In this document: positions 1-64,000 of the stretch, one piece after another
How the letters are laid out: each line of letters starts with the position of its first letter
How positions within the stretch are numbered: position 1 is the first letter of the stretch
Origin: a phage
Length of the DNA: 64,000 nucleotides
Direction: 5' to 3' (one strand)
Sequence record: PZ452578.1
Program-made: the position numbers and the translations under genes
Notes under the pieces: model-generated
The model's database searches: none
What the model was told of the DNA's origin: nothing
Seen by the model: only the letters and a program-made list of their open reading frames with translations

Positions 1-32
1 AATATATTAAAGCATATTAAAGAGGATTAAAA

Positions 33-2012
33 ATGACTTTATTATCTCCGGGCATTGAGCTCAAAGAAACTACGGTTCAAAGCACCGTGGTTAATAACTC
101 TACTGGTACAGCAGCTTTGGCCGGTAAATTCCAGTGGGGTCCTGCTTTTCAGATTAAACAGGTTACAAATGAAGTAGATTTAGTTAATACTTTTGGTCAA
201 CCAACCGCTGAAACTGCTGACTATTTTATGTCTGCGATGAATTTCTTGCAGTACGGAAATGACTTACGAGTAGTTCGTGCTGTTGATAGAGATACCGCTA
301 AAAACTCATCTCCGATTGCTGGTAATATTGAATACACAATTTCTACCCCAGGTAGTAACTATGCAGTTGGAGATAAAATCACGGTCAAATATGTTTCGGA
401 TGATATTGAAACTGAAGGTAAAATTACTGAAGTAGACGCAGATGGAAAAATTAAGAAAATTAATATTCCTACTGCAAAAATTATCGCTAAAGCTAAAGAA
501 GTCGGTGAATATCCGGAATTAGGTTCTAACTGGACTGCGGAAATTTCTTCGTCTTCCTCTGGTTTAGCTGCAGTAATAACTCTTGGAAAAATTATTACTG
601 ATTCTGGTATTTTATTAGCTGAAATTGAAAATGCTGAAGCTGCTATGACAGCGGTTGACTTTCAAGCAAATCTCGAAAAATACGGAATTCCAGGAGTAGT
701 AGCTCTTTATCCAGGCGAATTAGGCGATAAAATTGAAATTGAAATCGTATCTAAAGCTGACTACGCAAAAGGAGCTTCTGCATTACTGCCAATTTATCCA
801 GGTGGTGGTACTCGTGCATCTACTGCTAAAGCAGTGTTTGGATATGGACCACAAACTGATTCACAGTACGCTATTATAGTTCGTCGTAATGATGCTATTG
901 TTCAAAGTGTTGTTCTTTCAACTAAGCGTGGTGAAAAAGATATTTACGATAGTAACATTTATATCGATGACTTTTTCGCAAAAGGCGGTTCAGAATATAT
1001 TTTCGCAACTGCACAAAACTGGCCAGAAGGATTCTCTGGAATTTTAACTCTGTCTGGTGGATTATCATCAAATGCTGAAGTAACAGCAGGAGATTTGATG
1101 GAAGCCTGGGACTTCTTTGCTGACCGTGAATCTGTTGACGTTCAGTTGTTTATTGCGGGTTCTTGTGCCGGTGAATCTTTAGAAACAGCATCTACTGTCC
1201 AAAAACACGTCGTTTCAATTGGGGATGCTCGCCAGGATTGCTTAGTATTGTGCTCACCACCGCGTGAAACTGTAGTTGGAATTCCTGTAACTCGCGCTGT
1301 TGACAACTTAGTCAACTGGAGAACCGCAACAGGTTCATACACTGATAATAACTTTAATATCAGTTCAACCTATGCAGCAATTGATGGTAACTACAAATAT
1401 CAGTATGACAAATACAATGATGTCAATCGCTGGGTTCCATTAGCAGCTGATATTGCCGGTTTATGTGCAAGAACCGATAACGTTTCTCAGACTTGGATGT
1501 CTCCAGCTGGTTATAATCGCGGCCAGATTCTTAACGTTATTAAACTTGCTATTGAAACTCGCCAAGCTCAGCGCGACCGTTTATACCAAGAAGCTATCAA
1601 CCCAGTGACTGGTACAGGTGGTGATGGTTACGTATTATATGGTGATAAAACAGCTACTTCTGTTCCTTCTCCATTTGATCGTATTAACGTTCGTCGTCTG
1701 TTTAATATGTTGAAAACGAATATCGGACGTAGTTCAAAATATCGTTTGTTCGAATTAAACAACGCGTTTACTCGTTCATCATTCCGCACAGAAACTGCCC
1801 AATACTTACAGGGAATTAAAGCTCTCGGTGGAATTTATGAATATCGTGTAGTTTGCGATACAACAAATAACACTCCGTCAGTAATTGATAGAAATGAGTT
1901 TGTTGCAACATTCTACATCCAACCAGCTAGAAGCATTAACTACATTACCTTAAACTTCGTAGCAACTGCTACTGGTGCAGATTTCGATGAGTTAACTGGT
2001 CTTGCAGGTTAA
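33..2012 (+). CDS. 18: Tail sheath protein gp18
   Basis: 659 aa, same length as T4 gp18 and N-terminus MTLLSPGIELKETTVQS recognised; sits directly upstream of tail tube gene 19. Confidence 0.93.
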   Translation: MTLLSPGIELKETTVQSTVVNNSTGTAALAGKFQWGPAFQIKQVTNEVDLVNTFGQPTAETADYFMSAMNFLQYGNDLRVVRAVDRDTAKNSSPIAGNIEYTISTPGSNYAVGDKITVKYVSDDIETEGKITEVDADGKIKKINIPTAKIIAKAKEVGEYPELGSNWTAEISSSSSGLAAVITLGKIITDSGILLAEIENAEAAMTAVDFQANLEKYGIPGVVALYPGELGDKIEIEIVSKADYAKGASALLPIYPGGGTRASTAKAVFGYGPQTDSQYAIIVRRNDAIVQSVVLSTKRGEKDIYDSNIYIDDFFAKGGSEYIFATAQNWPEGFSGILTLSGGLSSNAEVTAGDLMEAWDFFADRESVDVQLFIAGSCAGESLETASTVQKHVVSIGDARQDCLVLCSPPRETVVGIPVTRAVDNLVNWRTATGSYTDNNFNISSTYAAIDGNYKYQYDKYNDVNRWVPLAADIAGLCARTDNVSQTWMSPAGYNRGQILNVIKLAIETRQAQRDRLYQEAINPVTGTGGDGYVLYGDKTATSVPSPFDRINVRRLFNMLKTNIGRSSKYRLFELNNAFTRSSFRTETAQYLQGIKALGGIYEYRVVCDTTNNTPSVIDRNEFVATFYIQPARSINYITLNFVATATGADFDELTGLAG

Positions 2013-2028
2013 TACGGTGCATTCTAAA

Positions 2029-2046
2029 GGCCTGTTTCGGCAGGCC
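2029..2046 (+). terminator. Hairpin after gene 18 (GGCCTG-loop-CAGGCC)
   Basis: Inverted repeat immediately 3' of the gene 18 stop; no clear U-tract, late promoter follows. Confidence 0.4.
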
Positions 2047-2047
2047 A

Positions 2048-2055
2048 TATAAATA
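2048..2055 (+). promoter_or_regulatory. T4-type late promoter TATAAATA
   Basis: Exact TATAAATA octamer in the 18-19 intergenic region. Confidence 0.55.
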
Positions 2056-2106
2056 CACTATATCCTTAATTCTTTAATTCTATATGCCCTAGGTTAAACA
2101 TAGGGA

Positions 2107-2114
2107 TATAAATA
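2107..2114 (+). promoter_or_regulatory. T4-type late promoter TATAAATA for gene 19
   Basis: Exact TATAAATA 15 nt upstream of the gene 19 ATG at 2129. Confidence 0.65.
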
Positions 2115-2128
2115 CTACAGAGGCTAAT

Positions 2129-2620
2129 ATGTTTGTAGATGATGTAACACGAGCGTTTGAATCTGGTGATTTTGCTCGACCTAACTTATTCCAAGTAGAA
2201 ATTTCTTATCTTGGACAAAATTTTACGTTTCAATGTAAAGCTACTGCTCTACCAGCTGGTATTGTAGAAAAAATTCCAGTCGGATTTATGAACCGTAAAA
2301 TTAACGTAGCAGGCGATCGTACATTCGATGACTGGACTGTTACAGTAATGAACGATGAAGCTCATGATGCTCGCCAGAAGTTCGTTGATTGGCAAAGCAT
2401 TGCTGCGGGGCAAGGAAACGAAATTACTGGTGGAAAACCTGCAGAGTATAAAAAGAGCGCTATCGTTCGTCAATATGCTCGTGATGCTAAAACAGTAACA
2501 AAAGAAATTGAAATTAAAGGTCTGTGGCCTACTAACGTGGGTGAACTTCAATTAGATTGGGATTCAAACAATGAAATCCAAACATTTGAAGTAACTCTTG
2601 CTCTCGATTATTGGGAATAA
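2129..2620 (+). CDS. 19: Tail tube protein gp19
   Basis: 163 aa, T4 gp19 length and sequence recognised; follows gene 18. Confidence 0.93.
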   Translation: MFVDDVTRAFESGDFARPNLFQVEISYLGQNFTFQCKATALPAGIVEKIPVGFMNRKINVAGDRTFDDWTVTVMNDEAHDARQKFVDWQSIAAGQGNEITGGKPAEYKKSAIVRQYARDAKTVTKEIEIKGLWPTNVGELQLDWDSNNEIQTFEVTLALDYWE

Positions 2621-2625
2621 AATGA

Positions 2626-4277
<1,652 letters not shown>

Positions 4278-4278
<1 letters not shown>

Positions 4279-4526
4279 TGGAAGGTTTAATTGAAGCTAT
4301 TAAATCAAACGACCTCGTAGCCGCTCGTAAATTATTTGCTGAGGCCATGGCTGCAAGAACGATTGATTTAATTAAAGAAGAAAAAATCGCTATCGCTCGT
4401 AATTTCTTAATCGAAGGTGAAGAACCCGATGACGAGGATGATGACGAAGACGAAGATAGTGATGATAAAGACGACAAAAAAGACAAAGACTCTGATGAAG
4501 ATGACGAAGACGAGGATGATGAATAA
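4278..4526 (+). CDS. 67: Prohead core protein gp67 with acidic D/E-rich C-terminus
   Basis: 82 aa; start overlaps the gene 20 stop; C-terminal run of Asp/Glu; position between 20 and 68. Confidence 0.85.
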
Positions 4527-4951
4527 TGCTTCTGATCCCTGAAACTCATGAATTAGTTCTCGAGAATGTCGAAGCACTTATTCCTGAAGCACAGGGTCGC
4601 TTTGACGAATTGTCTTCTGCTTTAAATAAAGACGATATAAATACAATTGTCGAGAATATGCTTGATGATGAAACTGATTTAGCGGTTGCATTAGCTTCTA
4701 TTAATGAAAATATGCCGTTAAATGAATTCATCGTTAAACATGTTTCCGCCCGTGGTGAAATTACTCGCACTAAAGACCGCAAAACGCGTGAACGTAATGC
4801 ATTTCAAACCACTGGGCTGTCTAAAGCAAAACGTAGACAAATTGCTCGTAAAGCTACCAAAACGAAGATTGCCAATCCAGCAGGTCAATCTCGTGCTCAG
4901 CGTAAGCGTAAAAAAGCTCTTAAACGCCGTAAAGCATTAGGATTAAGCTAA
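4526..4951 (+). CDS. 68: Prohead core protein gp68
   Basis: 141 aa, basic C-terminus, synteny 67-68-21. Confidence 0.85.
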
Positions 4952-5589
4952 TGAATGAACCCCAATTACTAATTGAAACTTGGGGTCAACCTGGCGAAAT
5001 TATTGATGGCGTGCCAATGCTTGAATCTCATGATGGAAAAGACTTAGGTTTAAAACCGGGTTTATACATCGAAGGAATATTCATGCAAGCGGAAGTCGTC
5101 AATAGAAATAAACGTCTTTATCCAAAACGTATATTAGAAAAAGCGGTAAAAGACTATATTAATGAGCAAGTTTTAACTAAACAAGCTCTCGGAGAATTAA
5201 ATCATCCTCCACGCGCTAATGTTGACCCGATGCAAGCCGCTATCATTATAGAAGATATGTGGTGGAAAGGAAATGACGTATACGGACGAGCTCGTGTTAT
5301 TGAAGGTGACCATGGTCCTGGAGATAAATTAGCAGCTAATATTCGTGCCGGATGGATTCCAGGAGTTTCTTCTCGTGGATTAGGTTCATTGACTGACACA
5401 AATAAAGGTTATCGTATCGTAAACGAAGGATTCAAATTAACTGTAGGTGTTGATGCAGTATGGGGTCCAAGTGCTCCAGATGCATGGGTAACTCCTAAGG
5501 AAATTACCGAATCACAGACGGCGGAAGCCGATACAAGTGCCGATGACGCCTATATGGCTCTCGCAGAGGCCATGAAAAAAGCGTTATAA
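4951..5589 (+). CDS. 21: Prohead core scaffold protein and protease gp21
   Basis: 212 aa, T4 gp21 length; position upstream of 22 and 23. Confidence 0.9.
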   Translation: MNEPQLLIETWGQPGEIIDGVPMLESHDGKDLGLKPGLYIEGIFMQAEVVNRNKRLYPKRILEKAVKDYINEQVLTKQALGELNHPPRANVDPMQAAIIIEDMWWKGNDVYGRARVIEGDHGPGDKLAANIRAGWIPGVSSRGLGSLTDTNKGYRIVNEGFKLTVGVDAVWGPSAPDAWVTPKEITESQTAEADTSADDAYMALAEAMKKAL

Positions 5590-5592
5590 ATA
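5585..5592 (+). promoter_or_regulatory. T4-type late promoter TATAAATA for gene 22
   Basis: Exact octamer overlapping the gene 21 stop, about 28 nt upstream of the gene 22 ATG. Confidence 0.6.
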
Positions 5593-5619
5593 TTATTATC
5601 TAAACAACAGGACTACAAA

Positions 5620-6429
5620 ATGCTTAAAGAACAACTGATTGCCGAAGCGCAGAAAATTGATGCTTCCGTTGCTCTTGATAGTATTTTCGAATCAGTTAAT
5701 ATTTCTCCGGAAGCAAAAGAAACTTTCGGCACTGTATTCGAAGCTACCGTCAAGCAGCACGCCGTTAAATTAGCTGAATCTCATATCGCTAAAATTGCTG
5801 AAAAAGCAGAAGAAGAAGTAGAAAAAAATAAAGAAGAAGCCGAAGAAAAAGCTGAGAAGAAAATCGCTGAGCAAGCTTCTAAATTCATTGACCATCTTGC
5901 AAAAGAATGGCTCGCTGAAAATAAATTAGCAGTTGATAAAGGCATCAAAGCCGAACTGTTTGAATCCATGCTTGGTGGATTAAAAGAGCTCTTTGTTGAA
6001 CACAACGTTGTTGTTCCAGAAGAATCAGTTGATGTTGTAGCTGAAATGGAAGAAGAGCTGCAAGAACATAAAGAAGAATCAGCTCGTCTGTTCGAAGAAC
6101 TCAATATGCGCGACGCATATATCAATTATGTGCAGCGTGAAGTGGCATTGAGCGAAAGTACTAAAGATCTGACTGAGTCTCAAAAAGAAAAAGTCTCTGC
6201 TCTGGTCGAAGGTATGGATTATTCAGATGCATTCTCAAGTAAATTGAGTGCAATCGTAGAAATGGTGAAGAAATCTAATAAAGATGAAAGCACTATTACT
6301 GAGAGTATAAATACTCCTGATACTGAAGCAGCCGGACTGAATTTCGTCACTGAAGCTGTAGAAGATAAAGCTGCACAGGGTGCAGAAGATATTGTAAGTG
6401 TATATGCGAAAGTCGCATCTCGTTTCTAA
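5620..6429 (+). CDS. 22: Prohead core scaffold protein gp22
   Basis: 269 aa, E/K-rich helical scaffold-like sequence, directly upstream of 23. Confidence 0.9.
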   Translation: MLKEQLIAEAQKIDASVALDSIFESVNISPEAKETFGTVFEATVKQHAVKLAESHIAKIAEKAEEEVEKNKEEAEEKAEKKIAEQASKFIDHLAKEWLAENKLAVDKGIKAELFESMLGGLKELFVEHNVVVPEESVDVVAEMEEELQEHKEESARLFEELNMRDAYINYVQREVALSESTKDLTESQKEKVSALVEGMDYSDAFSSKLSAIVEMVKKSNKDESTITESINTPDTEAAGLNFVTEAVEDKAAQGAEDIVSVYAKVASRF

Positions 6430-6447
6430 TTTTAAAGGTTAACACAA

Positions 6448-8013
6448 ATGACTATCAAAACTAAAGCTGAACTTTTGAACAAATGGAAGCCATTACTGGA
6501 AGGTGAAGGTTTACCGGAAATTGCTAATAGCAAACAAGCGATTATCGCTAAAATCTTTGAAAACCAGGAAAAAGATTTCCAGACAGCTCCGGAATATAAA
6601 GACGAAAAAATTGCTCAGGCATTCGGTTCTTTCTTAACAGAAGCTGAAATCGGTGGTGACCACGGTTACAATGCTACCAACATCGCTGCAGGTCAGACTT
6701 CTGGCGCAGTAACTCAGATTGGCCCAGCTGTTATGGGTATGGTACGTCGTGCTATTCCTAACCTGATTGCTTTCGATATTTGTGGTGTTCAGCCGATGAA
6801 CAGCCCGACTGGCCAGGTATTCGCACTGCGTGCAGTATATGGTAAAGATCCGGTGGCTGCTGGTGCTAAAGAAGCTTTCCACCCAATGTATGGTCCAGAT
6901 GCAATGTTCTCTGGTCAGGGTGCTGCTAAGAAATTCGCTGCTTTGAAAGCAAGTGATACTCTTGAAGTCGGAACTATTTACACCCACTTCTTCCAGGAAA
7001 CTGGTACCGTATATCTGCAAGCTACAGAAGTTAAGCAAATTGATACTAGTGCAACTGACGCAGCTAAATTAGATGCTGAAATTAAGAAACAAATGGAAGC
7101 TGGTGTACTGGTAGAAATCGCTGAAGGTATGGCTACTTCTATCGCTGAACTCCAGGAAAGTTTCAACGGTTCTACCGATAACCCATGGAATGAAATGGGC
7201 TTCCGTATCGATAAACAAGTTATCGAAGCTAAATCTCGCCAGCTGAAAGCTGCTTACTCTATTGAATTAGCACAAGACCTCCGCGCTGTTCACGGTATGG
7301 ATGCTGATGCTGAACTGTCTGGTATTCTGGCTACAGAAATTATGCTGGAAATCAACCGTGAAGTTGTTGATTGGATTAACTACTCAGCTCAGGTTGGTAA
7401 ATCTGGTATGACCCTGACTCCGGGTTCTAAAGCTGGTGTATTTGACTTCCAGGACCCAATCGATATTCGTGGTGCTCGCTGGGCAGGTGAATCCTTTAAA
7501 GCTCTGTTGTTCCAGATTGACAAAGAAGCAGTTGAAATTGCTCGTCAGACCGGTCGTGGTGAAGGTAACTTCATTATCGCTTCCCGTAACGTAGTTAACG
7601 TTCTGGCTTCAGTTGATACCGGCATTTCTTATGCTGCACAGGGTCTGGCTACCGGCTTTAACACTGATACTACCAAGTCAGTATTTGCTGGTGTTCTGGG
7701 TGGTAAATACCGCGTATATATCGACCAGTATGCTAAACAGGATTATTTCACTGTAGGTTATAAAGGTCCGAACGAAATGGATGCTGGTATTTACTATGCT
7801 CCATATGTAGCTCTGACTCCGCTGCGTGGTTCCGATCCGAAGAACTTCCAACCGGTAATGGGATTCAAAACTCGTTACGGTATCGGTATCAACCCATTTG
7901 CAGAATCCGCTGCTCAGGCTCCGGCTTCTCGCATCCAGAGCGGTATGCCTTCTATTCTGAATAGCCTTGGTAAAAACGCTTACTTCCGCCGTGTATATGT
8001 TAAAGGTATCTAA
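6448..8013 (+). CDS. 23: Major capsid protein gp23
   Basis: 521 aa; N-terminus MTIKTKAELLNKWKPLLEGEGLPEIANSKQ recognised as T4 gp23. Confidence 0.95.
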   Translation: MTIKTKAELLNKWKPLLEGEGLPEIANSKQAIIAKIFENQEKDFQTAPEYKDEKIAQAFGSFLTEAEIGGDHGYNATNIAAGQTSGAVTQIGPAVMGMVRRAIPNLIAFDICGVQPMNSPTGQVFALRAVYGKDPVAAGAKEAFHPMYGPDAMFSGQGAAKKFAALKASDTLEVGTIYTHFFQETGTVYLQATEVKQIDTSATDAAKLDAEIKKQMEAGVLVEIAEGMATSIAELQESFNGSTDNPWNEMGFRIDKQVIEAKSRQLKAAYSIELAQDLRAVHGMDADAELSGILATEIMLEINREVVDWINYSAQVGKSGMTLTPGSKAGVFDFQDPIDIRGARWAGESFKALLFQIDKEAVEIARQTGRGEGNFIIASRNVVNVLASVDTGISYAAQGLATGFNTDTTKSVFAGVLGGKYRVYIDQYAKQDYFTVGYKGPNEMDAGIYYAPYVALTPLRGSDPKNFQPVMGFKTRYGIGINPFAESAAQAPASRIQSGMPSILNSLGKNAYFRRVYVKGI

Positions 8014-8028
8014 TCTTTGACGATTTAA

Positions 8029-8057
8029 GGGACCTTCGGGTCCCTTTAGTTGTTTTT
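8029..8057 (+). terminator. Rho-independent terminator after gene 23
   Basis: GGGACC-TTCG-GGTCCC hairpin followed by a T-rich run. Confidence 0.8.
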
Positions 8058-8061
8058 ATGG

Positions 8062-8069
8062 TATAAATA
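8062..8069 (+). promoter_or_regulatory. T4-type late promoter TATAAATA for gene 24
   Basis: Exact octamer 28 nt upstream of the ATG at 8097. Confidence 0.65.
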
Positions 8070-8096
8070 AATCATATAAACCAAAAGGAAAGCGCA

Positions 8097-9380
8097 ATGG
8101 CTAAAATCAACGAACTTCTGCGCGAATCAACCACAACGAATAGCAACTCAATCGGTCGCCCAAATCTCGTTGCTTTGACTCGCGCTACCACTAAATTAAT
8201 ATATTCTGACATTGTAGCAACGCAAAGAACTAATCAACCTGTTGCTGCTTTTTATGGTATCAAATACCTTAACCCAGACAATGAATTTACATTTAAAACT
8301 GGTGCTACTTACGCTGGCGAAGCTGGATATGTAGACCGAGAACAAATCACAGAATTAACAGAAGAGTCTAAATTAACTCTCAATAAAGGCGATTTTTTCA
8401 AATATAATAATATCGTTTATAAAGTATTAGAAGATACTCCATTTGCTGATATTGAAGAAAGCGATTTAGAATTAGCTCTTCAGATTGCAATTGTTCTTTT
8501 AAAGGTTCGTCTATTTTCTGACGCAGCGTCAACAAGCAAATTTGAAAGCTCTGATAGCGAAATTGCGGATGCTAGATTCCAGATTAATAAATGGCAAACC
8601 GCCGTTAAATCTCGTAAACTTAAAACTGGCATTACAGTTGAATTGGCTCAAGATTTAGAAGCAAACGGATTCGACGCTCCTAATTTCCTGGAAGATTTGC
8701 TTGCAACTGAAATGGCAGATGAAATCAATAAAGATATTCTGCAGTCTTTGATTACAGTATCAAAACGTTATAAAGTTACAGGAATTACTGATACTGGATT
8801 CATTGATTTGAGTTATGCATCTGCTCCTGAAGCAGGTCGTTCATTATACCGAATGGTATGTGAAATGGTTTCGCATATCCAAAAAGAATCAACTTATACA
8901 GCAACGTTCTGTGTTGCTTCTGCTCGTGCCGCTGCGATTCTTGCTGCATCAGGTTGGTTAAAACATAAACCAGAAGATGATAAATATCTCTCACAAAATG
9001 CCTATGGGTTCTTAGCTAATGGTTTACCGCTTTATTGCGATACTAACAGCCCATTAGATTATGTAATCGTTGGCGTAGTAGAAAATATCGGTGAAAAAGA
9101 AATTGTTGGATCAATTTTCTATGCTCCGTATACAGAAGGTCTTGACTTAGATGACCCTGAACATGTTGGCGCATTTAAAGTTGTAGTTGACCCAGAAAGT
9201 TTGCAGCCATCTATCGGTTTATTAGTTAGATATGCTTTATCTGCAAATCCTTACACTGTAGCAAAAGATGAAAAAGAAGCAAGAATAATTGACGGTGGAG
9301 ACATGGATAAAATGGCAGGTCGTTCAGATTTGTCTGTTTTATTAGGTGTTAAATTACCAAAAATTATTGTTGATGAATAA
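8097..9380 (+). CDS. 24: Capsid vertex protein gp24
   Basis: 427 aa, T4 gp24 length; follows 23. Confidence 0.92.
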   Translation: MAKINELLRESTTTNSNSIGRPNLVALTRATTKLIYSDIVATQRTNQPVAAFYGIKYLNPDNEFTFKTGATYAGEAGYVDREQITELTEESKLTLNKGDFFKYNNIVYKVLEDTPFADIEESDLELALQIAIVLLKVRLFSDAASTSKFESSDSEIADARFQINKWQTAVKSRKLKTGITVELAQDLEANGFDAPNFLEDLLATEMADEINKDILQSLITVSKRYKVTGITDTGFIDLSYASAPEAGRSLYRMVCEMVSHIQKESTYTATFCVASARAAAILAASGWLKHKPEDDKYLSQNAYGFLANGLPLYCDTNSPLDYVIVGVVENIGEKEIVGSIFYAPYTEGLDLDDPEHVGAFKVVVDPESLQPSIGLLVRYALSANPYTVAKDEKEARIIDGGDMDKMAGRSDLSVLLGVKLPKIIVDE

Positions 9381-9386
9381 AACAAA

Positions 9387-9411
9387 GGGACCTTTCGGTC
9401 CCTTTTTATTT
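9387..9411. terminator. Bidirectional terminator between gene 24 (+) and rnlB (-)
   Basis: GGGACC-TTTC-GGTCCC hairpin flanked by an A-run upstream and a T-run downstream, so it has a U-tract on either strand. Confidence 0.8.
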
Positions 9412-10414
9412 AGCTCACCAATTCAATCCAAGCCGGACGAAGTACATCTTGCACCATTTTAACTAATTCCTTTTTAATCAAAGAAGGATTATCTGCTTGA
9501 GTTAAAGTAATACCTTCACGAGAAGTTTCTTCCAAAATATCTTGGACAGTTAGCCCCATCACCTTTCCAAAATCCTTTGGACCAATTTCACCAATTTTAG
9601 AAATAACGTTATTTACTCGGTTTAGTGTAACGTAACAAGCTAAAATCCCCACCAATTTGTTATCAGCTTCTGACAGTTCAACTTTAGCTTTAATAGGCTT
9701 ATCAGACTTTTTCTTTTCACTAAATTTAGAATTCTTACATTTGATGGCTACACGATTACGATTAGGCAGCCAAGAAGGATAACAAGGTTTCAATACATAT
9801 CCTTCAGCGGTAAATACTTCGCCTTTGGCTTCGGCATTCCAAACGCATTTATTTGCATCAACTAATCCAGCATGGTCTACTGTAAAATTATAATCTTGGA
9901 CGACAGAATCTAAATCATTTGGCAATTTAATAAGCTCTTCAAATTTACCGCGGCCTAAAAGTGGGGCCATTTTAAATTTAAATGTATTACAGAATGATTC
10001 CATCATATAATCGTCGACATAAGTCACATCACCACTTTCTGTAGTGACAATAATGTCAAATACATAAAAATCTTTATCACCATAATCAACATTCTTCTGA
10101 ATGCCAGGTCCAGCGAATTCGCCAAAGACTTGATAAGATACAACCGCTGAGGTTTCCATAATATCTTGTACTGCTTTAATGGAATCAGCGTAATTCTTTA
10201 GAATAATTTCATACCCAAAGAAATCTTCAGCAGGAAGAATCGGTCCAGTACGTTTAGCGCAAGTTACTTTATCGCGCTCAATAATCAATGAGAAATTTGT
10301 ACCATGAATCTTTTCACGAGCTACCCACTCCCCACCAGTCAATCCCAGGCTATAAAGTTTTTCAATAAATTTAGAGTTGTAATGATTTTCAAGACTGCTA
10401 TACTTTTTAAACAT
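9410..10414 (-). CDS. rnlB: RNA ligase 2
   Basis: 334 aa, T4 Rnl2 length; nucleotidyltransferase KxHGxN motif (KIHGTN) near the N-terminus. Confidence 0.9.
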
Positions 10415-10423
10415 AATTAATCC

Positions 10424-10702
10424 TCAAAATGTAATTTCTAACCAATCACCATCACGCTGATCACTATTGACTTTAAAATTAAATCCTTCTTTTCTCAGCC
10501 AATCACCAATTTCTTCAGTAATCAATTTATCGCGAGCAGTACAATAATAACTAAAATATGTTTTACCTTGTTCAGCTGCTTTATTAGCAAGTTCTGAAAA
10601 ATCTTTAATAAAACACTCTAGCTTAAACTGTTTACTTTTAAGTGCTTTTTCGCGTAATTGATTAGCAAAAGATTCATTTTCATAAAGATCATACTGTTCC
10701 AT
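10424..10702 (-). CDS. Hypothetical protein (T4 24.2 position)
   Basis: 92 aa ORF in the compact minus-strand run between hoc and rnlB. Confidence 0.7.
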   Translation of the reverse strand: MEQYDLYENESFANQLREKALKSKQFKLECFIKDFSELANKAAEQGKTYFSYYCTARDKLITEEIGDWLRKEGFNFKVNSDQRDGDWLEITF

Positions 10703-10904
10703 TTTTCACCTTTTTATTGATATGTCTTTTTCTATAGACGACTTTTTCTCGAGTTTCAAATTTATTTTTAGCAGTCATAGCTCGAGCCCATAATACAGCC
10801 ACTTCCTTTGCCTGTAAGTTTAATTCACGAGCAATTTCAATGAATGACTTTCCAGACTCATGAAGAGTAAACACCACAACCTCAGTTCTCATAATCAATC
10901 TCAT
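10689..10904 (-). CDS. Hypothetical small basic protein (T4 24.3 position)
   Basis: 71 aa ORF; 3' end overlaps the next gene start by 14 nt. Confidence 0.65.
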   Translation of the reverse strand: MRLIMRTEVVVFTLHESGKSFIEIARELNLQAKEVAVLWARAMTAKNKFETREKVVYRKRHINKKVKNGTV

Positions 10905-10992
10905 GTTATCGAGTTGGTGCCATTATATACATCATTTTCTGATTGTGTTTTGTGTGCTTTCAAAATGAAGAAAGGGGCCGAAGCACCTACGA

Positions 10993-12411
10993 TTATGGAT
11001 AGGTATAGATGATACCAGTTTCTAAAGCAGTTTTATGAATGATGTATCCATTACGCGATTCTTGGACATCAACTTCTGGATAATCTTTCATCATCTTCTG
11101 GAGAGTGTAACGATGCAAGTAGTACTTACTATCTGGATCGTCAGTTTTCCAATCTTTACCTTCTTCGGTCATTTTTTGGATTTCATCCATAACCCACCAA
11201 CCGCACCAGATGTAAGCTGAAGTACGATGTGGAAGAGGATGAACATAAGGCAATTCACCTTCTGGTTCTGGAGCAACTTTATCAGTTACCTGAACTTGAC
11301 CTTCTGCTGTAATAGTTTTGCTATCATAATCAGTAGCAGTAACAGTTGCAGTAACTTCAATAGTTTGACTTCCAATAGATGAGGTATCAACTGTATACAC
11401 ATTAGTCGATCCTTCTACAGGAGAAGAGTCTTTCTTCCATGAATAAGTAATTTGCGCTTCTTCTGGAGCATCAGTCACATTAGCAGTAAATGTAGCCGAA
11501 GCATCTTGCTGAACATTAATAGAAGGAGGAGTCAATGTAACCTGTGGATTCATTGTCTTCTTATTAACTGTCAATGATACTTCATTTGAAGTAACTTCTT
11601 TTGCATTATAATCATCAGCAGTTACTTGGGCTACGCATTTAATTCTTTTGACTCCATTTGTAGTTGGAGTATAATTAAATGTAGAGTTAGTTTCTCCACT
11701 AACTTGAGAGTCATCTACATACCATTGATACGTAGCAGACGCTCCATCAGGTTGAGAAGCTAAGGCAGCAGTAAATTGAACTGGGGTTCCAATTACTCCA
11801 GCTGAAGGACTAGCAGGAGTTACTGCCAATGTAGTTGTCTGCGTCTTTTTATTAACAGTCAGTGATACTTCATTAGAAGTAACGCTCAGTGCATCATAAT
11901 TTGTCGCGGTTACTTGAGCTGTGCACTTGATTTTTTTAACTCCGCTTGTGTCAGGAGTGTAATTGAATGTAGCGCTAGTCGCTTCGCTCACAGGAGAATC
12001 GTCAACGTACCATTGATACGTAGCAGATGCGCCTGATGGCTGCGAAGCCAAAGCAGCGGTAAATTCAACAGCTGTTCCAATCACTCCAGCCGCAGGACTA
12101 GCAGGAGTTACGGCTAAGGTAGTCGTCTGTGTCTTATTTTTAACTGTGATAGTTGTTGTCGCTTCAGCCGTTTCCGGGCCTCCTTCAGAAAGTGTATTTG
12201 TTGCAACTACTTTAATAGTCTTTTGACCGGCAGGTCCTTTTAGTACATAACTAAAAGTTGCTTCAGCTCCATCTTGTGGAACATCATCTACAGTCCAAGC
12301 ATATGTAATAGTTCCGCCTCCAGTTTGACCACTGGGTGTAGCAGTAAACTGCTTAGTTTCATCAATAACCCCTGTCGGTGTTTTAGGAGTTATATCAACT
12401 GTAAAAGCCAT
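10993..12411 (-). CDS. hoc: Outer capsid decoration protein Hoc with four Ig-like domains
   Basis: 472 aa; repeated Ig-like modules rich in T/S/V; two adjacent modules are near-identical; position next to inh. Confidence 0.85.
   Translation of the reverse strand: MAFTVDITPKTPTGVIDETKQFTATPSGQTGGGTITYAWTVDDVPQDGAEATFSYVLKGPAGQKTIKVVATNTLSEGGPETAEATTTITVKNKTQTTTLAVTPASPAAGVIGTAVEFTAALASQPSGASATYQWYVDDSPVSEATSATFNYTPDTSGVKKIKCTAQVTATNYDALSVTSNEVSLTVNKKTQTTTLAVTPASPSAGVIGTPVQFTAALASQPDGASATYQWYVDDSQVSGETNSTFNYTPTTNGVKRIKCVAQVTADDYNAKEVTSNEVSLTVNKKTMNPQVTLTPPSINVQQDASATFTANVTDAPEEAQITYSWKKDSSPVEGSTNVYTVDTSSIGSQTIEVTATVTATDYDSKTITAEGQVQVTDKVAPEPEGELPYVHPLPHRTSAYIWCGWWVMDEIQKMTEEGKDWKTDDPDSKYYLHRYTLQKMMKDYPEVDVQESRNGYIIHKTALETGIIYTYP
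11560..12135 (-). repeat. Tandem direct repeat of about 288 bp inside hoc
   Basis: Protein segments KKTQTTTLAVTPASP...SNEVSLTVN occur twice in tandem; the two DNA copies are clearly alignable. Confidence 0.85.
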
Positions 12412-12420
12412 AAGTTATCC

Positions 12421-13101
12421 TTATTTTAATGTTACGAAAGAAGAGTTGCGTGTTTCACGAATTAAAACTGATCCATCGCGATTAATGTAATAAATTAAGC
12501 TAAATAAAGTTTGGTGTGCTGACGCATGCTCAAAACTAGTTGGGTGAGATTTCCAATCCGGAGTTTCAGCAATCCATTGATAAATCCACCAAGGAACAGT
12601 GCAGAATCCTGGATTTTTTCCAATCAACTGAAGATTCGGACTAAAGTTTTCCGGAAGAGTAAATACAGACGGCTTTTCAGATTCAATAATCTCAGCTACA
12701 GCTTGTTCGAATTTTTCTTCAACAAAAGGAGTATCTTCAATCAAAACATCGGTATTTTCAGGAATTTTATCCGTTTCTACTACTTCAATTTTAATGTCAG
12801 ATTTAACCGGAGAATCAATCAAAAGTGCTGCTTCTGGATTGACTTCTTCATCGTCATATTTTAATCCCTCTGCGGCATCAGCAGCATCAATTAAGTCTTT
12901 AATAGATAACCCATCAGTCTCTGGCATAGGTTCACTAGCGAGCTTCTGGAGGGCTTCTTCAATATCAGCAACGATATTATCAAAAGATTTATTCTTTTTG
13001 ACCTTTATACCAAACTGTTCAGCATATTCAGCTAATTTAGCTTTAGCTTCTTTGTTATCATCAAGAGCCTTCAGCTCTGCAATATAATCTTTATCTATCA
13101 T
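12421..13101 (-). CDS. inh: Inhibitor of prohead protease gp21
   Basis: 226 aa, T4 Inh length; position between hoc and uvsW. Confidence 0.8.
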   Translation of the reverse strand: MIDKDYIAELKALDDNKEAKAKLAEYAEQFGIKVKKNKSFDNIVADIEEALQKLASEPMPETDGLSIKDLIDAADAAEGLKYDDEEVNPEAALLIDSPVKSDIKIEVVETDKIPENTDVLIEDTPFVEEKFEQAVAEIIESEKPSVFTLPENFSPNLQLIGKNPGFCTVPWWIYQWIAETPDWKSHPTSFEHASAHQTLFSLIYYINRDGSVLIRETRNSSFVTLK

Positions 13102-13114
13102 AATATTTCCTCAG

Positions 13115-13122
13115 TATAAATA
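13115..13122 (+). promoter_or_regulatory. T4-type late promoter TATAAATA for uvsW
   Basis: Exact octamer about 30 nt upstream of the uvsW ATG. Confidence 0.55.
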
Positions 13123-13151
13123 TAGATATATTTATTACATGGTATTTAGAC

Positions 13152-14663
13152 ATGACTGACATTAAAGTACATTTTTATGATTTTAGTCACGTGAGAATTG
13201 ATTGTGAAGAAAGTACATTTCATGAACTCCGTGATTTCTTTAGCTTTGAAGCTGATGGGTATCGTTTTAATCCGAAGTACAAATATGGCCACTGGGATGG
13301 ACGAATCCGTCTTTTAGATTATAATCGACTTCTTCCATTTGGATTAGTCGGGCAAATTAAAAAGTTCTGTGATAACTTTGGCTATAAAGCCTGGATTGAC
13401 CCACAAATTAATGAAAAAGAAGAATTATCAAGAAAAGATTTTGATGAATGGCTTTCTAAATTAGAAATCTATTCAGGAAATAAAAGAATTGAACCACACT
13501 GGTATCAAAAAGATGCAGTGTTCGAAGGATTAGTTAATCGTCGTAGAATTCTTAATCTTCCAACATCCGCTGGTAAATCGTTAATTCAAGCTCTGCTTGC
13601 TCGGTATTATTTGGAAAATTATGAAGGTAAAATTCTTATCATTGTTCCAACAACTGCTCTGACAACTCAGATGGCTGATGACTTCGTTGACTATCGTTTA
13701 TTCAGTCATGCAATGATAAAGAAAATTGGCGGAGGAGCATCAAAAGATGATAAATATAAAAATGATGCACCAGTCGTTGTTGGTACATGGCAAACTGTAG
13801 TTAAACAACCAAAAGAATGGTTCTCACAGTTTGGAATGATGATGAATGATGAATGCCATCTTGCTACAGGAAAAAGTATTTCATCTATCATATCTGGTTT
13901 AAATAACTGTATGTTTAAATTTGGTCTATCAGGTTCATTACGTGATGGCAAAGCCAATATCATGCAGTATGTTGGAATGTTTGGTGAAATATTTAAGCCA
14001 GTAACGACTTCTAAATTAATGGAAGATGGGCAAGTAACTGAGCTAAAAATTAATAGTATTTTTCTTCGCTATCCCGATGAGTTCACTACTAAATTAAAGG
14101 GAAAAACTTATCAAGAAGAAATAAAAATTATTACTGGGCTTAGTAAAAGAAATAAATGGATCGCTAAATTAGCTATTAAGCTTGCGCAAAAAGATGAAAA
14201 CGCTTTTGTCATGTTTAAACATGTATCACATGGTAAAGCTATTTTCGATTTAATTAAAAATGAATACGATAAAGTTTATTACGTATCAGGGGAAGTTGAT
14301 ACCGAAACCCGCAATATAATGAAAACCTTAGCTGAAAACGGTAAAGGAATAATTATAGTAGCTAGTTATGGTGTATTTTCTACAGGTATTTCAGTTAAAA
14401 ATCTGCACCACGTTGTTTTAGCACACGGTGTTAAATCAAAAATCATTGTATTACAAACAATCGGTCGTGTATTACGTAAGCATGGTTCTAAGACAATAGC
14501 AACAGTCTGGGACCTCATAGATGATTGTGGTGTTAAGCCAAAATCTGCTAATACGAAAAAGAAATATGTTCATTTGAACTATCTTTTAAAACACGGCATT
14601 GATCGTATTCAGCGCTACGCAGATGAAAAATTTAATTACGTAATGAAAACAGTTAATTTATAA
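13152..14663 (+). CDS. uvsW: UvsW DNA/RNA helicase (SF2)
   Basis: 503 aa; Walker A-like TSAGKS and DECH box visible. Confidence 0.9.
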   Translation: MTDIKVHFYDFSHVRIDCEESTFHELRDFFSFEADGYRFNPKYKYGHWDGRIRLLDYNRLLPFGLVGQIKKFCDNFGYKAWIDPQINEKEELSRKDFDEWLSKLEIYSGNKRIEPHWYQKDAVFEGLVNRRRILNLPTSAGKSLIQALLARYYLENYEGKILIIVPTTALTTQMADDFVDYRLFSHAMIKKIGGGASKDDKYKNDAPVVVGTWQTVVKQPKEWFSQFGMMMNDECHLATGKSISSIISGLNNCMFKFGLSGSLRDGKANIMQYVGMFGEIFKPVTTSKLMEDGQVTELKINSIFLRYPDEFTTKLKGKTYQEEIKIITGLSKRNKWIAKLAIKLAQKDENAFVMFKHVSHGKAIFDLIKNEYDKVYYVSGEVDTETRNIMKTLAENGKGIIIVASYGVFSTGISVKNLHHVVLAHGVKSKIIVLQTIGRVLRKHGSKTIATVWDLIDDCGVKPKSANTKKKYVHLNYLLKHGIDRIQRYADEKFNYVMKTVNL

Positions 14664-14676
14664 GGGCTTCGGCCCT

Positions 14677-14919
14677 TTGGAGAAAAAGATGTTACTAGAA
14701 TTTAAACAATTTCTTTATGAAGCTTCTATTGATGAATTTATGGGTAAAATTGCCTCTTGTCAAACATTAGAAGGTTTAGAAGAACTTGAAGCTTATTATA
14801 AGAAAAGAGTCAAAGAAACTGAATTAAAAGATACTGATGACATCTCTGTGAGAGATGCTTTGGCAGGAAAAAGAGCTGAATTAGAAGATTCAGACGATGA
14901 AGTAGAAGAAAGCTTTTAA
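14677..14919 (+). CDS. Small acidic protein downstream of uvsW (T4 uvsW.1 position)
   Basis: 80 aa ORF with an RBS; a GGGCTTCGGCCC hairpin lies between uvsW and this ORF. Confidence 0.75.
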   Translation: MEKKMLLEFKQFLYEASIDEFMGKIASCQTLEGLEELEAYYKKRVKETELKDTDDISVRDALAGKRAELEDSDDEVEESF

Positions 14920-14974
14920 ATTAAAAAAGGCCCAACCAAAAAGGAAGGGCCAAAACTATAGACTAAAGGTCACA

Positions 14975-15140
14975 CTATAGCAAAAGTTGTGTTTCATTTA
15001 ATTGTTCTTCCGAACTTTCTGAAACTGGTAGTTCTTTAATGTAATTATAGCAAGGCCCAGGATGTACAGGACCTTTGTCTGTTTCAACAACCAATGCAGA
15101 ATCGATTGGAGTTTTACAGACAACACAAATCTTATCTGAC
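14975..15140 (-). pseudogene. Frameshifted small ORF (T4 uvsY.-2 position)
   Basis: ATG at 15140 with a GAGGAGA RBS and a late promoter upstream; frame stops after 8 codons (MSDKICVL), while the adjacent frame continues 49 codons to TAG at 14975 without an ATG. Confidence 0.4.
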
Positions 15141-15165
15141 ATGATTGTCTCCTCTGAATTATATA

Positions 15166-15173
15166 TCTATTTA
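15166..15173 (-). promoter_or_regulatory. T4-type late promoter TATAAATA (minus strand)
   Basis: Reverse complement of TATTTATA; 25 nt upstream of the ATG at 15140. Confidence 0.55.
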
Positions 15174-15265
15174 TAACCCCATCTTAAAACGCATTTCTTG
15201 TACACGCTTTAAACATGCTTCCATTTCTGCTAAAAGTCTAAATACTTCTTTATAATTTGTCATAT

Positions 15266-15493
15266 TTACCCCATATCTCTCATATGCATATCAATGCCCA
15301 TATCTTTAGAATAAAAATATTCATCAAGATATCCGGCAAATTTTCCTTTAATATAAAGGACATCTTCACCGCACGGGTGATCGGCCAGGATACGAATATC
15401 CTGACGCTTAAGATTATGCTTTTTCATTAAGAATTGAATTTCCGTTTCAAATTCTTCTTCATAATTAAAAGCATCATCAATACTATATCTCAT
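15266..15493 (-). CDS. Hypothetical protein (T4 uvsY.-1 position)
   Basis: 75 aa ORF immediately 3' of uvsY with ATGA-type coupling. Confidence 0.75.
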   Translation of the reverse strand: MRYSIDDAFNYEEEFETEIQFLMKKHNLKRQDIRILADHPCGEDVLYIKGKFAGYLDEYFYSKDMGIDMHMRDMG

Positions 15494-15906
15494 TATTTTC
15501 CAGCCTCAAATGCTCGCATGTCTTGAATATGCTTAATAGCAAATCCACGTGATTTAATAGCATCAAGAGCTCCGCTACAGAAATCCAATAAAATCCCCCA
15601 ATACTGTAACGAGGTATCAACCTTTAAAACATCCTTATCAGCTGATAGAACTGTCTTCATTTCTGATTTCTCGTAACGATCCATACTAAATTCATCACCA
15701 TCTCCTCGTCCCGAGTAGTAGTCTAATTTAGCTTTAAGAGCAACTTTTTTCTGTGCGTCAATTCTAAGCATTTCCTTTTTAATACTTGAATGCTTATTAA
15801 GCCATTTACTATATAACATCACATTATTAGCTGCTTCATACTGTAATTTAGTCGAATCTATAAACACATCTTTCTTCAATTCTTCTTGAAGATCTTCTAA
15901 TCTCAT
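15493..15906 (-). CDS. uvsY: UvsY recombination mediator
   Basis: 137 aa, T4 UvsY length and sequence recognised. Confidence 0.9.
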   Translation of the reverse strand: MRLEDLQEELKKDVFIDSTKLQYEAANNVMLYSKWLNKHSSIKKEMLRIDAQKKVALKAKLDYYSGRGDGDEFSMDRYEKSEMKTVLSADKDVLKVDTSLQYWGILLDFCSGALDAIKSRGFAIKHIQDMRAFEAGK

Positions 15907-15972
15907 ATTGTTCTCTATTCAATTGTTATTGGATGGACTTAGATTCATTATACCACGTTTATACGTGAAGCA

Positions 15973-16371
15973 TTATACTCTATTACTAGAAGCCAATTGC
16001 AGTTTTATCTGCTCAATATCATCGGGGTTATCGATGACCGAAAAGCGTATTTCTACTATCAGAGTATAATCATCATAAACGGGTATCACATTAACTGATA
16101 ATTTATCAATACGCGGCTCATAGTTTCTTACTGCGCTTTCGATATTGCGCTCAACTGTATCAGCAGTAAGAGGAGTCATATTTTCAAAAAGCTGGTCTGA
16201 TAAATCACATCCAAATTCAGGGTCAAACGGTCTTGAACCTTTTCTTGTTGTAATAATTCCCAAAAGACTGTTTTTAATTGACCTTAATCCAAGTGATCTG
16301 GAAACATCTTTGTTCCAATCCATTTTCATTTCCGGGTCAATATCAGAATAAAGCTTATTAATATTTGCCAT
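15973..16371 (-). CDS. 25: Baseplate wedge protein gp25
   Basis: 132 aa, T4 gp25 length; overlaps the gene 26 stop. Confidence 0.9.
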   Translation of the reverse strand: MANINKLYSDIDPEMKMDWNKDVSRSLGLRSIKNSLLGIITTRKGSRPFDPEFGCDLSDQLFENMTPLTADTVERNIESAVRNYEPRIDKLSVNVIPVYDDYTLIVEIRFSVIDNPDDIEQIKLQLASSNRV

Positions 16372-16997
16372 TATAGTAACTCAAAGAACTCTTTGAGGCC
16401 TCTTATTACGTGAGCATGGGTTTTTCCACACTCTGGACACTTAATTGGAACAGCCAAATAAACGGTAGGCTTTAAAAGCATATCTTTTATAGCTACAATA
16501 TCTGACTCTGTGATGATAGAATATAAATCTTCTAGTTCCTTTTCATTTAAGTCTTCAACTGGAATGCTTTCCCCGTTAGCATGAATCGTTTCTATACATG
16601 ATACTATCATGTGGGCTATATTTTTATCATCAAAAATTTTAGGGTATCGGAATTTAATTTTAATGTCACCCAGTGTATACCAGAGGTCTTCTGGTGCATC
16701 TATTTGTGTGTGTAATAGATTTATATGGGTTGGTATTTCAGTTCCACAGGTGCACTTCCAGGAGTTTTCGTGATTAACTTCGCCGAGAGAATGTGCCCAT
16801 AAATGAATCAACAATAGTTCTGATTCTTGGCGGTTTAAATCTTTTGCATTTGTGCAGTCTTTGATTAGCTTTTTAACAATTACTTCTACAGAACCATTAT
16901 TTTTGGCAGTAATAAGTTCTAGATATTCTTTAAGCGTGAATGCGCGACAATTGATTATTTTAGAACCAACTCTCACATCAAATTTGTATTCATACAT
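16371..16997 (-). CDS. 26: Baseplate hub protein gp26
   Basis: 208 aa, T4 gp26 length; divergent from gene 51. Confidence 0.85.
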
Positions 16998-17018
16998 ATT
17001 TAGCTCCTTTATTTATCA

Positions 17019-17030
17019 TATTTATAAATA
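17019..17030. promoter_or_regulatory. Divergent overlapping late promoters for genes 26 (-) and 51 (+)
   Basis: TATTTATAAATA contains TATAAATA on both strands, between the two divergent start codons. Confidence 0.6.
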
Positions 17031-17047
17031 GAATAAAAGGAGCATCT

Positions 17048-17797
17048 ATGGCAAACATTATTCGTTGTAAATTACCAGATGGTGTTCATCGTTTTAAACC
17101 ATTTACGGTAGAAGATTATCGAGATTTTTTGTTAGTTCGAAACGATATAGAACATCGGTCACCACAAGAACAAAAAGAAATAATTACTGATTTAATTGAT
17201 GATTATTTTGGAGACTATCCGAAGACTTGGCAACCATTTATATTTTTGCAGGTATTTGTAGGGTCAATAGGTAAAACAAAAGTACCGGTCACATTTGTAT
17301 GTCCAAAATGTAAAAAAGAAAAGACAGTTCCATTTGAAATATATCAAAAAGAATTAAAGGAACCTGTTTTTGATGTAGCTAATGTTAAAATTAAATTAAA
17401 GTTTCCTTCTGAGTTTTATGAAAATAAAGCAAAGATGATTACTGAAAATATTCATTCTGTTCAAGTAGATGAAATATGGTATGATTGGAAGGAAATTAGT
17501 GAATCAAGCCAAATAGAACTTGTTGATGCCATCGAGATAGAAACATTAGAAAAAATTCTCGATGCAATGAATCCTATTAATTTAACTCTACATATGTCAT
17601 GCTGTAATAAGTACATTAAAAAATACACTGATATAGTAGACGTGTTTAAGCTATTAGTTAACCCAGATGAGATATTTACTTTTTATCAAATTAATCACAC
17701 ACTCGTAAAAAGTAATTATAGCTTAAATTCAATAATGAAAATGATTCCTGCCGAGCGCGGATTCGTATTAAAACTGATTGAGAAGGATAAACAATAA
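17048..17797 (+). CDS. 51: Baseplate hub assembly catalyst gp51
   Basis: 249 aa, T4 gp51 length; Cys pairs CPKC and CCNKY. Confidence 0.88.
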
Positions 17798-18969
17798 TGA
17801 GTATGTTGCAACGCCCCGGATATCCAAATCTCAGCGTTAAATTATTTGATAGCTACGACGCTTGGAGTAATAATAGATTTGTTGAATTAGCTGCTACTAT
17901 TACTACATTAACTATGCGGGATTCTCTTTATGGCCGAAATGAAGGAATGCTGCAGTTTTATGATTCTAAAAACATCCATACAAAAATGGATGGAAATGAA
18001 ATAATTCAGATTTCTGTAGCTAATGCAAATGATATTAATAATGTTAAAACACGAATTTATGGATGTAAGCATTTTTCCGTGTCAGTAGATTCAAAAGGTG
18101 ATAACATCATTGCTATTGAATTGGGAACTATTCATTCTATAGAAAATCTTAAATTTGGTAGACCATTTTTCCCTGATGCAGGTGAATCTATAAAAGAAAT
18201 GCTTGGTGTCATTTATCAGGATCGCACATTATTAACTCCAGCAATAAATGCTATAAATGCTTATGTTCCTGATATTCCATGGACTAGCACATTTGAAAAC
18301 TATTTGTCATATGTAAGAGAAGTTGCTCTAGCTGTAGGAAGCGACAAATTTGTATTTGTATGGCAAGACATCATGGGAGTTAACATGATGGACTATGATA
18401 TGATGATAAATCAAGAACCATATCCAATGATTGTCGGTGAGCCATCTTTAATAGGTCAATTTGTCCAAGAATTAAAATATCCATTAGCATATGATTTCGT
18501 TTGGTTGACTAAATCGAATCCTCACAAACGTGACCCAATGAAAAATGCTACTATCTATGCGCATTCATTTTTAGATTCTTCAATACCAATGATTACTACA
18601 GGAAAGGGTGAAAACTCTATTGTAGTGTCAAGGTCAGGTGCTTATTCTGAAATGACTTATAGGAATGGATATGAAGAAGCTATTCGTCTTCAAACTATGG
18701 CACAATATGACGGTTATGCTAAATGTTCTACTGTCGGTAATTTTAACTTGACTCCTGGCGTTAAAATTATTTTTAATGATAGTAAAAACCAATTTAAAAC
18801 AGAATTTTACGTTGATGAAGTTATCCATGAATTATCAAATAATAATTCAATAACTCATTTATATATGTTCACTAATGCAACGAAACTGGAAACAATAGAC
18901 CCAGTTAAGGTTAAAAATGAATTTAAATCTGATACTACCACTGAAGAAAGTAGTTCTTCCAATAAGTAA
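17797..18969 (+). CDS. 27: Baseplate hub subunit gp27
   Basis: 390 aa versus 391 in T4; synteny 51-27-28-29. Confidence 0.9.
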
Positions 18970-19450
18970 TAAAGAAGTTTCTATTCCTAAAATGGGTCTT
19001 AAACATTATAACATTTTAAAAGATGTTAAAGGCCCTGATGAAAATTTAAAACTTCTTATTGATTCTATTTGTCCGAATTTATCACCGGCAGAAGTTGATT
19101 TCGTTTCTATTCATTTATTGGAATTTAATGGAAAGATTAAATCTCGTAAAGAAATAGATGGCTATACTTATGACATTAATGATGTTTATGTGTGCCAAAG
19201 ATTAGAATTTCAATACCAAGGAAATACATTTTATTTTAGACCTCCTGGAAAATTTGAACAATTTTTAACGGTGAGCGATATGTTATCTAAATGCTTGCTT
19301 AAGGTCAACGATGAAGTTAAAGAAATTAATTTTCTTGAGATGCCAGCATTCGTTTTAAAATGGGCAAATGATATTTTTACAACTTTAGCAATTCCTGGCC
19401 CTAATGGTCCAATAACTGGAATTGGCAATATTATTGGATTATTTGAATGA
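18917..19450 (+). CDS. 28: Baseplate hub distal subunit gp28
   Basis: 177 aa, T4 gp28 length; start overlaps the 3' end of gene 27. Confidence 0.85.
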
Positions 19451-21219
19451 AAAAGCCACAAGAAATGCAAACGATGCGTAGAAAAGTTATTTCAGATAAT
19501 AAACCAACACAGGAAGCGGCTAAATCCGCTTCCAACACTTTATCTGGACTTAACGATATATCTACGAAATTGGATGATGCTCAAGCTGCCTCTGAATTAA
19601 TAGCTCAAACTGTCGAAGAAAAATCGAATGAAATAGTTGGAGCAATTGGTAACGTAGAAAGCGCAGTGAGTGATACTACTGCCGGTTCTGAGTTAATTGC
19701 TGAAACTGTCGAAATTGGCAACAATATTAATAAAGAAATCGGTGAATCACTCGGAAGCAAATTAGATAAATTAACAAGTTTACTAGAGCAAAAAATCCAG
19801 ACAGCTGGAATTCAACAAACAGGAACTAGTTTAGCTACGGTTGAAAGCGCTATTCCCGTTAAAGTCGTTGAGGATGATACTGCTGAATCTGTGGGTCCTT
19901 TATTACCAGCTCCTGAAGCAGTTAATAATGATCCTGACGCTGATTTTTTCCCTACCCCTCAGCCAGTTGAGCCAAAGCAAGAATCACCAGAAGAAAAACA
20001 GAAAAAAGAAGCATTTAACTTAAAATTATCTCAAGCTTTAGATAAATTAACAAAGACAGTTGATTTTGGATTTAAGAAATCCATTTCAATTACTGATAAA
20101 ATATCAAGCATGCTATTTAAGTATACCGTCAGTGCTGCTATTGAAGCTGCTAAAATGACTGCAATGATATTGGCTGTTGTTGTTGGAATAGACCTGTTGA
20201 TGGTTCATTTTAAATACTGGTCAGATAAATTTTCAAAAGCCTGGGATTTATTTAATACTGACTTTACTAAATTCTCTAGCGAAACCGGAACATGGGGTCC
20301 TTTATTACAGAGCATCTTTGATTCTATTGATAAAATTAAACAACTTTGGGAAGCGGGAGATTGGGGTGGATTGACAGCAGCTATTGTTGAAGGACTCGGA
20401 AGTGTTCTTTTTAATTTAGGTGAACTTATTCAATTAGGTATGGCTAAATTATCTGCAGCAATTCTTCGAGTCATTCCTGGTATGAAGGATACTGCTGATG
20501 AAGTAGAAGGAAGAGCATTAGAAAATTTCCAAAATTCTACTGGAGCATCTCTCAATAAAGAAGACCAGGAAAAAGTTGCAAATTATCAAGATAAACGAAT
20601 GAATGGAGACCTTGGTCCGATAGCAAAAGGATTAGATAAAATTGCTAATTGGAAAACTCGTGCATCTAATTGGATTCGTGGGGTTGATAATAAAGAAGCA
20701 CTAACTACCGACGAAGAACGCGCAGCAGAAGAAGAAAAATTAAAGCAACTTTCACCTGAAGAAAGAAAAAATGCTTTAATGAAGGCTAATGAAGCCCGTG
20801 CCGCAATGATTCGCTTTGAAAAATATGCTGATTCAGCTGATATGAGTAAAGACTCAACGGTTAAATCAGTTGAAGCTGCCTATGAAGACCTTAAAAAACG
20901 GATGGATGACCCGGATTTAAATAATTCACCGGCAGTTAAAAAAGAACTTGCTGCTAGATTTTCTAAAATTGATGCTACTTATCAAGAGCTCAAGAAAAAT
21001 CAGCCTAATGCCAAACCTGAAACTTCTGCTAAATCGCCAGAAGCAAAACAAGTCCAGGTTATTGAAAAGAACAAAGCACAGCAAGCTCCTGTTCAACAAG
21101 CATCTCCTTCAATCAATAATACTAATAATGTTATTAAGAAAAATACTGTCGTTCATAATATGACACCTGTCACAAGCACAACTGCTCCTGGTGTATTTGG
21201 CGCGACTGGAGTTAATTAA
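19447..21219 (+). CDS. 29: Baseplate hub subunit and tail length determinator gp29
   Basis: 590 aa, T4 gp29 length; ATGA overlap with 28. Confidence 0.9.
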   Translation: MKKPQEMQTMRRKVISDNKPTQEAAKSASNTLSGLNDISTKLDDAQAASELIAQTVEEKSNEIVGAIGNVESAVSDTTAGSELIAETVEIGNNINKEIGESLGSKLDKLTSLLEQKIQTAGIQQTGTSLATVESAIPVKVVEDDTAESVGPLLPAPEAVNNDPDADFFPTPQPVEPKQESPEEKQKKEAFNLKLSQALDKLTKTVDFGFKKSISITDKISSMLFKYTVSAAIEAAKMTAMILAVVVGIDLLMVHFKYWSDKFSKAWDLFNTDFTKFSSETGTWGPLLQSIFDSIDKIKQLWEAGDWGGLTAAIVEGLGSVLFNLGELIQLGMAKLSAAILRVIPGMKDTADEVEGRALENFQNSTGASLNKEDQEKVANYQDKRMNGDLGPIAKGLDKIANWKTRASNWIRGVDNKEALTTDEERAAEEEKLKQLSPEERKNALMKANEARAAMIRFEKYADSADMSKDSTVKSVEAAYEDLKKRMDDPDLNNSPAVKKELAARFSKIDATYQELKKNQPNAKPETSAKSPEAKQVQVIEKNKAQQAPVQQASPSINNTNNVIKKNTVVHNMTPVTSTTAPGVFGATGVN

Positions 21220-21227
21220 GGAATAAT

Positions 21228-22322
21228 ATGGCAATTGTTAAAGAAATAACTGCTGATTTAATTAAAAAATCCGGTGAGAAAATTTCAGCCGGGCAGAGTA
21301 CTAAATCAGAAGTAGGAACTAAAACATACACAGCCCAGTTTCCAACTGGGCGTGCTAGTGGTAATGACACTACAGGGGACTTCCAGGTAACAGATCTATA
21401 TAAGAATGGATTATTATTTACTGCATACAATATGTCATCTAGGGATTCTGGAAGTCTTAGATCGATGAGATCTAACTACTCTTCTTCATCTTCGAGTATT
21501 TTACGTACAGCCAGAAACACTATTAGTAGTACAGTATCAAAACTATCAAATGGATTAATATCAAATAATAATTCAGGAACAATAAGTAAAGCTCCTATCG
21601 CAAACATTCTTTTACCGAGATCTAAATCTGATGTTGATACATCATCACATAGATTTAATGATGTTCAAGAAAGCCTTATCAGTAGAGGCGGAGGTACTGC
21701 TACTGGTGTGCTAAGTAATATTGCTTCAACCGCAGTATTTGGGGCGCTGGAAAGTATAACACAAGGTATAATGGCTGATAATAATGAACAGATTTATACG
21801 ACAGCCAGAAGTATGTATGGTGGTGCTGAAAATAGAACTAAAGTGTTTACATGGGATTTGACTCCACGTTCAACAGAAGATTTAATGGCTATTATTAATA
21901 TCTATCAATATTTTAACTATTTTTCTTATGGTGAAACGGGTAAATCTCAATATGCTGCTGAAATAAAGGGGTATTTAGATGATTGGTATCGTTCTACGTT
22001 AATTGAACCTTTATCTCCGGAAGACGCAGCTAAAAATAAAACACTATTTGAGAAAATGACATCGAGTTTAACTAACGTTCTAGTAGTTTCAAACCCGACA
22101 GTTTGGATGGTGAAAAACTTTGGTGCAACATCTAAGTTTGATGGAAAAACGGAAATATTTGGTCCATGCCAAATACAGAGCATTAGATTTGATAAAACAC
22201 CTAATGGTAACTTTAACGGATTAGCTATTGCTCCAAACCTCCCTAGTACATTTACTCTCGAGATTACTATGAGAGAAATTATCACGTTAAACCGTGCTTC
22301 TTTATATGCGGGGACTTTTTAA
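21228..22322 (+). CDS. 48: Baseplate tail tube cap gp48
   Basis: 364 aa, T4 gp48 length. Confidence 0.9.
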   Translation: MAIVKEITADLIKKSGEKISAGQSTKSEVGTKTYTAQFPTGRASGNDTTGDFQVTDLYKNGLLFTAYNMSSRDSGSLRSMRSNYSSSSSSILRTARNTISSTVSKLSNGLISNNNSGTISKAPIANILLPRSKSDVDTSSHRFNDVQESLISRGGGTATGVLSNIASTAVFGALESITQGIMADNNEQIYTTARSMYGGAENRTKVFTWDLTPRSTEDLMAIINIYQYFNYFSYGETGKSQYAAEIKGYLDDWYRSTLIEPLSPEDAAKNKTLFEKMTSSLTNVLVVSNPTVWMVKNFGATSKFDGKTEIFGPCQIQSIRFDKTPNGNFNGLAIAPNLPSTFTLEITMREIITLNRASLYAGTF

Positions 22323-23287
22323 TGTATTCTTTAGAGGAATTTAATAATCAAGCAATAAACGCAGATTTCCAACGTAATAATATGTTTAGCTGCGTTTTTG
22401 CAACAACTCCATCAACTAAAAGCTCTTCGTTGATAAGTTCAATTAGCAACTTTTCTTATAATAACTTGGGCCTAAATTCAGATTGGCTAGGATTAACTCA
22501 AGGTGATATTAATCAGGGAATTACCACGCTAATTACAGCTGGCACACAAAAACTGATAAGAAAATCAGGGGTTAGTAAATATCTTATTGGTGCCATGAGT
22601 CAACGTACAGTTCAAAGTTTATTAGGCTCATTTACAGTTGGTACATATTTAATTGACTTCTTTAACATGGCATATAACTCATCTGGATTGATGATATATT
22701 CTGTAAAAATGCCAGAGAATAGATTATCCTATGAAACTGACTGGAACTATAATTCTCCTAATATTCGTATAACTGGAAGAGAATTAGACCCTTTGGTTAT
22801 TTCATTTAGAATGGATTCAGAAGCATGTAACTATCGTGCAATGCAAGACTGGGTTAACGCTGTTCAAGACCCAGTAACTGGATTACGTGCTTTGCCACAA
22901 GATGTCGAGGCAGATATTCAGGTTAATCTTCATTCTCGTAATGGATTGCCTCATACTGCGGTGATGTTCACCGGATGCATTCCAGTGTCAGTGAGCGCTC
23001 CTGAGTTATCATATGATGGAGATAACCAAATAACTACATTTGATGTTACTTTTGCGTACAGAGTGATGCAGGCTGGAGCAGTTGATAGGCAAGCTGCGCT
23101 TGAATGGCTTGAATCTGCTGCTATAAATGGTATTCAAAGCGTTCTCGGAAATAGTGGAGGTGTTACTGGACTATCTAATTCGCTTTCACGACTTAGTAGA
23201 TTAGGAGGAACTGCAGGAAGCATTTCAAACATTAATACTATGACAGGAATTGTCAATTCGCAAAGTAAAATATTAGGAGCAATATAA
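22322..23287 (+). CDS. 54: Baseplate tail tube initiator gp54
   Basis: 321 aa, T4 gp54 length; ATGA coupling with 48. Confidence 0.9.
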   Translation: MYSLEEFNNQAINADFQRNNMFSCVFATTPSTKSSSLISSISNFSYNNLGLNSDWLGLTQGDINQGITTLITAGTQKLIRKSGVSKYLIGAMSQRTVQSLLGSFTVGTYLIDFFNMAYNSSGLMIYSVKMPENRLSYETDWNYNSPNIRITGRELDPLVISFRMDSEACNYRAMQDWVNAVQDPVTGLRALPQDVEADIQVNLHSRNGLPHTAVMFTGCIPVSVSAPELSYDGDNQITTFDVTFAYRVMQAGAVDRQAALEWLESAAINGIQSVLGNSGGVTGLSNSLSRLSRLGGTAGSISNINTMTGIVNSQSKILGAI

Positions 23288-23291
23288 CAAT

Positions 23292-23320
23292 GGGGACCTT
23301 TCGGTCCCCATATTTTTATT
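23292..23320. terminator. Bidirectional terminator between gene 54 (+) and the 96 aa minus-strand ORF
   Basis: GGGGACC-TTTC-GGTCCCC hairpin with T-rich flank. Confidence 0.8.
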
Positions 23321-23606
23321 TACGGAATGAAATGAAAGCAGAAACTGAAGCAACTAAACTGTCTTCAATATAAACTTCAATTTTTACCGGAGCTTCTGAC
23401 TCAAATTTACCTGTTACTACACCCTGAAAAATACTTTCAGTTTGTTCTGGCTTTGAAAAATTTTCAGAAGGAAAAATTCCGAACTTTTTATCTGTTCCAA
23501 AAATTTTAATAAATTCATCGTAAACTGCTTCATTAAAAGCATTATCAGCAGGAATAACGCCTTCAACTACAAGTTCTTGACCTAAAAAGCGCAAAGAAGA
23601 TTTCAT
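23316..23606 (-). CDS. Hypothetical early protein
   Basis: 96 aa ORF with a GAGGAA RBS, directly downstream of an early promoter. Confidence 0.75.
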   Translation of the reverse strand: MKSSLRFLGQELVVEGVIPADNAFNEAVYDEFIKIFGTDKKFGIFPSENFSKPEQTESIFQGVVTGKFESEAPVKIEVYIEDSLVASVSAFISFRK

Positions 23607-23635
23607 TTTGTGTTCCTCATGTTATGTCAGTAAGA

Positions 23636-23667
23636 CTACTATAACACAACATAAGGGACTTGTAAAC
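23636..23667 (-). promoter_or_regulatory. Sigma70-like early promoter (-35 TTTACA, 17 bp spacer, -10 TATAGT)
   Basis: Read on the minus strand as GTTTACA...TATAGT; promoter plus leader nearly identical to the copy at 39134-39191. Confidence 0.7.
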
Positions 23668-25724
23668 TACATTTTGAACTTTTTAGACATTCCGTTGATG
23701 TTAACCAAAGAAGCCAAGATTTGAGAAACTTCGTTTTCCTCTTCTTTTGATTCTTCTACAAGAAATTGATTAAATCCAGCCATTGGACGAACTTCACCAG
23801 TTTCCATTAAATGGTCGCCATCATATACCGATTCCTCTAATTGTTCAGAAGGAGGAACGATTGTACCTTCGATTAGATACTTGTTATAAGCAGTTTCTTT
23901 CATAAAGTACGTACTTACTTTATTAATCTTCAGTAAAATTCCACGCGGTAGAATAACTTCAGCTTCTGATGGAAATCCTGATAAATGACCTGGAACGATA
24001 ACTTTGATTCGCTCAGCTCCTTTAATTACCATACCCACGCTAGTTTCAGCATCTTCATTAGCATATGTAGAATGACTACCCATATGCATCAAATCTTCTG
24101 CGTCAACTGAACCTTCTCCTTCACCAGAAAATACTGCGCCGGAATCATCTAGAGCCATATAGTTTTTACCATGCTCACCGAAGATATTTGGTTTAAGAGA
24201 TGTGGATACGAAGTTCTTGAAATAGAACATTTTGTTTTCAATGTTATGACGCAAAGTTTTAAAGGTAACTTCTTGTCCGCGATAAAGCGTAGTTCCTGGA
24301 GGAAGAACTGAACCTTTAGCGAATGCAGAATCCAACGTCTCGATGTTCTTAATAGCTCGTTCCATATATTCTTCACGGGTAGAATCTGGTTTACCCAAAA
24401 GGAACGAGTTCATTTCAACATATGAATCTGCACAATAATCTTCAATTACATCAGATTCGGCCTGAGTCAGTCCTTTTGGAGTTACTTCAGTGCTTGCGTA
24501 TTCATATGCCTGGGCAGCAGATTCATTAATCAATTTATAAATGCCATTCATTACAAATTGAATAATAGCTGTCTTTTCATCTGGCGTAGCTTTAGAACCT
24601 TTAACCAAATCATTGATAATTTTCTTAATAACATCAAAGCTATTAGAAATATTAATATCAGCAAGATCGCTTAAAATTTTATCAGTTTTATAATCAAAGA
24701 ATTCTTTATTCTTTAAATATTCTTGAGAACCTTGATATGTTATATCGCTCTGCAACTTGATAGATGGATCACGTAAACGTGCATGGGCCAATGCAATATG
24801 ATTTCGGAAGTTTTCTAGTTCATAATCGCTAGATTTAAAACGAGAAGCACTCCTCATACCACCGATAGCTCCTTTGCTAAAGTTTGAACCAATCTGGATA
24901 ACCCCGGAGTTCATCGGACCTTCTGCTTTATATACCGGAACTTTAGATTCAAACTCTTGATATTTCTTAGCAGCGAAGCTATCACCCTGAAGTGAAGCAT
25001 CAACAGTAGAATATTGAGCTTGTGCTGCTAATCGACGACTAATTTTAGTTTTCTGAATAACAGCTTGGTCAGTACGTTTATCATTTTCTAAAGCAATAGA
25101 AGCAGCAACAGCAACAGCTTTAGGAACAGCATTACCTGTTTTAACATCTACATAAACATCACCAACCTTTGATTCAACTTTTGTGAATAACTCAGTTGAA
25201 ATAGGAGGTACACCTGGAATGTCTTCTAAATTGGCATTTTTACGGTAAACCATAATATATGCATACTTTTTATCATAGTCCCAGATTTCCTTTAAAAGAA
25301 CATATCGACCTGCTCCTTTAGTACGTACTAAACGGTCAGCAATAACTTGCATTTGACGAGCTGCGCCATTTGTTTTACTTTTTAGTACGCGGAATAAGCA
25401 TGCGTCAATTTTATACTGCTTCATTGTTTGAAGAGCAGTATCAAAAACAGCGTTAATGACGCCAATTGGATTTCCACCCAAGTTTCTAAGCTTAACCAGC
25501 GATAATTTCTCGTTGACACCTATCATTACGATATGCATCATTTTATCGCCTGGCTTAACGTTTTTATTCGTATCACCGCCAGAGGTGTATGTACAAAATC
25601 TAAATCCAGGAAGCACGCTTTCTTCGCCGGCTTGAATAGCAAAAATTTGTGGTATTTTATGCTTAGGATTTAAGTTAACAACCGGCGCCGAAGCGCCGTC
25701 AAATAATTCTGTAATAAGTTCCAT
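23667..25724 (-). CDS. Alt-family ADP-ribosyltransferase, downstream copy
   Basis: 685 aa; N-terminal 230 aa closely matches the adjacent 698 aa paralog; C-terminal half has R (LYRGQ), STS (FVSTSL) and catalytic E (SEAEVILPRG) motifs of R-S-E ARTs. Confidence 0.85.
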   Translation of the reverse strand: MELITELFDGASAPVVNLNPKHKIPQIFAIQAGEESVLPGFRFCTYTSGGDTNKNVKPGDKMMHIVMIGVNEKLSLVKLRNLGGNPIGVINAVFDTALQTMKQYKIDACLFRVLKSKTNGAARQMQVIADRLVRTKGAGRYVLLKEIWDYDKKYAYIMVYRKNANLEDIPGVPPISTELFTKVESKVGDVYVDVKTGNAVPKAVAVAASIALENDKRTDQAVIQKTKISRRLAAQAQYSTVDASLQGDSFAAKKYQEFESKVPVYKAEGPMNSGVIQIGSNFSKGAIGGMRSASRFKSSDYELENFRNHIALAHARLRDPSIKLQSDITYQGSQEYLKNKEFFDYKTDKILSDLADINISNSFDVIKKIINDLVKGSKATPDEKTAIIQFVMNGIYKLINESAAQAYEYASTEVTPKGLTQAESDVIEDYCADSYVEMNSFLLGKPDSTREEYMERAIKNIETLDSAFAKGSVLPPGTTLYRGQEVTFKTLRHNIENKMFYFKNFVSTSLKPNIFGEHGKNYMALDDSGAVFSGEGEGSVDAEDLMHMGSHSTYANEDAETSVGMVIKGAERIKVIVPGHLSGFPSEAEVILPRGILLKINKVSTYFMKETAYNKYLIEGTIVPPSEQLEESVYDGDHLMETGEVRPMAGFNQFLVEESKEEENEVSQILASLVNINGMSKKFKM

Positions 25725-25727
25725 GAT

Positions 25728-27824
25728 TTATCCTTGAACGAACTTGTAAGGTATGTTTGTAATATCTATGCAAGACGCAATAATTCCAAGAGATGATTCT
25801 ACTTTCTGTTTAACATTTGATGAAACAAATGATGCAAAGTCAACTCTGCCTTCTATTTCAATATCACCTGTCATTGCAACTACTTCGCCGGTTTCCATTA
25901 AACGGTCACCGTCATAAATTACCGATTCGGTGAGTTCTTCGGTGGTCATAACTTCAGCTTGAATGAGTTTTGTATTATTAGACGTGGTTCCGTCATTATT
26001 AGAAGCATCAGTTATTTTATTAACTTTGACCATCAATCCGCGCGGCAGAATAACTTCGGCTTCTGTTGCTATTCCGAGACTTCCTGGATATACAACATTA
26101 ACTTTATGAGCTCCATCAATTGCCCATCCTATTTGAACTTTAACGTATTCAGGATTTTCTTTATACGCTCTTATTTCGTTTGGATTAATAGTTATTCCTT
26201 CTTCATTTTTATCAACTGTTAATTCATTGCGAGCTTCTGGTTCTAAAAGACCAATACCAGCATGTGTAATTCCAAAACGTCCAAAAATGATAGGAGTTAA
26301 AGAAGTAGATACAAAATTTCTGAAATAGAACACTTTATTTTTAACTAGTGCTTCGTATATAGGAGCAGTCATACTTTGAGCACGATAAACTGTAATGCCT
26401 TCCGGTATGCGGTCACCATTTTCAAAAGCTGAATCTAAATTATTTATAGCAGATTCAATTTCTTTTTCACTCATTACATCATATCGTTCTGGATTGTAAC
26501 GACCTAAAAGAAGATTATTAATGTCTGTATATCCTGAACCACAATATTCTCTAATGCCGCGCTTTTGTGATGGAGTATATTTAGAACCATCACGGGCAAT
26601 AGTAATATCAATCATTGGACCTGCACCAATTCCAGAAAAGCTATAAATCATTCGTTTGAGGAATTTAGTTTTTGCTGCATTCCAGGCATTTTTAGTTATT
26701 TCTCCCCAGACTTCATCTGGTTGCCCTTTACGAGTTTTATTATGTTTATCAAGCCAATTATCTTTATATTCTTCAAAGAATTTATTAACAGCTGCTGCGT
26801 ATTTCTCTAAACATTTTATTGAAGTAGTTGGCTCATTTTTTATCGCATTGAGAATTACATCTTTAATTTTTTCAGAAACTTCATCAACCTCACTTTTTGA
26901 AAAGAATTTATAGTCATAGTGAAGTTCATTCGCAGTTCCTTCGGCAATAATTTTTGCTGCCTTAGTTTTAGAAGCTAATGAATTAATTCCAAGCTTCATT
27001 TCTTCTGCTTCGGGAATTAAAGGAGCGGTAGCAGGTTTATTGAAATTAGCTGCGGTAGATTCATACTTCTGGAATAATTCACTTTCAAATCTAGAAGATT
27101 CCAATGATTGACTTTGCGCAATTGCTCTACGGGAAATTTTAACTTTAACGATTACAGCTTGGTCAGAACGTTTATCATTTTCTTGCGCAATAGATGCTGC
27201 AATTGCCTCATTTTTAGTTACTTGGGCTCCAGTATCTTTATTGATATAAACATCACCGACCTTCGATTCAACTTTAGTAAAGAGCTCGGTACTAATTTCC
27301 GGAACTCCTGGAATGTCTTCTAGTGATACATTTTTACGATGTATAAGAATATATGCATACTTTTTATCATAATCCCAGAGTTCCTTAAGAAGGACGTATC
27401 TGCCACCTGAACGACTACGGATAAGTCTATCAGCAATAACTTGAATTTGTCGAGCTTGGCCAGCAGTTTTAGACTTAAGAATACGAAGCATACAAGCATC
27501 AATTTTATACTGACGCATCGTTTGCATTGCAACAGTAAAAACTGAATTGATATAATTAATTGGGCTTGGACCAAGACCTTTTAATTTAGCAATTGAACCT
27601 TTAGCAGTTAATGTAAAAGGAACAATATGCATCATTTTATCGCCCATCTTTAAATCGCGATTAGTATCACCTCCAGATGTATAGGTACATAAACGAAAGC
27701 CTGGTTGTTCAATTGCATCATCAACATGAACTGAAAAAATTTGCGGTATTTTCTTCTTTGGATTTAAGTTTGTAATCGGAAGAGTAGTATCTTCGTCAAA
27801 TAATTCTGTAATAAGTTCCATCAT
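25728..27824 (-). CDS. alt: Alt ADP-ribosyltransferase, upstream copy
   Basis: 698 aa; N-terminus MMELITELFDEDTTLPITNLNPKK; motifs VYRAQ, FVSTSL, TEAEVILPRG; 3 nt from the downstream paralog. Confidence 0.88.
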   Translation of the reverse strand: MMELITELFDEDTTLPITNLNPKKKIPQIFSVHVDDAIEQPGFRLCTYTSGGDTNRDLKMGDKMMHIVPFTLTAKGSIAKLKGLGPSPINYINSVFTVAMQTMRQYKIDACMLRILKSKTAGQARQIQVIADRLIRSRSGGRYVLLKELWDYDKKYAYILIHRKNVSLEDIPGVPEISTELFTKVESKVGDVYINKDTGAQVTKNEAIAASIAQENDKRSDQAVIVKVKISRRAIAQSQSLESSRFESELFQKYESTAANFNKPATAPLIPEAEEMKLGINSLASKTKAAKIIAEGTANELHYDYKFFSKSEVDEVSEKIKDVILNAIKNEPTTSIKCLEKYAAAVNKFFEEYKDNWLDKHNKTRKGQPDEVWGEITKNAWNAAKTKFLKRMIYSFSGIGAGPMIDITIARDGSKYTPSQKRGIREYCGSGYTDINNLLLGRYNPERYDVMSEKEIESAINNLDSAFENGDRIPEGITVYRAQSMTAPIYEALVKNKVFYFRNFVSTSLTPIIFGRFGITHAGIGLLEPEARNELTVDKNEEGITINPNEIRAYKENPEYVKVQIGWAIDGAHKVNVVYPGSLGIATEAEVILPRGLMVKVNKITDASNNDGTTSNNTKLIQAEVMTTEELTESVIYDGDRLMETGEVVAMTGDIEIEGRVDFASFVSSNVKQKVESSLGIIASCIDITNIPYKFVQG

Positions 27825-27845
27825 AGCCTCTCTAGTGTTTATTCT

Positions 27846-27853
27846 ATTTATAA
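27846..27853 (-). promoter_or_regulatory. T4-type late promoter TATAAATA upstream of alt
   Basis: Minus strand reads TTTTATAAATAGAATAAACACTAGAGAGGCT ATG; sits just after a terminator hairpin. Confidence 0.6.
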
Positions 27854-27858
27854 AATTA

Positions 27859-27878
27859 AAGGCCCGAAGGCCTTTAAT
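27859..27878 (-). terminator. Terminator hairpin after the 62 aa ORF / gene 30 operon
   Basis: AAAGGCC-CGAA-GGCCTTT palindromic hairpin directly 3' of the stop at 27874, followed by T-rich sequence. Confidence 0.7.
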
Positions 27879-28062
27879 AATCTAGTGGTAAGAGAGTACG
27901 GTATATTTCAAACTTTGGACCTTTTTCATAGGCATCAAATGTTTCTGTGAATTTATTATAAGCATATGCATCTACAAATTCGAGAATGACTTGTGATACA
28001 GAAGTAGAAACATCTCCACCTTCTTTTTGAGCAATGACAATTGTTTCTAAGTAAGCTTTCAT
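27874..28062 (-). CDS. Hypothetical protein
   Basis: 62 aa ORF whose start overlaps the gene 30 stop. Confidence 0.65.
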   Translation of the reverse strand: MKAYLETIVIAQKEGGDVSTSVSQVILEFVDAYAYNKFTETFDAYEKGPKFEIYRTLLPLDY

Positions 28063-29522
28063 AAACCAGTTACCTCATGAAAATCACCAAATACATCCTC
28101 GAATGTATTAGCTTTAGTTTTATCTTCACGTAAACGAATCGCAATCGGAAGAAATAATTTAACGTAATCAGTGCGGCCATCAGATTTTAACCAACCGTTG
28201 CATTCGCACTCTAGAATTTTTCCAATATAATAATTTTGGTTTTCCATAATGCGAGTACGGTCAAGTTCATGCGATTTTACACCGGCTTTATCTTTTAAGC
28301 CTGAACCAGCATTTACCTTAATTTTTCCACACTCTGATTCAAGAATAAATCCACCCGCTTTAGTAGGGTCTTTACGGTGAGGATAAATTCCTACAATTTT
28401 TAAATCAACATCAATTACTTCTTTAAATTTATAGAGATTTTTTGAACGAGCATTTTCCCACAATCCATCGGTATTTTTGAGAATAATACCTTCAAGACCT
28501 TGGTCAATATACTTTTTATAAATTACCTTAGCTTCATCTAGGTTATTTACTACCTGGTTTTCAATTAAAATTACTTTATCATAACCTGATGTCATTTGTT
28601 CTAGTTTAGAAAAACGTACATCATATTTCAAACGAAATGCAGGAAGACCGTATATTTCTACCAACGGGACATAATCCCAGACCTGAAACTTCATGCATTG
28701 AGCTTCTTTTTCAGAAATGGTTCCCTTTAAAGATTTATTGGCGATGCCATTAGATGCAGTACGTGATTCAGCTACTTCGGCGAATTCTTTAGCTTTACTA
28801 ATTTCAGGATAAGCATCAAAAAGAAAATCTAGTCCTTCTGGTTCCTTTTCAACTTGCTCATGGTATACCAATTCGCCATCAATTAACACACCTTCTGGAT
28901 GAATCTGGCGGGCTTCAGCGGTCATTTTAATTAACTCTTCCTTAAGAAGATCTAATCCTAGATATTCATTACCAGCTCGTGATAAAAGACGAACATCATC
29001 TAATTCATCACCTCTAACTTCAGCAAAACACCGAGCTCCATCAGCTTTTAACTGGGCAAAGGCTGGAAATTTGATATTCTTATTAATGCCTTTTTCATCA
29101 TAAGAACTTGCAAGCATTTGAGGTTGTTCAGGAATTAAACCTGGCCAAACTTTGTTCGCAATAGATACTGAAGCACCGCATTCAAGGTCTCGCATCATCA
29201 CCCGACGCAAAACTTCAACATCATCTTTTTTACCGTCAGTAATATATCCAGTTAATTCCTCAATTGCCGCATTTCCAGTCAATTTCCGAGTAGCTAACGT
29301 GAATTCAATGAAGTCGAGCATATCGGTAAGAGTCAACATTCCAAAACTCTGGGTAGCAATACCCGGTTTAGGCCATTTCTTGATATAATACTGTAACCCA
29401 CGAGAATAAGTCAGACGATATACTCGTTTAAGCAATTCATTATCTTTATTCTTTTCAAGAATTGCTTGCTTCTGCTTAGTTGAACCAATAGATGCTATTT
29501 CGTTCAGAATTTTAAGAATCAT
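28059..29522 (-). CDS. 30: ATP-dependent DNA ligase gp30
   Basis: 487 aa, T4 DNA ligase length; active-site KADGAR motif present. Confidence 0.95.
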   Translation of the reverse strand: MILKILNEIASIGSTKQKQAILEKNKDNELLKRVYRLTYSRGLQYYIKKWPKPGIATQSFGMLTLTDMLDFIEFTLATRKLTGNAAIEELTGYITDGKKDDVEVLRRVMMRDLECGASVSIANKVWPGLIPEQPQMLASSYDEKGINKNIKFPAFAQLKADGARCFAEVRGDELDDVRLLSRAGNEYLGLDLLKEELIKMTAEARQIHPEGVLIDGELVYHEQVEKEPEGLDFLFDAYPEISKAKEFAEVAESRTASNGIANKSLKGTISEKEAQCMKFQVWDYVPLVEIYGLPAFRLKYDVRFSKLEQMTSGYDKVILIENQVVNNLDEAKVIYKKYIDQGLEGIILKNTDGLWENARSKNLYKFKEVIDVDLKIVGIYPHRKDPTKAGGFILESECGKIKVNAGSGLKDKAGVKSHELDRTRIMENQNYYIGKILECECNGWLKSDGRTDYVKLFLPIAIRLREDKTKANTFEDVFGDFHEVTGL

Positions 29523-29788
29523 TGTTCATCCTTTAGAGTTTGGTTTACAGCTCTATTATAAATCAATTCATCATTAAGCTCAGTCAAAGACCTGTGGTAC
29601 GTGGTTCTAACTTTATTTCCTTGCATCCAGTGCTTGACGTAAATGAAACCTTGCTCTACACATTTTTTAAAAATTCGTTCGTCTTTTTGAGCTCGGAATT
29701 CTGGATTGCATCTAAAAAATTGATTTACGTGACCGTAATCACGTGTAGTATTACCTTCATTTTCATAAATAGTATGAACAACAAACAT
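29519..29788 (-). CDS. Hypothetical protein (T4 30.1 position)
   Basis: 89 aa ORF overlapping the gene 30 start. Confidence 0.7.
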   Translation of the reverse strand: MFVVHTIYENEGNTTRDYGHVNQFFRCNPEFRAQKDERIFKKCVEQGFIYVKHWMQGNKVRTTYHRSLTELNDELIYNRAVNQTLKDEQ

Positions 29789-30627
29789 TAGAATGCTCCT
29801 TGGAAAATATTATCACCACTAGTAGGTCTATTATACAAATACTCTATGCCACCAGGTTTAATATAGTTCCATGTCTGAAACGGATGTGTCTGATATGGAT
29901 GATATAGATGATTATAAGGATTAAATCCAGGAGTTCTCCAGGTAGTGTTCCAAGGAAAAGAATCGTTTTTGATCATCTTCTCAATTACATCTTTTATAAC
30001 TTTTTCACTATCAAAACTTTCTTTATTTTCCTTCGATGGAAAAAGCTTATTCTCTACATCATTCCATGTATAAACTCGCTGTGCAGTTTTTGGAATACTG
30101 TCACGCTCCCCTCGAGCCATCCAATAAACAGGAACATTTAATATTTCACTCGCGTGATCGCAGTGGTGAGCGAGATCGTCAATATAACAAATTACGTTAT
30201 ATTTCTCTTTTGCCTTTTTGAACAACTCTTCTTTTGAAGAATCATGACCACACATCAATACTTCTGAGAAGGCACCAGGAAAAAGAGCATTCAAATTAAA
30301 TTGACGATTCAGCAGAGCGTCAATAGAATCACCCAATGCTGTAAGAGCTACAAAATTATAATCTTCTTTTAATTTGTTAATTACACACAGGGCATCTTTA
30401 TATGGAGACAAGTAACGAATAAAATCTGAACGATTGTATTTTTCAATTAACTTGACGCCAAGTTCTTCATCACAATTAAAGAGTTTACCAGGAGAAATAA
30501 ATTTCTCATCTTGGATCATTTTTAAAATATGTTCTAACGGAAGATTATATTTCTGAGCAAAATAAGGAAGGCCTGATTGCCAGCTTAAACATACTCCATC
30601 AATATCAGTTAAAATAGTAGGCTTCAT
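29788..30627 (-). CDS. Putative HAD-superfamily hydrolase (T4 30.2 position)
   Basis: 279 aa; N-terminal ILTDIDGV fits HAD motif I (DxDx[TV]); later CYIDD could be the acidic motif IV. Confidence 0.65.
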   Translation of the reverse strand: MKPTILTDIDGVCLSWQSGLPYFAQKYNLPLEHILKMIQDEKFISPGKLFNCDEELGVKLIEKYNRSDFIRYLSPYKDALCVINKLKEDYNFVALTALGDSIDALLNRQFNLNALFPGAFSEVLMCGHDSSKEELFKKAKEKYNVICYIDDLAHHCDHASEILNVPVYWMARGERDSIPKTAQRVYTWNDVENKLFPSKENKESFDSEKVIKDVIEKMIKNDSFPWNTTWRTPGFNPYNHLYHPYQTHPFQTWNYIKPGGIEYLYNRPTSGDNIFQGAF

Positions 30628-31088
30628 AGAGAGTCTCTTAATAGGTTTAACACATCAATAAATTCAGCTTCGGTTAGTATTGTATCATCTTTTGTTAGAC
30701 CACTAGCCATGCTGTGCTTCAAAACTTTTCCTTTCGAGGCTTGTAATGCATCACGAAAGCCCTTGTTTTGGATCGCTGCTTCAAAATATGCATTTGTGTA
30801 TAATTCTTTCCACGCCGGGGAGTATCTTGAAAACGGAACTCCAAGCCAGAAGAGGGTCCCACGGTCCTGAGCTCTAGCATAAGACCTTCCAGCTTGTTGA
30901 GCGGCAAGCCCGGATAACCCAAATATACGACGTTGTTGTTCAACATTTTTCACCTTACATCCTTGGAGGAATCCTTCGAGACCTCCAAATTGAATGCCAT
31001 CCATAACGAAAGGCCATTGGGCGAAATTACTTAATGCACATGATGGCCACCTAAAATTGCTTCTAATCTCTAACTCAGACATTTTCAA
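30624..31088 (-). CDS. 30.3: NADAR-like (YbiA/DUF1768-like) protein, 30.3
   Basis: 154 aa; LSNFAQWPFVMDGIQF...EGFLQGCKV resembles the remembered YbiA core FSNFAAWP...DG...EHYFQAQKF; recalled from memory. Confidence 0.55.
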   Translation of the reverse strand: MKMSELEIRSNFRWPSCALSNFAQWPFVMDGIQFGGLEGFLQGCKVKNVEQQRRIFGLSGLAAQQAGRSYARAQDRGTLFWLGVPFSRYSPAWKELYTNAYFEAAIQNKGFRDALQASKGKVLKHSMASGLTKDDTILTEAEFIDVLNLLRDSL

Positions 31089-31281
31089 TACTTATAATTT
31101 CAACATCAGCCCAATGACCATAGCAAGGAAGACGAAATTCAACTGGCCAGTTAGGGTCCTTTTCTAATATAATAGACTCAACTTGTGGTTCTTCATGTTC
31201 ATCAGTATATGGATTTTTATCTGTTACTTTATATGTTACCTTAATGTACTGAATTCCAAAAATCTTATTAATTATATTCAT
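31075..31281 (-). CDS. Hypothetical small protein
   Basis: 68 aa ORF in the tightly packed 30.x cluster. Confidence 0.6.
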   Translation of the reverse strand: MNIINKIFGIQYIKVTYKVTDKNPYTDEHEEPQVESIILEKDPNWPVEFRLPCYGHWADVEIISIENV

Positions 31282-31475
31282 ATTAATTCCTTTAATCCAT
31301 AGATAGGAGATAATTCATCGCCCATATGAAGGTCTTCATTTCCATCTACCCAAGAAACAATATAAGCCTCTTTTACTTGAACATCTCCCAATTTAAATGC
31401 GGGTAAAACCTTAGAAATTAATCCAGGTATACCAACTCCCTTTAATTCAACGGTTTGACCTAAAAAGAATTTCAT
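31278..31475 (-). CDS. Hypothetical small protein
   Basis: 65 aa ORF with overlapping stop/start on both sides. Confidence 0.6.
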   Translation of the reverse strand: MKFFLGQTVELKGVGIPGLISKVLPAFKLGDVQVKEAYIVSWVDGNEDLHMGDELSPIYGLKELI

Positions 31476-31813
31476 TAGAACCTCATCTGAAACCCATGTG
31501 ATTTAACATTACCGCCATTAATATCAGAACTATTAATTTCGCGTGCAATTGAGGGATCAATGTCAATTTCGCCATTAAGTTTAATGATAGACAAAGTATC
31601 ACGCCCATTTACAGTGCGAAACTCTAAAGGACAAACCACATCAACGTAGTTTTTAATCGATTCACTGGTAGGTTGCAAATGAGCAGGAAGGTCTTTGGAC
31701 GCCTTTGAGAAAACCACTTCACAGAAATTTTTACGGGTATCAAAATAAGTAGTCATAAACATAGTATTTTCCTCAGTAAGGGGCCGAAGCCCCTCATTTA
31801 TTTTAAATATCAA
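31475..31813 (-). CDS. Hypothetical protein
   Basis: 112 aa ORF in the 30.x cluster. Confidence 0.65.
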   Translation of the reverse strand: MIFKINEGLRPLTEENTMFMTTYFDTRKNFCEVVFSKASKDLPAHLQPTSESIKNYVDVVCPLEFRTVNGRDTLSIIKLNGEIDIDPSIAREINSSDINGGNVKSHGFQMRF

Positions 31814-32180
31814 ATTCGTTAAGAACTACATCAAAGATTGCTTCAAGATGCTCAGGTTTAGCTCTGTTACTCAGAATATGACGAATCCAAGTTTTAACCA
31901 AAAGCTTGCGATTATCACCATTCCAGCAAGGATGAGTCCCTAAATCACGTTGACGGAAATCATCATCCAGAGCGATTTTGAAGTTGGAACCTTCCATTGT
32001 GATTGAAACCGTGATACCGTTTTCAAATCGCATATAAACGTAGTTAGGAGTCATATACTGTTCAATTTCGCATACTGATCCATTTTGATGTTTCCAAAGG
32101 CAAATAGTATCAATAGAACCTGCAATACCATTAGAAACATATTTACGTTCAAAGTTGATGTAGTTCATTTTATTCTCCAA
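31803..32180 (-). CDS. Hypothetical protein
   Basis: 125 aa ORF in the 30.x cluster. Confidence 0.65.
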   Translation of the reverse strand: MENKMNYINFERKYVSNGIAGSIDTICLWKHQNGSVCEIEQYMTPNYVYMRFENGITVSITMEGSNFKIALDDDFRQRDLGTHPCWNGDNRKLLVKTWIRHILSNRAKPEHLEAIFDVVLNEFDI

Positions 32181-32235
32181 GATGTTTAATTGCGGTACAG
32201 GTATATAATATCATATCCTGTACCAAAGTAAACAA

Positions 32236-32568
32236 TTATTTTACTACTTTCCAATGCTGCATGTCAAGTTTACCAACTTTTTTCATCTTCTCAATTAAGC
32301 GTTCTGCACGTTGACGAGCTGTAACATAATGCCATTCGCCTAATTCATTTTGTTCAATTTTTCCAACGATTACTGTATTCAATTCATAAATCCAACCAGT
32401 AAAGAAATTATGAACTTGAATTGTAAAGGTGAAATCTGTTCCCATACCTTCTGTTGTTTCTACTTCAATAATATCACCTTCAACTGCCATTAAGAACCAC
32501 ATAGTTTCATTATATTTACCATTGAAGCATTTAGTTTTAACTGCAGCGTTCAGATTAATCGTTTTCAT
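32236..32568 (-). CDS. Hypothetical protein
   Basis: 110 aa ORF with a GGAGAA RBS, downstream of an early promoter. Confidence 0.7.
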   Translation of the reverse strand: MKTINLNAAVKTKCFNGKYNETMWFLMAVEGDIIEVETTEGMGTDFTFTIQVHNFFTGWIYELNTVIVGKIEQNELGEWHYVTARQRAERLIEKMKKVGKLDMQHWKVVK

Positions 32569-32595
32569 TTTATTCTCCTTTGTTTGTGTAAGATA

Positions 32596-32624
32596 ATACT
32601 ATCACAAAGGAACCATACTGTAAA
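32596..32624 (-). promoter_or_regulatory. Sigma70-like early promoter (-35 TTTACA, 17 bp, -10 TAGTAT)
   Basis: Minus strand GTTTACAGTATGGTTCCTTTGTGATAGTAT upstream of the 110 aa ORF. Confidence 0.65.
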
Positions 32625-32654
32625 CAACTTTATGCAATCTTTGGAAAATAAAAA

Positions 32655-32678
32655 AGGACTCCCGAAGGAGTCCTCAAC
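32655..32678 (-). terminator. Rho-independent terminator after 30.9
   Basis: AGGACTCC-TTCG-GGAGTCCT hairpin followed by TTTTTATTTT on the minus strand. Confidence 0.8.
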
Positions 32679-32855
32679 TTATGCTTTCTGCTTACCAAAA
32701 CGAGAAGCATCATCTCGAAGAACCGCACGTGCTCGACGCATGATCTTCTCAACAGTTTGATTGATACGAGAGTTCGACCCACGCTTGTAGCCAGCGCGTT
32801 TAGAATCACCAACTTTCTTTTCAACTGCTTTCTTTGCTTTAACTTGTTTTGCCAT
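32679..32855 (-). CDS. 30.9: Small basic protein 30.9
   Basis: ORF track gives 72 aa; the internal MAKQVKAKKAVEKK start gives a 58 aa Lys/Arg-rich protein. Confidence 0.65.
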   Translation of the reverse strand: MAKQVKAKKAVEKKVGDSKRAGYKRGSNSRINQTVEKIMRRARAVLRDDASRFGKQKA

Positions 32856-33143
32856 TATAAATTCTCTTTTAAATGAAAATGCAGGACTTATTGACATTGC
32901 CTGCGCAAGCCCTCAAGGGGAACATAGGTTTTTGGATATTTAACGACCAGGATAACCATAAACCCGTCATCATACCACCAAGACTTACACAGATAACACT
33001 TTTCTGACGCATGATAGTAACATTCAAGAGGTACACCGTAAAACTGCCGGGGTCTTAAAACTATAATGATTCGCAAATCATTAATCAGACAGTTCGACGG
33101 CTCCTCGATTTAGCTCACACTAAGGCAGTGAATCTCCAATAAA

Positions 33144-33392
33144 TTACTTCAATGTTACCACAAAGTGACGAACTGCTTTTCGCGCAGCAGAAGCCAAAGG
33201 CTTAGCATATTTAAGTTCATCTTTTTCCTGAAGCTCAGCAGCTAGTGCAGTTTGAGCAGGATTCAGATGTTTGAAATAACGCAGGATTTCAAGAGCTTCG
33301 GCTTCAACATCAATAGATGCGCCATAGTTTTCGTGACCATTATTCCATGCGTTTCGTTGCAGTTCAAGAGCGTGTTGTAATTGTTTAATCAT
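33144..33392 (-). CDS. rIII: rIII lysis-inhibition accessory protein
   Basis: 82 aa, T4 RIII length; position between the 30.x cluster and gene 31. Confidence 0.8.
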   Translation of the reverse strand: MIKQLQHALELQRNAWNNGHENYGASIDVEAEALEILRYFKHLNPAQTALAAELQEKDELKYAKPLASAARKAVRHFVVTLK

Positions 33393-33520
33393 TTAAAAAT
33401 TCTCGTTAGAGATTAAAACTCGGTAGTCACGTTCTTCTGAATTTCATCTTCTTTCGACAGATCTCTCAGTTGTAGACTACCACATAGAATTGTTCGGTTA
33501 ACTTATTATTCCGACACCCA

Positions 33521-33528
33521 ATTCATAT
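33521..33528 (-). promoter_or_regulatory. T4-type late promoter TATAAATA after the gene 31 stop
   Basis: Minus strand GTGATATAAATAATAAT just 3' of the gene 31 stop codon. Confidence 0.45.
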
Positions 33529-33539
33529 TATTATTTATA

Positions 33540-33875
33540 TCACTTATAAAGACACGGAATAGCTTTATAGTGACAAGTAACGAATTTTTGTTTAATTTCT
33601 TTTGGCTGCTTAAGACCCAGAGCTACAAAAGGATGCGGAACATTTCGAATTTGACCAACTGGAAGAGAAGTCAAATCACCAACTTCGCAGAAACCTTCAG
33701 GAACATCAGGACCGACAGAGTGAACTACACACAGTTCAGGAACTTCACCTTGAACACGTTTACCGATAATAAGTCCTGATTCTGTAACTTCTTCATCACC
33801 GGCTTGTGCAGGTTCAGAAACTAAAATAACATATTCACCGACAGCACGAATTGGTAGCTGTTGTACTTCAGACAT
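33540..33875 (-). CDS. 31: Co-chaperonin for GroEL, gp31
   Basis: 111 aa, T4 gp31 length. Confidence 0.88.
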
Positions 33876-33931
33876 CGTTTTTCCTTTTTGTTAACAGATG
33901 AATTAATAATAACAAATAATTCTTAAAGCAT

Positions 33932-34240
33932 TTATTTACCAATAAATTGGAGCAAATGCTCAACTTTCATACCATTAACGGAAATCAATTTGTCAATAGA
34001 AAAACCTCGCCATGCACCAAGCTCAACATCAAATACTGGAATCATGTCAGTAGATTCTTTCCGAGTAGATTCAGTCAATTTGCCAGTTTGCATGGTTGGC
34101 ATAAAGTCCGCGTCGCGAGTACCTTTCATAACACGAATAGTACCGTCAGACTTTTCAAAAACTACGTTTGAAACACCCATGGACAATTTAGTTTTCAAAA
34201 TTTCACGAATTGCTACTTTCTGCTCAGTTGTCAGTTTCAT
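33932..34240 (-). CDS. Hypothetical protein (T4 31.1 position)
   Basis: 102 aa ORF. Confidence 0.7.
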   Translation of the reverse strand: MKLTTEQKVAIREILKTKLSMGVSNVVFEKSDGTIRVMKGTRDADFMPTMQTGKLTESTRKESTDMIPVFDVELGAWRGFSIDKLISVNGMKVEHLLQFIGK

Positions 34241-34244
34241 TTAT

Positions 34245-34484
34245 TTACCATTTACCTATTACAGTTTTAATATGAGTTGTTCCACGTTCTTTAAGGGTGG
34301 AAAGTAATTTTTGGCATTTTTCTAAATCAGATTTCCAACTATATGGTTTATCAATACAAACCCAATTTGTCTTATAATACTGTTTCCATTTAGAGAAAAA
34401 ATATTTCTTATACTCTACAGCAAACGAGATGTTCTCATTAGAATAAGAACTAATTGCTGTGAGCTTTACCAAACGAAATTTCAT
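34245..34484 (-). CDS. Hypothetical protein (T4 31.2 position)
   Basis: 79 aa ORF overlapping the cd start. Confidence 0.65.
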   Translation of the reverse strand: MKFRLVKLTAISSYSNENISFAVEYKKYFFSKWKQYYKTNWVCIDKPYSWKSDLEKCQKLLSTLKERGTTHIKTVIGKW

Positions 34485-35065
34485 TATTCACCGCAGAATT
34501 CGTTGATATTTTCCCAGTTTAACTTATTCAAGTTTTTCTTAGGAACATTAAACACTTCAATACCTGCATTTCGCAGAATATCATCCCAGCCAGGTTTATT
34601 TTTATCATATGTTTCGCAATAAACCAGCTTTTTAATACCCGATTGAGCTATCGCTTTTGCACAATCTGGACAAGGAGAAAGTGTTACATACATAGTAGCA
34701 CCTTCAATAGAAGAACCATTTCGTGCAGCAAACAAAATTGCATTTAGCTCAGCATGAATTTCATTTTTAGACGACCATTCAGAGTGAGCGCTGCGGTGTT
34801 CTTTCGCCAAGACAAAACGATCAGTTGAACTAAATGATACACATTCGGGCTTATGACCTTGGATGATAGTATGTTTAGGTTTATTTAGCAACCAACCTTG
34901 CTCAGCAGCATAATCACAACAGTTCACACCCCCTGCGGGGGAACCATTATACCCAGTAGAAATAATACGTCCATTCTTTTCAATTACTGCTCCTACCTTC
35001 CAGGAGCAACATTTGGATTCTTGTGATACTAAATATGCAATTTGAAGTACTGTACTCGCTTTCAT
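34484..35065 (-). CDS. cd: dCMP deaminase
   Basis: 193 aa; zinc-binding HAELNAI and SPCPDCA motifs of the cytidine/dCMP deaminase fold. Confidence 0.92.
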   Translation of the reverse strand: MKASTVLQIAYLVSQESKCCSWKVGAVIEKNGRIISTGYNGSPAGGVNCCDYAAEQGWLLNKPKHTIIQGHKPECVSFSSTDRFVLAKEHRSAHSEWSSKNEIHAELNAILFAARNGSSIEGATMYVTLSPCPDCAKAIAQSGIKKLVYCETYDKNKPGWDDILRNAGIEVFNVPKKNLNKLNWENINEFCGE

Positions 35066-35400
35066 TTCATAATCACCAGATAAGCAGATTTAGCAGTTTC
35101 AACACGATAAATTTCGTGACGAAGTTTAGTTATACTTTTAATAACAGAACTAATTATATTCTGCCCATCTTTAAAGCGGTTTTTCTTATCAATAAAAACT
35201 GCGCCAACCATCTTTTTGTGAAGCTCAACTGGATACTTCGTCACAATAATAGCATCATACACAGAAGGATGAATACTATTCACCAGAGTATCATTCATTA
35301 AAGTTATTCTAATGAACTGTGCTGTTTCAGAATCAAGCGCTCTATGATCGCCAGTATCATTTTCAAGACAATTATCAATTATATCAGTTAAATTCATCAT
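35062..35400 (-). CDS. Hypothetical protein
   Basis: 112 aa ORF overlapping cd. Confidence 0.7.
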   Translation of the reverse strand: MMNLTDIIDNCLENDTGDHRALDSETAQFIRITLMNDTLVNSIHPSVYDAIIVTKYPVELHKKMVGAVFIDKKNRFKDGQNIISSVIKSITKLRHEIYRVETAKSAYLVIMK

Positions 35401-35636
35401 AGTACGCCATACACCCTTTGTGCTTCAACTAATCCATCAAAATCCAGTTTAAGATGCGATATTTGATCGCCATCACCTGGATTTACAATTACTAATACTG
35501 AACGAGGAGTTTCGGTAATAACACGAACCGATGTTTCAGGAAATCGTTCAGAAACCTTATTTACTAATTCCTGTGCAAATAGTTTAACTTTTTCTTGGAA
35601 TTCTTTAACAGTAATTGGTTTTTCACTTAGTAGCAT
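35397..35636 (-). CDS. Hypothetical protein
   Basis: 79 aa ORF. Confidence 0.65.
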   Translation of the reverse strand: MLLSEKPITVKEFQEKVKLFAQELVNKVSERFPETSVRVITETPRSVLVIVNPGDGDQISHLKLDFDGLVEAQRVYGVL

Positions 35637-36157
35637 GTTGATCCAAGCTCCTTACTTTCAACGTTTTTAACTAATTTGACAGAAACTAATTCAGCATCTT
35701 GAGTAATCATTACCGGGCCTTCTTCATACTCTTCAAGATATTCTAGAGCTTTCTTTTTAGCTTCTTCCTTCGTATCAGTTTGAGCATAGATATAGAACAT
35801 ACAACCAGTAATACCTACTACTTTCCACTTAATTTCTTTATCAGTTTTAATTTCAAATTTACTTACAGAATCATCTTTTTGAACTTCTTCGAAAAAAGAA
35901 TATTCTAACATATAAGCAATTGAAAATAGCGGGCTAACTTTATAGGATTCACCCATTACATCAACAGCTTTATACCAACAATCATCAATTTCGCGTTTAA
36001 TGCTAATAACATTTTTCGCAGGATCTATTTTTACTTTAAATGAATTTTCCCCAATAAACTGGGCAATTCGTTTATTAGCCCCGCAAGTTTCATTAAAAAT
36101 ATCTTTATATCCAGCTTTAAAGCGATAAACCTTATCTTCTTCAAACCATTCGCTCAT
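35627..36157 (-). CDS. Hypothetical protein
   Basis: 176 aa ORF. Confidence 0.7.
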   Translation of the reverse strand: MSEWFEEDKVYRFKAGYKDIFNETCGANKRIAQFIGENSFKVKIDPAKNVISIKREIDDCWYKAVDVMGESYKVSPLFSIAYMLEYSFFEEVQKDDSVSKFEIKTDKEIKWKVVGITGCMFYIYAQTDTKEEAKKKALEYLEEYEEGPVMITQDAELVSVKLVKNVESKELGSTCY

Positions 36158-36219
36158 TTCAATTTCCTCATTTGTTTTGGTAGAGCTATAATATCATAAC
36201 TCTACCGTAAAGTAAACTA

Positions 36220-36525
36220 TTAAATCGCTTTAAATTCTGACGTCTGTGATTTAAAGCGAATGTCGCCTTTGATAACTAGCTCAGCATCAAGACCAAATAC
36301 AACAATGATATGCGCGGAACCTGGATACAGCGTAATGGCAACAGAATCCACCTGGTCTGGAAGCAAAGTGTTCAATACATGAGTCACTTGAGCATGGATT
36401 CGAAGCTCAGCTGCGTTATCAAGTTTTTCAAACATATTATTAGCGATAATTTGGCTAAACACTACTTCTACGATTTTAGAATAAGTCGGAAACATATTTA
36501 CCTCACATAATTTTCTTCGAGCCAA
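36220..36525 (-). CDS. Hypothetical protein
   Basis: 101 aa ORF upstream of pseT. Confidence 0.65.
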   Translation of the reverse strand: MARRKLCEVNMFPTYSKIVEVVFSQIIANNMFEKLDNAAELRIHAQVTHVLNTLLPDQVDSVAITLYPGSAHIIVVFGLDAELVIKGDIRFKSQTSEFKAI

Positions 36526-36558
36526 TTAATAATACCCAAGTTTCATGGTGCAAAGCCA

Positions 36559-37759
<1,201 letters not shown>

Positions 37760-37763
<4 letters not shown>

Positions 37764-37990
37764 TTATTTTTCTCAACCAATGATTGAATATAATCATGCA
37801 GGTCTTTAGATGCTTTACCCCACTTATTTTGATATTCATTTTTGAGATTAGCACGTGATTGAGCTAATAAAACATCATTAGTTGGAGGTAAAGATTCTAA
37901 TCGTTGAATCTGGCGACCATAAATCATCGCTGCCATCTCGGATTCATAAATCAATCCTTTGAGATGTTCAAATTGATGCCATGAAATCAT
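37760..37990 (-). CDS. Hypothetical protein
   Basis: 76 aa ORF. Confidence 0.6.
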
Positions 37991-38286
37991 TTACATTTAT
38001 CCTCTTTTAGCTCTTGACGATAATAACATATCATAGTTTTTTGGTCATGTACATATCGTTTTACATCATTAAGCCAAATACGAAATTCCTGAGAATCTTC
38101 AAATGGCATACCAACCCAAGCTTTACCATCAATAACTTTAACTTGCCAAGATAATTTAGCTTCGTCATATGACTTTATTTGTACAGGCCAATTAGGATGA
38201 ACTGTTTCTTTCTTTACTTCTAGAGGCTTTGTCGAACAACCAACTAGAAGACCAATAGATAATATTACTGCTGATAATTTAATCAT
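37987..38286 (-). CDS. Putative outer-membrane spanin (lipoprotein)
   Basis: 99 aa; N-terminal signal MIKLSAVILSIGLLVGC with an LVGC lipobox; adjacent to the inner-membrane partner. Confidence 0.7.
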   Translation of the reverse strand: MIKLSAVILSIGLLVGCSTKPLEVKKETVHPNWPVQIKSYDEAKLSWQVKVIDGKAWVGMPFEDSQEFRIWLNDVKRYVHDQKTMICYYRQELKEDKCK

Positions 38287-38636
38287 TTAGAAAGGTCCTG
38301 GATGTCTTCTGCGAACTTGTTGAAGGAGTTGTTGATTTGTTTTTCAACCAATCCTGGCTTATGAGCCACCACATCCGCCTTCTTTGCATCTTTGCGCAGT
38401 TTTTCATTTTCACGCTCAATAGCAGCAATTGCCTCACGATTTTTATTATTCATCGCATCAATATAATTATACTGAATTCGCAAATTATCTAATGCTAAAG
38501 CGTTTTCATTGGCCGTTTTTGTAATTTCTACAACAGACGTTTCTAATCTTTCAATTTTATTTTTTAAAATTAAAGAAGTTCCGCCTAATGCAATTACAAT
38601 TAATAGCAAACCTGCTGTCGTATTACTTAATTGCAT
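38283..38636 (-). CDS. Putative inner-membrane spanin
   Basis: 117 aa; N-terminal hydrophobic helix TAGLLLIVIALGGTSLIL followed by charged coiled-coil-like sequence. Confidence 0.7.
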   Translation of the reverse strand: MQLSNTTAGLLLIVIALGGTSLILKNKIERLETSVVEITKTANENALALDNLRIQYNYIDAMNNKNREAIAAIERENEKLRKDAKKADVVAHKPGLVEKQINNSFNKFAEDIQDLSK

Positions 38637-39133
38637 AAAGTTTTAATAACCTCTATAATATCGTCTTGAGAAAGACCGTTAATTAAAATATGATGTTCAG
38701 CTGGAGATTTAGAAATTTTAAAGCATGCCTCAACATCTTCTGCCATATCCGATGCACTACGATTTGGATTACTAATACCAAGGCGGTGTTTTCCCGTCAA
38801 AGGATTAACGATGATATAGCATTTGCAGCTATTGATATGAACATTGGGTTGAGTCTGATTAATGAACACTTCACAATCATACTTAGCGAGTTGATTTTCT
38901 AAAAAGACTTTCATCTCTTCAACCGCATCAGGAAGCATATCACGGGCTTGCTCAAGACGACGATTTCGATATTCTTTAATGGTCGTTTTCCGCTTGACTT
39001 GCTTAGCTAAATCTTTCTTAAGATCGGTGATATATCCAACTCGACGATTTCCTTTGAATACAGAAATCCCATCTGTAGTATCACCGTATGCTTCAACGAC
39101 CATTTCAGTAGTAATAAGCTGCAAATCCATCAT
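38627..39133 (-). CDS. alc: Alc, inhibitor of host transcription
   Basis: 168 aa versus 167 in T4; position between rnlA and pseT; early promoter directly upstream. Confidence 0.75.
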   Translation of the reverse strand: MMDLQLITTEMVVEAYGDTTDGISVFKGNRRVGYITDLKKDLAKQVKRKTTIKEYRNRRLEQARDMLPDAVEEMKVFLENQLAKYDCEVFINQTQPNVHINSCKCYIIVNPLTGKHRLGISNPNRSASDMAEDVEACFKISKSPAEHHILINGLSQDDIIEVIKTLCN

Positions 39134-39191
39134 AAAGTCCTCATGTTATGTCAGTAAGACTACTATAACACAACACGAGGGACTTGTAAAC
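39134..39191 (-). promoter_or_regulatory. Sigma70-like early promoter with conserved leader (-35 TTTACA, -10 TATAGT)
   Basis: Minus strand GTTTACAAGTCCCTCGTGTTGTGTTATAGTAGTCTTACTGACATAACATGAGG; second copy of the cassette at 23607-23667. Confidence 0.7.
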
Positions 39192-39194
39192 AAC

Positions 39195-40782
<1,588 letters not shown>

Positions 40783-40790
40783 AATAAAAT

Positions 40791-40804
40791 GGGCCTTGCG
40801 GCCC
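40791..40804 (-). terminator. Hairpin after nrdB
   Basis: GGGCC-GCAA-GGCCC hairpin on the minus strand followed by ATTTTATT, right before the denA ATG. Confidence 0.6.
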
Positions 40805-40809
40805 ACTCC

Positions 40810-41979
40810 TTAAAAATATTTTTTAAAACTCATCATAACTTTATCATCAACATCATTATCAATCTGTGCAACAAGGTAAGATGACAGTTCTACTTCTTGC
40901 GGCGCGGATTGAACATTATCAGAATTAAGGTATTCACGAATCCAAGGATATGGATGTTTAACCGGAGCATCGGTAATTGGGCATGGAAGACCACACTGTT
41001 TCATACGAGATACAGTTAAGTAATCAATAAAGCTCCACATGCTATTTGTATTTAATCCAGGAACATCACCATCTTTAAATAAATGAACTGCCCAATCTTT
41101 TTCTTGGCGGTTAACTTCCATGAAAATATCAACTGCTTCTTGTTCACACTCTTGAGCAATTTTAACCCATTCATTGCCATCAATGCCAAGCTGAAGTTGA
41201 CGAATAATATATTGAGTGCCTTTAAGGTGAAGCTGTTCATCACGAGCAATGAACTTCATAATCTTGGCATTACCTTCCATGATTTCCATATTCTTGTGGA
41301 AGTTAAAGGTACATGCAAAAGATACATAAAAACGAATAGCTTCCAATGCGTTGATTACATGGAGGCAAAGATAAAGAGATTTCATCAGCTCTCGTTTGGC
41401 GTATTCAACGACTTTACCAAGTTCATCTTTGCGCCAACCTTCAGACAAAATTCCTTCGTATTCTTCTTTAGCGTTTTCCCATTCACGGGTTTTAACCAAG
41501 ACATCATCGTAATATCGCCCAATGGACTCAGCACGTTTCATAATAGCTTCATCTAATACAATCTCATCAAACACCTTCGATGGATCAGTATAAAGATTTC
41601 GCATGATATGAGTATATGAACGACTGTGAATAGTTTCACTAAAAGTCCATGTAGCAACCCATGTATCAAGGCTTGGGTCTGAAATTAATGACATAAGTAC
41701 AGCAGATGGTGCACGACCCTGAATGCTATCCAAAAGTGATTGATACTTCAGGTTGTTAGTAAAAATATTTTGCTGATACTGAGGAAGCTTATTAAATTGT
41801 GCAGCATCCATCATCAAGTTTACTTCTTCAGGACGCCAGAAAAATGACAATTGCTTTTCGGTTAAATCTTCAAAAACTTTATGACGTTGAATATCATAAC
41901 GTGCAATACCAAGACCTGAACCGAAGAACATAGGTTCTTTTAAAACATCAACTGGATTTGTATTAAAAACTGTGCTCAT
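40810..41979 (-). CDS. nrdB: Ribonucleotide reductase small subunit, uninterrupted
   Basis: 389 aa continuous ORF, near T4 NrdB length; no intron-sized interruption. Confidence 0.92.
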   Translation of the reverse strand: MSTVFNTNPVDVLKEPMFFGSGLGIARYDIQRHKVFEDLTEKQLSFFWRPEEVNLMMDAAQFNKLPQYQQNIFTNNLKYQSLLDSIQGRAPSAVLMSLISDPSLDTWVATWTFSETIHSRSYTHIMRNLYTDPSKVFDEIVLDEAIMKRAESIGRYYDDVLVKTREWENAKEEYEGILSEGWRKDELGKVVEYAKRELMKSLYLCLHVINALEAIRFYVSFACTFNFHKNMEIMEGNAKIMKFIARDEQLHLKGTQYIIRQLQLGIDGNEWVKIAQECEQEAVDIFMEVNRQEKDWAVHLFKDGDVPGLNTNSMWSFIDYLTVSRMKQCGLPCPITDAPVKHPYPWIREYLNSDNVQSAPQEVELSSYLVAQIDNDVDDKVMMSFKKYF

Positions 41980-42030
41980 AAATTTTCCACTTAGTTAATA
42001 GATAGTGACTCGTCCGTGAGTCAAATTATA

Positions 42031-44295
42031 TCATAATTTACAGGATGAACAATCTTCAGCTTTTGGAGTTTCTATTTCATAATCATCAGTACCAGAACCA
42101 TCACGGGTATTATGATAATAGAAATTTTTTCCGCCAAAATACCAAAAATACAAAAGGTCATCAATCATTATTGACATTGGAACCTTTCCTTTTGGAAAAA
42201 TCTGTGGGTCATAATATGTATTCGCTGAAGCTGATTGACATACCCATTTCAGCATAATAGCTACCTGCGTAAGATAAGGTTTATTACCTTTCTTAGCTAA
42301 TTTCCATGTATAATCATAGAGGTCTATGTTATGCTCAATATTGGGCACGACTTGATTAAAGGAGCCCTCTTTTGATTCTTTAACAGAGACTGGTCCACGT
42401 GGAGGCTCGATACCGTTTGTACTGTTAGAAACTTGGGAAGATGACTCACATGGCATAAGTGCTGATAATGTGCTATTACGGATGCCAAAGAGCTTAAGGT
42501 CTTCCCGCAGCGACGACCAGTCACAAACGTATTTTGGAGCTGCGATTTGGTCAATCTTTTTATTGTACCAGTCGATAGGTAATTCGCCTCGAGACCAACG
42601 AGTGTCTGAATAATATTCACAAGGTCCTTTTTCTTTGGCGAGCTTAATGGATGCTTTAATGAGTCCATACTGTAATCTCTCAAATAGTTCATGTGTTAAA
42701 TCGTTAGCATCTTCATAAGAAGCAAAGTTACTTGCCAGCCAAGCTGCATAGTTAGTAACACCTACACCGAGGTTACGACGCTTTTTAGCTTTTTCTGCTT
42801 CAGGAACTGGATATCCTTGGTAATCCAAAAGATTATCAAGAGCACGAACTTGGACTTCTGCCAATTCATTAATTTTATCTTGGTCTTGCCAGTCAAAATT
42901 ATCCAGTACGAATGCAGAGAGAGTACACAATCCAATTTCAGCATCAGGACTATTCACATCATTTGTTGGAATAGCAATTTCACAGCACAAGTTACTCTGA
43001 CGAATAGGTGCCTTTTCACGAATAAACGGAGTATAGTTATTCGTATTATCAATGAACTGTACATAAATCCTTGCTGTTCCTGAACGTTCAGTCATGAGCA
43101 ATTCAAATAGTTCACGGGCTTTAATACGCTTTTTACGAATATTAGGGTCTTTTTCTGCTGCTTCATATAATTCACGGAAACGGTCTTGGTCTTTAAAATA
43201 AGAATAATAAAGCTCGCCACCCATTTCATGCGGACTGAACAAAGTAATGTAATCGTTCTTTCCGAATCGTTCCATCATCAAATCATTCAGTTGAACACCA
43301 TAATCCATATGACGAATGCGGTTTTCTTCTACGCCTTTGTTATTTTTCAAAACGAGAAGATTTTCAACTTCCAAATGCCAAATAGGATAATAAGCAGTAG
43401 CAGCGCCGCCACGAATTCCACCCTGTGAGCATGATTTAACAGCAGTCTGAAAATGTTTCCAAAAAGGAATAACACCAGTATGGCGTACTTCACCCATGCC
43501 AATCTTAGAACCTTCGGCACGAATCATACCAACGTTAATACCAATTCCAGCGCGTTTAGAGATATATTCTACAATCGAAGCGGAAGCCTTATTGATAGAC
43601 TTCAATGAATCACCTGCCTCAATAACAACGCATGAACTAAACTGCCGAGTCGGAGTACGGCAACCAGCCATAATAGGAGTTGGCAATGAAATCTGTCGAG
43701 TAGATACTGCTTCATAAAAACGGATAACGTGTTTTAGTCTATCAACAGGTTCATCTTGATGCAATGCCATTCCAATAGTCATAAATGCAAACTGCGGAGT
43801 TTCATAAATTTGACCAGTGGTTTTATCTTTAACTAGATATTTTTCTTTTAATTGCATCGCTCCGGAATAAGTAAATTCCATATCCCGCTCGTGCTTAATT
43901 TTTGATTCTAAAAATGTAATTTCTTCCGCAGAATATTTTGACAATAATTCAGGGTCATATTTACCTTCATTTACACAGTAAGAAATATGGTCAATAAATG
44001 AACGTGGTTCATACTGCCCATAAACATGCTTACGAAGAGCAAACATTAAACAGCGCGCAGCTACGTATTGATAATCAGGCTCTTCAACTGAAATAGAATT
44101 CGCAGCAGCCTTAATTACAATGGTTTGAATATCATCAGTTGTCATTCCATCACGGAGATAAGATTTAATATTTTCATATAATTCATAAGGATCTACTGAT
44201 GTTCCTTCAGCTGCCCAAGACAAAACTTTAATAATTTTTTGCGGGTCAAAGCTCTGAGAAACACCACTACTTTTGATAACATTAATTAATTGCAT
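42031..44295 (-). CDS. nrdA: Ribonucleotide reductase large subunit
   Basis: 754 aa, T4 NrdA length. Confidence 0.93.
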   Translation of the reverse strand: MQLINVIKSSGVSQSFDPQKIIKVLSWAAEGTSVDPYELYENIKSYLRDGMTTDDIQTIVIKAAANSISVEEPDYQYVAARCLMFALRKHVYGQYEPRSFIDHISYCVNEGKYDPELLSKYSAEEITFLESKIKHERDMEFTYSGAMQLKEKYLVKDKTTGQIYETPQFAFMTIGMALHQDEPVDRLKHVIRFYEAVSTRQISLPTPIMAGCRTPTRQFSSCVVIEAGDSLKSINKASASIVEYISKRAGIGINVGMIRAEGSKIGMGEVRHTGVIPFWKHFQTAVKSCSQGGIRGGAATAYYPIWHLEVENLLVLKNNKGVEENRIRHMDYGVQLNDLMMERFGKNDYITLFSPHEMGGELYYSYFKDQDRFRELYEAAEKDPNIRKKRIKARELFELLMTERSGTARIYVQFIDNTNNYTPFIREKAPIRQSNLCCEIAIPTNDVNSPDAEIGLCTLSAFVLDNFDWQDQDKINELAEVQVRALDNLLDYQGYPVPEAEKAKKRRNLGVGVTNYAAWLASNFASYEDANDLTHELFERLQYGLIKASIKLAKEKGPCEYYSDTRWSRGELPIDWYNKKIDQIAAPKYVCDWSSLREDLKLFGIRNSTLSALMPCESSSQVSNSTNGIEPPRGPVSVKESKEGSFNQVVPNIEHNIDLYDYTWKLAKKGNKPYLTQVAIMLKWVCQSASANTYYDPQIFPKGKVPMSIMIDDLLYFWYFGGKNFYYHNTRDGSGTDDYEIETPKAEDCSSCKL

Positions 44296-44612
44296 AAGTC
44301 CTCAACTTGAAAATCGTCTTTAAACAATCGGTTAACTATATGAGCTATTATATCACCATGACACGGCTTTGGTTTACATGTGCATCCTAGCCTCATTCCA
44401 CGTAAAGGCTCTAAATGTGCTTTAGTTATTTCTCCGGATTTAATTCGACGTATAAAATCTTTTTTGAATAATTCAATGGCAGCCTCCCGGCTGCCAGCAT
44501 CTTTACCGACGTAATTTCCCCAAAATGTACCACGGTGAATATTAACATCAAAGTCGGATTTATATTTATTCACTACCTGGCATAGACGGCCCGCGCGGTG
44601 ATAATTCGTCAT
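44286..44612 (-). CDS. Hypothetical protein with Cys/His cluster
   Basis: 108 aa; C-terminal [12 protein letters not shown] cluster; overlaps the nrdA start. Confidence 0.7.
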
Positions 44613-44841
44613 ATTGTTTTTCCGTTAAAACAGTAATATCATAGTAACAATCTGAAGAAGTTTTAACTGTAGAAATTTTATTATCAAAATACTCACGAGT
44701 CATTTTATGAGTATAATATTTTTTGCCATAAATGATAATAGGCTGATTTGGTCCTGGAACTTCTAACTCGCTTGGATTAGGAAGTGTAAAAAGAACGACA
44801 CCAGAAGTATCTTTAAATCGTAAAATCATATATCCTCGCAA
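44566..44841 (-). CDS. Hypothetical protein
   Basis: 91 aa ORF between td and nrdA. Confidence 0.65.
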
Positions 44842-44852
44842 TTAAATTAAAA

Positions 44853-45713
44853 TTATACCGCCATTTTTCCTTTCAAGACACCGTGGGACTGATAATCTTT
44901 GAGAACGAAATCTTTAGGCCTGAGTTTAAGAATGTATTCCAATTGTTCTTTAGTAGAAAGATAGCGGAATTTATAAGGCAATCCGCCTATTACCAGTTCA
45001 CAAAGCTCTTTAGGTTCACGACGCAAAATTTCTTTACACTGTTCTACGTGATTCATATAGATATGAGTATTACCGCCAGAAAATATCAAATCTCCAGGAA
45101 TAAGATTACACATCTTAGCTACAATATGAACTAACGCAGCATATGATGCAATATTAAATGGAAGACCGAGGAAAACATCTACCGAACGTTGATACCACTG
45201 CAAATCTAAATAGCCATTACGCACATTAAACTGATAGAACATATGACAAGGCGGTAATGCCATATATTTAAGTTCAGCTGGATTCCACGCAGAAACAATT
45301 TGACGCCTATCATTTGGCAGTTTTTTAATACGATCAACAACTTCTATAATTTGGTCTACACCGCCAAAATCACGCCACTGTTTTCCATAAATTGGACCAA
45401 GTTCACCGCTATGGTATCCTAAATCTTTTGCCTGATTTTCGTAATTTTCATCCCAGACTGTTTTGCCTTGGATTAACGAATCGTGTTGAATTAATCGTAA
45501 ATCATTAACATTTGTGCTTCCTGATAAAAACCATATTAGCTCAGCAATGCATGCATTCCAGGCGAGCTTTTTAGTTGTTACTGCAGGAAAGCCTTTAGTT
45601 AAATCCCAACGCAATTTAGTACCGAACAGAGCAATTGTTCCTGTGCCCGTTCGGTCATCGGTTTCATAGCCATTTTCAAAAATGTCTTTAATTAAATCTT
45701 GGTATTGTTTCAT
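44853..45713 (-). CDS. td: Thymidylate synthase, uninterrupted
   Basis: 286 aa continuous ORF, T4 TS length; active-site region ALPPCH present. Confidence 0.93.
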   Translation of the reverse strand: MKQYQDLIKDIFENGYETDDRTGTGTIALFGTKLRWDLTKGFPAVTTKKLAWNACIAELIWFLSGSTNVNDLRLIQHDSLIQGKTVWDENYENQAKDLGYHSGELGPIYGKQWRDFGGVDQIIEVVDRIKKLPNDRRQIVSAWNPAELKYMALPPCHMFYQFNVRNGYLDLQWYQRSVDVFLGLPFNIASYAALVHIVAKMCNLIPGDLIFSGGNTHIYMNHVEQCKEILRREPKELCELVIGGLPYKFRYLSTKEQLEYILKLRPKDFVLKDYQSHGVLKGKMAV

Positions 45714-45758
45714 TTAGTACCTTATATAAATTATAATACATTTTATGAAGCTAAATAA

Positions 45759-46106
45759 TCAATACGGTTTAGCATCAAATTTTCTCTCAATTTCAGGTGT
45801 GAAATATAATTCTTTACCACGTTTGGAAAAGCGACCAATAATATGATAATTATTCTCATCAAACGTAATATTACCAATATCCATAGCTTTCAACCAAATA
45901 TCGATATTTCTATCCAGCTTTATGTCAAAATTCCAATACAGAGAACTATTACCGAAAATACTGCAAGCGGATTCAGTGAAACAACTGCTATAAATCTTGT
46001 CTTTAGGAACTACTAATTGATAGACACCTTTAATAAACTGAGGACCCTGCCACTTTGGCTGTTTCTCGTCTTTTTCTAATAGAATAGGGTAATAATTAAA
46101 ATTCAT
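45759..46106 (-). CDS. Hypothetical protein between td and frd
   Basis: 115 aa ORF flanked by AT-rich spacers; no motif recognised. Confidence 0.6.
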   Translation of the reverse strand: MNFNYYPILLEKDEKQPKWQGPQFIKGVYQLVVPKDKIYSSCFTESACSIFGNSSLYWNFDIKLDRNIDIWLKAMDIGNITFDENNYHIIGRFSKRGKELYFTPEIERKFDAKPY

Positions 46107-46125
46107 ATTTCCGCCACGCGTTATT

Positions 46126-46710
<585 letters not shown>

Positions 46711-46965
46711 TCAAAACCCCCTTTCAATAAACCATTCAGTGGCTTTATTAGCATCAAAGAATAATTCTTCATATGTCTTTTCTTTGTTTTCAAAAACTGT
46801 CACACAAACACGTTGACATTCTCCACAGTATTCTTCTGACATACTTAAAGCGTCAGAAAACATTTCTTTAAATTCATTTAAATCAGGATTATGCAATGCG
46901 TTAAAAATTGCATAATCGAATTCATCATTCATAAATTCAAATACAAAAATCATATTACCTCCCAC
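46711..46965 (-). CDS. Hypothetical protein
   Basis: 84 aa ORF with Cys pairs (CGEC...C). Confidence 0.65.
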   Translation of the reverse strand: MGGNMIFVFEFMNDEFDYAIFNALHNPDLNEFKEMFSDALSMSEEYCGECQRVCVTVFENKEKTYEELFFDANKATEWFIERGF

Positions 46966-47309
46966 TGAAAGGGGCCAGAAGCAAATCCGCTATCTTTAAT
47001 CATTTTAACTAAAGTTACCATTCCTCTGTTAACTGCTTGTGAGATTTCATCAAAAACTTCATCACTATCACCATAAAGATCGCTAAAAAGTTCTAACACG
47101 TTCTTCTGAACTTTTAATTTACAGCCAACAAATTCGCCTACAGTAAATTCGTTTCCGCCAACTCCAGCGTAAAACGTAATTACACCAGTTAATGGTCTTT
47201 CACTAGAACATAGGTCGTGTGATAAATTAATATAAGCCGTCCCGGGTGCAGTTTTAAGTTGGCAACGAATACTTACTCGAGCAATTCCAGCTACACGAAT
47301 GTCAGACAT
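46950..47309 (-). CDS. Hypothetical protein
   Basis: 119 aa ORF. Confidence 0.65.
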   Translation of the reverse strand: MSDIRVAGIARVSIRCQLKTAPGTAYINLSHDLCSSERPLTGVITFYAGVGGNEFTVGEFVGCKLKVQKNVLELFSDLYGDSDEVFDEISQAVNRGMVTLVKMIKDSGFASGPFQWEVI

Positions 47310-47319
47310 ATTATTTTCC

Positions 47320-47562
47320 TCAAACAGACTTTTTCACAATTTTCCAATCAGCTTTAAACTGCTCGACGTCAGAATGGTAAATCCAAAATCCTGCGCTTTC
47401 TCCATCCTCATAAAGAGGGCATCCATCACATTCATCTTCCCACCCCATATCGCGTAAAAGGTGTTCAGCTTTTTCAACAAGTTCAGAATCTTTACCGATG
47501 ATATTATAATACCATTTACCTCTAACTTCCGAGTCTTTGATGCTCTGACGTTGTAATCTCAT
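47320..47562 (-). CDS. Hypothetical protein
   Basis: 80 aa ORF. Confidence 0.65.
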   Translation of the reverse strand: MRLQRQSIKDSEVRGKWYYNIIGKDSELVEKAEHLLRDMGWEDECDGCPLYEDGESAGFWIYHSDVEQFKADWKIVKKSV

Positions 47563-47619
47563 TTTATTCTCCTCAAGTTGATAAGGCTATAGTATCATTA
47601 CCATAGCCTGTTGTAACAT

Positions 47620-47847
47620 TTATTTTTGGATTAAGCCCATATAAAATTTAGCATCTTCAGGATACATGCCATCACAATACTCATTGGTCATAAAACTAAT
47701 AAGGTCTTCAAGAGGACCTTGGACCTCAATTTGAATACTAAAGAATTGGGTATCTTTAATGTAAGCCATACTCAAAGAAGGATAACGATTGCGGATAACT
47801 TCGTAAGTGTATTCAAAATCAACAATATCAATATTAACCTTAGCCAT
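47620..47847 (-). CDS. Small early protein, paralog A
   Basis: 75 aa from the [13 protein letters not shown] start (RBS GAGGA); paralog of the ORF at 48334-48564. Confidence 0.7.
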
Positions 47848-47876
47848 TTTATTTTCCTCATGTAGTTGATAGGGTA

Positions 47877-47906
47877 ATAGTATCACACTACTACCCTTAC
47901 TGTAAA
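47877..47906 (-). promoter_or_regulatory. Sigma70-like early promoter (-35 TTTACA, 18 bp, -10 TACTAT)
   Basis: Minus strand GTTTACAGTAAGGGTAGTAGTGTGATACTAT upstream of paralog A. Confidence 0.6.
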
Positions 47907-48287
47907 CTACTTTTTGAAAGTTTTTCGCAAAAGTTCAATGATTTCATCTACATTGTTTTCATCTACAATGCAGTGAATTTTTGTTACGCCAGAAACCTTG
48001 TCTTTGACTTCAACTTCTTCAGAAGTCGGTTCTTTATACTCACGAAAACAATGAAATTCGTCTTCGCAAATTTCTAAAAGTCTATCTTTGAGGTAAAAAT
48101 GCTTTCCATTTGCGCATTCAATGTGTTTTACTGCTTTATATCCATTAGCGACGGAAACTTCTTTAACTTCAAACCATCCGCCATTATCTCGAATCGCTTT
48201 AACTATTGATGAATTAGAACGTGGGCTATAATTAATAAATGTATCAATAAGTCTTGGAACAAGCTCATACTTTTTACCGGTATACAT
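47907..48287 (-). CDS. Hypothetical protein
   Basis: 126 aa ORF between the two paralogs. Confidence 0.65.
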
Positions 48288-48333
48288 TACGTTTTCCTCA
48301 TTTTAATAGGGGCTGTAATAGCCCCCTCGATAA

Positions 48334-48564
48334 TTATTGTTCAATCAGTCCCATGTAAAATTCTGCGTCTTCAGAATCCATGCCATCACAATATTCATTA
48401 GCCATAAAGCGGGTAAGGTCTTCAAGAGGACCTTCAATGACAATAGAAAAATTGCAATAATTGGGATCATCATGAATACTTGTGATACTAAGTTCAGGAT
48501 AACGATTACGAATAATTTCTTCGATATATTCAAAATCAACGATGTCAATATCAACTTTAGCCAT
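48334..48564 (-). CDS. Small early protein, paralog B
   Basis: 76 aa from the [13 protein letters not shown] start (RBS AAAGAGGAA); shared motifs with paralog A. Confidence 0.7.
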
Positions 48565-48607
48565 ATTATTTTCCTCTTTAATCATCAGCAGTATTGCCGA
48601 TAGTTGT

Positions 48608-48636
48608 ATAGTACCATGGAAGAACAGGGATGTAAA
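48608..48636 (-). promoter_or_regulatory. Sigma70-like early promoter (-35 TTTACA, 17 bp, -10 TACTAT)
   Basis: Minus strand GTTTACATCCCTGTTCTTCCATGGTACTAT, just downstream of the gene 32 terminator. Confidence 0.65.
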
Positions 48637-48668
48637 CAGTTTTGTGAAAAAATTTTTGAAATAAAAAA

Positions 48669-48695
48669 GGGGACCCTAGAGGTCCCCAATTAATT
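48669..48695 (-). terminator. Rho-independent terminator after gene 32
   Basis: GGGGACC-TCTA-GGGTCCCC hairpin followed by TTTTTTAT on the minus strand. Confidence 0.85.
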
Positions 48696-48709
48696 AGTAA
48701 TATAATCTA

Positions 48710-49618
48710 TTAAAGGTCATTCAAAAGGTCATCCAGGTCCGTGTCATCAGCACTAGATGAACTGCCAGAGCTTGAGCTCATAAAATCATCTTCAGTTTTT
48801 GTATTGAAGTCATCAACATTGAATGCATCCAAATCATCAGCAACTTTATCAGCTTTCTTAGCAGCAGTTGCAGCGGCACCGCCCATCACAGCAGTTCCCA
48901 TAACTTGACCGAATTTAGTATTCAGTTCTTCAAACGATTTGAATTTATCTTTAGAAGTCATTTCAGAAAGGTCAACCATTTGTTCGAACAGTTCTTTCTG
49001 GAAAGATTCATCATCAATGTTTGGAATCGCAGATTGATTCAGGAATTTAGATTCGTCGTAGTTACTAAAACCAGAAACTTGTTTAACTTTCAGTACAAAG
49101 TTAGCACCTTCCCATGGACAAGTTACATCAACCGGAGTTTCACCCATTTCAACATCAACCGCAATCATCGCGTTGATTTTATCCCAGATTTTCTTACCGA
49201 AACGGTATTTAAATACTTTACCTTCGTTTTCTGGAGCAGCTGGGTCTTTTACTACAAGAATGTTAGCCCAGTAAGAAGTTTTACGTTTAACAAGACCGTA
49301 CTCTTTATTGTCAGTGTTGTACAAATCATTTTTACTGATGTACTGACATACTGGACAAGAATCGTAATCACCGTGGGTAGATGAACAGTTTTCAATATAC
49401 CATTTACCATTTTTCTTGAAACCGTGATTTACAAGAATTGCGAATGGTGCTTGTTCATCATTTTTAGACGGAAGAAAACGAATTACTGCTTGACCGTTAC
49501 CCGCATTATCGAGTTTCAGTTTCCACTCGCCTTTATCTTCAGAAGAAAAACCACCCTTATTTCCAGCCAGTTTAGCCATTTGTGCAGCGAGTTCAGCAGT
49601 AGATTTACGTTTAAACAT
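48710..49618 (-). CDS. 32: Single-stranded DNA-binding protein gp32
   Basis: 302 aa; sequence recognised as T4 gp32 including the zinc-site region and acidic Ser/Asp-rich C-terminus. Confidence 0.95.
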
Positions 49619-49680
49619 TTTTATTTCCTTTTAATTTAATTAACAGTTGGTGCTATGACGATGTATGACCTCATAGCTGG
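49619..49680 (-). promoter_or_regulatory. Gene 32 mRNA leader: hairpin plus AU-rich unstructured tract
   Basis: Minus strand GCUAUGA-GGUCAUACAUCG-UCAUAGC hairpin followed by AACUGUUAAUUAAAUUAAAAGGAAAUAAAAUG. Confidence 0.6.
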
Positions 49681-49700
49681 TCAGTGAGATAATTATAATC

Positions 49701-49708
49701 TATTTATA
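49701..49708 (-). promoter_or_regulatory. T4-type late promoter TATAAATA upstream of gene 32
   Basis: Reverse complement of TATTTATA about 80 nt upstream of the gene 32 ATG. Confidence 0.5.
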
Positions 49709-49716
49709 ATAAGCAA

Positions 49717-50370
49717 TTAATACTTACAAGATTTCACAGTTTCAATGAAAACACTTTTAGCTTTCTGTGAATCAATATTTAAAATTTTTCTATAAGCTTT
49801 TAACTTTATAGAATAATTATTCCAAACTAAATTATCAGTCTGTTCATCATGTTTATCAATTATATTTAAAAACGAATCAAGTAAGATAAATGTCTCAAAC
49901 GAAATTATATTCGATTGAAGCAGTTTAAAAATATAACTTGACTGAACCTTTGGATTATATTCAAAGATTTCTTTAAAAGCAGAAACTTCAACTTTCTTAC
50001 TAAAATAATAAATGTTGCGAATATCTTCTTCAAACTTAAATTTAATTTGCTTTAAGCGTCCGATATATTCACGATAAAACACAAGTGCATCAGCGTCAGA
50101 GATGTCACCAATCCAAGCATCTTGGTTAGCAACAAGATTGCTTATAAAGATTAAAGCAAGTTCCTTTAATTTATATTTTTCTGATAACTTCTGGAAAAAA
50201 TACTTATCCCTTCGCTTTTGATAAGCGGCATCAGACACCCGCATGCACCAATTATACTTAATTACATCATACTTTCCATTCATATGTTGTTTTATCATTA
50301 AGTATAATTTATAAACTGATTTACCATCAATGTATCTTTCACCACCAGCAGGCATGCGGAGTTTAATCAT
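49717..50370 (-). CDS. 59: Helicase loader gp59
   Basis: 217 aa, T4 gp59 length; position between 33 and 32. Confidence 0.88.
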   Translation of the reverse strand: MIKLRMPAGGERYIDGKSVYKLYLMIKQHMNGKYDVIKYNWCMRVSDAAYQKRRDKYFFQKLSEKYKLKELALIFISNLVANQDAWIGDISDADALVFYREYIGRLKQIKFKFEEDIRNIYYFSKKVEVSAFKEIFEYNPKVQSSYIFKLLQSNIISFETFILLDSFLNIIDKHDEQTDNLVWNNYSIKLKAYRKILNIDSQKAKSVFIETVKSCKY

Positions 50371-50705
50371 AGCAGAAAATCTAATGTATTAGTTTTTTCA
50401 CAACGAACAACAGAAGGACGTAAAAGATTTTCGTCAATGGCTTCTGACTGAATTTTTTCAATTATACCCGAAGGAATAAATTTAGCAAATTGAGTTTCAG
50501 GAATAGAGTTTTCTTCCAAGAATGCTGTCGTAGCTTCAAGATAACTCATTCCAAACTCTTCTACCATTTTTTCAATAATAAATCCATTTTCTTGACGATC
50601 AAGAAGCTTTGCTATTTCATCCTTTTCTTTCTTAATTGAAAGTTCTTTTTCTGAAAGACCGGTCTCATCGACCGGACGAATATCATTTAGAGAAAACTGT
50701 GTCAT
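50367..50705 (-). CDS. 33: Late transcription co-activator gp33
   Basis: ORF track gives 115 aa; the ATG at 50705 (MTQFSLND) gives 112 aa, the T4 gp33 length. Confidence 0.85.
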   Translation of the reverse strand: MTQFSLNDIRPVDETGLSEKELSIKKEKDEIAKLLDRQENGFIIEKMVEEFGMSYLEATTAFLEENSIPETQFAKFIPSGIIEKIQSEAIDENLLRPSVVRCEKTNTLDFLL

Positions 50706-50952
50706 AAAGTTCAACTACCTCTTCAGTTTCAGCTTCAAACACATCACGATTATCTTTATGATACAAAGCTAATAGACGATTAAACATCTTACCATCAACG
50801 CCAAGTTCATCTTTGGCACGAATTCGAATATCTTTAATCAGTTCATTATAACCGGAAATTTTCAGTTTATGATCAGATGCTTCTTTAATAAATTTAGCTA
50901 AGTCTTCGCCGTGGATAGCTTCATCAAATTCAACCATTTCTTTTTTAGCCAT
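50683..50952 (-). CDS. dsbA: Double-stranded DNA-binding protein
   Basis: 89 aa, T4 DsbA length; overlaps the gene 33 start. Confidence 0.85.
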   Translation of the reverse strand: MAKKEMVEFDEAIHGEDLAKFIKEASDHKLKISGYNELIKDIRIRAKDELGVDGKMFNRLLALYHKDNRDVFEAETEEVVELYDTVFSK

Positions 50953-50960
50953 TATTCACC

Positions 50961-51878
50961 TCAAAATTCATTAATGCTATTAGTTAATTTAGAAAGACCC
51001 GCTTTTACAAAATATGAATAAATTTTGCCACGCGGTGGTAATTTATATGAATTATAGTAATTCACAATGTTTGAAGCAATATTATCAGGAATATAATCAA
51101 AATCAATTAGAACTAAATTTTCTTTATAACGATTATATTCAGATTCTGTGAGAAGCACCTTAGCTTGCTCACGGTCATTAGCAATAGCTTCAACGATTGA
51201 AGTTTTCATTGAAGGAGTTCGTTCACCTTCAACTCTGGTAAACCAAAAGTCAGATCGTACTTTAACTGAAGCAACGTTATCCTTTTTGTCGCCTTTAAGG
51301 ATTTTAGTCATACAGTCAATTTCAGCAGAACCGCTTTTAATTTTAACCCATTTCTTATGCATCGGTGACCATTGCTTAACATTTGGATATTTGTGAAGCT
51401 GTGTAAAGTCACCATCCGATGAAATGATTAAAATCTTGTGTCCTTCTAAAGAGAACTTTTTAACAAGAACAGCAATGTGGTCATCTGCTTCATACTTATC
51501 AATATCCATAACAATGTATGGCATATAAGCTTTTAATTCATCTATAACTTTGTGGCTGGATTCAAAATAACCTTCCCAGTCCCAAGTCGATTCTTCTCGT
51601 GCTTTTCCACGGTTTTTCTTGTAATAATACGCGAAATCACGACGCCAGTATCCAGATTTCGCGTTATCAATACACAGTACAATTTTAGTGTATCCAAGCG
51701 TTTTTGCTTTTTTGACATTAAACTTAATTGAGTTCAATATCAAATGACGAACCATTGATAAATTAATTTTTTCTTTATCTGGGAAGTTTACCAGAGCAGT
51801 TGAAAGCGCAATTTGACTAAAGTCAATAAAGCAAATTCCTTCTTTGTAATCTTCATCCAGCATCATTTCTAAATCCAT
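50961..51878 (-). CDS. rnh: RNase H (5'-3' exonuclease / flap endonuclease)
   Basis: ORF track gives 310 aa; the ATG at 51878 (MDLEMMLD, RBS GAGG) gives 305 aa, the T4 RNase H length. Confidence 0.9.
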   Translation of the reverse strand: MDLEMMLDEDYKEGICFIDFSQIALSTALVNFPDKEKINLSMVRHLILNSIKFNVKKAKTLGYTKIVLCIDNAKSGYWRRDFAYYYKKNRGKAREESTWDWEGYFESSHKVIDELKAYMPYIVMDIDKYEADDHIAVLVKKFSLEGHKILIISSDGDFTQLHKYPNVKQWSPMHKKWVKIKSGSAEIDCMTKILKGDKKDNVASVKVRSDFWFTRVEGERTPSMKTSIVEAIANDREQAKVLLTESEYNRYKENLVLIDFDYIPDNIASNIVNYYNSYKLPPRGKIYSYFVKAGLSKLTNSINEF

Positions 51879-51940
51879 ATGAACCTCGTTCAATTAGTGA
51901 GATTTCTATTATATACCATCCAAATCTTAAAGTAAACAAG

Positions 51941-51948
51941 TATAAATA
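51941..51948 (+). promoter_or_regulatory. T4-type late promoter TATAAATA for gene 34
   Basis: Exact octamer 35 nt upstream of the ATG at 51983. Confidence 0.65.
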
Positions 51949-51982
51949 CTTATTATTGAAAACACAATAGGAGCCCGGGAGA

Positions 51983-54900
51983 ATGGCCGAGATTAAAAGA
52001 AAGTTCAGAGCAGAAGATGGTCTGGACGCAGGTGGCGATAAAATAATCAACGTAGCTTTAGCTGATCGTGCCGTAGGAACTGACGGTGTTAACGTTGATT
52101 ACTTAATTCAAGAAAACACAGTTCAACAATACGATCCAACTCGTGGATATTTAAAAGATTTTGTAATCATTTATGATAACCGCTTTTGGGCTGCTATAAA
52201 TGATATTCCAAAACCAGCAGGAGCTTTTAATAGCGTACGCTGGAGAGCGTTACGTACTGATGCAAACTGGACAACTGTTTCATCAGGACCTTATCAATTA
52301 AAATCGGGTGAATCAATTTCAGTTGATACTGCAGCTGGTAATGACATTACATTTACTTTACCATCTACCCCAATTGACGGTGATACTATCGTTCTCCAAG
52401 ATATTGGAGGAAAACCTGGAGTTAATCAAGTTTTAATTACAGCTCCGGTACAAAGCATTGTAAATTTTAGAGGTCAGCAAGTACGTTCAGTACTAATGAC
52501 TCATCCAAAATCACAGATAGTTTTAATTTTTAGTAATCGTCTGTGGCAAATGTATGTCGCTGATTATAGTAGAGAAGCTGTAGTTGTAACGCCTGCGAGT
52601 CTCTATCAGGCTCAATCAAACGATTTTATCGTACGTAGATTTACTTCTGCTTCAGCAATTAATATTAAACTTCCAAGATTTGCCAATCATGGCGATATTA
52701 TTAATTTCGTTGATTTGGATAAATTAAATCCTCTTTATCACACAATTGTTACTACATATGATGAAACAACTTCAGTACAAGAAGTTGGAACTCATTCCAT
52801 TGAAGGTCGTACATCGATTGACGGTTTCTTGATGTTTGATGATAATGAGAAATTGTGGAGATTGTTTGACGGGGATAGTAAAGCACGTTTACGCATTATA
52901 ACAACTAATTCTAATATTCGTCCAAATGAAGAAGTCATGGTATTTGGCGCGAATAATGGAACAACCCAAACAATTGAACTTCAGCTTCCGACTGATATTT
53001 CTGTTGGTGATACTGTCAAAATTTCCATGAATTACATGAGAAAAGGACAAACGGTTAAAATCAAAGCTGCAGGTGAAGATAAAATTGCTTCTTCAGTTCA
53101 ATTGCTGCAATTCCCAAAACGCTCAGAATATCCACTTGAAGCTGAGTGGGTTACAGTTCAAGAATTAGTTTTTAACGGTGAAACTAATTATGTTCCAGTT
53201 TTGGAGCTTGCTTATATTGAAGATTCTGATGGAAAATATTGGGTTGTACAGCAAAACGTTCCAACTGTAGAAAGAGTAGATTCTTTAAATGATTCTACTA
53301 GAGCAAGATTAGGGGTAATTGCTTTAGCTACACAAGCTCAAGCTAATGCTGATTTAGAAAATTCTCCACAAAAAGAATTGGCAATTACTCCAGAAACGTT
53401 AGCTAATCGTACTGCTACAGAAACTCGTAGAGGTATTGCAAGAATAGCAACTACTGCTCAAGTTAACCAGGATACTACATTCTCTTTTGCTGATGATATT
53501 ATCATCACTCCTAAAAAGCTGAATGAAAGAACAGCTACTGAAACTCGCAGAGGTGTTGCTGAAATTGCTACACAGCAAGAAACTAATACAGGAACCGATG
53601 ATACTACAATCATCACTCCTAAAAAGCTTCAAGCTCGACAAGGTTCTGAATCATTATCTGGTATTGTAACTTTTGTATCTACTGCAGGTGCTACTCCAGC
53701 TTCTAGCCGTGAATTAAATGGTACGAATGTTTATAATAAAAACACTAATAATTTAGTTGTTTCACCTAAAGCTTTGGATCAGTATAAAGCTACTCCAACA
53801 CAGCAAGGTGCAGTAATTTTAGCAGTTGAAAGTGAAGTAATTGCTGGACAAAGTCAGGAAGGATGGGCAAATGCGGTTGTAACGCCAGAAACGTTACATA
53901 AAAAGACATCAACTGATGGAAGAATTGGTTTAATTGAAATTGCTACGCAAAGTGAAGTTAATACAGGAACTGATTATACTCGTGCAGTCACTCCTAAAAC
54001 TTTAAATGACCGTAGAGCAACTGAAAGTTTAAGTGGTATAGCTGAAATTGCTACGCAAGTTGAATTCGACGCAGGCGTCGACGATACTCGTATCTCTACA
54101 CCATTAAAAATTAAAACCAGATTTAATAGTACTGATCGTACTTCTGTTGTTGCTCTATCTGGATTAGTTGAATCAGGAACTCTCTGGGACCATTATACCC
54201 TTAATATTCTTGAAGCAAACGAGACACAACGTGGTACACTTCGTGTAGCTACACAGGTCGAAGCTGCTGCAGGAACATTAGATAATGTTTTAATAACTCC
54301 TAAAAAGCTTTTAGGTACTAAATCTACTGAAGCGCAAGAAGGTGTTATTAAAGTTGCAACTCAGTCTGAAACTGTGACTGGAACGTCAACAAATACTGCT
54401 GTATCTCCAAAAAATTTAAAATGGATTGTGCAGAGTGAACCTACTTGGGCAGCAACTACTCTGATAAGAGGTTTTGTTAAAACTTCATCTGGTTCAATTA
54501 CATTCGTTGGTAATGATACGGTAGGTTCAACACAGCCATTAGAATCATATGAGAAAAATAGCTATGCAGTATCACCATATGAATTAAACCGTGTATTAGC
54601 AAATTATCTGCCGTTAAAAGCAAAAGCTGTAGATAGTAATTTATTGGATGGTCTAGATTCATCTCAGTTCATTCGTAGGGATATTGCACAGACGGTTAAT
54701 GGTTCACTAACCTTAACCCAACAAACGAATCTGAGTGCCCCTCTTGTATCATCTAGTACTGCTACGTTTGGTGGTTCAGTTACGGCAAATAGTGTACTAA
54801 CTATTTCTAATACTGGAACAGAAACTCATCTGATTTTTGAGAAAGGACCTCAAACTGGAACTAACCAAGCACAGACGGTGACTATTAGAGTGTGGGGTAA

Positions 54901-55852
54901 TCAATTTAGTGGGGAATCAGATACAACACGTTCTACTGTATTTGAAGTTGGTGATGAAACGTCTAATCACTTTTATTCTCAGCGCAATAAAGCTGGAAAT
55001 ATAACATTTAATATCAATGGTACAGTAACACCTATAAATGTTAATGCTTCAGGAACATTGAATGCAAATGGTGTAGCAACATTTGGTAATTCAGTCACTG
55101 CAACTGGTGAAATTATTTCTCGAAGCGCAAATGCTTTCCGTGCTATTAACGGAAATTATGGTTTCATTGTTCGCAATGATGGATCAGTAACGAATTTTAT
55201 GCTTACTGCATCGGGTGATCAGACTGGTGGATTTAATGGATTACGTCCTTTAGCTATTAATAATGCATCTGGCCAAGTAACGATTGGCGAAAGCTTAATT
55301 ATTGCCAAAGGTGCTACTATAAATTCAGGCGGTTTAACTGTTAACTCGAGAATTCGTTCTCATGGTACTAAAACATCTGATTTATACACCCGCGCGCCAA
55401 CATCTGATACTGTAGGATTCTGGTCAATCGATATTAATGATTCAGCTACTTATAACCAGTTCCCAGGTTATTTTAAGATGGTTGAAAAAACTAATGAAGT
55501 GACTGGACTTCCATACTTAGAACGTGGCGAAGAGGTTAAATCTCCTGGTACATTGACTCAGTTTGGTAACACACTTGATTCGCTTTACCAAGATTGGATT
55601 ACTTATCCAACTACCCCAGAAGCACGCACCACTCGCTGGACACGTACATGGCAGAAAACCAAAAATTCTTGGTCAAGTTTTGTTCAGGTATTTGATGGGG
55701 GTAACCCTCCTCAGCCATCTGATATTGGTGCTTTACCATCTGATAATGCTATAATGGGGAATCTTACTATTCGTGATTTCTTACGAATTGGTAATGTTCG
55801 CATTATTCCTGACCCAGTGAATAAAACGGTTAAATTTGAATGGGTTGAATAA
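51983..55852 (+). CDS. 34: Long tail fibre proximal subunit gp34
   Basis: 1289 aa, T4 gp34 length; internal tandem peptide repeats. Confidence 0.93.
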   Translation: MAEIKRKFRAEDGLDAGGDKIINVALADRAVGTDGVNVDYLIQENTVQQYDPTRGYLKDFVIIYDNRFWAAINDIPKPAGAFNSVRWRALRTDANWTTVSSGPYQLKSGESISVDTAAGNDITFTLPSTPIDGDTIVLQDIGGKPGVNQVLITAPVQSIVNFRGQQVRSVLMTHPKSQIVLIFSNRLWQMYVADYSREAVVVTPASLYQAQSNDFIVRRFTSASAINIKLPRFANHGDIINFVDLDKLNPLYHTIVTTYDETTSVQEVGTHSIEGRTSIDGFLMFDDNEKLWRLFDGDSKARLRIITTNSNIRPNEEVMVFGANNGTTQTIELQLPTDISVGDTVKISMNYMRKGQTVKIKAAGEDKIASSVQLLQFPKRSEYPLEAEWVTVQELVFNGETNYVPVLELAYIEDSDGKYWVVQQNVPTVERVDSLNDSTRARLGVIALATQAQANADLENSPQKELAITPETLANRTATETRRGIARIATTAQVNQDTTFSFADDIIITPKKLNERTATETRRGVAEIATQQETNTGTDDTTIITPKKLQARQGSESLSGIVTFVSTAGATPASSRELNGTNVYNKNTNNLVVSPKALDQYKATPTQQGAVILAVESEVIAGQSQEGWANAVVTPETLHKKTSTDGRIGLIEIATQSEVNTGTDYTRAVTPKTLNDRRATESLSGIAEIATQVEFDAGVDDTRISTPLKIKTRFNSTDRTSVVALSGLVESGTLWDHYTLNILEANETQRGTLRVATQVEAAAGTLDNVLITPKKLLGTKSTEAQEGVIKVATQSETVTGTSTNTAVSPKNLKWIVQSEPTWAATTLIRGFVKTSSGSITFVGNDTVGSTQPLESYEKNSYAVSPYELNRVLANYLPLKAKAVDSNLLDGLDSSQFIRRDIAQTVNGSLTLTQQTNLSAPLVSSSTATFGGSVTANSVLTISNTGTETHLIFEKGPQTGTNQAQTVTIRVWGNQFSGESDTTRSTVFEVGDETSNHFYSQRNKAGNITFNINGTVTPINVNASGTLNANGVATFGNSVTATGEIISRSANAFRAINGNYGFIVRNDGSVTNFMLTASGDQTGGFNGLRPLAINNASGQVTIGESLIIAKGATINSGGLTVNSRIRSHGTKTSDLYTRAPTSDTVGFWSIDINDSATYNQFPGYFKMVEKTNEVTGLPYLERGEEVKSPGTLTQFGNTLDSLYQDWITYPTTPEARTTRWTRTWQKTKNSWSSFVQVFDGGNPPQPSDIGALPSDNAIMGNLTIRDFLRIGNVRIIPDPVNKTVKFEWVE
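53390..54425 (+). repeat. Tandem degenerate repeats of about 36 codons inside gene 34
   Basis: About seven copies of the pattern T-x-x-R-G-x-x-x-I-A-T-x-x-E-x-x-x-G-T-D-x-T-x-x-x-T-P-K-x-L in the gp34 translation. Confidence 0.75.
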
Positions 55853-55860
55853 GAGGTATT

Positions 55861-56976
55861 ATGGAAAAATTTATGGCAAAGTTTGGACAAGGATATGTCC
55901 AAACGCCATTTTTATCGGAAAGTAATTCAGTAAGATATAAAATAAGCATAGCGGGTTCTTGCCCGCTTTCTACAGCAGGACCATATGTCAAATTTCAGGA
56001 TAATCCTATTGGAAGTCAAACATTTAGCACAGGACTTCATTTAAGAGTTTTTGACCCTTCTACAGGAGCATTAGTTGATAGTAAGTCATATGCTTTTTCG
56101 ACTTCAAATGATACTACATCAGCTGCTTTTGTTAGTTTCATGAATTCTTTTTCAAACAACAGACTTGTTGCTATATTAACAAGTGGAAAGGTTAATTTTC
56201 CTCCTGAGGTAGTATCTTGGCTAAGATCCGCGGGAACGTCTGCTTTTCCATCTGATTCTATATTGTCAAGATTTGACGTATCATATGCTGCCTTTTATAC
56301 TTCTTCTAAAAGAGCTATTGCATTAGAACATGTTAAACTAAGTAATAGAAAAAGCACAGATGATTATCAAACTATTTTAGATGTTGTATTTGATAGTTTA
56401 GAAGACGTTGGAGCTACCGGGTTTCCAAGAAGAACGTATGAAAGCGTTGAGCAATTTATGTCAGCGGTTGGTGGAACTAATAACGAAATTGCACGTTTAC
56501 CAACTTCATCCGCGATAAGTAAATTATCTGATTATAATTTAATTCCTGGCGATGTTCTTTATCTTAAAGCGCAGCTATATGCTGATGCCGATTTACTTGC
56601 GCTTGGAACTACAAATATATCTATCCGTTTTTATGATGAATCGAATGGATATATTTCTTCAACACATGCTGAGTTTACTGGACAAGCTGAGTCATGGGAA
56701 TTAAAGGAAGACTATGTAGTTGTTCCTGAAAATGCAGTAGGATTTACGATATATGCACAAAGAACTGCACAAGCAGGTCAAGGTGGCATGAGGAATTTAA
56801 GTTTTTCTGAAGTATCAAGAAATGGCGGAATTTCAAAACCTGCAGAATTTGGCGTCAATGGTATTCGAGTTAATTATGTCTGTGAATCTGCTTCACCTCC
56901 AGATATAATGGTACTTCCTACACAAGCATCGTCTAAAACTGGTAAAGTGTTTGGACAAGAATTTAGAGAAGTTTAA
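55861..56976 (+). CDS. 35: Long tail fibre hinge connector gp35
   Basis: 371 aa versus 372 in T4; synteny 34-35-36-37. Confidence 0.88.
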   Translation: MEKFMAKFGQGYVQTPFLSESNSVRYKISIAGSCPLSTAGPYVKFQDNPIGSQTFSTGLHLRVFDPSTGALVDSKSYAFSTSNDTTSAAFVSFMNSFSNNRLVAILTSGKVNFPPEVVSWLRSAGTSAFPSDSILSRFDVSYAAFYTSSKRAIALEHVKLSNRKSTDDYQTILDVVFDSLEDVGATGFPRRTYESVEQFMSAVGGTNNEIARLPTSSAISKLSDYNLIPGDVLYLKAQLYADADLLALGTTNISIRFYDESNGYISSTHAEFTGQAESWELKEDYVVVPENAVGFTIYAQRTAQAGQGGMRNLSFSEVSRNGGISKPAEFGVNGIRVNYVCESASPPDIMVLPTQASSKTGKVFGQEFREV

Positions 56977-56981
56977 ATTGA

Positions 56982-57007
56982 GGGAGCCTTCGGGTTCCCT
57001 TTTTCTT
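56982..57007 (+). terminator. Rho-independent terminator after gene 35
   Basis: GGGAGCC-TTCG-GGTTCCC hairpin (one G-U pair) followed by TTTTTCTTT. Confidence 0.8.
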
Positions 57008-57015
57008 TATAAATA
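57008..57015 (+). promoter_or_regulatory. T4-type late promoter TATAAATA for gene 36
   Basis: Exact octamer 24 nt upstream of the ATG at 57039. Confidence 0.65.
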
Positions 57016-57038
57016 CTATTAAAATAAAGGGGCATACA

Positions 57039-57695
57039 ATGGCTGATTTAAAAGTAGGTTCAACAACCGGAGGCTCTGTCATTTGGCATCAAGGAAATTT
57101 TCCATTGAATCCAGCCGGTGACGATGTACTCTATAAATCATTTAAAATATATTCAGAATATAACAAACCGCAGGCTGCTGATAACGATTTTGTTTCTAAA
57201 GCTAATGGTGGTACTTATTTAAATAAAGTAATTTTTAATAAAGGAATGACTGTTCCTGGCGCAGGGTCAGGCGATAATGGTATTTTTGCTGGTCCTGGTG
57301 ATAGTGCCACGTATGATACTACAAATATGGATATTGTTTCGTGGTATGGTATTGGTTTTAAATCATCACAAGGAACAGCAGGTAGAACTGTAGTAATTAA
57401 CACACGAAATGGAGATATTAGCTCAAAGGGCGTAATTGAAGCATCACAAATCCGTGTAACTTCGTTATCACCAGTAAATAATTATGACCTTACGCGGAAA
57501 GATTATGTTGATGGAGCAATAAATATTGTTACAGCAAACGCAAACTCTAGGGTATTACGCTCTGGAGACACTATGACAGGAAATTTAACTGCGCCAAACC
57601 TTTTTTCACAGAATCCTGCATCTCAACCCTCACATGTTCCACGATTTGATCAAATTGTTATTAAGGATTCTGTTCAAGATTTCGGCTATTATTAA
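57039..57695 (+). CDS. 36: Long tail fibre distal connector gp36
   Basis: 218 aa versus 221 in T4. Confidence 0.88.
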   Translation: MADLKVGSTTGGSVIWHQGNFPLNPAGDDVLYKSFKIYSEYNKPQAADNDFVSKANGGTYLNKVIFNKGMTVPGAGSGDNGIFAGPGDSATYDTTNMDIVSWYGIGFKSSQGTAGRTVVINTRNGDISSKGVIEASQIRVTSLSPVNNYDLTRKDYVDGAINIVTANANSRVLRSGDTMTGNLTAPNLFSQNPASQPSHVPRFDQIVIKDSVQDFGYY

Positions 57696-57703
57696 GAGGA
57701 CTT

Positions 57704-60700
57704 ATGGCTACTTTAAAACAAATACAATTTAAAAGAAGCAAAACTGCAGGAGCACGTCCTGCCGCTTCAGTATTAGCCGAAGGTGAATTGGCTATAAACT
57801 TAAAAGACCGTGTACTTTTTACTAAAGATGACCAAGGAAATATTATTGATTTAGGTTTTGCTAAAGGCGGTAGCATTGACGGGAATGTTATTCATAAAGG
57901 CAATTATAACCAAACTGGTGATTATACTTTAAATGGCACATTCACTCAGACAGGTAATTTTAATTTAACTGGTATTGCTCGAGTAACTCGTGATATTATT
58001 GCCGCCGGGCAGATTATGACTGAAGGCGGAGAACTTATTACAAAAAGTTCAGGTACAGCGCATGTTCGTTTTTTCGATGGCAATAGTCGCGAACGTGGAA
58101 TCATTTATGCCCCGGCTAATGACGGTTTAACTACACAAGTACTTAATATCAGGGTTCAAGACTATGCCGCTGGTAGCGAAAGCACTTATGCATTTTCAGG
58201 CAGTGGCCTATTTACTTCACCTGAAGTATCAGCATGGAAATCTATTTCGTCTCCACAAATTCTGACCGACAAAGTCATTACAGACGGGAAGAAGGCAGGC
58301 GATTATGACATCTATTCATTAGCAAATAACACCCCATTATCTGAAAGCACTACTGCTATTAATCATCTTCGTGTCATGCGTAATGCAGTCGGTTCTGGTA
58401 TTTTCCATGAAGTTAAAGATAATGATGGGATAACCTGGTATGCCGGTGACGGGTTGGAGGCTTATCTTTGGTCGTTTACGTGGTCCGGTGGGTTGAAAGC
58501 GGGTCATTCTATTTCTATAGGTACCCCAGGCGGTCCAAAAGGATATTCTGAATTAGGAACGGCCTCAATTGTTCTTGGGGATAATGATACCGGATTTAAA
58601 TGGCATCAGGACGGATATTATTTCAGCGTTAATAATGGAACAAAAACGTTTTTATTTAGTCCCAGCGAAACAACTAGCCTAAGAAAATTTGTAGCTGGAT
58701 ATTCTACTAATGGAACCGATTTAACTACTCCTCCAACTGAAAATTATGCTCTTGCTACTGTCGTGACATATCACGATAATAACGCGTTTGGAGATGGCCA
58801 GACTCTTTTAGGATATTATCAAGGCGGTAATTATCATCATTATTTCCGCGGTAAGGGTACCACAAACATTAATACTCATGGCGGTTTGTTAGTTACTCCA
58901 GGTAATATTGATGTTATTGGCGGTTCTGTTAATATTGATGGTATAAATAATGCTTCTACCCTGCTATTTAGAGGCAACACAACTGGTAGTAGTTCAGTTG
59001 ATAATATGACAATTTCCGTTTGGGGCAATACGTTTACTAATCCTAGTGTAGGTAATCGTAAAAACGTCATGGAAATTTCTGATGCAACTAGTTGGATGAG
59101 CTATATTCAAAGACTTACAACAGGTGAAGTAGAAATGAACGTTAATGGTTCATTTGAATCATCTGGTGTTACTGCTGGAAATAGAGGAGTTCACACAACA
59201 GGCGAAATTTCATCTGGTGCAGTGAATGCGCTTCGCATTTGGAATGCAGATTATGGAGCCATTTTTAGACGTTCAGAAGGTAGTCTTCATATTATTCCAA
59301 CTGCTTACGGTGAAGGTAAACACGGCGATATCGGTCCACTTCGCCCATTTAGTATGGCTTTAGATACTGGTAAAGTTACTATTCCAGATTTACAATCAAG
59401 TTACAATACGTTCGCTGCTAACGGTTATATTAAATTTGTTGGTCATGGAGCGGGTGCCGGCGGTTATGACATTCAATATGTTCAAGCGGCTCCTATTTTC
59501 CAGGAAATCGATGATGATGCTGTAAGCAAATATTATCCTATTGTTAAACAGAAGTTTCTAAACGGTAAATCCGTTTGGTCTTTAGGTACTGAAATTAATT
59601 CAGGTACATTCGTTATTCATCATCTGAAAGAAGATGGTTCACAAGGCCATACGTCTCGTTTTAATCAAGACGGTACTGTTAACTTCCCAGATAACGTTCA
59701 GGTCGGCGGCGGTGAAGCTACTATTGCTCGTAATGGTAATATTTTCTCAGATATTTGGAAACCGTTTACTTCTGCCGGTGATACTACAAATATTCGCGAT
59801 GCTATTGCGACTCGTGTTTCGAAAGAAGGCGACACGATGACCGGTAAGTTGATTATTAGAAGAGATTCTGACGCTATTAACTTAGCTGCGCCTTCGACAA
59901 CTGATGCAAGTTACCTTCTTTCTACAGGAGCTGGTGAAAATCTATGGTATATTGGTAAAGGCGGCGCTGATAATACTGTATCATTCTACAACTATAAAAC
60001 CAGTGGGGCTGTGCAAATTAACTCTATTGGTGAAATCGCGCTGATTCCACAAGGTGCTGCAACATTTAACTTCAACCGCGATCGTCTCTATATAAATGGG
60101 TCTCAATGGACTGCACATCAAGCTGGTGACTGGGTTAACCAATGGCGTCAAGAAGCTCCTATATTTGTGGATTTTGGTAGTGTCGGCAATGACTGCTATT
60201 ATCCTATTATTAAAGGAAAATCTGTTATTACGAATGAAGGATACGTATCTGGTGTTGATTTCGGTATGCGCCGTATCACTAACCAATGGGCTCAGGCTAT
60301 TATTCGTGTTGGTAACCAGGAAAATGCTAGCGATCCGCAAGCTATCTTCGAATTCCACCATAATGGAAACATGTACGTTCCTGACATGGTTAAAGCTGGA
60401 GTAAGATTATCAGCTGGTGGAGGTGACCCTGCATGGACAGGCGCATGTGTTGTTATTGGTGATAATGACACTGGGTTAGTTCATGGCGGTGACGGTCGTA
60501 TTAACATGGTTGCAAATGGAGTGCATATTGCTTCATGGTCGGCCGCTTACCATCTCCATGAAGGTCTTTGGGATACCACTGGTGCTTTGTGGACTGAACA
60601 AGGAAGAGCTATTATTTCTTTTGGTCATTTAGTCCAACAAAGCGATGCCTATTCCACATTTGTCCGCGATGTTTATGTCCGTTCTGATATTCGTGTTAAA

Positions 60701-61018
60701 AAAGACCTTGTTAAATTTGAAAATGCTTCTGAGAAGCTTTCTAAAATTAACGGTTACACTTATATGCAGAAGCGAGGCCTAGATGAAGAAGGCAATCAGA
60801 AATGGGAACCTAACGCCGGTTTGATAGCTCAAGAAGTTCAAGCTATTTTGCCTGAATTAGTTGAAGGTGACCCTGATGGCGAAGCTTTACTTCGTTTGAA
60901 CTATAACGGTGTAATTGGTTTAAATACAGCTGCAATCAATGAGCATACTGCAGAAATTGCGGAACTTAAATCAGAAATTGAAGAACTTAAAGCATTAGTT
61001 AAATCATTGTTAAAATAA
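57704..61018 (+). CDS. 37: Long tail fibre distal subunit gp37 with C-terminal chaperone-like domain
   Basis: 1104 aa; N-terminus [46 protein letters not shown] typical of gp37; C-terminal 115 aa resembles self-cleaving intramolecular chaperone domains and ends in a coiled-coil-like stretch. Confidence 0.9.
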
Positions 61019-61023
61019 TAAGA

Positions 61024-61037
61024 GGGGCTTCGGCCCC
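61024..61037 (+). other. GC hairpin between genes 37 and 38, no U-tract
   Basis: GGGGC-TTCG-GCCCC followed by TTGGAGG (the gene 38 RBS); may be an RNA stability or processing element rather than a terminator. Confidence 0.5.
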
Positions 61038-61049
61038 TTGGAGGTTTAT

Positions 61050-61826
61050 ATGGCAGTAACAGGACCGTGGGTAGGATCGTCTGCAGTAGTTAATACAGGA
61101 CAAAATTGGATGGGTGGCGCGGCCCAACGATTAAGAATGGGTGCTCCATTTTGGATGAGTAATATGATAGGTCGATCTGTTGAAATAATTCACACGCTTG
61201 GAGCAGACCATAACTTCAATGGTCAATGGTTCCGAGATAGATGTTTTGAGGCAGGTAGTGCACCTATAGTGTTTAATATCACTGGAGATTTAGTATCATA
61301 TTCTAAAGATGTTCCTTTATTCTTCATGTATGGAGATACACCGAATGAATATGTTCAGTTGAATATACACGGCGTAACGATGTATGGACGTGGCGGTAAT
61401 GGCGGTAGCAATAGTCCTGGTTCAGCTGGGGGTCATTGTATTCAAAATGATATTGGTGGGAGACTAAGAATTAATAATGGCGGAGCTATTGCTGGAGGTG
61501 GCGGTGGCGGCGGCGGCGGATATTATTCTCCTTTTTCACGAATGAGATTGACTTTTGGCGGGGGCGGCGGGCGTCCGTTTGGCGCACCGGGCGGATCTAT
61601 TGATATGCAATCAGGAGCAACTGCTGGTACTATTTCTGCGCCTGGCGCAGGGTCTGTGAACGGTATCTATAGCGGCGGTGGCGGTGGCGAAGTTGGCTCC
61701 GCAGGAGGTAGATGTAATATTCGTGGTCAAGGATCTGAATACGACGGCGGAGCTGCTGGTTATGCCGTCATAGGGTCTACACCGACATGGCAAAACGTTG
61801 GAGCAATATATGGTCCAAGAGTATAA
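61050..61826 (+). CDS. 38: Receptor-recognising adhesin gp38 (T2-type, glycine-rich)
   Basis: ORF track starts at a TTG; the ATG at 61050 has a GGAGG RBS and gives 258 aa; C-terminal half has several Gly runs (GGGGGGGG, GGGGG, GGGGG) separated by short variable segments. Confidence 0.85.
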
Positions 61827-61856
61827 TTTGAATAAATATCCTTAAAAGGAGGGTCT

Positions 61857-62513
61857 ATGGCAGCACCTAGAATATCATTTTCGCCCTCTGATATTCTGTT
61901 GGGTGTTCTAGATCGCTTGTTCAAAGATAACGCTACCGGGAAGGTTCTTGCTTCCCGAGTAGCTGTCGTAATTCTTTTATTTATGATGGCGATTGTTTGG
62001 TATAGGGGAGATAGTTTCTTTGAGTACTATAAGCAATCAAAGTATGAAACATACAGTGAAATTATTGAAAAGGAAAGAAATGCACGCTTTGAATCTGTCG
62101 CCCTGGAACAACTCCAGATAGTTCATATATCATCTGAGGCAGACTTTAGTGCGGTGTATTCTTTCCGCCCTAAAAACTTAAACTATTTTGTTGATATTAT
62201 AGCATACGAAGGAAAATTACCTTCAACAATAAGTGAAAAATCACTTGGAGGATATCCTGTTGATAAAACTATGGATGAATATACAGTTCATTTAAATGGA
62301 CGTCATTATTATTCCAACTCAAAATTTGCTTTTTTACCAACTAAAAAGCCTACTCCCGAAATAAACTACATGTACAGTTGTCCATATTTTAATTTGGATA
62401 ATATCTATGCTGGAACGATAACCATGTACTGGTATAGAAATGATCATATAAGTAATGACCGCCTTGAATCAATATGTGCTCAGGCGGCCAGAATATTAGG
62501 AAGGGCTAAATAA
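61857..62513 (+). CDS. t: Holin t
   Basis: 218 aa, T4 T holin length; single N-terminal transmembrane segment; downstream of 38. Confidence 0.9.
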   Translation: MAAPRISFSPSDILLGVLDRLFKDNATGKVLASRVAVVILLFMMAIVWYRGDSFFEYYKQSKYETYSEIIEKERNARFESVALEQLQIVHISSEADFSAVYSFRPKNLNYFVDIIAYEGKLPSTISEKSLGGYPVDKTMDEYTVHLNGRHYYSNSKFAFLPTKKPTPEINYMYSCPYFNLDNIYAGTITMYWYRNDHISNDRLESICAQAARILGRAK

Positions 62514-62786
62514 TTATTTGTTCGTATACATCTCTAGATATCGATATACACCCTCAAAACCCTCGTTGAATTCGTCGATGAGGGTTTTCTTATCTTCTTG
62601 GGTTAATTCAGAAACAATTTTACGGAATGAATTCTGATTTAACTTTCTACCTTCATGCATTACTCCAATCTCATTCAGAAATGCAATAAAATTAGCACGA
62701 TTCTCAACAATATCTTCTCTGGAAAATTTAATCAAAATAGACGCAATAGTAATAATTTCACGAACTGTATCAATGTTTTTATTCAT
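62514..62786 (-). CDS. asiA: Anti-sigma70 protein AsiA
   Basis: 90 aa, T4 AsiA length and sequence recognised; convergent with t with no spacer. Confidence 0.9.
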   Translation of the reverse strand: MNKNIDTVREIITIASILIKFSREDIVENRANFIAFLNEIGVMHEGRKLNQNSFRKIVSELTQEDKKTLIDEFNEGFEGVYRYLEMYTNK

Positions 62787-62798
62787 TAACTATACCAC

Positions 62799-62951
62799 TC
62801 AATTAGTTGACTTTATTATAATATCATCAGACACTTGATTTGTAAACTGGTCTGTGTTATTTTCTTCAAAAATTTTTTCTACGAATTCCTTGAACGACTC
62901 GCGTTCCTGAGCTGCATTATGCTCGATTACCATTTCAAGATTATGACTCAT
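62799..62951 (-). CDS. Hypothetical small protein (not in ORF track)
   Basis: 50 aa ORF found by manual translation (MSHNLEMVIEHNAAQERESFKEF...); its ATG overlaps the arn stop as ATGA. Confidence 0.5.
   Translation of the reverse strand: MSHNLEMVIEHNAAQERESFKEFVEKIFEENNTDQFTNQVSDDIIIKSTN
62818..62846 (-). promoter_or_regulatory. Sigma70-like early promoter for asiA (-35 TTTACA, 17 bp, -10 TATTAT)
   Basis: Minus strand AGTTTACAAATCAAGTGTCTGATGATATTAT, embedded in the 3' end of the upstream small ORF. Confidence 0.6.
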
Positions 62952-63226
62952 TCGAAATAATCTTCAATTTCGTAATCATTGACATAAAACATTATAGTTT
63001 TTAATACATCATCAATACTTTTTCCTGGAGCTGGAATTACGTAAAAATATCCTGCTTTTGAGAGGTCTTTATAAGTTCCAATCAAGAAATCATTATTCTC
63101 AAGATGTAGTTCTTCAACTAATTCATTGACAATTGAATGGTATAAATTTGGTAGAAACTTATATAGCTTTTCTAAAATATCAATTTTGATTGTGTATTGA
63201 ACCACGGACTGAGAATCAATAATCAT
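62948..63226 (-). CDS. arn: Anti-restriction nuclease Arn (McrBC inhibitor)
   Basis: 92 aa, T4 Arn length; acidic; position upstream of asiA. Confidence 0.7.
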   Translation of the reverse strand: MIIDSQSVVQYTIKIDILEKLYKFLPNLYHSIVNELVEELHLENNDFLIGTYKDLSKAGYFYVIPAPGKSIDDVLKTIMFYVNDYEIEDYFE

Positions 63227-63335
63227 AGACCTTCCCCTTATGTTTCTGTTTGCGATTAGATTCTTTAAACGCTTTCTTCTTATCTTTATGGACAGAAGCT
63301 TTATTAAAATTATGCTTTGCGACTAAATTGTTCAT
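63216..63335 (-). CDS. Hypothetical small basic protein (not in ORF track)
   Basis: 39 aa Lys-rich ORF found by manual translation (MNNLVAKHNFNKASVHKDKKKAFKESNRKQKHKGKVYDY); its stop overlaps the arn start. Confidence 0.45.
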   Translation of the reverse strand: MNNLVAKHNFNKASVHKDKKKAFKESNRKQKHKGKVYDY

Positions 63336-63528
63336 AGTGCTGAATTACCTCTCTTAAACATTTGCATGTGAATGAAAACTTTTTAGCTACACCACATTCA
63401 AATATATGTTCTCTTAAATCGCATGTATCGGTATATCCCATCTCAACAATAAAATGCCGTATTAGATTTTTATCTTTATCATTGAGAGAATTAAAATAAT
63501 CAGATTTTGAATTAATTTCCCTGGCCAA
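63310..63528 (-). CDS. Hypothetical protein with Cys cluster
   Basis: 72 aa ORF; CDLREHIFEC...FTCKC. Confidence 0.6.
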   Translation of the reverse strand: MAREINSKSDYFNSLNDKDKNLIRHFIVEMGYTDTCDLREHIFECGVAKKFSFTCKCLREVIQHYEQFSRKA

Positions 63529-63808
63529 ATTGAATCACCTTCAGTTGACGTTTTAATTCTTTTATCATTTCTTCGTTCATCGCAATATAAAGATCGCGTA
63601 AAGCAGGTTTTAACATTCCATTTACTGGAGAACTAAATGGACATACATAATCTTTTCCTACGAGCTTTTTGGTGAATTCCATATCACAGAACTTAAATCC
63701 CGGCTCATTGGTATAAATTCCCCAATTAGTTGACATCATTTTATTAGCATATTCCAGTGCCTGGATTTGATTCATAATTCCATCAATTTGAAACTTTTTA
63801 ATATTCAT
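63512..63808 (-). CDS. Hypothetical protein
   Basis: 98 aa ORF. Confidence 0.65.
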   Translation of the reverse strand: MNIKKFQIDGIMNQIQALEYANKMMSTNWGIYTNEPGFKFCDMEFTKKLVGKDYVCPFSSPVNGMLKPALRDLYIAMNEEMIKELKRQLKVIQFGQGN

Positions 63809-63999
63809 TAGTAAAGGTCCTCAGAGTAAAGTTCTTTTTCACTACCACCACGTTCAATACGTACTTGTCCAGCGTAAGTTGCAATAATCATTGCTTCTTC
63901 ACGTGTCCAATAATTACTATATTGGTCAATAAACCCTTGGTCATCATCACAAACTTGTTGAGTAACTAATTGAGGTTTAACTACATCTAAAACTTCTGC
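63808..63999 (-). CDS. Hypothetical protein, 3' end only (gene continues beyond the window)
   Basis: Open minus-strand frame from the window edge to TAA at 63808-63810 (...[20 protein letters not shown]); stop overlaps the next ATG as TAATG. Confidence 0.5.
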
Positions 64000-64000
64000 C

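Follow-up and report, generated by a model that had tools for sequence, protein, structure and literature searches.

The hoc gene in the window (i.e., the whole 64,000-nt stretch of phage DNA analysed, record PZ452578.1) encoded a 472-aa decoration protein with four Ig-like domains, in which the second domain of the T4 arrangement (D2) occurred as a tandem pair, here called module A and module B. With a probability of roughly 90%, this gene is a copy of the widespread four-Ig hoc allele that RB27 and RB30 carry, and its two modules belong to a set of old paralogous cassettes that are shared across Tequatrovirus-type hoc genes and would recombine with one another.

The gene occupied positions 10993..12411 on the minus strand as one ORF of 472 aa plus stop. 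Its order was: Ig-like domain 1 (D1); module A; module B; a fourth Ig-like domain equivalent to T4 domain 3 (D3); and the capsid-binding domain. The ORF is hoc, the gene for a T4-type head decoration protein. In a phmmer search the window Hoc matched T4 Hoc PDB chains at E = 6e-232, and window residues 189-472 corresponded to T4 residues 93-376. The position of hoc was conserved: inh lay directly upstream, followed further out by uvsW, and on the downstream side came two small ORFs and one that was RNA-ligase-like (context inh / hoc / 24.x / rnlB). The inh-like, uvsW-like, and RNA-ligase-like neighbours were 226, 503, and 334 aa in length, respectively. The same annotation of inh adjoining hoc was found in T4, RB7, BW-1, Phaginator, and others.

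A spacer of 9 nt (12412..12420, minus strand) separated the inh stop from the hoc ATG and, as read from the sequence, contained a GGA Shine-Dalgarno-like motif. At the other end of the gene, 4 nt past the hoc stop, a hairpin (AGGUGC-UUCG-GCCCCU) with a U-rich tract occupied 10962..10988 on the minus strand. The T4 counterpart (1236-1253 of locus L023), annotated as a putative terminator, was a perfect AGGGGC-TTCG-GCCCCT hairpin, whereas the window had AGGTGC, a G-to-T change producing a U.C mismatch. The window hairpin, spotted by eye, folded at -4.9 kcal/mol (z = -0.2), a stability no better than that of shuffled sequences, and the consensus terminator scan made no call at the hoc 3' end; because of this weak fold and missing call it is labelled merely terminator-like. 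A sigma-70-like site on the plus strand of module B (11648-11675, 11/12 matches) was dismissed, because the scan gave 5 sites against 7.2 in shuffles and T4 late genes use other promoters. Between hoc and a 92-aa ORF lay a 71-aa ORF (10689-10904, minus strand) that overlapped the start of the 92-aa ORF by 14 nt; in Phaginator the equivalent position is taken by a 216-nt hypothetical CDS (gp185) whose start lies ~90 nt past hoc.

The repeat search returned two direct copies of 288 nt each, 11555-11842 and 11843-12130, at 76% identity and a spacing of 288 nt. Tandem Repeats Finder placed the repeat at 11555-12144 (period 288, 2.0 copies, 78% matches, score 710). In codon register, and on the minus strand, module A (the "extra" Ig-like domain, D2-type with an A-type core) spanned 11845..12132, or aa 94-189, and module B (a D2-type Ig-like domain with core type B, the type of T4) spanned 11557..11844, or aa 190-285. 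Compared in this register, the two modules had 68 differences over 288 nt and 18 over 96 residues (76.4% nt and 81.3% aa identity). Nucleotide- and codon-shuffled controls reached 26-30% identity (z = 18-20 for the A/B pair), and none of the other 288-nt segments of the window, sampled at every seventh start, rose above 39%. The tandem Ig-like duplication that the initial annotation had proposed inside hoc was thus upheld by the repeat search, Tandem Repeats Finder, and the shuffled controls, and its proposed limits of 11560-12135 lay within 3-5 nt of the true repeat. The same annotation had described the repeat as two adjacent 96-codon segments of near-identical sequence: the two segments are there, but near-identity was an overstatement, with 19% of residues differing.

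Tandem repeats can in principle be misassembled, and an assembly artefact would mean that the copy number of the repeat had been expanded or collapsed. The differences between the copies (68 of 288 nt) speak against this, and reads place uniquely because the longest identical run shared by A and B was 20 nt. The same structure was moreover seen in RB30's independent single-gene record, the RB27 genome, and dozens of phages and metagenomic contigs that were sequenced independently. An artefact is effectively excluded.

Each domain of the protein was characterized by profile matches and by an AF2 model. D1 (12133..12411, minus strand; aa 1-93) had 98.2% nt identity to T4 D1 and was all-beta, with pLDDT 82-94. 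An Ig_2 Pfam match covered residues 127-186 of module A, a PKD match covered residues 197-253 of module B, and D3 (11272..11556, minus strand; aa 286-380) had I-set and Ig_3 matches at 289-373 together with the corresponding AF2 strand pattern. The PKD match scored 41.7 bits (cut-off 23.5) and the Ig_2 match 28.7 bits (cut-off 27), while I-set, at 23.6 against 23.7, was borderline. The capsid-binding domain at the C-terminus (10996..11271, minus strand; aa 381-472) was not Ig-like; it was helical, of lower pLDDT, and nearly invariant in relatives. A capsid-binding role of the Hoc C-terminal domain has been described (Fokine et al. 2023, PMC10385173). The motif PYVHPLPHR...WCGWWVMDEIQK was unchanged in 19 relatives, and window residues 381-472 were almost identical to T4.

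The AF2 model, made with an alignment of 19 relatives, consisted of four all-beta domains with pLDDT mostly >90 followed by the helical C-terminal domain, which had lower confidence. In this model the strand pattern of module A was the same as that of module B. The best Foldseek matches in the PDB were four-Ig strings (Dscam, Sidekick, and ICAM-5), and RB49 Hoc (3SHS) was matched at E = 9.7e-10. Flexibility of the multi-domain string kept the whole-chain Foldseek TM-scores low (0.15-0.34), and the E-values and kind of match were used alone. Pfam, AF2, Foldseek, and the comparison with T4 all agreed with the initial count of four Ig-like domains in 472 aa, as against three in 376 aa in T4.

Comparison of module A with module B gave a dS of ~1.1, which is near saturation, and a dN of 0.13 (dN/dS ~0.12, Nei-Gojobori method). 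Between phages, the dS of the flanking Hoc domains was 0.03-0.7. Judged by these substitution rates, both copies are under purifying selection and the A/B split is old; the earlier view that the duplication was not very recent agrees with the dS of ~1.1.

D2-type modules were taken from 22 hoc genes, and their 171-nt cores were typed as A, B, or C. Core identity was 74-81% between types and 90-96% within types. In a neighbour-joining (NJ) tree of the cores, clades A, B, and C were recovered in 197, 190, and 200 of 200 bootstraps, and modules clustered by type, not by phage. The window A core had 90% mean identity to the A modules of a dozen phages versus 74% to its own B. Because the core tree groups by type, module A of the window is an orthologue of the A modules in other phages, and the duplication is older than the divergence of these phages. 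The perfect in-frame 288-nt tandem is what would be expected of a duplication specific to this phage lineage and recent on the scale of Tequatrovirus diversification; synonymous sites near saturation, and a module A that is nearer to the A modules of other phages than to its own B within type clades of 95-100% bootstrap, make such an event highly improbable, and it was ruled out on the dS and the core tree.

The distribution of the two gene lengths was taken from 51 full-length matches, an evenly spaced sample of 657 matching phage records. The hoc span was ~1419 nt in 18 of the 51 (~35%) and ~1131 nt in the other 33. The four-Ig layout is thus carried by about one in three of the Tequatrovirus-type hoc genes sequenced. 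Related Hoc proteins do not all share four domains, given the 33 genes of the ~1131-nt form, but the layout is nonetheless common. Altogether, the A core was present in 198 phage records.

Among the best 120 protein clusters, Hoc was 376 aa long in 78, 472 aa in 29, and 568-570 aa in eight. Module typing was anchored on the start of D3; five of the 120 proteins were without this anchor and stayed untyped. Single-module proteins in these clusters carried type A (43), type B (~30), or type C (5), and A-only hoc genes included those of locus L005, GiZh, and PYPS2T. The 27 two-module representatives comprised 20 A-B, three A-C, one B-C, and three typed as "A-A" with a mosaic second module. No B-A, C-A, or C-B double occurred among the ~27 two-module cluster representatives of the best 120 clusters, a set whose members are phylogenetically non-independent. 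Three-module forms were A-B-C and, by protein typing, also A-B-A and A-A-C; in the latter two, mosaicism blurs the cassette types. The 570-aa hoc of UGKSEcP2 (865-2577 of locus L039) reads A-B-C in DNA, and the 568-570 aa proteins (P0001-P0008) have five Ig-like domains.

The window hoc was itself mosaic: D1 was 98% T4-like, while module B, D3, and the C-terminus were 99% like BW-1, a three-Ig phage. Module B had 98.6% nt identity to the single module of BW-1 and 89% to T4 D2, and D3 with the C-terminus had 99.3% nt identity to BW-1. In T4 D2, the core was of type B, the head was 100% identical to that of window module A, and the tail was A-like. The module of IMG/VR locus L004 was likewise an A/B chimera. 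Cassette ends were 86-89% identical versus 64-81% for the cores. Three further matches (Salmonella phage SG1, O157 typing phage 3, and RB69; H97-H99) shared just the last 270-290 nt of hoc at 95-97% nt identity. The shared stretch is the capsid-binding domain (compared with window 10993-11280), and the Ig-domain regions were otherwise unrelated, suggesting that a recombination boundary lies where the capsid-binding domain begins.

Cassettes A, B, and C are carried singly, paired (A-B, A-C, B-C), or threefold (e.g., A-B-C), giving Hoc proteins of 376, 472, or 568-570 aa. In the proposed mechanism, unequal homologous recombination and gene conversion among the cassettes would shift their copy number and composition, and the frequent recombination of co-infecting T4-like phages would provide the setting for their exchange. 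The most likely history would be an old tandem array with repeated cassette losses, of which the three-Ig form of T4 would be one contracted state. An ordered old array with contractions is favoured over independent crossovers because the order of A before B before C is conserved.

Single-module hoc genes of all three types exist (the 43 A, ~30 B, and 5 C proteins among the listed clusters), and the A-B tandem may instead have come from an unequal crossover between two co-infecting phages, one A-only and one B-only, with the C-containing arrays formed likewise. The visible mosaicism of the window gene, T4-like in its 5' part and BW-1-like in its 3' part, would agree with such an origin, and the better conserved cassette ends would offer crossover sites. 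Random events of this kind predict both orders, however, and only A-B, A-C, and B-C doubles with A-B-C triples were seen; the single order observed therefore suggests that all derive from one ordered array. That A and B share no exact match longer than 20 nt also weighs against a crossover between A-only and B-only genes, which is considered possible but doubtful. For the founding event of the old array, the data fit a duplication in place followed by divergence, and they also fit one early unequal crossover between already diverged alleles.

Several hoc genes deviated from the regular cassette pattern. The Hoc of vB_Eco_EH2 (OZ034684.1; 401-1246 of locus L037) was 281 aa long, and its D1 and D2 module had merged into a single hybrid Ig-like domain (…ITYAW joined to YVDDSQ…). 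This hybrid looks like a deletion between the similar motifs TYAW(T)VDD and TYQWYVDD. The 386-aa Hoc of vB_EcoM_G50 (MK327942.1; 301-1461 of locus L038) had a single A-type module, the tail of which contained a 10-residue internal tandem duplication (NEKEVTSNED NEKEVTSNEV). T2 hoc (NC_054931.1; 101-1217 of locus L026) was disrupted, with 16 stops in the T4 frame, and is annotated as two fragments. The FriedrichMiescher hoc (H54, MZ501066.1) had a 1420 nt span, and its annotation reads "Hoc part 1 / part 2". Evidently hoc has been lost or broken in some lineages. A further mosaic class was represented by P0077 (567 aa, 24 member sequences), in which D1 and the C-terminal domain were T4-like and one module was A-type; the three Ig-like modules between those parts had very dissimilar sequences (KKENNSAVAVTP…, KKANSSTLKITP…, and that of a divergent D3). 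Hoc clusters P0026, P0012, P0015, and others are filed in NCBI as Escherichia coli or Shigella sonnei, with P0026 named "endonuclease". These are probably phage contigs in bacterial assemblies, with a mis-assigned product name.

T4 Hoc forms a fibre 180 A long; each gp23 hexamer has one copy bound at its centre, which makes 155 per capsid, and the protein is dispensable for growth (PMC10385173). Hoc homologues with as few as 1 and as many as 10 Ig-like domains are described (Fokine et al. 2023, PMC10385173), and the number of these domains varies from one T4-like phage's Hoc to another's (PMC11150434; PMC11853027). By homology with T4, the 472-aa Hoc would sit at gp23 hexamer centres via its C-terminal domain, with the Ig string pointing outward. 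The extra domain would contribute ~4-4.5 nm, for a predicted fibre of roughly 22 nm versus 18 nm in T4. With a fibre of this length, the distal domains would stand further out from the capsid, and a second D2-type surface would be gained. It is plausible that the extra Ig domain lengthens the fibre or alters adhesion.

Mucin-glycan binding or mucus enrichment has been reported for the Hoc proteins of T4 and of PNJ-6 and PNJ-9 (PMC9271167, PMC11150434, PMC11853027). In the three-Ig Hoc of PNJ-6, domain 1 binds MUC2 and domain 2 alone does not (PMC11150434). Residues S183-L184-T185 in domain 2 of PNJ-9 Hoc are required for MUC2 binding (PMC11853027), and a mutation in domain 3 of T4 Hoc alters glycan binding (PMC9271167). 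The role of D2 depends on context, because the key residues of PNJ-9 lie in domain 2 and domain 2 of PNJ-6 is non-binding by itself. The window Hoc had the S-L-T motif twice, at 183-185 (module A) and at 279-281 (module B). The literature searched contained no binding data on any four-Ig Hoc.

Beyond acting as a spacer, the extra module might be a ligand-binding unit that doubles the D2 glycan site, including S-L-T, and raises avidity for fucosylated mucin. The need of PNJ-9 for S183, L184, and T185 in MUC2 binding (PMC11853027), the presence of S-L-T in both modules, and the purifying selection on both copies (dN/dS ~0.12) are consistent with this role. The failure of PNJ-6 domain 2 alone to bind MUC2 (PMC11150434) argues against it; SLT also ends the single D2 of T4, a similar tail is found in other modules, and the motif may be structural. 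A ligand-binding role of this kind is accordingly rated unlikely. On sequence grounds the extra module could add valency or serve solely as a spacer.

The four-Ig Hoc variant is already known, being annotated for RB30 and a widespread allele of a well-studied protein. The extra domain first noticed in the window is real, but it is no peculiarity of this genome: it belongs to an old, shared allele that is annotated in RB30 and present in about a third of relatives. No paper describing the RB30 repeat was found in the literature searched, and the GenBank annotation is its sole documentation. The same search found no description of three cassette types, their fixed order, or the mosaic breakpoints; the literature found gives variable domain numbers, and the RB30 record gives the repeat. 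What the present analysis adds is a population-level view of three cassette types that keep a conserved order and have mosaic breakpoints, which amounts to a modest population-genetic refinement.

The "bacteriophage adherence to mucus" model is built on Hoc, which T4 vaccine platforms also use as their main display scaffold. Naturally occurring variants that have 2 to 5 Ig-like domains are therefore useful for testing fibre length and domain composition against adhesion, immunogenicity, and display geometry. In a broader and rather improbable reading, the D2-type cassettes would form an ordered, recombination-driven copy-number system (A, B, and C; 1-3 copies) that tunes fibre length and glycan-binding valency in natural populations; the three-Ig Hoc of T4 would then have contracted from a longer ancestral array, and the four-Ig form in the window would have measurably different adherence to mucus or cell surfaces.

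Among named phages, the closest hoc genes were those of RB27 and RB30. The RB27 gene (KM607000.1 / NC_025448.1) was 99.9% and the RB30 gene (AY101183.1, AAM52483.1) 99.7% identical to the window over 1419 nt, and both encode 472 aa with the same 288-nt repeat. RB30 Hoc differed from the window at V67A, K326R, and I467Y and was otherwise the same gene. The first 25 kb of the window had 99.3% identity to RB27. The repeat_region of AY101183.1 covers the repeat stretch of the window and is annotated as an intragenic repeat giving an extra immunoglobulin-like domain; the record also holds domain-by-domain features.

T4 Hoc (X14869.1; PDB 5vf3, 8t1x, and others) is encoded at the same locus and shares D1, D3, and the capsid-binding domain with the window. 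Its gene of 1131 nt encodes 376 aa with one D2 module, whereas the window has A and B and is 96 aa longer. The genes of UGKSEcP2 (OV876900.1, 570 aa) and UGKSEcP1 (568 aa) belong to the same locus and cassette family. The first two cassettes of these five-Ig proteins are A-type and B-type as in the window, while their third cassette is of type C, which the window lacks.

In a more distant clade, the Hoc proteins of L006 and L007 (471-472 aa, ~50% identity) have a window-like length and likewise carry one extra Ig-like module by tandem repetition. These repeat the third Ig domain (the KKT[IM]SGVSV... module), whereas the window repeats the second, and their repeat is an event independent of the window repeat. 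The Hoc of L012 (282 aa), from the same ~50%-identity clade, had two Ig-like domains only and was without a middle domain; L006, L007, and L012 are IMG/VR contigs in each of which hoc starts at 601. Domain-number variation is recurrent in the Hoc family, as shown by the L006/L007 repeat and the short forms of L012 and EH2. RB49 Hoc (3SHS), with three Ig-like domains, had 16% identity to the window protein over aligned columns.

Follow-up and report, generated by a model that had tools for sequence, protein, structure and literature searches.

Promoter-early stem-loop (PeSL) cassettes of T4-like phages combine an upstream stop codon, a sigma-70-type early promoter, a stem-loop, a Shine–Dalgarno (SD) sequence and a start codon, and occur in near-identical copies at separate loci (Arbiol et al., 2010, PMC2839356; Comeau et al., 2014, PMC4122927). 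Five placements of the stem-loop, within or beside the promoter, have been published: between the −35 and −10, over either box, upstream, or directly ahead of the start. The published role of these cassettes is that of terminator or attenuator and of recombination linker in hyperplastic regions, and the word “translation” is absent from the 2010 paper (PMC2839356). A second described arrangement is that of the T4 genes e, soc, 49 and I-TevI, in which long transcripts initiated upstream hold the SD in a helix, while a promoter within the DNA of the 5′ arm gives a shorter RNA whose SD is free (Uzan and Miller, 2010, PMC3014915). Neither alc nor alt.-3 is mentioned in this review of T4 translational control. 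The early promoters of T4 are themselves described as “UP/−35/TGn/−10” promoters (Hinton, 2010, PMC2988021).

The DNA analysed here is a 64,000-nt stretch of a phage genome (the window), which on sequence similarity belongs to the genus Tequatrovirus: its alt region is ~98% identical to RB32, RB27 and D5505, and its alc region is 99% identical to Sf22. A sequence-only reading of the window had drawn attention to a promoter-leader block of about 54 nt, running with two mismatches from the −35 through the ribosome-binding site, upstream of both a 96-aa ORF and alc. The block is indeed repeated, with 52 of 54 bases common to the two copies from the −35 hexamer through the SD. Its outer coordinates, first placed at 23607 and 39134, took in a few bases that the copies do not share, since the gap between block and start codon is 7 nt at alt.-3 and 4 nt at alc. 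The features of the two loci are as follows.

23614–23667, minus strand: copy 1 of the 54-nt block, upstream of alt.-3 (pattern search; repeat scan, family D10)
23661–23666, minus strand: −35 hexamer TTTACA of copy 1 (consensus scan)
23638–23646, minus strand: extended −10 TGtTATAGT of copy 1 (consensus scan, folding)
23631, minus strand: predicted transcription start of copy 1, an A 7 nt past the −10 (promoter geometry)
23615–23618, minus strand: SD GAGG of copy 1, predicted to pair with spacer CCUU (folding)
23615–23656, minus strand: predicted hairpin of copy 1, with 5′ arm 23656–23637 (spacer and −10) and 3′ arm 23632–23615 (leader and SD)
23316–23606, minus strand: alt.-3, 96 aa, the gene downstream of copy 1
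39138–39191, minus strand: copy 2 of the 54-nt block, upstream of alc (pattern search, repeat scan); probable donor (from comparison)
39185–39190, minus strand: −35 hexamer TTTACA of copy 2 (consensus scan)
39162–39170, minus strand: extended −10 TGtTATAGT of copy 2 (consensus scan, folding)
39155, minus strand: predicted transcription start of copy 2, an A (promoter geometry)
39139–39142, minus strand: SD GAGG of copy 2, predicted to pair with spacer CC-UC (folding)
39135–39185, minus strand: predicted hairpin of copy 2, 22 bp with one bulged C, about −24 to −26 kcal/mol
38627–39133, minus strand: alc, inhibitor of host transcription, the gene downstream of copy 2; the start annotated in T4 is the second ATG (39130)

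On the minus strand, copy 1 reads GTTTACAAGTCCCT[TA]TGTTGTGTTATAGTAGTCTTACTGACATAACATGAGGA from 23667 to 23614 (full block GTTTACAAGTCCCTTATGTTGTGTTATAGTAGTCTTACTGACATAACATGAGGA) and is followed by ACACAAA and the ATG of the 96-aa ORF. Copy 2 (39191 to 39138) has CG at the bracketed pair and is followed by CTTT and ATGATG. The two mismatches are thus adjacent, and the longest perfect run is 38 nt. The 5′ end of the block is the −35 (GTTTAC from 23667), and its 3′ end is the A after the SD GAGG. Both copies carry TTTACA-17 nt-TATAGT with an extended −10 TGn, each with 10 of 12 matches in the consensus scan. At alt.-3 the gap from GAGG to ATG is 8 nt, while at alc the first ATG lies 5 nt past GAGG and the second, T4-annotated ATG lies 8 nt past it. 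The upstream genes end at the block itself: the alt.-2 stop TAG (23669–23667) overlaps the G of the copy 1 −35, and the rnlA stop TAA (39197–39195) ends 3 nt before the copy 2 −35. The A-rich, UP-like sequence upstream is not the same at alt.-3 and alc and falls outside the block. Separated by 15,524 bp, the copies form direct repeats around pseT, cd, 31, rIII, the 30.x genes, 30 (ligase), alt and alt.-2. The alt.-3 gene is non-essential (PMC11618068).

A pattern search of the window with up to 3 mismatches returned these two sites only, against none in 100 shuffles, and in a whole-window repeat scan the pair (family D10, 95%) was the sole near-identical non-coding repeat. For other early promoters, whether from the window or from other genera, agreement with the block is limited to 34–43 of 54 positions, even with gaps allowed. 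Similarity limited to the −35 and −10 hexamers, the outcome that the sequence-only reading had named as fatal to its proposal, was not what the alignment gave, as identity extends through the leader to the SD. Chance or consensus similarity was dropped as an explanation on the shuffles and on the background promoters.

The block is best read, at slightly better than even odds (a probability of about 0.55), as a composite cassette in which an early promoter carries in its spacer an anti-SD that insulates alc and alt.-3 from read-through, and which was transferred as a patch from alc to alt.-3 in an ancestor. When either copy is folded, the leader and its SD find their complement in the −35/−10 spacer and the −10 itself. 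For copy 1, an 18-bp hairpin of −21.2 kcal/mol is predicted. In copy 2 the lowest pairs of the longer stem involve CUU (39137–39135), bases peculiar to the alc flank and not part of the repeat. All 4 SD bases are predicted to pair with the spacer in both copies. When the 17 nt of the spacer alone were shuffled, 0 of 1000 shuffles folded as well for either copy, and folding in a 91-nt context gave z scores of −2.6 and −3.8. The copies had earlier been described as sitting next to hairpins or gene ends; the gene ends are there, in the alt.-2 and rnlA stops, but the hairpin lies inside the block rather than beside it. That the block itself forms an SD-sequestering hairpin had been missed in the sequence-only reading.

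The two differences between the window copies keep pairing (C-G to U-G and G-U to A-U). T4 carries both copies; its alc copy is identical to that of the window, and its alt.-3 copy has CG at the variable pair and one G-to-A change elsewhere, which lies opposite a U and also keeps pairing (U-G to U-A). Across the genus, substitutions at paired positions comprise 3 that preserve and 3 that disrupt pairing, a small sample. The Tequatrovirus copies contain three G-U pairs, and their sense strand folds at −24 kcal/mol against −15 for the antisense strand. In the outgroup genera the helices are nearly all Watson–Crick and the antisense strand folds about equally well, so that the comparison of strands discriminates in Tequatrovirus only, and in these folding predictions only the Tequatrovirus copies point specifically to the sense RNA.

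In the usual promoter geometry, transcription starts 7 nt past the −10, and an A at this spacing is conserved in most of the related promoters. The starts so predicted, 23631 and 39155, would sit in the 3′ half of a short helix that tops the hairpin. From these starts, the leader is predicted to be unstructured (−2.7 and −4.1 kcal/mol, not significant). The predicted probability that the SD is unpaired is at most 0.01 in read-through RNA, and in RNA from the block's own promoter it is 0.13 for alt.-3 and 0.62 for alc; this measure discriminates poorly, because outgroup alt.-3 leaders also have low predicted SD accessibility, arising from other weak pairings.

The same design recurs at alc outside Tequatrovirus. 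Members of Kanagawa-, Karam-, Gelderland-, Marfa-, Jiaoda- and Dhakavirus have a GTTTACA...TAnnAT promoter directly after the rnlA stop, with spacer/SD pairing built from differing sequences, such as TCTCCGTTT/AAACGGAGA, TCCTCATCAG/CTGATGAGGA, ATCCCATTTTGTT/AACAAAATGGG, TCTCCTCAT/ATGAGGAGA and CCTCGTTTGTT/AACAAACGAGG. In these six genera, 3–4 of the 4 SD bases are paired at alc, and 0–4 of 1000 spacer shuffles fold as well. Column-wise covariation on a MAFFT alignment was abandoned, as the register of the helix relative to the −35 shifts by 2–3 nt between genera, and was replaced by spacer-shuffle tests on each sequence and a partner table anchored on the aligned SD. In that table, both-sided compensatory changes occur at at least six positions of the 3′ arm. 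With Tequatrovirus, SD pairing upstream of alc is thus predicted in seven genera with different, compensating sequences. The design is not indispensable at alc, because Mosigvirus, with only a small stem within the spacer, and Gaprivervirus DK-13, with an extra ORF (a partial alc paralogue) and a GC hairpin at the rnlA–alc junction, do without it. Lazarusvirus and Biquartavirus have other geometries at alc, and Lazarusvirus has an extra ORF at the rnlA–alc junction. At alt.-3, too, Gapriver-, Mosig-, Marfa- and Kanagawavirus have an early-type promoter that abuts the stop of an alt paralogue, but in these four genera 0 of 4 SD bases at alt.-3 are paired to the spacer.

A stem-loop over a −10 could instead act on transcription or RNA stability, by attenuating or terminating read-through or by shielding the 3′ end of the upstream mRNA. 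An RB49 PeSL stem-loop was reported to cut downstream lacZ expression to the same degree as a strong terminator (PMC2839356). Action through the SD cannot hold for all stems of this kind, since at several T4 early promoters a strong hairpin spans the −10 but leaves the SD out. At the two blocks, a terminator scan was empty and neither stem is followed by a U-tract (ACACAAAAUG at alt.-3, CUUUAUGAUG at alc), and an intrinsic terminator was rejected on both counts; the sole intrinsic-terminator-like site near copy 1 is at 23290–23311, downstream of alt.-3. SD pairing is moreover a constant feature at alc across the seven genera, which a pure terminator or stabiliser would not require. A transcriptional or stabilising role is therefore unlikely. 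A known Rfam family was ruled out as well: in Rfam 15, copy 1 had only chance-level matches far below the gathering score and copy 2 had none. No late-promoter motif (TATAAATA) is found within either block.

The sequence-only reading likened the block to the mobile promoter-plus-stem-loop cassettes proposed to drive gene shuffling, and saw in the two copies a recombination substrate between loci 15 kb apart. The layout is PeSL-like and a past transfer is probable, but no sign of current shuffling was found. In blastn searches with an 81-nt query, essentially all of ~500 Tequatrovirus records have the sequence in two places, upstream of alt.-3 and of alc, while Mosigvirus has one weaker, partial place. 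One Tequatrovirus record, fPS-65, labels the alt.-3 site “predicted early promoter”. Pattern and protein-anchored scans of IMG/VR added only a handful of close Tequatrovirus contigs, informative for within-genus variation alone. Gene content beside the copies is conserved: at alc the flanks are syntenic in 497 of 500 records, and at alt.-3 in 402 of 501.

Variation within the block gives a similar picture. Among 8 Tequatrovirus genomes, one has two perfect copies, differences within a genome range from 0 to 6, and no variant is common to both copies of any genome. The nucleotide diversity of the block, 0.023 at alc and 0.063 at alt.-3, is within the range of the flanking coding sequence. Ongoing concerted evolution was dropped for these reasons, substitutions being independent between copies and block diversity being like that of the flanks, and the sequences suggest that an old duplication has since drifted apart at the background rate, without homogenisation of the copies. 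T4 has lost 1.7 kb from within alt.-2, with the deletion endpoint at a 9-nt microhomology 19 nt upstream of the −35; as this point is outside the block, a cassette-mediated origin of the deletion was dropped.

An active PeSL linker, in the sense of a portable patch of homology by which indels, exchange or mini-circles are now promoted among its neighbours, is accordingly an improbable reading of the block. The idea has several observations on its side. The block has the descriptive features of PeSLs (PMC2839356, PMC4122927), and for the duplication to have arisen, an ectopic exchange with its limits at the −35 and SD motifs must have taken place at least once. In Mosigvirus, a related stretch from the −10 to the ATG stands upstream of an unrelated ORF, and Gaprivervirus and Lazarusvirus each have an extra ORF at the rnlA–alc junction. 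As quoted from Singer et al. (1982) in PMC2839356, T4 recombination needs only ~50 bp of homology. Against it stand the fixed loci of exactly two copies in ~500 genomes with conserved flanks, the position of the T4 deletion end, the lack of shared substitutions and the flank-like diversity, and also the genes that the direct repeats enclose. Genes 30 and 31, both between the copies, are essential in T4. A crossover between the copies would give either loss of these genes or a duplication of ~15.5 kb, which would exceed the terminal redundancy, and such crossovers should therefore be dead ends. With independent substitutions, syntenic flanks and essential genes in between, the two copies give no sign of ongoing shuffling, and their value as a recombination substrate is not borne out.

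The presence of the composite cassette at two loci is best explained by past recombinational transfer with junctions in conserved −35 and SD motifs. The comparison of sequences makes it most likely that the alt.-3 copy was pasted from alc in a Tequatrovirus ancestor, replacing the resident alt.-3 promoter. The patch recombination would have had its junctions at GTTTACAAG and ACATGAGGA, motifs common to both promoters. The alt.-3 flanks of the outgroups and of T4 have GTTTACAAG in common at one end and ACATGAGGAA.ACAAAATGAAATC at the other, and the replaced patch therefore appears to lie between two motifs that many early promoters have. Within the block, AAGUCC pairs with the alc-specific flank GGACUU and has no partner at alt.-3. 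The likely donor is alc, because SD pairing is ancestral there and absent at alt.-3 outside Tequatrovirus, and because the partner of AAGUCC is found at alc only. The direction of transfer is not decided by sequence identity alone, as the block matches outgroup alc promoters at 37–43 of 54 positions and outgroup alt.-3 promoters at 34–41 of 54.

How the composite cassette might insulate its genes depends on the transcripts that enter it from upstream, and the relevant features are as follows.

23667–25724, minus strand: alt.-2, full-length alt paralogue of 685 aa, the putative source of read-through into copy 1
39195–40319, minus strand: rnlA (gp63), the putative source of read-through into copy 2
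27845–27852, minus strand: late-promoter motif TATAAATA, directly after a terminator hairpin and upstream of alt

Between alt.-2 and alt.-3, a scan covering 22800–24300 gave no terminator-like site, and alt directly adjoins alt.-2, so late transcripts would be expected to run through into copy 1. No terminator-like site was detected by the terminator scan between rnlA and alc either. Upstream of rnlA there is a MotA-box-like TGCTT with TACTAT; mapped middle promoters are further upstream, at nrdB (PMC2988021, Table 1).

In the proposed mechanism, the cassette would act as a strong sigma-70 early promoter (TTTACA-17 nt-TGnTATAGT) with leader and SD. Read-through RNA, from rnlA into alc or from late alt and alt.-2 into alt.-3, would hold both arms and could fold into the 18–22 bp hairpin, burying the SD. 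RNA from the embedded promoter would start within the top helix without the 5′ arm, and its SD should therefore be more accessible; the predicted opening is clear for alc and weak for alt.-3. The likely outcome would be translational insulation: immediate-early RNA from its own promoter would be the only RNA from which each of alc and alt.-3 is translated, and middle or late read-through would not contribute. That the spacer doubles as an anti-SD explains why the whole 54 nt travelled and has been kept as a unit, since the same bases serve as promoter spacer and anti-SD.

The hairpin might conversely be a device for translational coupling, opened by ribosomes that terminate at the upstream stop, so that translation of alc and alt.-3 would keep pace with that of rnlA and alt.-2. 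The stop codon of the upstream gene precedes the anti-SD by 6–13 nt in all genera examined. Judged by the ribosome footprint, a ribosome terminating there could reach, or nearly reach, the anti-SD and could therefore open the hairpin, coupling rather than silencing the downstream gene. The T4-type alc anti-SD, however, starts 13 nt past the stop, at the edge of that reach. In T4 time-course omics, alc and alt.-3 are classed as early RNA and early protein, whereas rnlA is early RNA but late protein, and alt.-1 and alt.-2 are middle RNA (PMC9697503, supplement). The separate classes of Alc and RnlA proteins, and of the two genes and their neighbours generally, argue indirectly against tight coupling, which seems an even less probable role than a transcriptional one, and they fit independent early expression of alc and alt.-3. 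Convergence on a strong-early-promoter consensus, in place of duplication, can be dismissed: T-even early promoters have in common GTTTAC(A/T), TGn, a −10 of the form TAnnAT, a start region resembling CTAC and a leader resembling ACATGAGGAAA, but neither the 52/54 identity, which includes the non-consensus spacer and far exceeds the 34–43/54 of background promoters, nor the identical consensus sequences of both loci over 8 Tequatrovirus genomes would be expected from it.

Hairpins that depend on the promoter spacer are found elsewhere in the window and in T4. In the window, 6 of 9 early-promoter-like sites have one, and SD-spacer pairing is seen in three of these six: alc, alt.-3 and a site with its −10 at 32601. 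At a window site at 48613, the SD pairs with the spacer no better than with shuffled spacers. The 50–76 kb region of T4 has 15 early-promoter-like sites, of which three (upstream of regB, denV and nrdC.8) clearly sequester the SD; a further two or three do so partly, and in four or five the stem spans the −10 but not the SD. With spacer hairpins at other early promoters, the alc/alt.-3 unit is therefore one instance of a common T-even design, that published as PeSL. That T-even early promoters commonly carry a spacer anti-SD, allowing translation from their own transcript only, conserved at alc, present upstream of regB, denV and nrdC.8 and transplanted to alt.-3, is a tentative generalisation that falls a little short of even odds. 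If it holds, the polarity of the classic e/soc/I-TevI arrangement is reversed and PeSL stem-loops gain a translational function. It would suggest a simple rule for how T4 keeps immediate-early proteins such as Alc off middle and late read-through transcripts and, if confirmed, provide a compact natural “insulated expression cassette”. The repeat itself matters little, as it is already present in T4 and fits the published description of PeSLs; the combination of an early promoter with an anti-SD in its spacer is possibly an under-described variant.

The alc/alt.-3 unit is a PeSL-class cassette and not a new or actively mobile element. Like the published cassettes, it has an upstream stop, a sigma-70-type early promoter with a spacing of ~17 nt, a stem-loop over the −10 and thus within the promoter, an SD and a start codon, in that layout; its promoter fits the published PST/T4 consensus TTTACW-N17-TAYWAT, and its near-identical copies are at separate loci. 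An association with variable ORFs or indels was not seen at the Tequatrovirus loci, an extra ORF between rnlA and alc being found only in other genera. The unit further differs from published PeSLs, with their terminator, attenuator and linker roles, in that its stem pairs with the SD and has no U-tract, and in that both loci are syntenically stable throughout the genus. With Rho-independent terminators it shares a stable stem-loop at a gene boundary, but the stem has no U-tract and is undetected by the terminator scan. It resembles the T4 early promoters in its GTTTAC −35, 17-nt spacer, TGn and near-consensus −10, with the difference that the A-rich UP-like region is not part of the repeated block. 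A mechanistic parallel is with e, soc, 49 and I-TevI, where the SD is likewise held in a helix on long transcripts initiated upstream and freed on a shorter RNA from a promoter within the 5′-arm DNA, as is predicted here. In those genes the embedded promoter is late (gp55) and late genes are kept silent early, whereas at alc and alt.-3 it is an early sigma-70 promoter and an early gene would be kept silent on middle and late read-through RNA. As the embedded promoter is early and not late, the polarity of the predicted switch is reversed.

Folding placed spacer-dependent hairpins (those that depend on the bases between -35 and -10) at further early promoters of the window besides those of alc and alt.-3, the sites being defined by the early-promoter pattern GTTTAC[AT], TGn and -10.

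Further early promoters of the window with spacer-dependent hairpins
32560-32630, minus strand: early promoter, -10 at 32601; Shine-Dalgarno sequence (SD; AAGGAG) paired with the spacer
36150-36225, minus strand: early promoter, -10 at 36193; strong stem across the -10, SD outside the stem
32170-32240, minus strand: early promoter, -10 at 32210; strong stem across the -10, SD outside the stem
47850-47915, minus strand: early promoter, -10 at 47882; strong stem across the -10, SD outside the stem

Hairpins of both kinds are found in T4 (AF158101, 50001-76000). At the denV, regB and nrdC.8 promoters, all four of the four SD bases are paired with the spacer, and none of 300 shuffles of the spacer bases folds equally well (0/300), while the ipI, ipII, e.7 and mobD.2 promoters carry stems across the -10 only.

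T4 early promoters with the SD paired to the spacer (AF158101 record positions)
65413: -35 G of the denV early promoter
62797: -35 G of the regB early promoter
53943: -35 G of the nrdC.8 early promoter

The denB-ndd interval of Mosigvirus phi25-307 (comparison stretch L003, 2485-2545) contains a segment running from the -10 to the ATG, GTATAGTAGTCCTACTGAAACATGAGGAACACAAAATG, that is similar to the T4 cassette. Over its final 20 nt it matches the alt.-3 leader exactly, and the gene downstream is an unrelated small ORF. The alc promoter of Mosigvirus is itself similar to the alt.-3-type promoters of other genera, and it has relatives at other loci in other genera.

Within the window, tandem paralogous gene starts that are ~80% identical lie at 47620-47859 and 48334-48576 on the minus strand, spaced 714-717 nt apart (repeat scan, D6/D7). 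Both have an early promoter of their own in front, with the -10 at 47882 and 48613, respectively, and the layout looks like a duplicated promoter-plus-ORF unit.

An 88-aa ORF is inserted between rnlA and alc in Gaprivervirus DK-13 (MT611523.1; comparison stretch L025, 124-390). This ORF is partially paralogous to the N-terminus of Alc, with 48% identity across 64 aa (E = 6e-17), has a GGGG...CCCC stem and a promoter-like sequence of its own upstream, and looks like a recombination scar at the rnlA-alc junction. The denA-rnlA gap of the window (40335-40378, minus strand) contains a MotA-box-like TGCTT followed by TGgTACTAT, and may be a middle promoter. The spacer of this candidate holds a CCACA/TGTGG mini-stem, and the site does not figure among the mapped middle promoters listed in the literature.

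Two tandem full-length alt paralogues occupy 23667-25724 and 25728-27824 on the minus strand, with ~72% nucleotide identity (repeat scan, D1, D3 and D5). At 27845-27885 on the minus strand, a terminator-like hairpin, AAAGGCCTTCGGGCCTTT, is directly followed by a late-promoter motif, TATAAATA, ~20 nt before the start codon of alt. The interval between gene 54 and alt.-3 contains a bidirectional terminator, ATGGGGACCTTTCGGTCCCCAT (23290-23311), whose core, GGGACCTTTCGGTCCC, is found again at 9387-9402 (repeat scan, D17). In T4, only the alt.-1 and alt.-2 remnants of the tandem alt paralogues are left after a deletion of ~1.7 kb. In window coordinates the deletion runs from 25377 to 23686, with 9 nt of microhomology at the junction. 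T4 is able to do without alt.-3 (23316-23606, minus strand, in the window), and C-terminal extensions of Alt.-3 allow T4 to escape the CmdTAC defence system (PMC11618068).

Follow-up and report, generated by a model that had tools for sequence, protein, structure and literature searches.

Does the alt locus of a T-even phage supply one injected ADP-ribosyltransferase or two, and would a second enzyme act on other host proteins? The question is raised by a 64,000-nucleotide stretch of phage DNA (sequence record PZ452578.1; hereafter the window), on the minus strand of which two Alt-family genes, alt and then a full-length alt.-2, are separated by a gap of 3 nt. The window alt is the positional orthologue of the gene for T4 Alt (NP_049811.1), a head-packaged, injected NAD:arginine mono-ADP-ribosyltransferase.

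Organization of the alt locus

The genes and their signals lie at the following positions:

25728..27821, minus strand: alt, 697 aa from the second ATG (maximal ORF 25728..27824, start 27824, 698 aa)
23667..25724, minus strand: full-length alt.-2, 685 aa
27858..27875, minus strand: GC-rich hairpin aaaggccttcgggccttt, then a T-rich stretch (aatttt), overlapping the alt.1 stop; read from sequence
27845..27852, minus strand: T4-type late promoter TATAAATA, 21 nt 5' of the first alt ATG
27827..27830, minus strand: Shine-Dalgarno GAGG of alt; read from sequence
25725..25735, minus strand: alt/alt.-2 junction (AAGGA 25731-25735, TAA 25728-25730, spacer 25725-25727)
23638..23666, minus strand: sigma-70-like promoter TTTACA-17-TATAGT with TG extension, right after the alt.-2 stop, serving alt.-3

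A sequence-only reading of the window had described two tandem minus-strand ORFs of 698 and 685 aa, 3 nt apart, and these were recovered at 25728..27824 and 23667..25724 with the spacer at 25725-25727. The late promoter and ribosome binding site that it placed upstream of the first gene were also found (TATAAATA at 27845-27852 and GAGG at 27827-27830), but its 698-aa start for alt is probably one codon too far upstream. GAGG lies 2 nt from the first alt ATG and 5 nt from the second (27821), and Alt is probably a protein of 697 aa, because the second ATG is better spaced and is the start annotated in RB32 and T4. The promoter sequence TATAAATA has 19 matches across the window versus 8.6 by chance, including a second one inside alt (26441-26448). 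The hairpin is likely a terminator shielding alt from early transcription upstream, and phage Merlin has an annotated terminator at the equivalent position.

The Shine-Dalgarno sequence of alt.-2, AAGGA, sits within the final alt codons, and the arrangement of AAGGA, TAA and a 3-nt spacer suggests that alt and alt.-2 are co-transcribed and that alt.-2 translation is coupled. The sigma-70-like promoter marks the 3' boundary of the alt/alt.-2 unit. The position of the locus, between gene 30/alt.1 and alt.-3/gene 54 and behind a late promoter, is conserved.

Domain architecture and catalytic residues

Alt and Alt.-2 are 41% identical by BLASTP (E 5e-157), and this identity is unevenly distributed. 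The closely matching N-terminal 230 or so residues of the sequence-only reading were borne out by pairwise alignment (∼65 to 68% identity over about residues 1-237/240), whereas the helical middle region (241-415) is ∼17% and the catalytic domain (416-640) ∼34% identical. The C-terminal ∼55 to 65 residues, absent from that reading, are likewise conserved. The domains and catalytic motifs are placed as follows:

25728..27821, minus strand: Alt layout, comprising propeptide MELITE, N-domain, middle, ART domain and a 65-aa acidic C-propeptide
26382-26384, minus strand: Alt R480 (Y-R), catalytic motif
26301-26309, minus strand: Alt S505-T-S507, catalytic motif
26055-26063, minus strand: Alt E587-A-E589, catalytic motif
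25014-25706, minus strand: Alt.-2 N-domain, aa 7-237
24480-25013, minus strand: Alt.-2 helical middle domain, aa 238-415
23850-24479, minus strand: Alt.-2 ART domain, aa 416-625
24279-24281, minus strand: Alt.-2 R482 (Y-R), catalytic motif
24198-24206, minus strand: Alt.-2 S507-T-S509, catalytic motif
23958-23966, minus strand: Alt.-2 E587-A-E589, catalytic motif

The claim that both proteins keep R / S-T-S / E-x-E within divergent C-terminal halves therefore stands, with the motifs intact in ART domains of ∼34% identity. The three motifs do not vary across a 17-sequence alignment and, in both proteins, line up with those of CDTa. The profile search proposed earlier placed both proteins above the curated cut-off of Pfam PF03496 (ADPrib_exo_Tox; 23.4 bits), Alt with 128.8 bits (2e-37) and Alt.-2 with 72.4 bits (4e-20). 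Both match PHROG 802 at full length (Alt 1-697, E 7.5e-273; Alt.-2 1-685, E 6.6e-256), and PF26846 (“Tevenvirinae_ADPRT”), covering the N-domain, is on record for close homologues; no NCBIfam model was found for either.

Both proteins have the ART fold of R-S-E mono-ADP-ribosyltransferases, and the predicted fold of Alt.-2 matches arginine-specific R-S-E toxins. In the AF2 model of Alt.-2, pLDDT falls below 50 in the 516-540 loop, the most divergent loop. A search of solved structures found no Alt-family member and no convincing counterpart of the N-terminal and middle domains of Alt or Alt.-2. The C2/C3-like R-S-E toxins (Vis, iota Ia, CDTa, VIP2, and C3bot) share the catalytic fold and the R / STS / ExE residues with the Alt proteins but are only ∼17 to 25% identical to them, and they are delivered by a pore-forming B component or by secretion rather than by ejection from a phage head. 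ModA and ModB of T4 are R-S-E ARTs of the same clade in the same phages (PMC5512222). Unlike Alt, they are single-domain early proteins of ∼200 aa that are not packaged and have neither N-domain nor propeptides. Together, these data support the view that both genes are full-length Alt-family members with a shared N-domain and divergent but catalytically intact ART domains, for which activity is predicted.

Predicted prohead protease processing

In T4, the prohead protease gp21 cuts Alt at ITE-6 and LTE-619 to give a 68.2-kDa protein (PMC5694885), a mass reproduced by recalculation. It takes off a 6-residue N-propeptide and a 63-residue C-propeptide, which may serve in targeting, tethering or regulation of activity, and the N-domain of ∼230 aa is retained after maturation. 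Both points qualify the packaging or targeting role suggested for the shared N-terminal module in the sequence-only reading. Both motif positions are kept in Alt and Alt.-2, predicting cleavage at equivalent sites:

N-terminus of alt, minus strand: Alt N-propeptide MELITE, cleavage motif ITE-6 (T4 sites, PMC5694885)
25926-25934, minus strand: predicted gp21 site LTE-632 of Alt, by alignment to T4 Alt, followed by the 65-aa acidic C-propeptide
N-terminus of alt.-2, minus strand: Alt.-2 N-propeptide MELITE, motif ITE-6, identical to that of Alt
23832-23840, minus strand: predicted gp21 site LEE-631 of Alt.-2, aligned just before the YDGD landmark
23670-23831, minus strand: predicted C-propeptide of Alt.-2, 54 aa

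Since L-x-E tripeptides are frequent (7 to 10 per protein), conservation of the sites is judged from their alignment position and not from the rarity of the motif. Homologous L-x-E sites occur in Alt and Alt.-2, and 11 of 12 homologues examined in other phages have them too; as exceptions, Alt of Krischvirus Phi1 lacks YDGD, and Aeromonas Gom_c lacks L/I-x-E directly before YDGD. The tail YDGDxLMETGE ... KF is common to Alt and Alt.-2.

Distribution of alt.-2 and its deletion in T4

Two “Alt-like” genes are annotated in RB32, RB27, T2, T6, and hundreds more Tequatrovirus records. The window alt.-2 corresponds to RB32 alt.-2 (YP_803136.1) and to the second “Alt-like RNA polymerase ADP-ribosyltransferase” of RB27, T2, T6, and Sf22 (685 aa, ∼98% nucleotide identity, same position). 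Copy number across T-even genomes, a comparison that the sequence-only reading had called for, is one plus a remnant in T4 and two in most other Tequatroviruses. Full-length alt.-2 was present in 402 of 499 matching records, and 403 records carry an Alt.-2 ART domain of 95% identity or more; T4 and ∼97 related records keep only the first 348 nt. The two-gene Alt locus is the ordinary Tequatrovirus arrangement and already annotated, and the finding is correct but not new. Positional orthologues of alt.-2 are kept in Dhakavirus and Moonvirus (QL01 gp198, 57% identical in the ART domain; Merlin gp219, 47%). Copy number at the locus ranges from 1 to 3 across genera, and QL01 has a three-gene array with 3-nt spacers as in the window.

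Every domain of alt.-2 has a dN/dS of 0.02 to 0.04, with 40 to 89 synonymous versus 3 to 10 nonsynonymous differences per pair, and the gene is therefore under strong purifying selection.

The deletion in T4 is bounded by a direct repeat:

25377..25385, minus strand: upstream copy of the 9-bp direct repeat CTAAAAAGT, joined to the downstream copy by the T4 deletion
23678..23686, minus strand: downstream copy of CTAAAAAGT, in the final alt.-2 codons

T4 alt.-1 and alt.-2 (NP_049810.1 and NP_049809.1) are homologous to the first 116 codons of the window alt.-2 (94% nucleotide identity). T4 lacks the 1,699 bp between the repeat copies, which hold the remaining N-domain, the middle domain and the entire ART domain, and has a frameshift from a 1-nt deletion within an A-run. 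Judged from the sequences, T4 is the derived state, in which the CTAAAAAGT-repeat deletion and the frameshift left the alt.-1/alt.-2 stubs. In the RB32 record, the difference from T4 is read as an “apparent insertion in alt.-2”; the present comparison instead indicates a deletion on the T4 side.

Cassette exchange

Compared with T4 Alt, window Alt has the same gp21 sites, late promoter context and neighbors (alt.1 and gene 30), an N-domain of about 100% identity and a C-terminal tail of 92% identity, but it carries a different allele of an internal cassette (ART domain 68% and middle 33% identical in amino acids; E-A-E in place of the T4 E-M-E):

25882..27122, minus strand: exchangeable middle-plus-ART cassette of alt, about aa 234-646, by nucleotide identity comparison

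Nucleotide identity to T4 alt is only 40 to 76% in the cassette and 87 to 99% in its flanks. Against Dhakavirus QL01 gp200, the middle part (from about aa 238) is 61 to 77% and the ART part (about aa 418-624) 83 to 93% identical in nucleotides, and the two ART domains share 94% of their amino acids against a neighboring-gene background of 37 to 68%. On clustering, N-domains group by phage genus, whereas middle-plus-catalytic cassettes group across genera. Natural single-gene alt/alt.-2 hybrids were found, e.g., in Yersinia phage PST; the only cassette is that of Alt in T4 and that of Alt.-2 in PST and contig L010. It is conceivable, and we propose it tentatively, that the Alt locus is a modular effector array. 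The propeptide, N-domain, and C-terminal propeptide would then form a delivery scaffold specific to each lineage, on which middle-plus-ART cassettes are interchangeable. Recombination in the conserved flanking sequences would swap the cassettes between genera and between tandem paralogues, and those of the Alt.-2 lineage would hit host targets distinct from those of T4 Alt.

Recent gene conversion of the N-domain could account for the clustering of N-domains by genome but is not supported in this phage, as nucleotide identity there is ∼55 to 80% and third codon positions are close to saturation; alt and alt.-2 are identical over the first 28 nt only. Apparent insertions in alt of ECO07P3, SA20RB, and Some were BLAST pieces joined over paralogous N termini, and ECO07P3 has the normal two genes. 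A search for other cargo domains with the N-domain alone gave 6 matches only. The “N-domain-only” proteins P0001, P0002, and P0005 have no further Pfam domain and so provide no evidence for non-ART cargo on the N-domain carrier; they resemble truncated Alt genes or contig-end fragments.

Function of Alt.-2

We consider it reasonably probable that this is an ordinary two-gene Tequatrovirus Alt locus whose products are both packaged, injected arginine ADP-ribosyltransferases, likely with differing targets. Purifying selection and retention of both gp21 sites make a second packaged, injected arginine ADP-ribosyltransferase the most likely identity of Alt.-2, although we infer packaging and injection solely from the conserved cleavage motifs and architecture. 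Both genes lie behind one late promoter, alt.-2 with its own Shine-Dalgarno sequence, and the products share a layout of 6-residue propeptide, family-specific N-domain, helical middle, R-S-E (C2/C3-toxin-like) ART and acidic C-terminal tail. By extension from T4 Alt, both would be synthesized late and incorporated into the prohead core, trimmed by gp21 after ITE-6 in each and after LTE-632 in Alt or LEE-631 in Alt.-2, and would enter with the DNA to mono-ADP-ribosylate host-protein arginines in the first moments of infection. On this view, the duplication is older than the divergence of Tequatrovirus from Dhakavirus and Moonvirus, and most of alt.-2 was later deleted in T4; middle-plus-ART cassettes move between genera and paralogues, and the N-domain stays with the phage lineage.

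In related toxins, the STS-ExE loops set substrate choice and the ExE motif is linked to arginine specificity. Retention of ExE in both paralogues implies the same type of acceptor residue. The two middle domains show no sequence relationship and the STS-ExE loops share almost no residues, and the substrate range of Alt.-2 therefore likely differs from that of Alt, a part of the scheme that we put forward with lower confidence. Two injected enzymes with different substrates, as suggested by the sequence-only reading, would fit these loop differences, the conserved gp21 sites and the low dN/dS. Only T4 Alt is known to ADP-ribosylate RNA polymerase alpha (at Arg265) and further host proteins (PMC9503650, PMC5512222). 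A literature search yielded neither virion proteomics nor an activity assay or target list for Alt.-2, and full-text searches for “alt.-2” or a second Alt returned only a comparative-genomics mention (Nolan et al. 2006) and no functional study.

The common ExE, N-domain and tails, and the ability of natural phages to cope with one cassette (that of Alt in T4, that of Alt.-2 in PST and contig L010), could indicate a redundant or dosage copy, packaged, active and raising dose or robustness against the same targets as Alt, such as Arg265 of RNA polymerase alpha. This is unlikely: ART domains are 34% and middle domains ∼17% identical, and the two catalytic lineages have remained separate, under strong purifying selection, in three genera or more, where redundancy should permit loss or homogenization. 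It is similarly doubtful that Alt.-2 and cassette swapping serve mainly counter-defense, with a host immunity or toxin-antitoxin protein as the target and an arms race driving turnover, a proposal that overlaps with the preferred one. T4 Alt reportedly modifies the MazF toxin, CmdTAC escape mutants arise in the neighboring gene alt.-3, genera differ in copy number (1 to 3), and ART cassettes are exchangeable, one being 94% identical to that of a Dhakavirus while neighboring genes are at 37 to 68%. Furthermore, viral ARTs have been described as fast-evolving conflict proteins (PMC9503650). Nevertheless, the Alt.-2 ART domain is nearly invariant in Tequatrovirus (at least 95% identity in 403 records; dN/dS about 0.03), which is not the pattern of diversifying selection.

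The internal TATAAATA at 26441-26448 could allow separate expression of an Alt.-2 that is made late and not delivered, acting late in the producing cell or as a nonenzymatic head-core component. However, MELITE and the first 28 nt are identical to those of alt, Alt.-2 retains the C-terminal L-x-E site and the YDGDxLMETGE ... KF tail, and the catalytic residues are invariant, none of which a nonpackaged or inactive protein would need; we regard this as quite improbable. Least credible is a decaying duplicate heading for the state of T4, as in the ∼97 further records reduced to the first 348 nt. The selection data already contradict it (dN/dS 0.02 to 0.04; 40 to 89 synonymous versus 3 to 10 nonsynonymous differences per pair), the ORF is intact in 402 records, and Dhakavirus and Moonvirus retain orthologues.

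Significance

Functional work on injected phage ADP-ribosyltransferases rests almost wholly on T4, which is atypical: a second intact, strongly conserved Alt-family enzyme is encoded by about four in five sequenced Tequatroviruses (T2 and T6 among them), and some related genera have three Alt-family genes. The targets of Alt.-2 have gone unstudied because the reference phage deleted most of the gene. Should Alt.-2 be injected and act on targets of its own, current accounts of the first minute of T-even host takeover are incomplete, and T2, T6, or RB32 would be better models than T4 in this respect. In addition, cassette exchange and the natural hybrids suggest a ready scaffold for packaging foreign enzymes in T4-type heads.

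Organization of the alt locus

The two adjacent minus-strand open reading frames (ORFs) recognized from the sequence alone, together with a late promoter and ribosome binding site 5' of the first, were confirmed at the following positions.

27858-27875 (-), GC-rich hairpin then a T-rich stretch (aatttt), 5' of alt (sequence)
27845-27852 (-), T4 late-promoter octamer TATAAATA, 5' of alt (sequence)
27827-27830 (-), GAGG, 5' of alt (sequence)
25728..27824 (-), alt, 698 aa maximal (ORF reading)
25725-25727 (-), 3-nt spacer between alt and alt.-2 (sequence)
23667..25724 (-), alt.-2, 685 aa, a full-length paralogue (ORF reading)
23638-23666 (-), sigma-70-like promoter TTTACA-17-TATAGT of alt.-3, directly 3' of the alt.-2 stop
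23316-23606 (-), alt.-3 homologue, 96 aa, DUF5498, phrog_1739

The order on the minus strand is alt.1 stop codon, hairpin, octamer, GAGG and ATGATG, and GAGG lies 2 nt ahead of the first ATG and 5 nt ahead of the second. As the second ATG is the annotated start in T4 and RB32, Alt of the window is most likely 697 aa long. AAGGA lies 6 nt 5' of the alt.-2 ATG, within the final codons of alt, and the layout of the pair would fit cotranscription and coupled translation. A second exact octamer within alt (26441-26448 [-], coding strand, ~720 nt 5' of the alt.-2 start) might serve alt.-2 as an internal late promoter or might occur there by chance. The first 28 nt, ATGGAACTTATTACAGAATTATTTGACG, are identical in alt (27794-27821 [-]) and alt.-2 (25697-25724 [-]); beyond them, nucleotide identity in the N-domain is ~55-80%, with near-saturated third positions. 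The identical stretch points to constraint on, or local conversion of, the region of the propeptide and translation start.

The upstream neighbor, alt.1 (27874-28062 [-], 62 aa), matches Pfam PF24647 ("Phage blade protein"/"Phage_blade"; E = 1.9e-29) and shares 4 nt with the end of the DNA ligase gene. Downstream, a GC-rich hairpin with a 9-bp stem (23290-23311) lies between the converging genes 54 and alt.-3 and has a terminator score on both strands. T4 mutants in which Alt.-3 is extended at its C terminus escape the CmdTAC defense by stabilizing CmdA (bioRxiv 10.1101/2024.02.24.581662).

The window is 98% identical to RB27, RB33, and RB32 and ~97.7% identical to T2 and T6, in whose records the pair is named alt and alt.-2 or two "Alt-like RNA polymerase ADP-ribosyltransferase" genes, and alt paralogues in T4, RB49, and 44RR were noted by Nolan et al. 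2006 (PMC1524935). The pair is therefore already known, both as an annotation and from the 2006 literature, and is no novel discovery. A full-text search for "alt.-2" returned only Nolan et al. 2006 as relevant, and no functional study of full-length alt.-2 was found.

Domain structure, predicted processing, and possible substrates of Alt and Alt.-2

Alt and Alt.-2 are 41% identical overall (BLASTP; E = 5e-157), but the similarity is distributed unevenly, in agreement with the closely matching N termini and differing C-terminal halves described in the sequence-only reading. Pairwise identity is 65-68% over residues 1-237, ~17% over residues ~240-415, ~34% in the catalytic region, and 35-44% over the last ~60 residues. 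In a profile search, both proteins matched the ADP-ribosyltransferase (ART) family PF03496 far above threshold, and PHROG 802 ("Alt-like RNA polymerase ADP-ribosyltransferase") covers the full length of each. The R/S-T-S/E-x-E signature ascribed to both holds on careful alignment: R480, S505-S507, and E587/E589 in Alt and R482, S507-S509, and E587/E589 in Alt.-2 align with the motifs of the toxin CDTa and are invariant across a family alignment of 17 sequences. The AlphaFold model of Alt.-2 (pLDDT 75.6, pTM 0.71) has an N-domain of alpha/beta type, a middle domain made up entirely of helices, the ART domain, and a disordered tail.

T4 Alt is present at ~40 copies in the prohead core and is injected with the DNA, and the prohead protease gp21 removes six N-terminal residues (at ITE-6) and 63 C-terminal residues (at LTE-619), leaving 68.2 kDa (PMC5694885; PMC9026906); recomputation for residues 7-619 also gave 68.2 kDa. 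Alt of the window has ITE-6 and LTE-632 motifs. Alt.-2 begins with an identical MELITE and has LEE-631 at the aligned position, immediately preceding a conserved YDGDxLMETGE motif, and its predicted mature form (residues 7-631) is 69.1 kDa. Of 12 homologues examined from five other genera, 11 have L/I-x-E followed by YDGD; exceptions are Krischvirus Phi1 Alt, without the YDGD landmark, and Aeromonas Gom_c, without L/I-x-E just before YDGD. The C-terminal end, ...ILASxxDIxxxPxKF, is recognizable, with substitutions, in all full-length homologues. Because cleavage sites, YDGD motif, and tail are conserved, Alt.-2 is likely packaged and processed by analogy with T4 Alt.

Both proteins retain E-x-E, which in related toxins is associated with specificity for arginine. 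Their helical middle domains show essentially no sequence relationship, and identity in sliding windows falls to 5-15% between S-T-S and E-x-E, the stretch in which the substrate-recognition loops of C2/C3-type toxins lie. Different target sets for Alt and Alt.-2 are plausible on these grounds, in line with the two injected enzymes of differing substrates suggested in the sequence-only reading.

Maintenance of alt.-2 and its loss in T4

Whether T-even genomes carry one or two copies, which the sequence-only reading had left open, is now answered: T4 carries a single copy plus a remnant, and two copies are found in most relatives. At the position of alt.-2, T4 has two short ORFs after alt, alt.-1 (61 aa) and alt.-2 (67 aa), which the T4 annotation derives from an old duplication of the initial portion of alt. 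When aligned with the window, T4 lacks 1 nt of an A-run, a deletion that separates alt.-1 from alt.-2, as well as 1,699 bp of alt.-2, with the 9-bp direct repeat CTAAAAAGT at the junction; window alt.-2 has this repeat at 25377-25385 and 23678-23686. Of 499 matching phage records, 402 have full-length alt.-2 (≥80% coverage; 94-98% nucleotide identity), and among the matches listed, nearly all partial ones, including T4 and RB59, are limited to the first 348 nt, always with the same end point. Outgroup genera have full-length Alt-family genes at the same position, adjoining alt.-3, and the Alt.-2 ART domain is 57% and 47% identical to its positional counterparts in Dhakavirus QL01 (gp198) and Moonvirus Merlin (gp219), respectively. 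The note in the RB32 record describes instead an "insertion" in alt.-2, which is less parsimonious given the repeat-flanked T4 deletion and the outgroup genes. Because of the record census, the repeat junction, and the full-length outgroup genes, a deletion in the T4 lineage is the more parsimonious explanation, and T4 would represent the derived state.

Among four phages, pairwise dN/dS of alt.-2 is 0.02-0.04 (40-89 synonymous versus 3-10 nonsynonymous differences per pair) and similarly low in the N-domain, middle domain, ART domain, and tail. In 403 records the ART domain has ≥95% identity, and none of the matches falls at 60-95%. These comparisons indicate that alt.-2 is being maintained.

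Modular evolution of the Alt family

Alt-family gene number by phage group
Mosigvirus: 1
Krischvirus: 1 and a short ORF with only an ART
Moonvirus and most Tequatrovirus: 2
Dhakavirus QL01: 3, spaced by 3 nt as in the window
Aeromonas phage: 3

The three tandem full-length genes of QL01 (637-6897 of locus L003; 694, 681, and 707 aa) are exactly 3 nt apart, and the middle one, gp199, represents a third ART lineage, sharing ≤42% identity with the ART of any other full-length homologue in the comparison. In domain-wise identity matrices, N-domains group by genome (68% between window alt and alt.-2, 67-89% among the three QL01 genes, and 42-47% between window and QL01), whereas ART domains group by lineage across genera. 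The ART of window Alt is 94% identical to that of QL01 gp200 versus only 68% to that of T4 Alt. In DNA comparisons with T4, window alt shows 94-99% identity across nt 1-715, 87-98% across the final ~220 nt, and 40-76% between these conserved ends; its ART part (~aa 418-624) is 83-93% identical to QL01. As neighboring genes of the window and QL01 share only 37-68% protein identity, the ART cassette has been transferred between Tequatrovirus and Dhakavirus in relatively recent times. Tequatrovirus itself has at least two Alt alleles, the window/T2 type, with full coverage in 316 records, and the T4 type, which matches window alt at the ends only; further Alt lineages are found among metagenomic proteins.

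Two database proteins join an Alt-type N terminus to an Alt.-2 cassette. One, on a 65-kb contig (L010, 5001-7055), is the sole alt gene between alt.1 and alt.-3, with a clean crossover at ~nt 540. Yersinia phage PST likewise has a single "alt" of 686 aa (3501-5561 of locus L011), with a crossover at ~nt 300. In both of these genes, the Alt.-2 portion comprises the middle, ART, and tail. L010 is a short-read contig, for which an assembly artifact is possible in principle, but PST, a complete isolate genome, crosses over at a point of its own. Both look like products of unequal crossover between tandem paralogues, and, as the crossovers differ, they appear to be independent collapses of a two-gene array. 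T4 and the hybrids together show that a phage can lose one or the other catalytic cassette, which is consistent with alt being nonessential in T4.

Follow-up and report, generated by a model that had tools for sequence, protein, structure and literature searches.

The gene 30.2 locus

The open reading frame treated here lies at positions 29788..30627 on the minus strand of the window, by which we mean the whole 64-kb stretch of phage DNA that was analysed. It runs from an ATG to a TAA stop codon and specifies a protein of 279 amino acids, starting with MKPTILTDIDGV, that is predicted to be an NT5C-like phosphatase of the HAD superfamily with a C-terminal tail. The RB3 gene annotated as 30.2 is 99 % identical to this ORF at the nucleotide level; on sequence grounds, the source is a T4-like Tequatrovirus and the ORF is the widely conserved gene 30.2.

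The gene is part of the run 30.3-30.2-30.1-30, where both its start codon and its stop codon overlap with codons of the adjoining genes. Upstream lies gene 30.3, or adfN (30624..31088, minus strand), which starts with TTG and encodes a NADAR DNA ADP-ribosylglycohydrolase of 154 amino acids (Phage_30_3, E 2e-70). The stop codon of 30.3 overlaps the start codon of 30.2 in the sequence ATGA (4 nt at 30624..30627). Downstream, the start codon of gene 30.1 (29519..29788, minus strand; 89 amino acids; DUF3045, Pfam PF11243, E 2.9e-64) overlaps the stop codon of 30.2 in the sequence TAATG. In a metagenomic cluster of homologs (P0015), the 30.2 core and 30.1 form a single ORF. Gene 30 (28059..29522, minus strand) follows and specifies an ATP-dependent DNA ligase of 487 amino acids (DNA_ligase_A_M, E 1e-32) with the gp45-binding loop GLDFLFD. 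The initial annotation had placed 30.2 between the ligase gene and a NADAR-like gene; the latter does adjoin it, with the 4-nt overlap, but the ligase gene is set apart from it by 30.1. A scan for promoters and terminators between 27.5 and 33.5 kb gave counts no higher than those in shuffled sequences.

Matches to 30.2 are present in 520 phage records, and the protein, gp30.2, was assigned to PHROG 420 (E 2e-92). Its homologs form 99 clusters, and a search with the 30.2 profile recovered 1346 representative proteins at E ≤ 1e-3. When 185,579 species genomes were scanned for cellular homologs, only 10 matches were obtained, every one in a metagenome-assembled genome; the four that were inspected are located on contigs with phage genes (tail fibre, clamp loader, PhoH, gp47-like exonuclease). 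As far as these searches go, the family is practically limited to phages. Nearly all genome records leave 30.2 without an assigned function, and a literature search found no paper naming gp30.2. In a genome-wide CRISPRi-ART screen from 2025, the gene was entered as "hypothetical, unknown function"; its knock-down scored -0.34, classed as "Not Fit", that is, without a fitness effect (PMC11879866 supplement).

HAD motifs and predicted catalytic residues

Conservation was assessed in two alignments, A1 with 39 homologs and A2 with 45 more distant homologs (22-43 % identity). Residues 5-12 of gp30.2, ILTDIDGV, had been read as HAD motif I in the initial annotation, and this reading is borne out. 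The motif (residues 4-12, TILTDIDGV; 30592..30618, minus strand) is located at the end of the strand formed by residues 4-8 and aligns with motif I of 2jao. Conservation of the DxD residues in orthologs, on which that proposal had been made to depend, is complete: D8 and D10 are invariant in A1, as is G11, and both aspartates are also invariant in A2, down to 22 % identity. D8 is expected to act as the nucleophile, and D10 as the general acid/base. Every ORF of 100 or more amino acids in the 64-kb window was scanned for a triplet of hydrophobic residues directly before DxD[GSNA][TVC], and just two occurrences were found, one in gp30.2 and the other in PseT, within its known HAD phosphatase domain. 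Seen together with the alignments, the ILTDIDGV sequence in gp30.2 is no chance match.

The mapping of motifs II-IV, which had been put forward as a check, located all of them in order and at canonical places in the AlphaFold model. Motif II (residues 92-97, FVALTA; 30337..30354, minus strand) is at the end of strand 91-96; its T96 is shared by 90 % or more of the A1 sequences, and all A2 homologs have either T or S there. The motif III lysine, K132 (30232..30234, minus strand), directly precedes the helix formed by residues 133-142 and is invariant in both alignments. Motif IV (residues 147-152, CYIDDL; 30172..30189, minus strand) is at the end of strand 145-150 and aligns with the "IDD" of 3bwv, SSM1/Sdt1, and PseT. 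The predicted Mg2+ ligands, D150 and D151, are both kept in 90 % or more of A1; in A2, D151 shows no variation. R108 and N111 are family-specific invariants of 30.2, with K and W in their places in 3bwv.

Predicted fold and cap domain

The AF2 model of gp30.2 has a mean pLDDT of 84.5, with residues 1-195 mostly above 90. The elements follow each other in the order b1 (4-8), four cap helices, b2 (91-96), b3 (120-125), b4 (145-150), and b5 (167-169), and each motif is placed at the C-terminal end of its own strand. A Rossmann-like HAD core had been named as the test of the initial proposal; the predicted fold agrees with such a core. A Foldseek search of the PDB gave 111 matches at E ≤ 1e-3, the best 50 of which all have the HAD fold (probability 1.00). 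The top match is 2jao, the mouse cytosolic 5'(3')-deoxyribonucleotidase (cdN; E 3e-8, probability 1.0), and the best target-normalised TM-scores (0.64-0.69) were obtained with human cdN, human mdN, and the deoxyribonucleotidase-like 3bwv of S. epidermidis. Many of the matches in a viral structure library are annotated as 5' nucleotidase. As judged from its residues and its model, gp30.2 belongs to the HAD superfamily. Haloacid dehalogenases and epoxysuccinate hydrolases score level with the nucleotidases at the fold level, so that the assignment of a substrate class depends on the DxD signature, the cap, and the bridge to NT5C described below.

The cap domain (residues 16-65; 30433..30582, minus strand) is of the C1 type. 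It consists of four helices (16-26, 32-40, 46-49, and 54-65; pLDDT above 93) that directly follow motif I and form an insertion separating strand 1 from the first helix of the core; motifs I and II are thus 88 residues apart, cap included. W16 of the cap is invariant in A1 and A2. In a HMMER alignment of gp30.2 with 2jao, W16, F43, and Y64 stand opposite F, F, and Y of mouse cdN, aromatic residues that we take to be base-contacting residues of its cap.

Relationship to the 5'(3')-deoxyribonucleotidases

The A1 profile had its best match among PDB sequences in 2jao, and the A2 profile in 3bwv (E 3.7e-5), followed by the nucleotide phosphatases SSM1/Sdt1 and XMP phosphatase. For gp30.2 itself, no Pfam model scored above its cut-off (24.8 bits for NT5C, PF06941; 26.4 bits for PF00702; 27.6 bits for HAD_PNKP, PF25109), nothing significant was found in NCBIfam, and NT5C gave no match at E ≤ 1. 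The Pfam NT5C model is matched by 15 of 45 family members and the HAD "Hydrolase" model by 19 of them at E ≤ 0.1; one relative, P0194, reaches 27.9 bits against the 26.4-bit cut-off of PF00702. Four others (P0201, P0206, P0238, and P0170), which the 30.2 profile finds at roughly E 1e-20 to 1e-26, pass NT5C with 33.8-37.3 bits and cover nearly the whole model. As it is these relatives and not gp30.2 that pass PF06941, the link to NT5C is a transitive one. By these profile comparisons, the gp30.2 family is a divergent sister branch of NT5C and not a member of it by the curated rule. PHROG 420 can now be defined as a large NT5C-like clade of about 1300 clusters at 50 % identity, nearly all from phages.

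Gene context and domain composition in distant relatives touch on the same subject. In a non-T4 phage, a distant family member adjoins a MazG pyrophosphohydrolase gene and lies near a nucleoside hydrolase gene. In a single case, P0148, a Pol-beta-like nucleotidyltransferase (phrog_24943) is fused to the 30.2 domain, which is suggestive of nucleotide chemistry. Most of the other domain extensions of 30.2 homologs are without any family match.

Motifs, model, and profile matches together make it fairly probable that gp30.2 is a soluble, Mg2+-dependent HAD phosphomonoesterase of a divergent, phage-restricted NT5C (5'(3')-deoxyribonucleotidase) branch; its activity as an enzyme, its need for Mg2+, the class of its substrate, and its role in the biology of the phage are what we infer here. 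The presence of a four-helix cap behind motif I speaks for a small molecule, probably a nucleotide, as the substrate in preference to DNA ends. T4 reuses the dNMPs of its host for its own DNA, so that a broad dNMPase would seem counter-productive in this phage. A narrow or unusual substrate of gp30.2 is therefore implied.

The C-terminal tail

Residues 196-279 (29791..30042, minus strand) form a C-terminal tail with an amphipathic helix (207-220) followed by a predicted-disordered stretch rich in P, W, and Y; from residue ~221 on, the pLDDT of the AF2 model drops to 43-56 (means of 10-residue blocks). Tails are hypervariable in the family, with several classes that have no relationship to one another, and many homologs stop at ~200 amino acids, without a tail. 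The tail of gp30.2 carries a motif, GGIEYLYNRPT (residues 259-269; 29821..29853, minus strand), for which the class A consensus is G-[IT]-E-Y-[LWY]-x-x-[QR]-P-T. This motif is present in 18 of the 99 homolog clusters, at 14-18 residues from the C-terminus, and is also found in Klebsiella-type T4-like phages, the proteins of which are 49 % identical overall. Its occurrence in the tail is the only one in a six-frame translation of the window. Among T-evens the motif drifts, for example to "GIGYLY" or "DAGYFNRL".

The "GIEYLY" sequence of the tail resembles the gp45-binding LDFLF motif in the ligase loop, gp43, and gp33. The gp33 protein specified in the window ends in TLDFLL, and the LDFLF-type motif of the ligase loop has been described as gp45-binding (PMC6212786). 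A position-specific scoring matrix was made from 39 distinct ligase-loop motifs of related loci and applied to 62 tails, with 500 shuffles each. The T4-type tail gave p=0.83, and none of the conserved C-terminal motifs was significant ("GIEYLMN", 0.19; "DLRAYYG", 0.31). The few significant matches sit in the core-adjoining helix, away from the conserved C-terminal motif. A sliding-clamp-binding function of the tail was rejected as unsupported, given this p value for the T4-type tail and the drift of the motif within the T-evens.

Proposed mechanism

Following the standard HAD cycle, Asp8 would attack the phosphate of the substrate to form an aspartyl-phosphate intermediate, and Asp10 would protonate the leaving alcohol and then activate water. 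Thr96 and Lys132 would hold the phosphate, and Asp150 and Asp151 would hold Mg2+. The cap (residues 16-65) is expected to close over the active site and to select a small substrate, most likely a nucleoside or deoxynucleoside monophosphate. The invariant Trp16 appears, from the alignment, to be placed like an aromatic residue of the cellular enzymes that presumably stacks on the base. With such a cap and a mononucleotide as substrate, gp30.2 would thus trim part of the nucleotide pool early or in the middle of infection. Gene 30.2 probably shares a transcript with adfN, 30.1, and the ligase gene. The tail, disordered and variable, may be an accessory module, probably for the binding of a partner, and catalysis would proceed without need of it.

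Alternative explanations

A role in counter-defence is improbable but the best of the alternatives. The enzyme would either help AdfN by clearing a phosphorylated product of DNA de-ADP-ribosylation or deplete a nucleotide precursor or signal of a defence system, as the T5 enzyme Dmp does against Kongming. T5 Dmp, in whose sequence HAD-type motifs are seen, has been proven to counteract Kongming and is also a locus of escape from Clover; gp30.2 and Dmp are related at the superfamily level only (hhalign probability 2.8 %). The overlap of the 30.2 start codon with the adfN stop codon also speaks for this role, and so do the hypervariable tail and the dispensability of 30.2 in a laboratory host, both typical of arms-race genes. 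AdfN, an anti-DarT DNA de-ADP-ribosylase, is fully effective only in T-even infection, for which an additional T-even protein has been suggested (PMC11825919). RB69 has a 30.2 homolog, and ectopic AdfN alone rescues this phage, an observation that is neutral on a helper role. Gene 30.2 is also far commoner than adfN: a NADAR gene is present in 35 of the 79 loci with 30.2 and directly adjacent in 22, by which an obligatory 30.2-NADAR pairing was rejected. A more elaborate version is equally doubtful: gp30.2 might be no housekeeping nucleotidase but a phage-specific, arms-race NT5C-like phosphatase that removes one particular nucleotide-derived molecule (a defence precursor or signal or the AdfN product), with lineage-specific motifs in its hypervariable, disordered tail docking a phage or host partner, and it might even be the additional T-even protein of AdfN. 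Recent work has shown that phage nucleotidases determine how nucleotide-sensing defence turns out (T5 Dmp versus Kongming and Clover). With that precedent, 30.2, as a second and unrelated nucleotidase-like lineage across T4-like phages, is a reasonable candidate for similar biology.

The initial annotation had considered either a nucleotide or a DNA-end phosphatase conceivable, on the strength of a DNA end-processing neighbourhood. In its present form, the second idea would make gp30.2 a stand-alone counterpart of the PNKP phosphatase domain that prepares ligatable 3'-OH ends of DNA or RNA for the co-transcribed ligase, and this we regard as unlikely. In 66 of 79 related viral loci, a ligase gene follows downstream in the same orientation at no more than 1.7 kb, in some cases at just 2 nt; as all 66 come from one syntenic phage lineage, they are no independent evidence, and family members in aquatic T4-like phages have no ligase gene within about 5 kb. 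With the ligase linkage limited to one lineage, and with a NADAR neighbour that acts against DarT and that over half of the loci lack, the neighbourhood argument is weak. PNKP-type phosphatases have an uncapped active site and act on polymer ends, whereas gp30.2 has a four-helix cap and 88 residues between motifs I and II. The match to HAD_PNKP, which is the best that gp30.2 has in Pfam (12.4 bits, E 0.18), is below the 27.6-bit cut-off and covers residues 132-158 only; two of 45 relatives match this model, at best with 0.003. There is a weak match to the polynucleotide kinase PHROG 415 (E 0.005), and a few phage PNK/phosphatases are among the lower viral Foldseek matches, but no kinase domain was found in gp30.2 with Pfam or PHROG, and the phage already encodes PseT, which resembles gp30.2 at the level of motifs only. 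The nucleotide half of the earlier proposal is the favoured one, with the C1 cap, deoxyribonucleotidases as best matches, and relatives that pass NT5C.

A second DxD aspartate combined with an acidic DD motif IV marks Mg2+-dependent phosphoryl transfer and not dehalogenation. gp30.2 has both, and its catalytic residues are kept across 45 sequences down to 22 % identity with the tail and not the core as the dispensable part, which makes it very improbable that the protein is a non-phosphatase HAD enzyme (dehalogenase, epoxide hydrolase, phosphomutase) or a dead scaffold acting through its tail, even though the top Foldseek matches include L-2-haloacid dehalogenases and cis-epoxysuccinate hydrolases, which have the same E-values as the nucleotidases, and 30.2 knock-down has no fitness phenotype (PMC11879866).

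In conclusion, 30.2 gains a confident fold, predicted catalytic residues, and a nearest enzyme family, and becomes a directly testable enzyme, probably a nucleotide phosphatase. This is a useful improvement in the annotation of a gene of T4, the reference phage, albeit no surprise.

Comparison with known systems

The T5 protein Dmp is a deoxynucleoside 5'-monophosphatase that is expressed early, removes dNMPs, and allows evasion of Kongming. Like gp30.2, it is phage-encoded and carries HAD-type motifs, with VMIWDLDGT as motif I and the sequence MIDD; its action on the nucleotide pool sets a functional precedent for the role proposed for gp30.2. Homology of the two at the family level was rejected, as the hhalign match of A2 to Dmp involves the motif III-IV region only. 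Host nucleotides are discarded by T5 and recycled by T4, and a broad, Dmp-like dNMPase role is thus unlikely in T4.

PseT, the polynucleotide kinase/phosphatase (36559..37464), is of the same phage, and its phosphatase domain is of the same superfamily, with DxDGT as motif I and IDD as motif IV. Paralogy of this domain with gp30.2 was rejected (hhalign probability 12.6 %, BLASTP E 0.92, similarity in the motifs only). PseT heals nucleic acid ends ahead of ligation; its phosphatase is uncapped and fused to a kinase, whereas gp30.2 is capped and without a kinase.

The closest parallels are with cdN and mdN (2jao, 2i7d, 1q92; NT5C, PF06941) and with 3bwv. These proteins and gp30.2 are only 14-20 % identical, and the cellular cdN/mdN-type enzymes have no counterpart of the disordered tail of ~85 residues. 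They have in common the HAD core with a four-helix C1 cap and the T/S, K, and DD motifs. cdN and gp30.2 furthermore share DxDGV as motif I, with an aromatic residue behind it at position D+8, which is Phe in cdN ("DGVLADFESGL") and W16 in gp30.2 ("DGVCLSWQSGL").

Gene 30.2 and its surroundings

The window is part of a T4-like phage (Tequatrovirus), in which gene 30.2 (29788..30627, minus strand; 279 aa) runs from ATG to TAA; this ORF confirms the coordinates, strand, and N-terminal ILTDIDGV of the initial annotation. The 840-nt sequence is 99 % identical to that of RB3, RB5, and related phages (520 phage records matched), and the gene is named 30.2 in RB3 and T4. It had been placed between the ligase gene and a NADAR-like gene. 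Gene 30.3 (adfN; 30624..31088, minus strand; 154 aa from a TTG start, Pfam Phage_30_3 over residues 13-152) indeed adjoins it, but gene 30.1 (DUF3045; 29519..29788, minus strand) separates it from ligase gene 30 (28059..29522, minus strand), the last of the tightly packed run 30.3-30.2-30.1-30. Start and stop codons overlap at each junction (ATGA, TAATG, ATGA), and the run looks like a co-transcribed, translationally coupled unit.

In the RefSeq record of RB3 (L001 4624..5004), 30.3 is annotated as just 381 nt (126 aa), while T4 lists 459 nt; compared with the 154-aa ORF of the window, the RB3 annotation looks truncated at its N-terminus. A 75-aa ORF within 30.3 in another frame (30719..30946, minus strand) is the gene annotated 30.3' in T4. 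A near-consensus sigma-70-like promoter (32238..32267, minus strand; TTGACA, 18 nt, TAAAAT; 11 of 12 matches) immediately precedes the 30.7-to-30 run, and a terminator-type stem-loop with T-run (32654..32675, minus strand) is found about 400 nt further upstream; promoter and terminator counts around this run were overall not above chance. In a metagenomic cluster (P0015; three member sequences, 1378-nt contig), the 30.2 HAD core and 30.1/DUF3045 share a single 302-aa ORF, which carries precomputed Pfam PF11243 and has 29519..30627 as its counterpart in the window. The single ORF could be a natural fusion, which would hint at joint action of 30.2 and 30.1, or the product of an assembly frameshift.

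A predicted HAD core with a C1 cap

Direct searches of curated libraries with gp30.2 were nearly silent: the sole Pfam match was HAD_PNKP (12.4 bits; cut-off 27.6), NCBIfam gave no meaningful match and the PDB sequences none, and the protein falls in PHROG family 420, labelled "unknown function". The evidence for a HAD enzyme thus comes from homologs and structure. Searching 5.8 billion proteins gave 99 homolog clusters; in an alignment of 39 of these (A1), no sequence departs from D8, D10, G11, W16, S18, K132, or R172, and at least 90 % keep T96, D150, and D151. An exhaustive profile search gave 1346 representative proteins at E ≤ 1e-3, mostly of 190-215 aa. In 45 of them (A2; 22-43 % identity to gp30.2), D8, D10, W16, R108, N111, K132, and D151 all remain unchanged, and residue 96 is T or S without exception. 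Among the window's ORFs of at least 100 aa, the strand-plus-DxD pattern occurs in only two, gene 30.2 and the polynucleotide kinase/phosphatase gene pseT.

An AlphaFold2 model built on A1 (pLDDT 92-98 per 10-residue block over residues 1-190) has a first strand at residues 4-8, followed by four helices (16-26, 32-40, 46-49, 54-65) and a further helix (77-86); strands 91-96, 120-125, 145-150, and 167-169 then alternate with helices 102-115, 133-142, and 153-163. As modelled, this is a Rossmann-like HAD core with a C1 cap inserted directly after motif I. The C-terminal ends of strands 1, 2, and 4 carry D8/D10, T96, and D150/D151, respectively, and K132 immediately precedes helix 133-142. The proposal that ILTDIDGV is HAD motif I thus agrees with both the model and the invariance of its DxD residues in the two alignments, and motifs II-IV could be assigned to T96, K132, and D150/D151, conserved and at the expected positions. 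In a Foldseek search of the PDB, which gave 111 matches at E ≤ 1e-3, all 50 matches listed were HAD-fold proteins. The best was mouse cytosolic 5'(3')-deoxyribonucleotidase (2jao; E 3e-8), and the highest target-normalised TM-scores among the matches listed (0.64-0.69) belonged to the deoxyribonucleotidases 2jao, 2i7d, 4yih, 1q92, and 3bwv. The HAD fold is close to certain, and phosphatase chemistry is predicted with high confidence.

Relationship to the NT5C family

Searched against PDB sequences, the A1 profile also had 2jao as its best match (E 0.13), "DGVlvkWqSgL" aligning to "DGVLADFESGL" and W16, F43, and Y64 to F, F, and Y of the mouse enzyme. The A2 profile found 3bwv (Staphylococcus epidermidis, NT5C-like; E 3.7e-5), then the nucleotide phosphatases SSM1/Sdt1 and XMP phosphatase. 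When the 45 members were scanned singly, 15 matched Pfam NT5C (PF06941) and 19 the generic HAD model. Four family members (P0201, P0206, P0238, and P0170) score above the NT5C gathering cut-off over the full model; through them, gp30.2 is related to NT5C transitively, as a divergent sister branch, although by the Pfam criterion itself it falls outside the family. Many matches to the model in a viral structure library are annotated "5' nucleotidase".

In one homolog of 591 aa (P0148), a 30.2-type HAD domain (residues 386-586) follows a Pol-beta-like nucleotidyltransferase region (residues 11-263; GDLDIIIE motif; phrog_24943 "DNA polymerase", E 2e-34); the protein had no match among PDB sequences.

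Nucleotide or DNA end

HAD enzymes working on the ends of macromolecules, PNKP-type phosphatases among them, have no cap, whereas capped C1 HAD enzymes act on small substrates. The modelled cap is thus the main discriminator between the two kinds of substrate, and a nucleotide is, with moderate confidence, the one predicted for gp30.2. Nucleotidases have a general core-plus-cap architecture (PMC3946280).

Action on DNA ends had been thought conceivable from a "DNA end-processing neighbourhood". The linkage behind that description is real: of 79 viral loci, 66 have a co-oriented ligase gene no more than 1.7 kb downstream, with ligases of as little as 36 % identity. All 66, however, represent a single syntenic lineage, and in T4-like aquatic phages with no ligase gene within about 5 kb, distant members adjoin other replication genes. 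End-acting HAD phosphatases are uncapped, unlike the gp30.2 model, and the window already encodes the end-healing enzyme PseT (36559..37464), whose phosphatase domain resembles gp30.2 at the motifs only (hhalign probability 12.6 %, BLASTP E 0.92). We read the linkage as membership of the DNA and nucleotide metabolism module and not as evidence for DNA-end action.

The C-terminal tail

Residues ~196-279 are accessory. The model has one helix (207-220), after which pLDDT falls below 55 and P, W, Y, and N residues are frequent. Homolog tails belong to several unrelated classes or are missing, the proteins of RB69-like, Acinetobacter, and Aeromonas phages stopping at about 200 aa. One class, common to T4-like and Klebsiella-type phages, has the motif G-[IT]-E-Y-[LWY]-x-x-[QR]-P-T near the C-terminus. 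In two close T-even relatives (L004 and L005; 93 % identical overall), the mid-tail including the GIEYLY motif is rewritten ("...KPGDAGYFNRLTSG...") while the final residues SGDNIFQGAF are retained, which points to local indels or to frameshift-and-return events.

LDFLF, a motif that binds the gp45 clamp, is present in the ligase loop and in gp43 (PMC6212786). Mimicry of it by the tail motif was unsupported when a PSSM from 39 ligase-loop motifs was scored against shuffled tails (p = 0.83 for the T4-type tail). The ligase loop itself (28059..29522, minus strand; residues ~226-240) keeps the pattern x-L-x-x-[LMF]-[FLM]-[GDE] across very distant T4-like phages (L002-L080), in variants such as GLDFLFD, DLFGMFE, PLDDIFG, GIEWMMD, and SLAGFMG, within a surrounding loop of about 20 to about 80 residues. 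A 112-aa ORF (50367..50705, minus strand) ends in ...KTNTLDFLL, as would be expected of gp33, the co-activator of late transcription, whose C-terminus binds the clamp.

Distribution and comparison with known systems

The 30.2 family is confined almost entirely to viruses. When 185,579 species were scanned, each represented by one genome, ten loci turned up, every one of them in a metagenome bin; all four of those examined bear phage genes (tail-fibre, clamp-loader, PhoH, or gp47-like exonuclease). With a distant member as tblastn query, 1440 phage records were matched, among them a Casjensviridae phage of Rhodobacter in which the gene adjoins that of a MazG pyrophosphohydrolase, near a nucleoside hydrolase gene. 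No paper mentioning gp30.2 was found; in a CRISPRi-ART study (PMC11879866), T4 30.2 appears as "hypothetical protein, unknown function, phrog_420", and knock-down was rated "Not Fit" (-0.34) for 30.2 and "Semi-Fit" for 30.1. A handful of database records already carry the label "HAD-like", "phosphatase", or "5'(3')-deoxyribonucleotidase". To annotate gp30.2 as a divergent representative, restricted to phages, of a known kind of enzyme is sound.

The neighbouring AdfN, a NADAR enzyme, strips the ADP-ribose added by DarT1 from DNA; it is fully effective only in T-even infection, and another T-even protein may be required (PMC11825919). By position, gp30.2 is an obvious candidate. As 30.3 is found in just 35 of the 79 loci with 30.2, the latter must have an AdfN-independent function.

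T4 recycles host nucleotides and T5 discards them, so a broad dNMPase role for gp30.2 in T4 is unlikely. The classical phage dNMP phosphatase, Dmp of T5, has a HAD-type motif I (VMIWDLDGT), but its homology to gp30.2 is undetectable beyond the superfamily. Known as an anti-Kongming factor and Clover escape locus, it is an example of what phage nucleotidases can do.

Follow-up and report, generated by a model that had tools for sequence, protein, structure and literature searches.

Proteins of the phage gp30.3 group were recognised as a His-variant of NADAR in the original bioinformatic description of the family in 2012 (cited through PMC11125620 and PMC11543638). The residue on the last strand of the domain differs between subgroups, being Glu in the YbiA subfamily, Asp in the NADARs linked to DarT1 and His in the phage gp30.3 NADARs, for which this histidine is the hallmark (PMC11125620, PMC11543638). 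T4 gp30.3 was found in vitro in 2024 to hydrolyse guanine-linked, but not thymine-linked, ADP-ribose on DNA, and it failed to relieve DarT1 toxicity in E. coli cells that were not infected (PMC11125620). The methods of that paper give the T4 gp30.3 construct as 'residues 1-208', as against the 152 aa of T4 gp30.3 and of the ORF analysed here; the construct may include a tag or originate from another phage, which could bear on the negative in vivo result of that paper.

Resistance of T2 and T4 to DarTG1 was subsequently mapped to gene 30.3 by means of RB69 chimeras, and the gene was renamed adfN (Nat Commun 2025, PMC11825919). In that study, T4 and T2 carrying adfN deletions formed no plaques on DarTG1 hosts, AdfN supplied ectopically rescued RB69, and purified AdfN, but not the E36A mutant, stripped ADP-ribose from DarT1-modified DNA; no interaction between AdfN and DarT1 was seen in a two-hybrid assay, and DarTG2 was not countered (PMC11825919). 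The accessible portion of the HIDEN-SEQ preprint, a transposon-sequencing study, reports that insertions in 30.3 were lost on DarTG1 hosts and that adfN deletion was non-essential on K-12 without DarTG1 (10.1101/2025.11.20.689424). T4 AdfN protected T5 and Bas25 only weakly, and its full activity is restricted to T-even infection, independently of DNA hydroxymethylation and glucosylation; because of this restriction, an additional T-even factor, cofactor or context has been suggested in the literature.

The window analysed here, the whole 64,000-nucleotide stretch of phage DNA from record PZ452578.1, is a segment of a T4-like (Tequatrovirus) genome. The 1.8 kb around adfN is present in 700 phage records, nearly all of them Tequatrovirus-like (best match, 97.7%), and the gene order in the window is 54, alt.-3, alt paralog, alt, alt.1, ligase 30, 30.1, 30.2, 30.3 and 30.4, followed further on by rIII, 31 and cd. 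The features of the adfN region are as follows:

23667..25724, minus strand: alt paralog, ADP-ribosyltransferase of 685 aa (PF03496)
25728..27824, minus strand: alt, the T4 Alt ortholog, ADP-ribosyltransferase of 698 aa (PF03496)
28059..29522: DNA ligase (gene 30)
29788..30627, minus strand: gene 30.2, predicted HAD fold, its ATG overlapping the adfN stop (ATGA)
30624..30627, minus strand: ATGA overlap of the adfN stop TGA (30626..30624) and the gene 30.2 ATG (30627..30625), from the sequence and ORF coordinates
30624..31082, minus strand: adfN (T4 gene 30.3) CDS, 152 aa plus stop, from the T4 annotation, 151/152 identity and PF08010 at E 2.3e-70
30630..30671, minus strand: C-terminal helix, residues 138-151, intact and of the same length as in T4 (AF2 model)
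30714..30716, minus strand: H123 codon CAC, on the last strand (sequence; strand 120-123 in the AF2 model)
30954..30956, minus strand: K43 codon AAG, second conserved active-site residue (sequence; published K43A mutant)
30975..30977, minus strand: E36 codon GAA, catalytic glutamate (sequence; published E36A mutant)

The original prediction had called a 154-aa product at 30624-31088, which corresponds to the minus-strand ORF 30624..31088 as read from TTG in the ORF list; the string LSNFAQWPFVMDGIQFGGLEGFLQGCKV is part of the product that this ORF encodes. The ORF is real, far beyond chance, as its product matched the PF08010 (Phage_30_3) profile over its full length (positions 1-138 of 138; 235 bits, where the cut-off is 36; E 2.3e-70) and phrog_652 at 1.3e-51. 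The start, on the other hand, did not hold, and the true adfN CDS is 30624..31082, encoding 152 aa. An ATG lies at 31082..31080, six bases downstream of the TTG at 31088 on the minus strand, where it overlaps the TGA stop of the upstream gene 30.4 (31075..31281). This ATG was taken as the start because it is the equivalent of the T4 annotation, in which gene 30.3 occupies 128307..128765 (459 nt / 152 aa) and begins MSELE, and because the published E36/K43 numbering fits that start only; the TTG would add two residues that fall outside the T4 annotation of gene 30.3. The 8-nt overlap of gene 30.4 and adfN (31075..31082), together with that of adfN and gene 30.2, suggests that these genes may be translationally coupled within one early-gene transcript. 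A promoter and terminator scan of 27800..33600 remained at shuffle level (22 promoters vs 21.1 expected and 4 terminators vs 2.9 expected).

Read from the ATG, the product was identical to T4 gp30.3 (NP_049816) at 151 of 152 positions and equal to it in length. The sole difference, M125 here for I125 in T4, is a conservative substitution that we infer to be neutral. Judged by its sequence and gene position, the product is the ortholog of T4 gp30.3 and a member of the Phage_30_3/AdfN family.

A NADAR/YbiA-like fold had been proposed for this product from the letters alone, and the AF2 model, built on ten family members (mean pLDDT 84.4, pTM 0.82), points to the same fold. Foldseek against the PDB placed three NADARs at the top, namely E. 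coli YbiA (2b3w; E 3.5e-4, TM 0.63), the Geobacter lovleyi NADAR (8bat) and the Phytophthora (P. nicotianae) NADAR with ADP-ribose (8bau), and all remaining matches had E > 3. The only Pfam matches of the single adfN sequence with E up to 10 were PF08010 and a DUF724 match attributable to chance, with no NADAR PF08719; phmmer against the PDB likewise gave no NADAR, only an unrelated ATP pyrophosphatase (E 0.61). The link between AdfN and NADAR is therefore seen only with profiles and structure. An exhaustive HMMER search returned 719 relatives at E <= 0.001, 78 of which were used as the distant-homolog profile. This profile matched YbiA in an hmmsearch of the PDB (E 0.0015) and was aligned to it by hhalign with 95.2% probability (E 2.9e-8, 135 columns) and with the SNFA...E..Q..K motif in register. 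PF08010 was matched by 78/78 of the distant homologs and PF08719 also by 6/78, and at the PHROG level the relation was reciprocal, with YbiA reaching phrog_652 (the AdfN family) at 1.1e-7 and AdfN reaching the YbiA-like phrog_1017 weakly (0.009). On the strength of the model and these profiles, AdfN is predicted to have the NADAR fold and is assigned to the NADAR superfamily (PF08719 / DUF1768). The structural comparison with YbiA that had been proposed as a check thus came out in favour of the fold, and the profile check did so with the 78-homolog profile and the 6/78 homologs but not with the single sequence; to take the lack of a NADAR profile match as refutation would mislead, because the single sequence lacks PF08719 despite the profile and structural link.

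The catalytic residues and the subgroup histidine are in place. E36 was invariant among close relatives and at least 90% conserved in the 78 distant homologs, and the same was observed for H123; K43 was invariant among close relatives. E36 is the counterpart of E43 in the Phytophthora NADAR, a residue in contact with the distal ribose. In the published mutants, E36A AdfN was inactive in vitro with partial rescue in vivo, K43A was impaired, and each of the two mutants kept partial in vivo activity (PMC11825919). The intact C-terminal helix matters in view of the RB69 allele, in which a frameshift removes the last 15 residues and leaves the protein non-functional; a truncation mutant was also made in that work (PMC11825919). 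Among the gp30.3 database entries of T4-like phages, many are fragments (86-126 aa) or are fused to the families of ORF 30.3' or of neighbouring genes (for example, phages SV76, NR1, UGJNEcP4 and RPN226); either adfN alleles with a frameshift, as in RB69, or sequencing errors would thus seem to be not uncommon in nature.

The original prediction had described adfN as lying near two alt genes, a DNA ligase and a putative HAD hydrolase, and this description was accurate: the two full-length alt genes (PF03496) stand in tandem 2.8 kb from adfN, and the ligase is at 28059..29522. The 698-aa Alt shared 70% identity with T4 Alt and is a mosaic, with nearly identical ends and diverged residues ~250-560, while the 685-aa paralog was 41% identical to T4 Alt and sits where T4 keeps the remnants alt.-1 and alt.-2 only. 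The two-alt layout is common (e.g., RB27, RB32, RB33 and T6): 383 records cover 80% or more of the query. To assess synteny, 80 IMG/VR loci with distant AdfN-like genes (36-45% identity), on contigs of about 5-424 kb, most of them >100 kb, were searched by tblastn for 22 genes of the window. Within 8 kb of the distant AdfN-like genes, alt was found at 5/80 loci, ligase at 10/80 and a 30.2 homolog at 10/80, and 30.1 and 30.4 to 30.8 gave tblastn matches at 0/80. When every ORF less than 4 kb from these genes was clustered de novo, no neighbour recurred apart from T4-like synteny. A conserved functional module of AdfN and its neighbours was rejected, since the neighbours rarely recur at the 80 distant loci. 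The presence of alt, ligase and 30.2 beside adfN is ordinary T-even synteny and is no evidence for function, so that the functional support which the original prediction drew from their proximity does not stand.

An overlapping ORF of 75 aa, 30.3', lies out of frame within adfN (30719..30946, minus strand); it is annotated in T4 and belongs to a Pfam family of its own (PF11097 DUF2883, E 2.4e-52). It was matched by tblastn at 0/80 of the distant AdfN-like loci, and its conservation may be a by-product of the overlapping adfN DNA rather than a sign of a real product. Among metagenomic proteins, the gp30.3-type NADAR domain occurs C-terminally fused to ATP-grasp (D-Ala-D-Ala ligase C), LGT and GDSL lipase, and it is also present as tandem proteins of two or three copies; the ATP-grasp, LGT and GDSL-lipase fusions gave no coherent hint of function.

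Gene 30.2, directly downstream, is labelled hypothetical everywhere in annotation, and no significant match was obtained for gp30.2 in Pfam, in a single-sequence PDB search or with a 6-sequence profile against the PDB. Across 37 homologs, however, D8, D10, K132 and D150/D151 were invariant and T96 was near-invariant, corresponding to HAD motifs I-IV. In the AF2 model, residues 1-190 mostly had pLDDT above 90, and a C-terminal tail of roughly 80 residues, missing from many homologs, was disordered and of low confidence. The model matched 106 PDB chains at E <= 0.001; among the 50 of 106 listed, all belonged to the HAD superfamily, and the best target coverage among the matches listed was with 5'(3')-deoxyribonucleotidases (TM up to 0.67). 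The motifs and the model support for gp30.2 a HAD phosphatase fold of the DxD type, with 5'(3')-deoxyribonucleotidases as the closest match, and bear out the putative HAD hydrolase of the original prediction. We consider it improbable that gp30.2 is the suggested T-even factor for AdfN, the two enzymes forming a module for DNA de-ADP-ribosylation and clean-up, given that a 30.2 homolog lies near only 10/80 of the distant AdfN-like genes and that the transposon screen on DarTG1, in the accessible portion of the preprint, names 30.3 only (10.1101/2025.11.20.689424).

With very high confidence, we read the gene as adfN, encoding an orphan-antitoxin-like NADAR that removes guanine ADP-ribose from phage DNA and thereby counters DarTG1. 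The present analysis contributes the identity with T4 AdfN, the predicted NADAR fold, the conserved catalytic residues and the intact C-terminus, and the enzymatic activity and phenotype come from published work on the T4 protein, which is 99% identical. On infection of a DarTG1 cell by a T-even phage, DarT1 would be activated and would ADP-ribosylate guanines of the phage DNA, stalling phage replication; AdfN would then hydrolyse the N-glycosidic bond that joins ADP-ribose to guanine, so that the DNA returns to its unmodified state and replication can proceed. It would do so without binding the toxin and would leave thymine-linked ADP-ribose (DarTG2) untouched. Binding is the point on which this reading differs from one in which AdfN acts as a stoichiometric DarT1-binding inhibitor like AdfA, with the NADAR fold merely as a scaffold. 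The partial in vivo rescue kept by the catalytic mutants (PMC11825919) would fit such an inhibitor, but the negative DarT1 two-hybrid assay and the in vitro removal of ADP-ribose from DNA, abolished by E36A (PMC11825919), leave it a virtually negligible probability.

The two alt genes 2.8 kb away raise the further thought that AdfN acts as an eraser of the marks set by phage-encoded ADP-ribosyltransferases (the two Alt paralogs and ModA/ModB), reversing or limiting self-inflicted ADP-ribosylation or RNAylation, and published work does leave room for a secondary substrate. Alt-type enzymes, however, modify protein arginines, whereas the NADARs tested so far act on guanine-ADP-ribose (PMC11125620, PMC11543638); an alt homolog is within 8 kb at only 5/80 distant AdfN-like loci, and adfN is dispensable on K-12 lacking DarTG1, as stated in the accessible portion of the preprint (10.1101/2025.11.20.689424). 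We therefore regard the eraser function as very unlikely. It appears extremely unlikely that AdfN is no DNA de-ADP-ribosylase but a housekeeping N-glycosidase of the YbiA type, disposing of reactive riboflavin-pathway intermediates in the infected cell: the YbiA subfamily is defined by the last-strand Glu where AdfN and its family carry His, the published phylogeny puts the gp30.3 cluster nearest the DarT1-linked NADARs, and the DarTG1 phenotype and the activity on DNA have been demonstrated (PMC11825919).

Counteraction of DarTG1 by guanine de-ADP-ribosylation is likewise where the original prediction had arrived, with reversal of DarT-type guanine ADP-ribosylation and a counter-defence role as its two functional claims. 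The former has been shown for the 99%-identical T4 protein (PMC11825919, PMC11125620), and the latter is experimental for the same protein (PMC11825919 and, in its accessible portion, preprint 10.1101/2025.11.20.689424). That inference is right in substance, and the checks proposed with it have already been carried out and published. Gene, fold, activity and phenotype were all known from work published between 2012 and 2025, and nothing biologically new is reported here. The locus is nonetheless a textbook-quality illustration of how a lytic phage can enzymatically undo the DNA modification made by a defence system, here with an orphan antitoxin-like enzyme, and it shows that a reader can recognise a genuine remote homology (NADAR) in the raw sequence.

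Among the described systems, T4 AdfN/gp30.3 shares with the present gene the order 30.4 - 30.3 - 30.2 - 30.1 - ligase, the overlapping start and stop and the catalytic residues, and T4 differs from the source phage in having only alt remnants where the latter has a second full-length alt paralog. DarG1, the DarT1-linked, BC4488-type NADAR antitoxin (e.g., of E. coli C7 and G. lovleyi, 8bat), is encoded beside darT1, whereas no darT was found beside adfN, the flanking genes 30.4 and 30.2 giving no DarT match and 30.2 having the predicted HAD fold. DarG1 also has an N-terminal extension and a last-strand Asp, whereas in AdfN the domain begins at about residue 11 of 152 and the corresponding residue is His123; its function in uninfected cells cannot, according to published work, be replaced by T4 AdfN. 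AdfN as a DarG1 antitoxin was thus ruled out by the lack of an adjacent darT, the lack of the N-terminal extension and the His for Asp. E. coli YbiA (2b3w; PF08719) has a last-strand Glu, is a riboflavin-intermediate N-glycosidase in a LexA-controlled operon and is published as giving no protection against DarT1 in vivo; membership of AdfN in the YbiA subfamily was ruled out by His123 in place of that Glu. AdfN-Bas32 and AdfN-Bas60, from T5-like phages and Vequintavirinae, are, like T4-type AdfN, phage NADARs that act against DarTG1 with specificity for guanine-ADP-ribose, but they fall into other NADAR clades, result from independent acquisition and are active without the T-even context, in uninfected cells as well.
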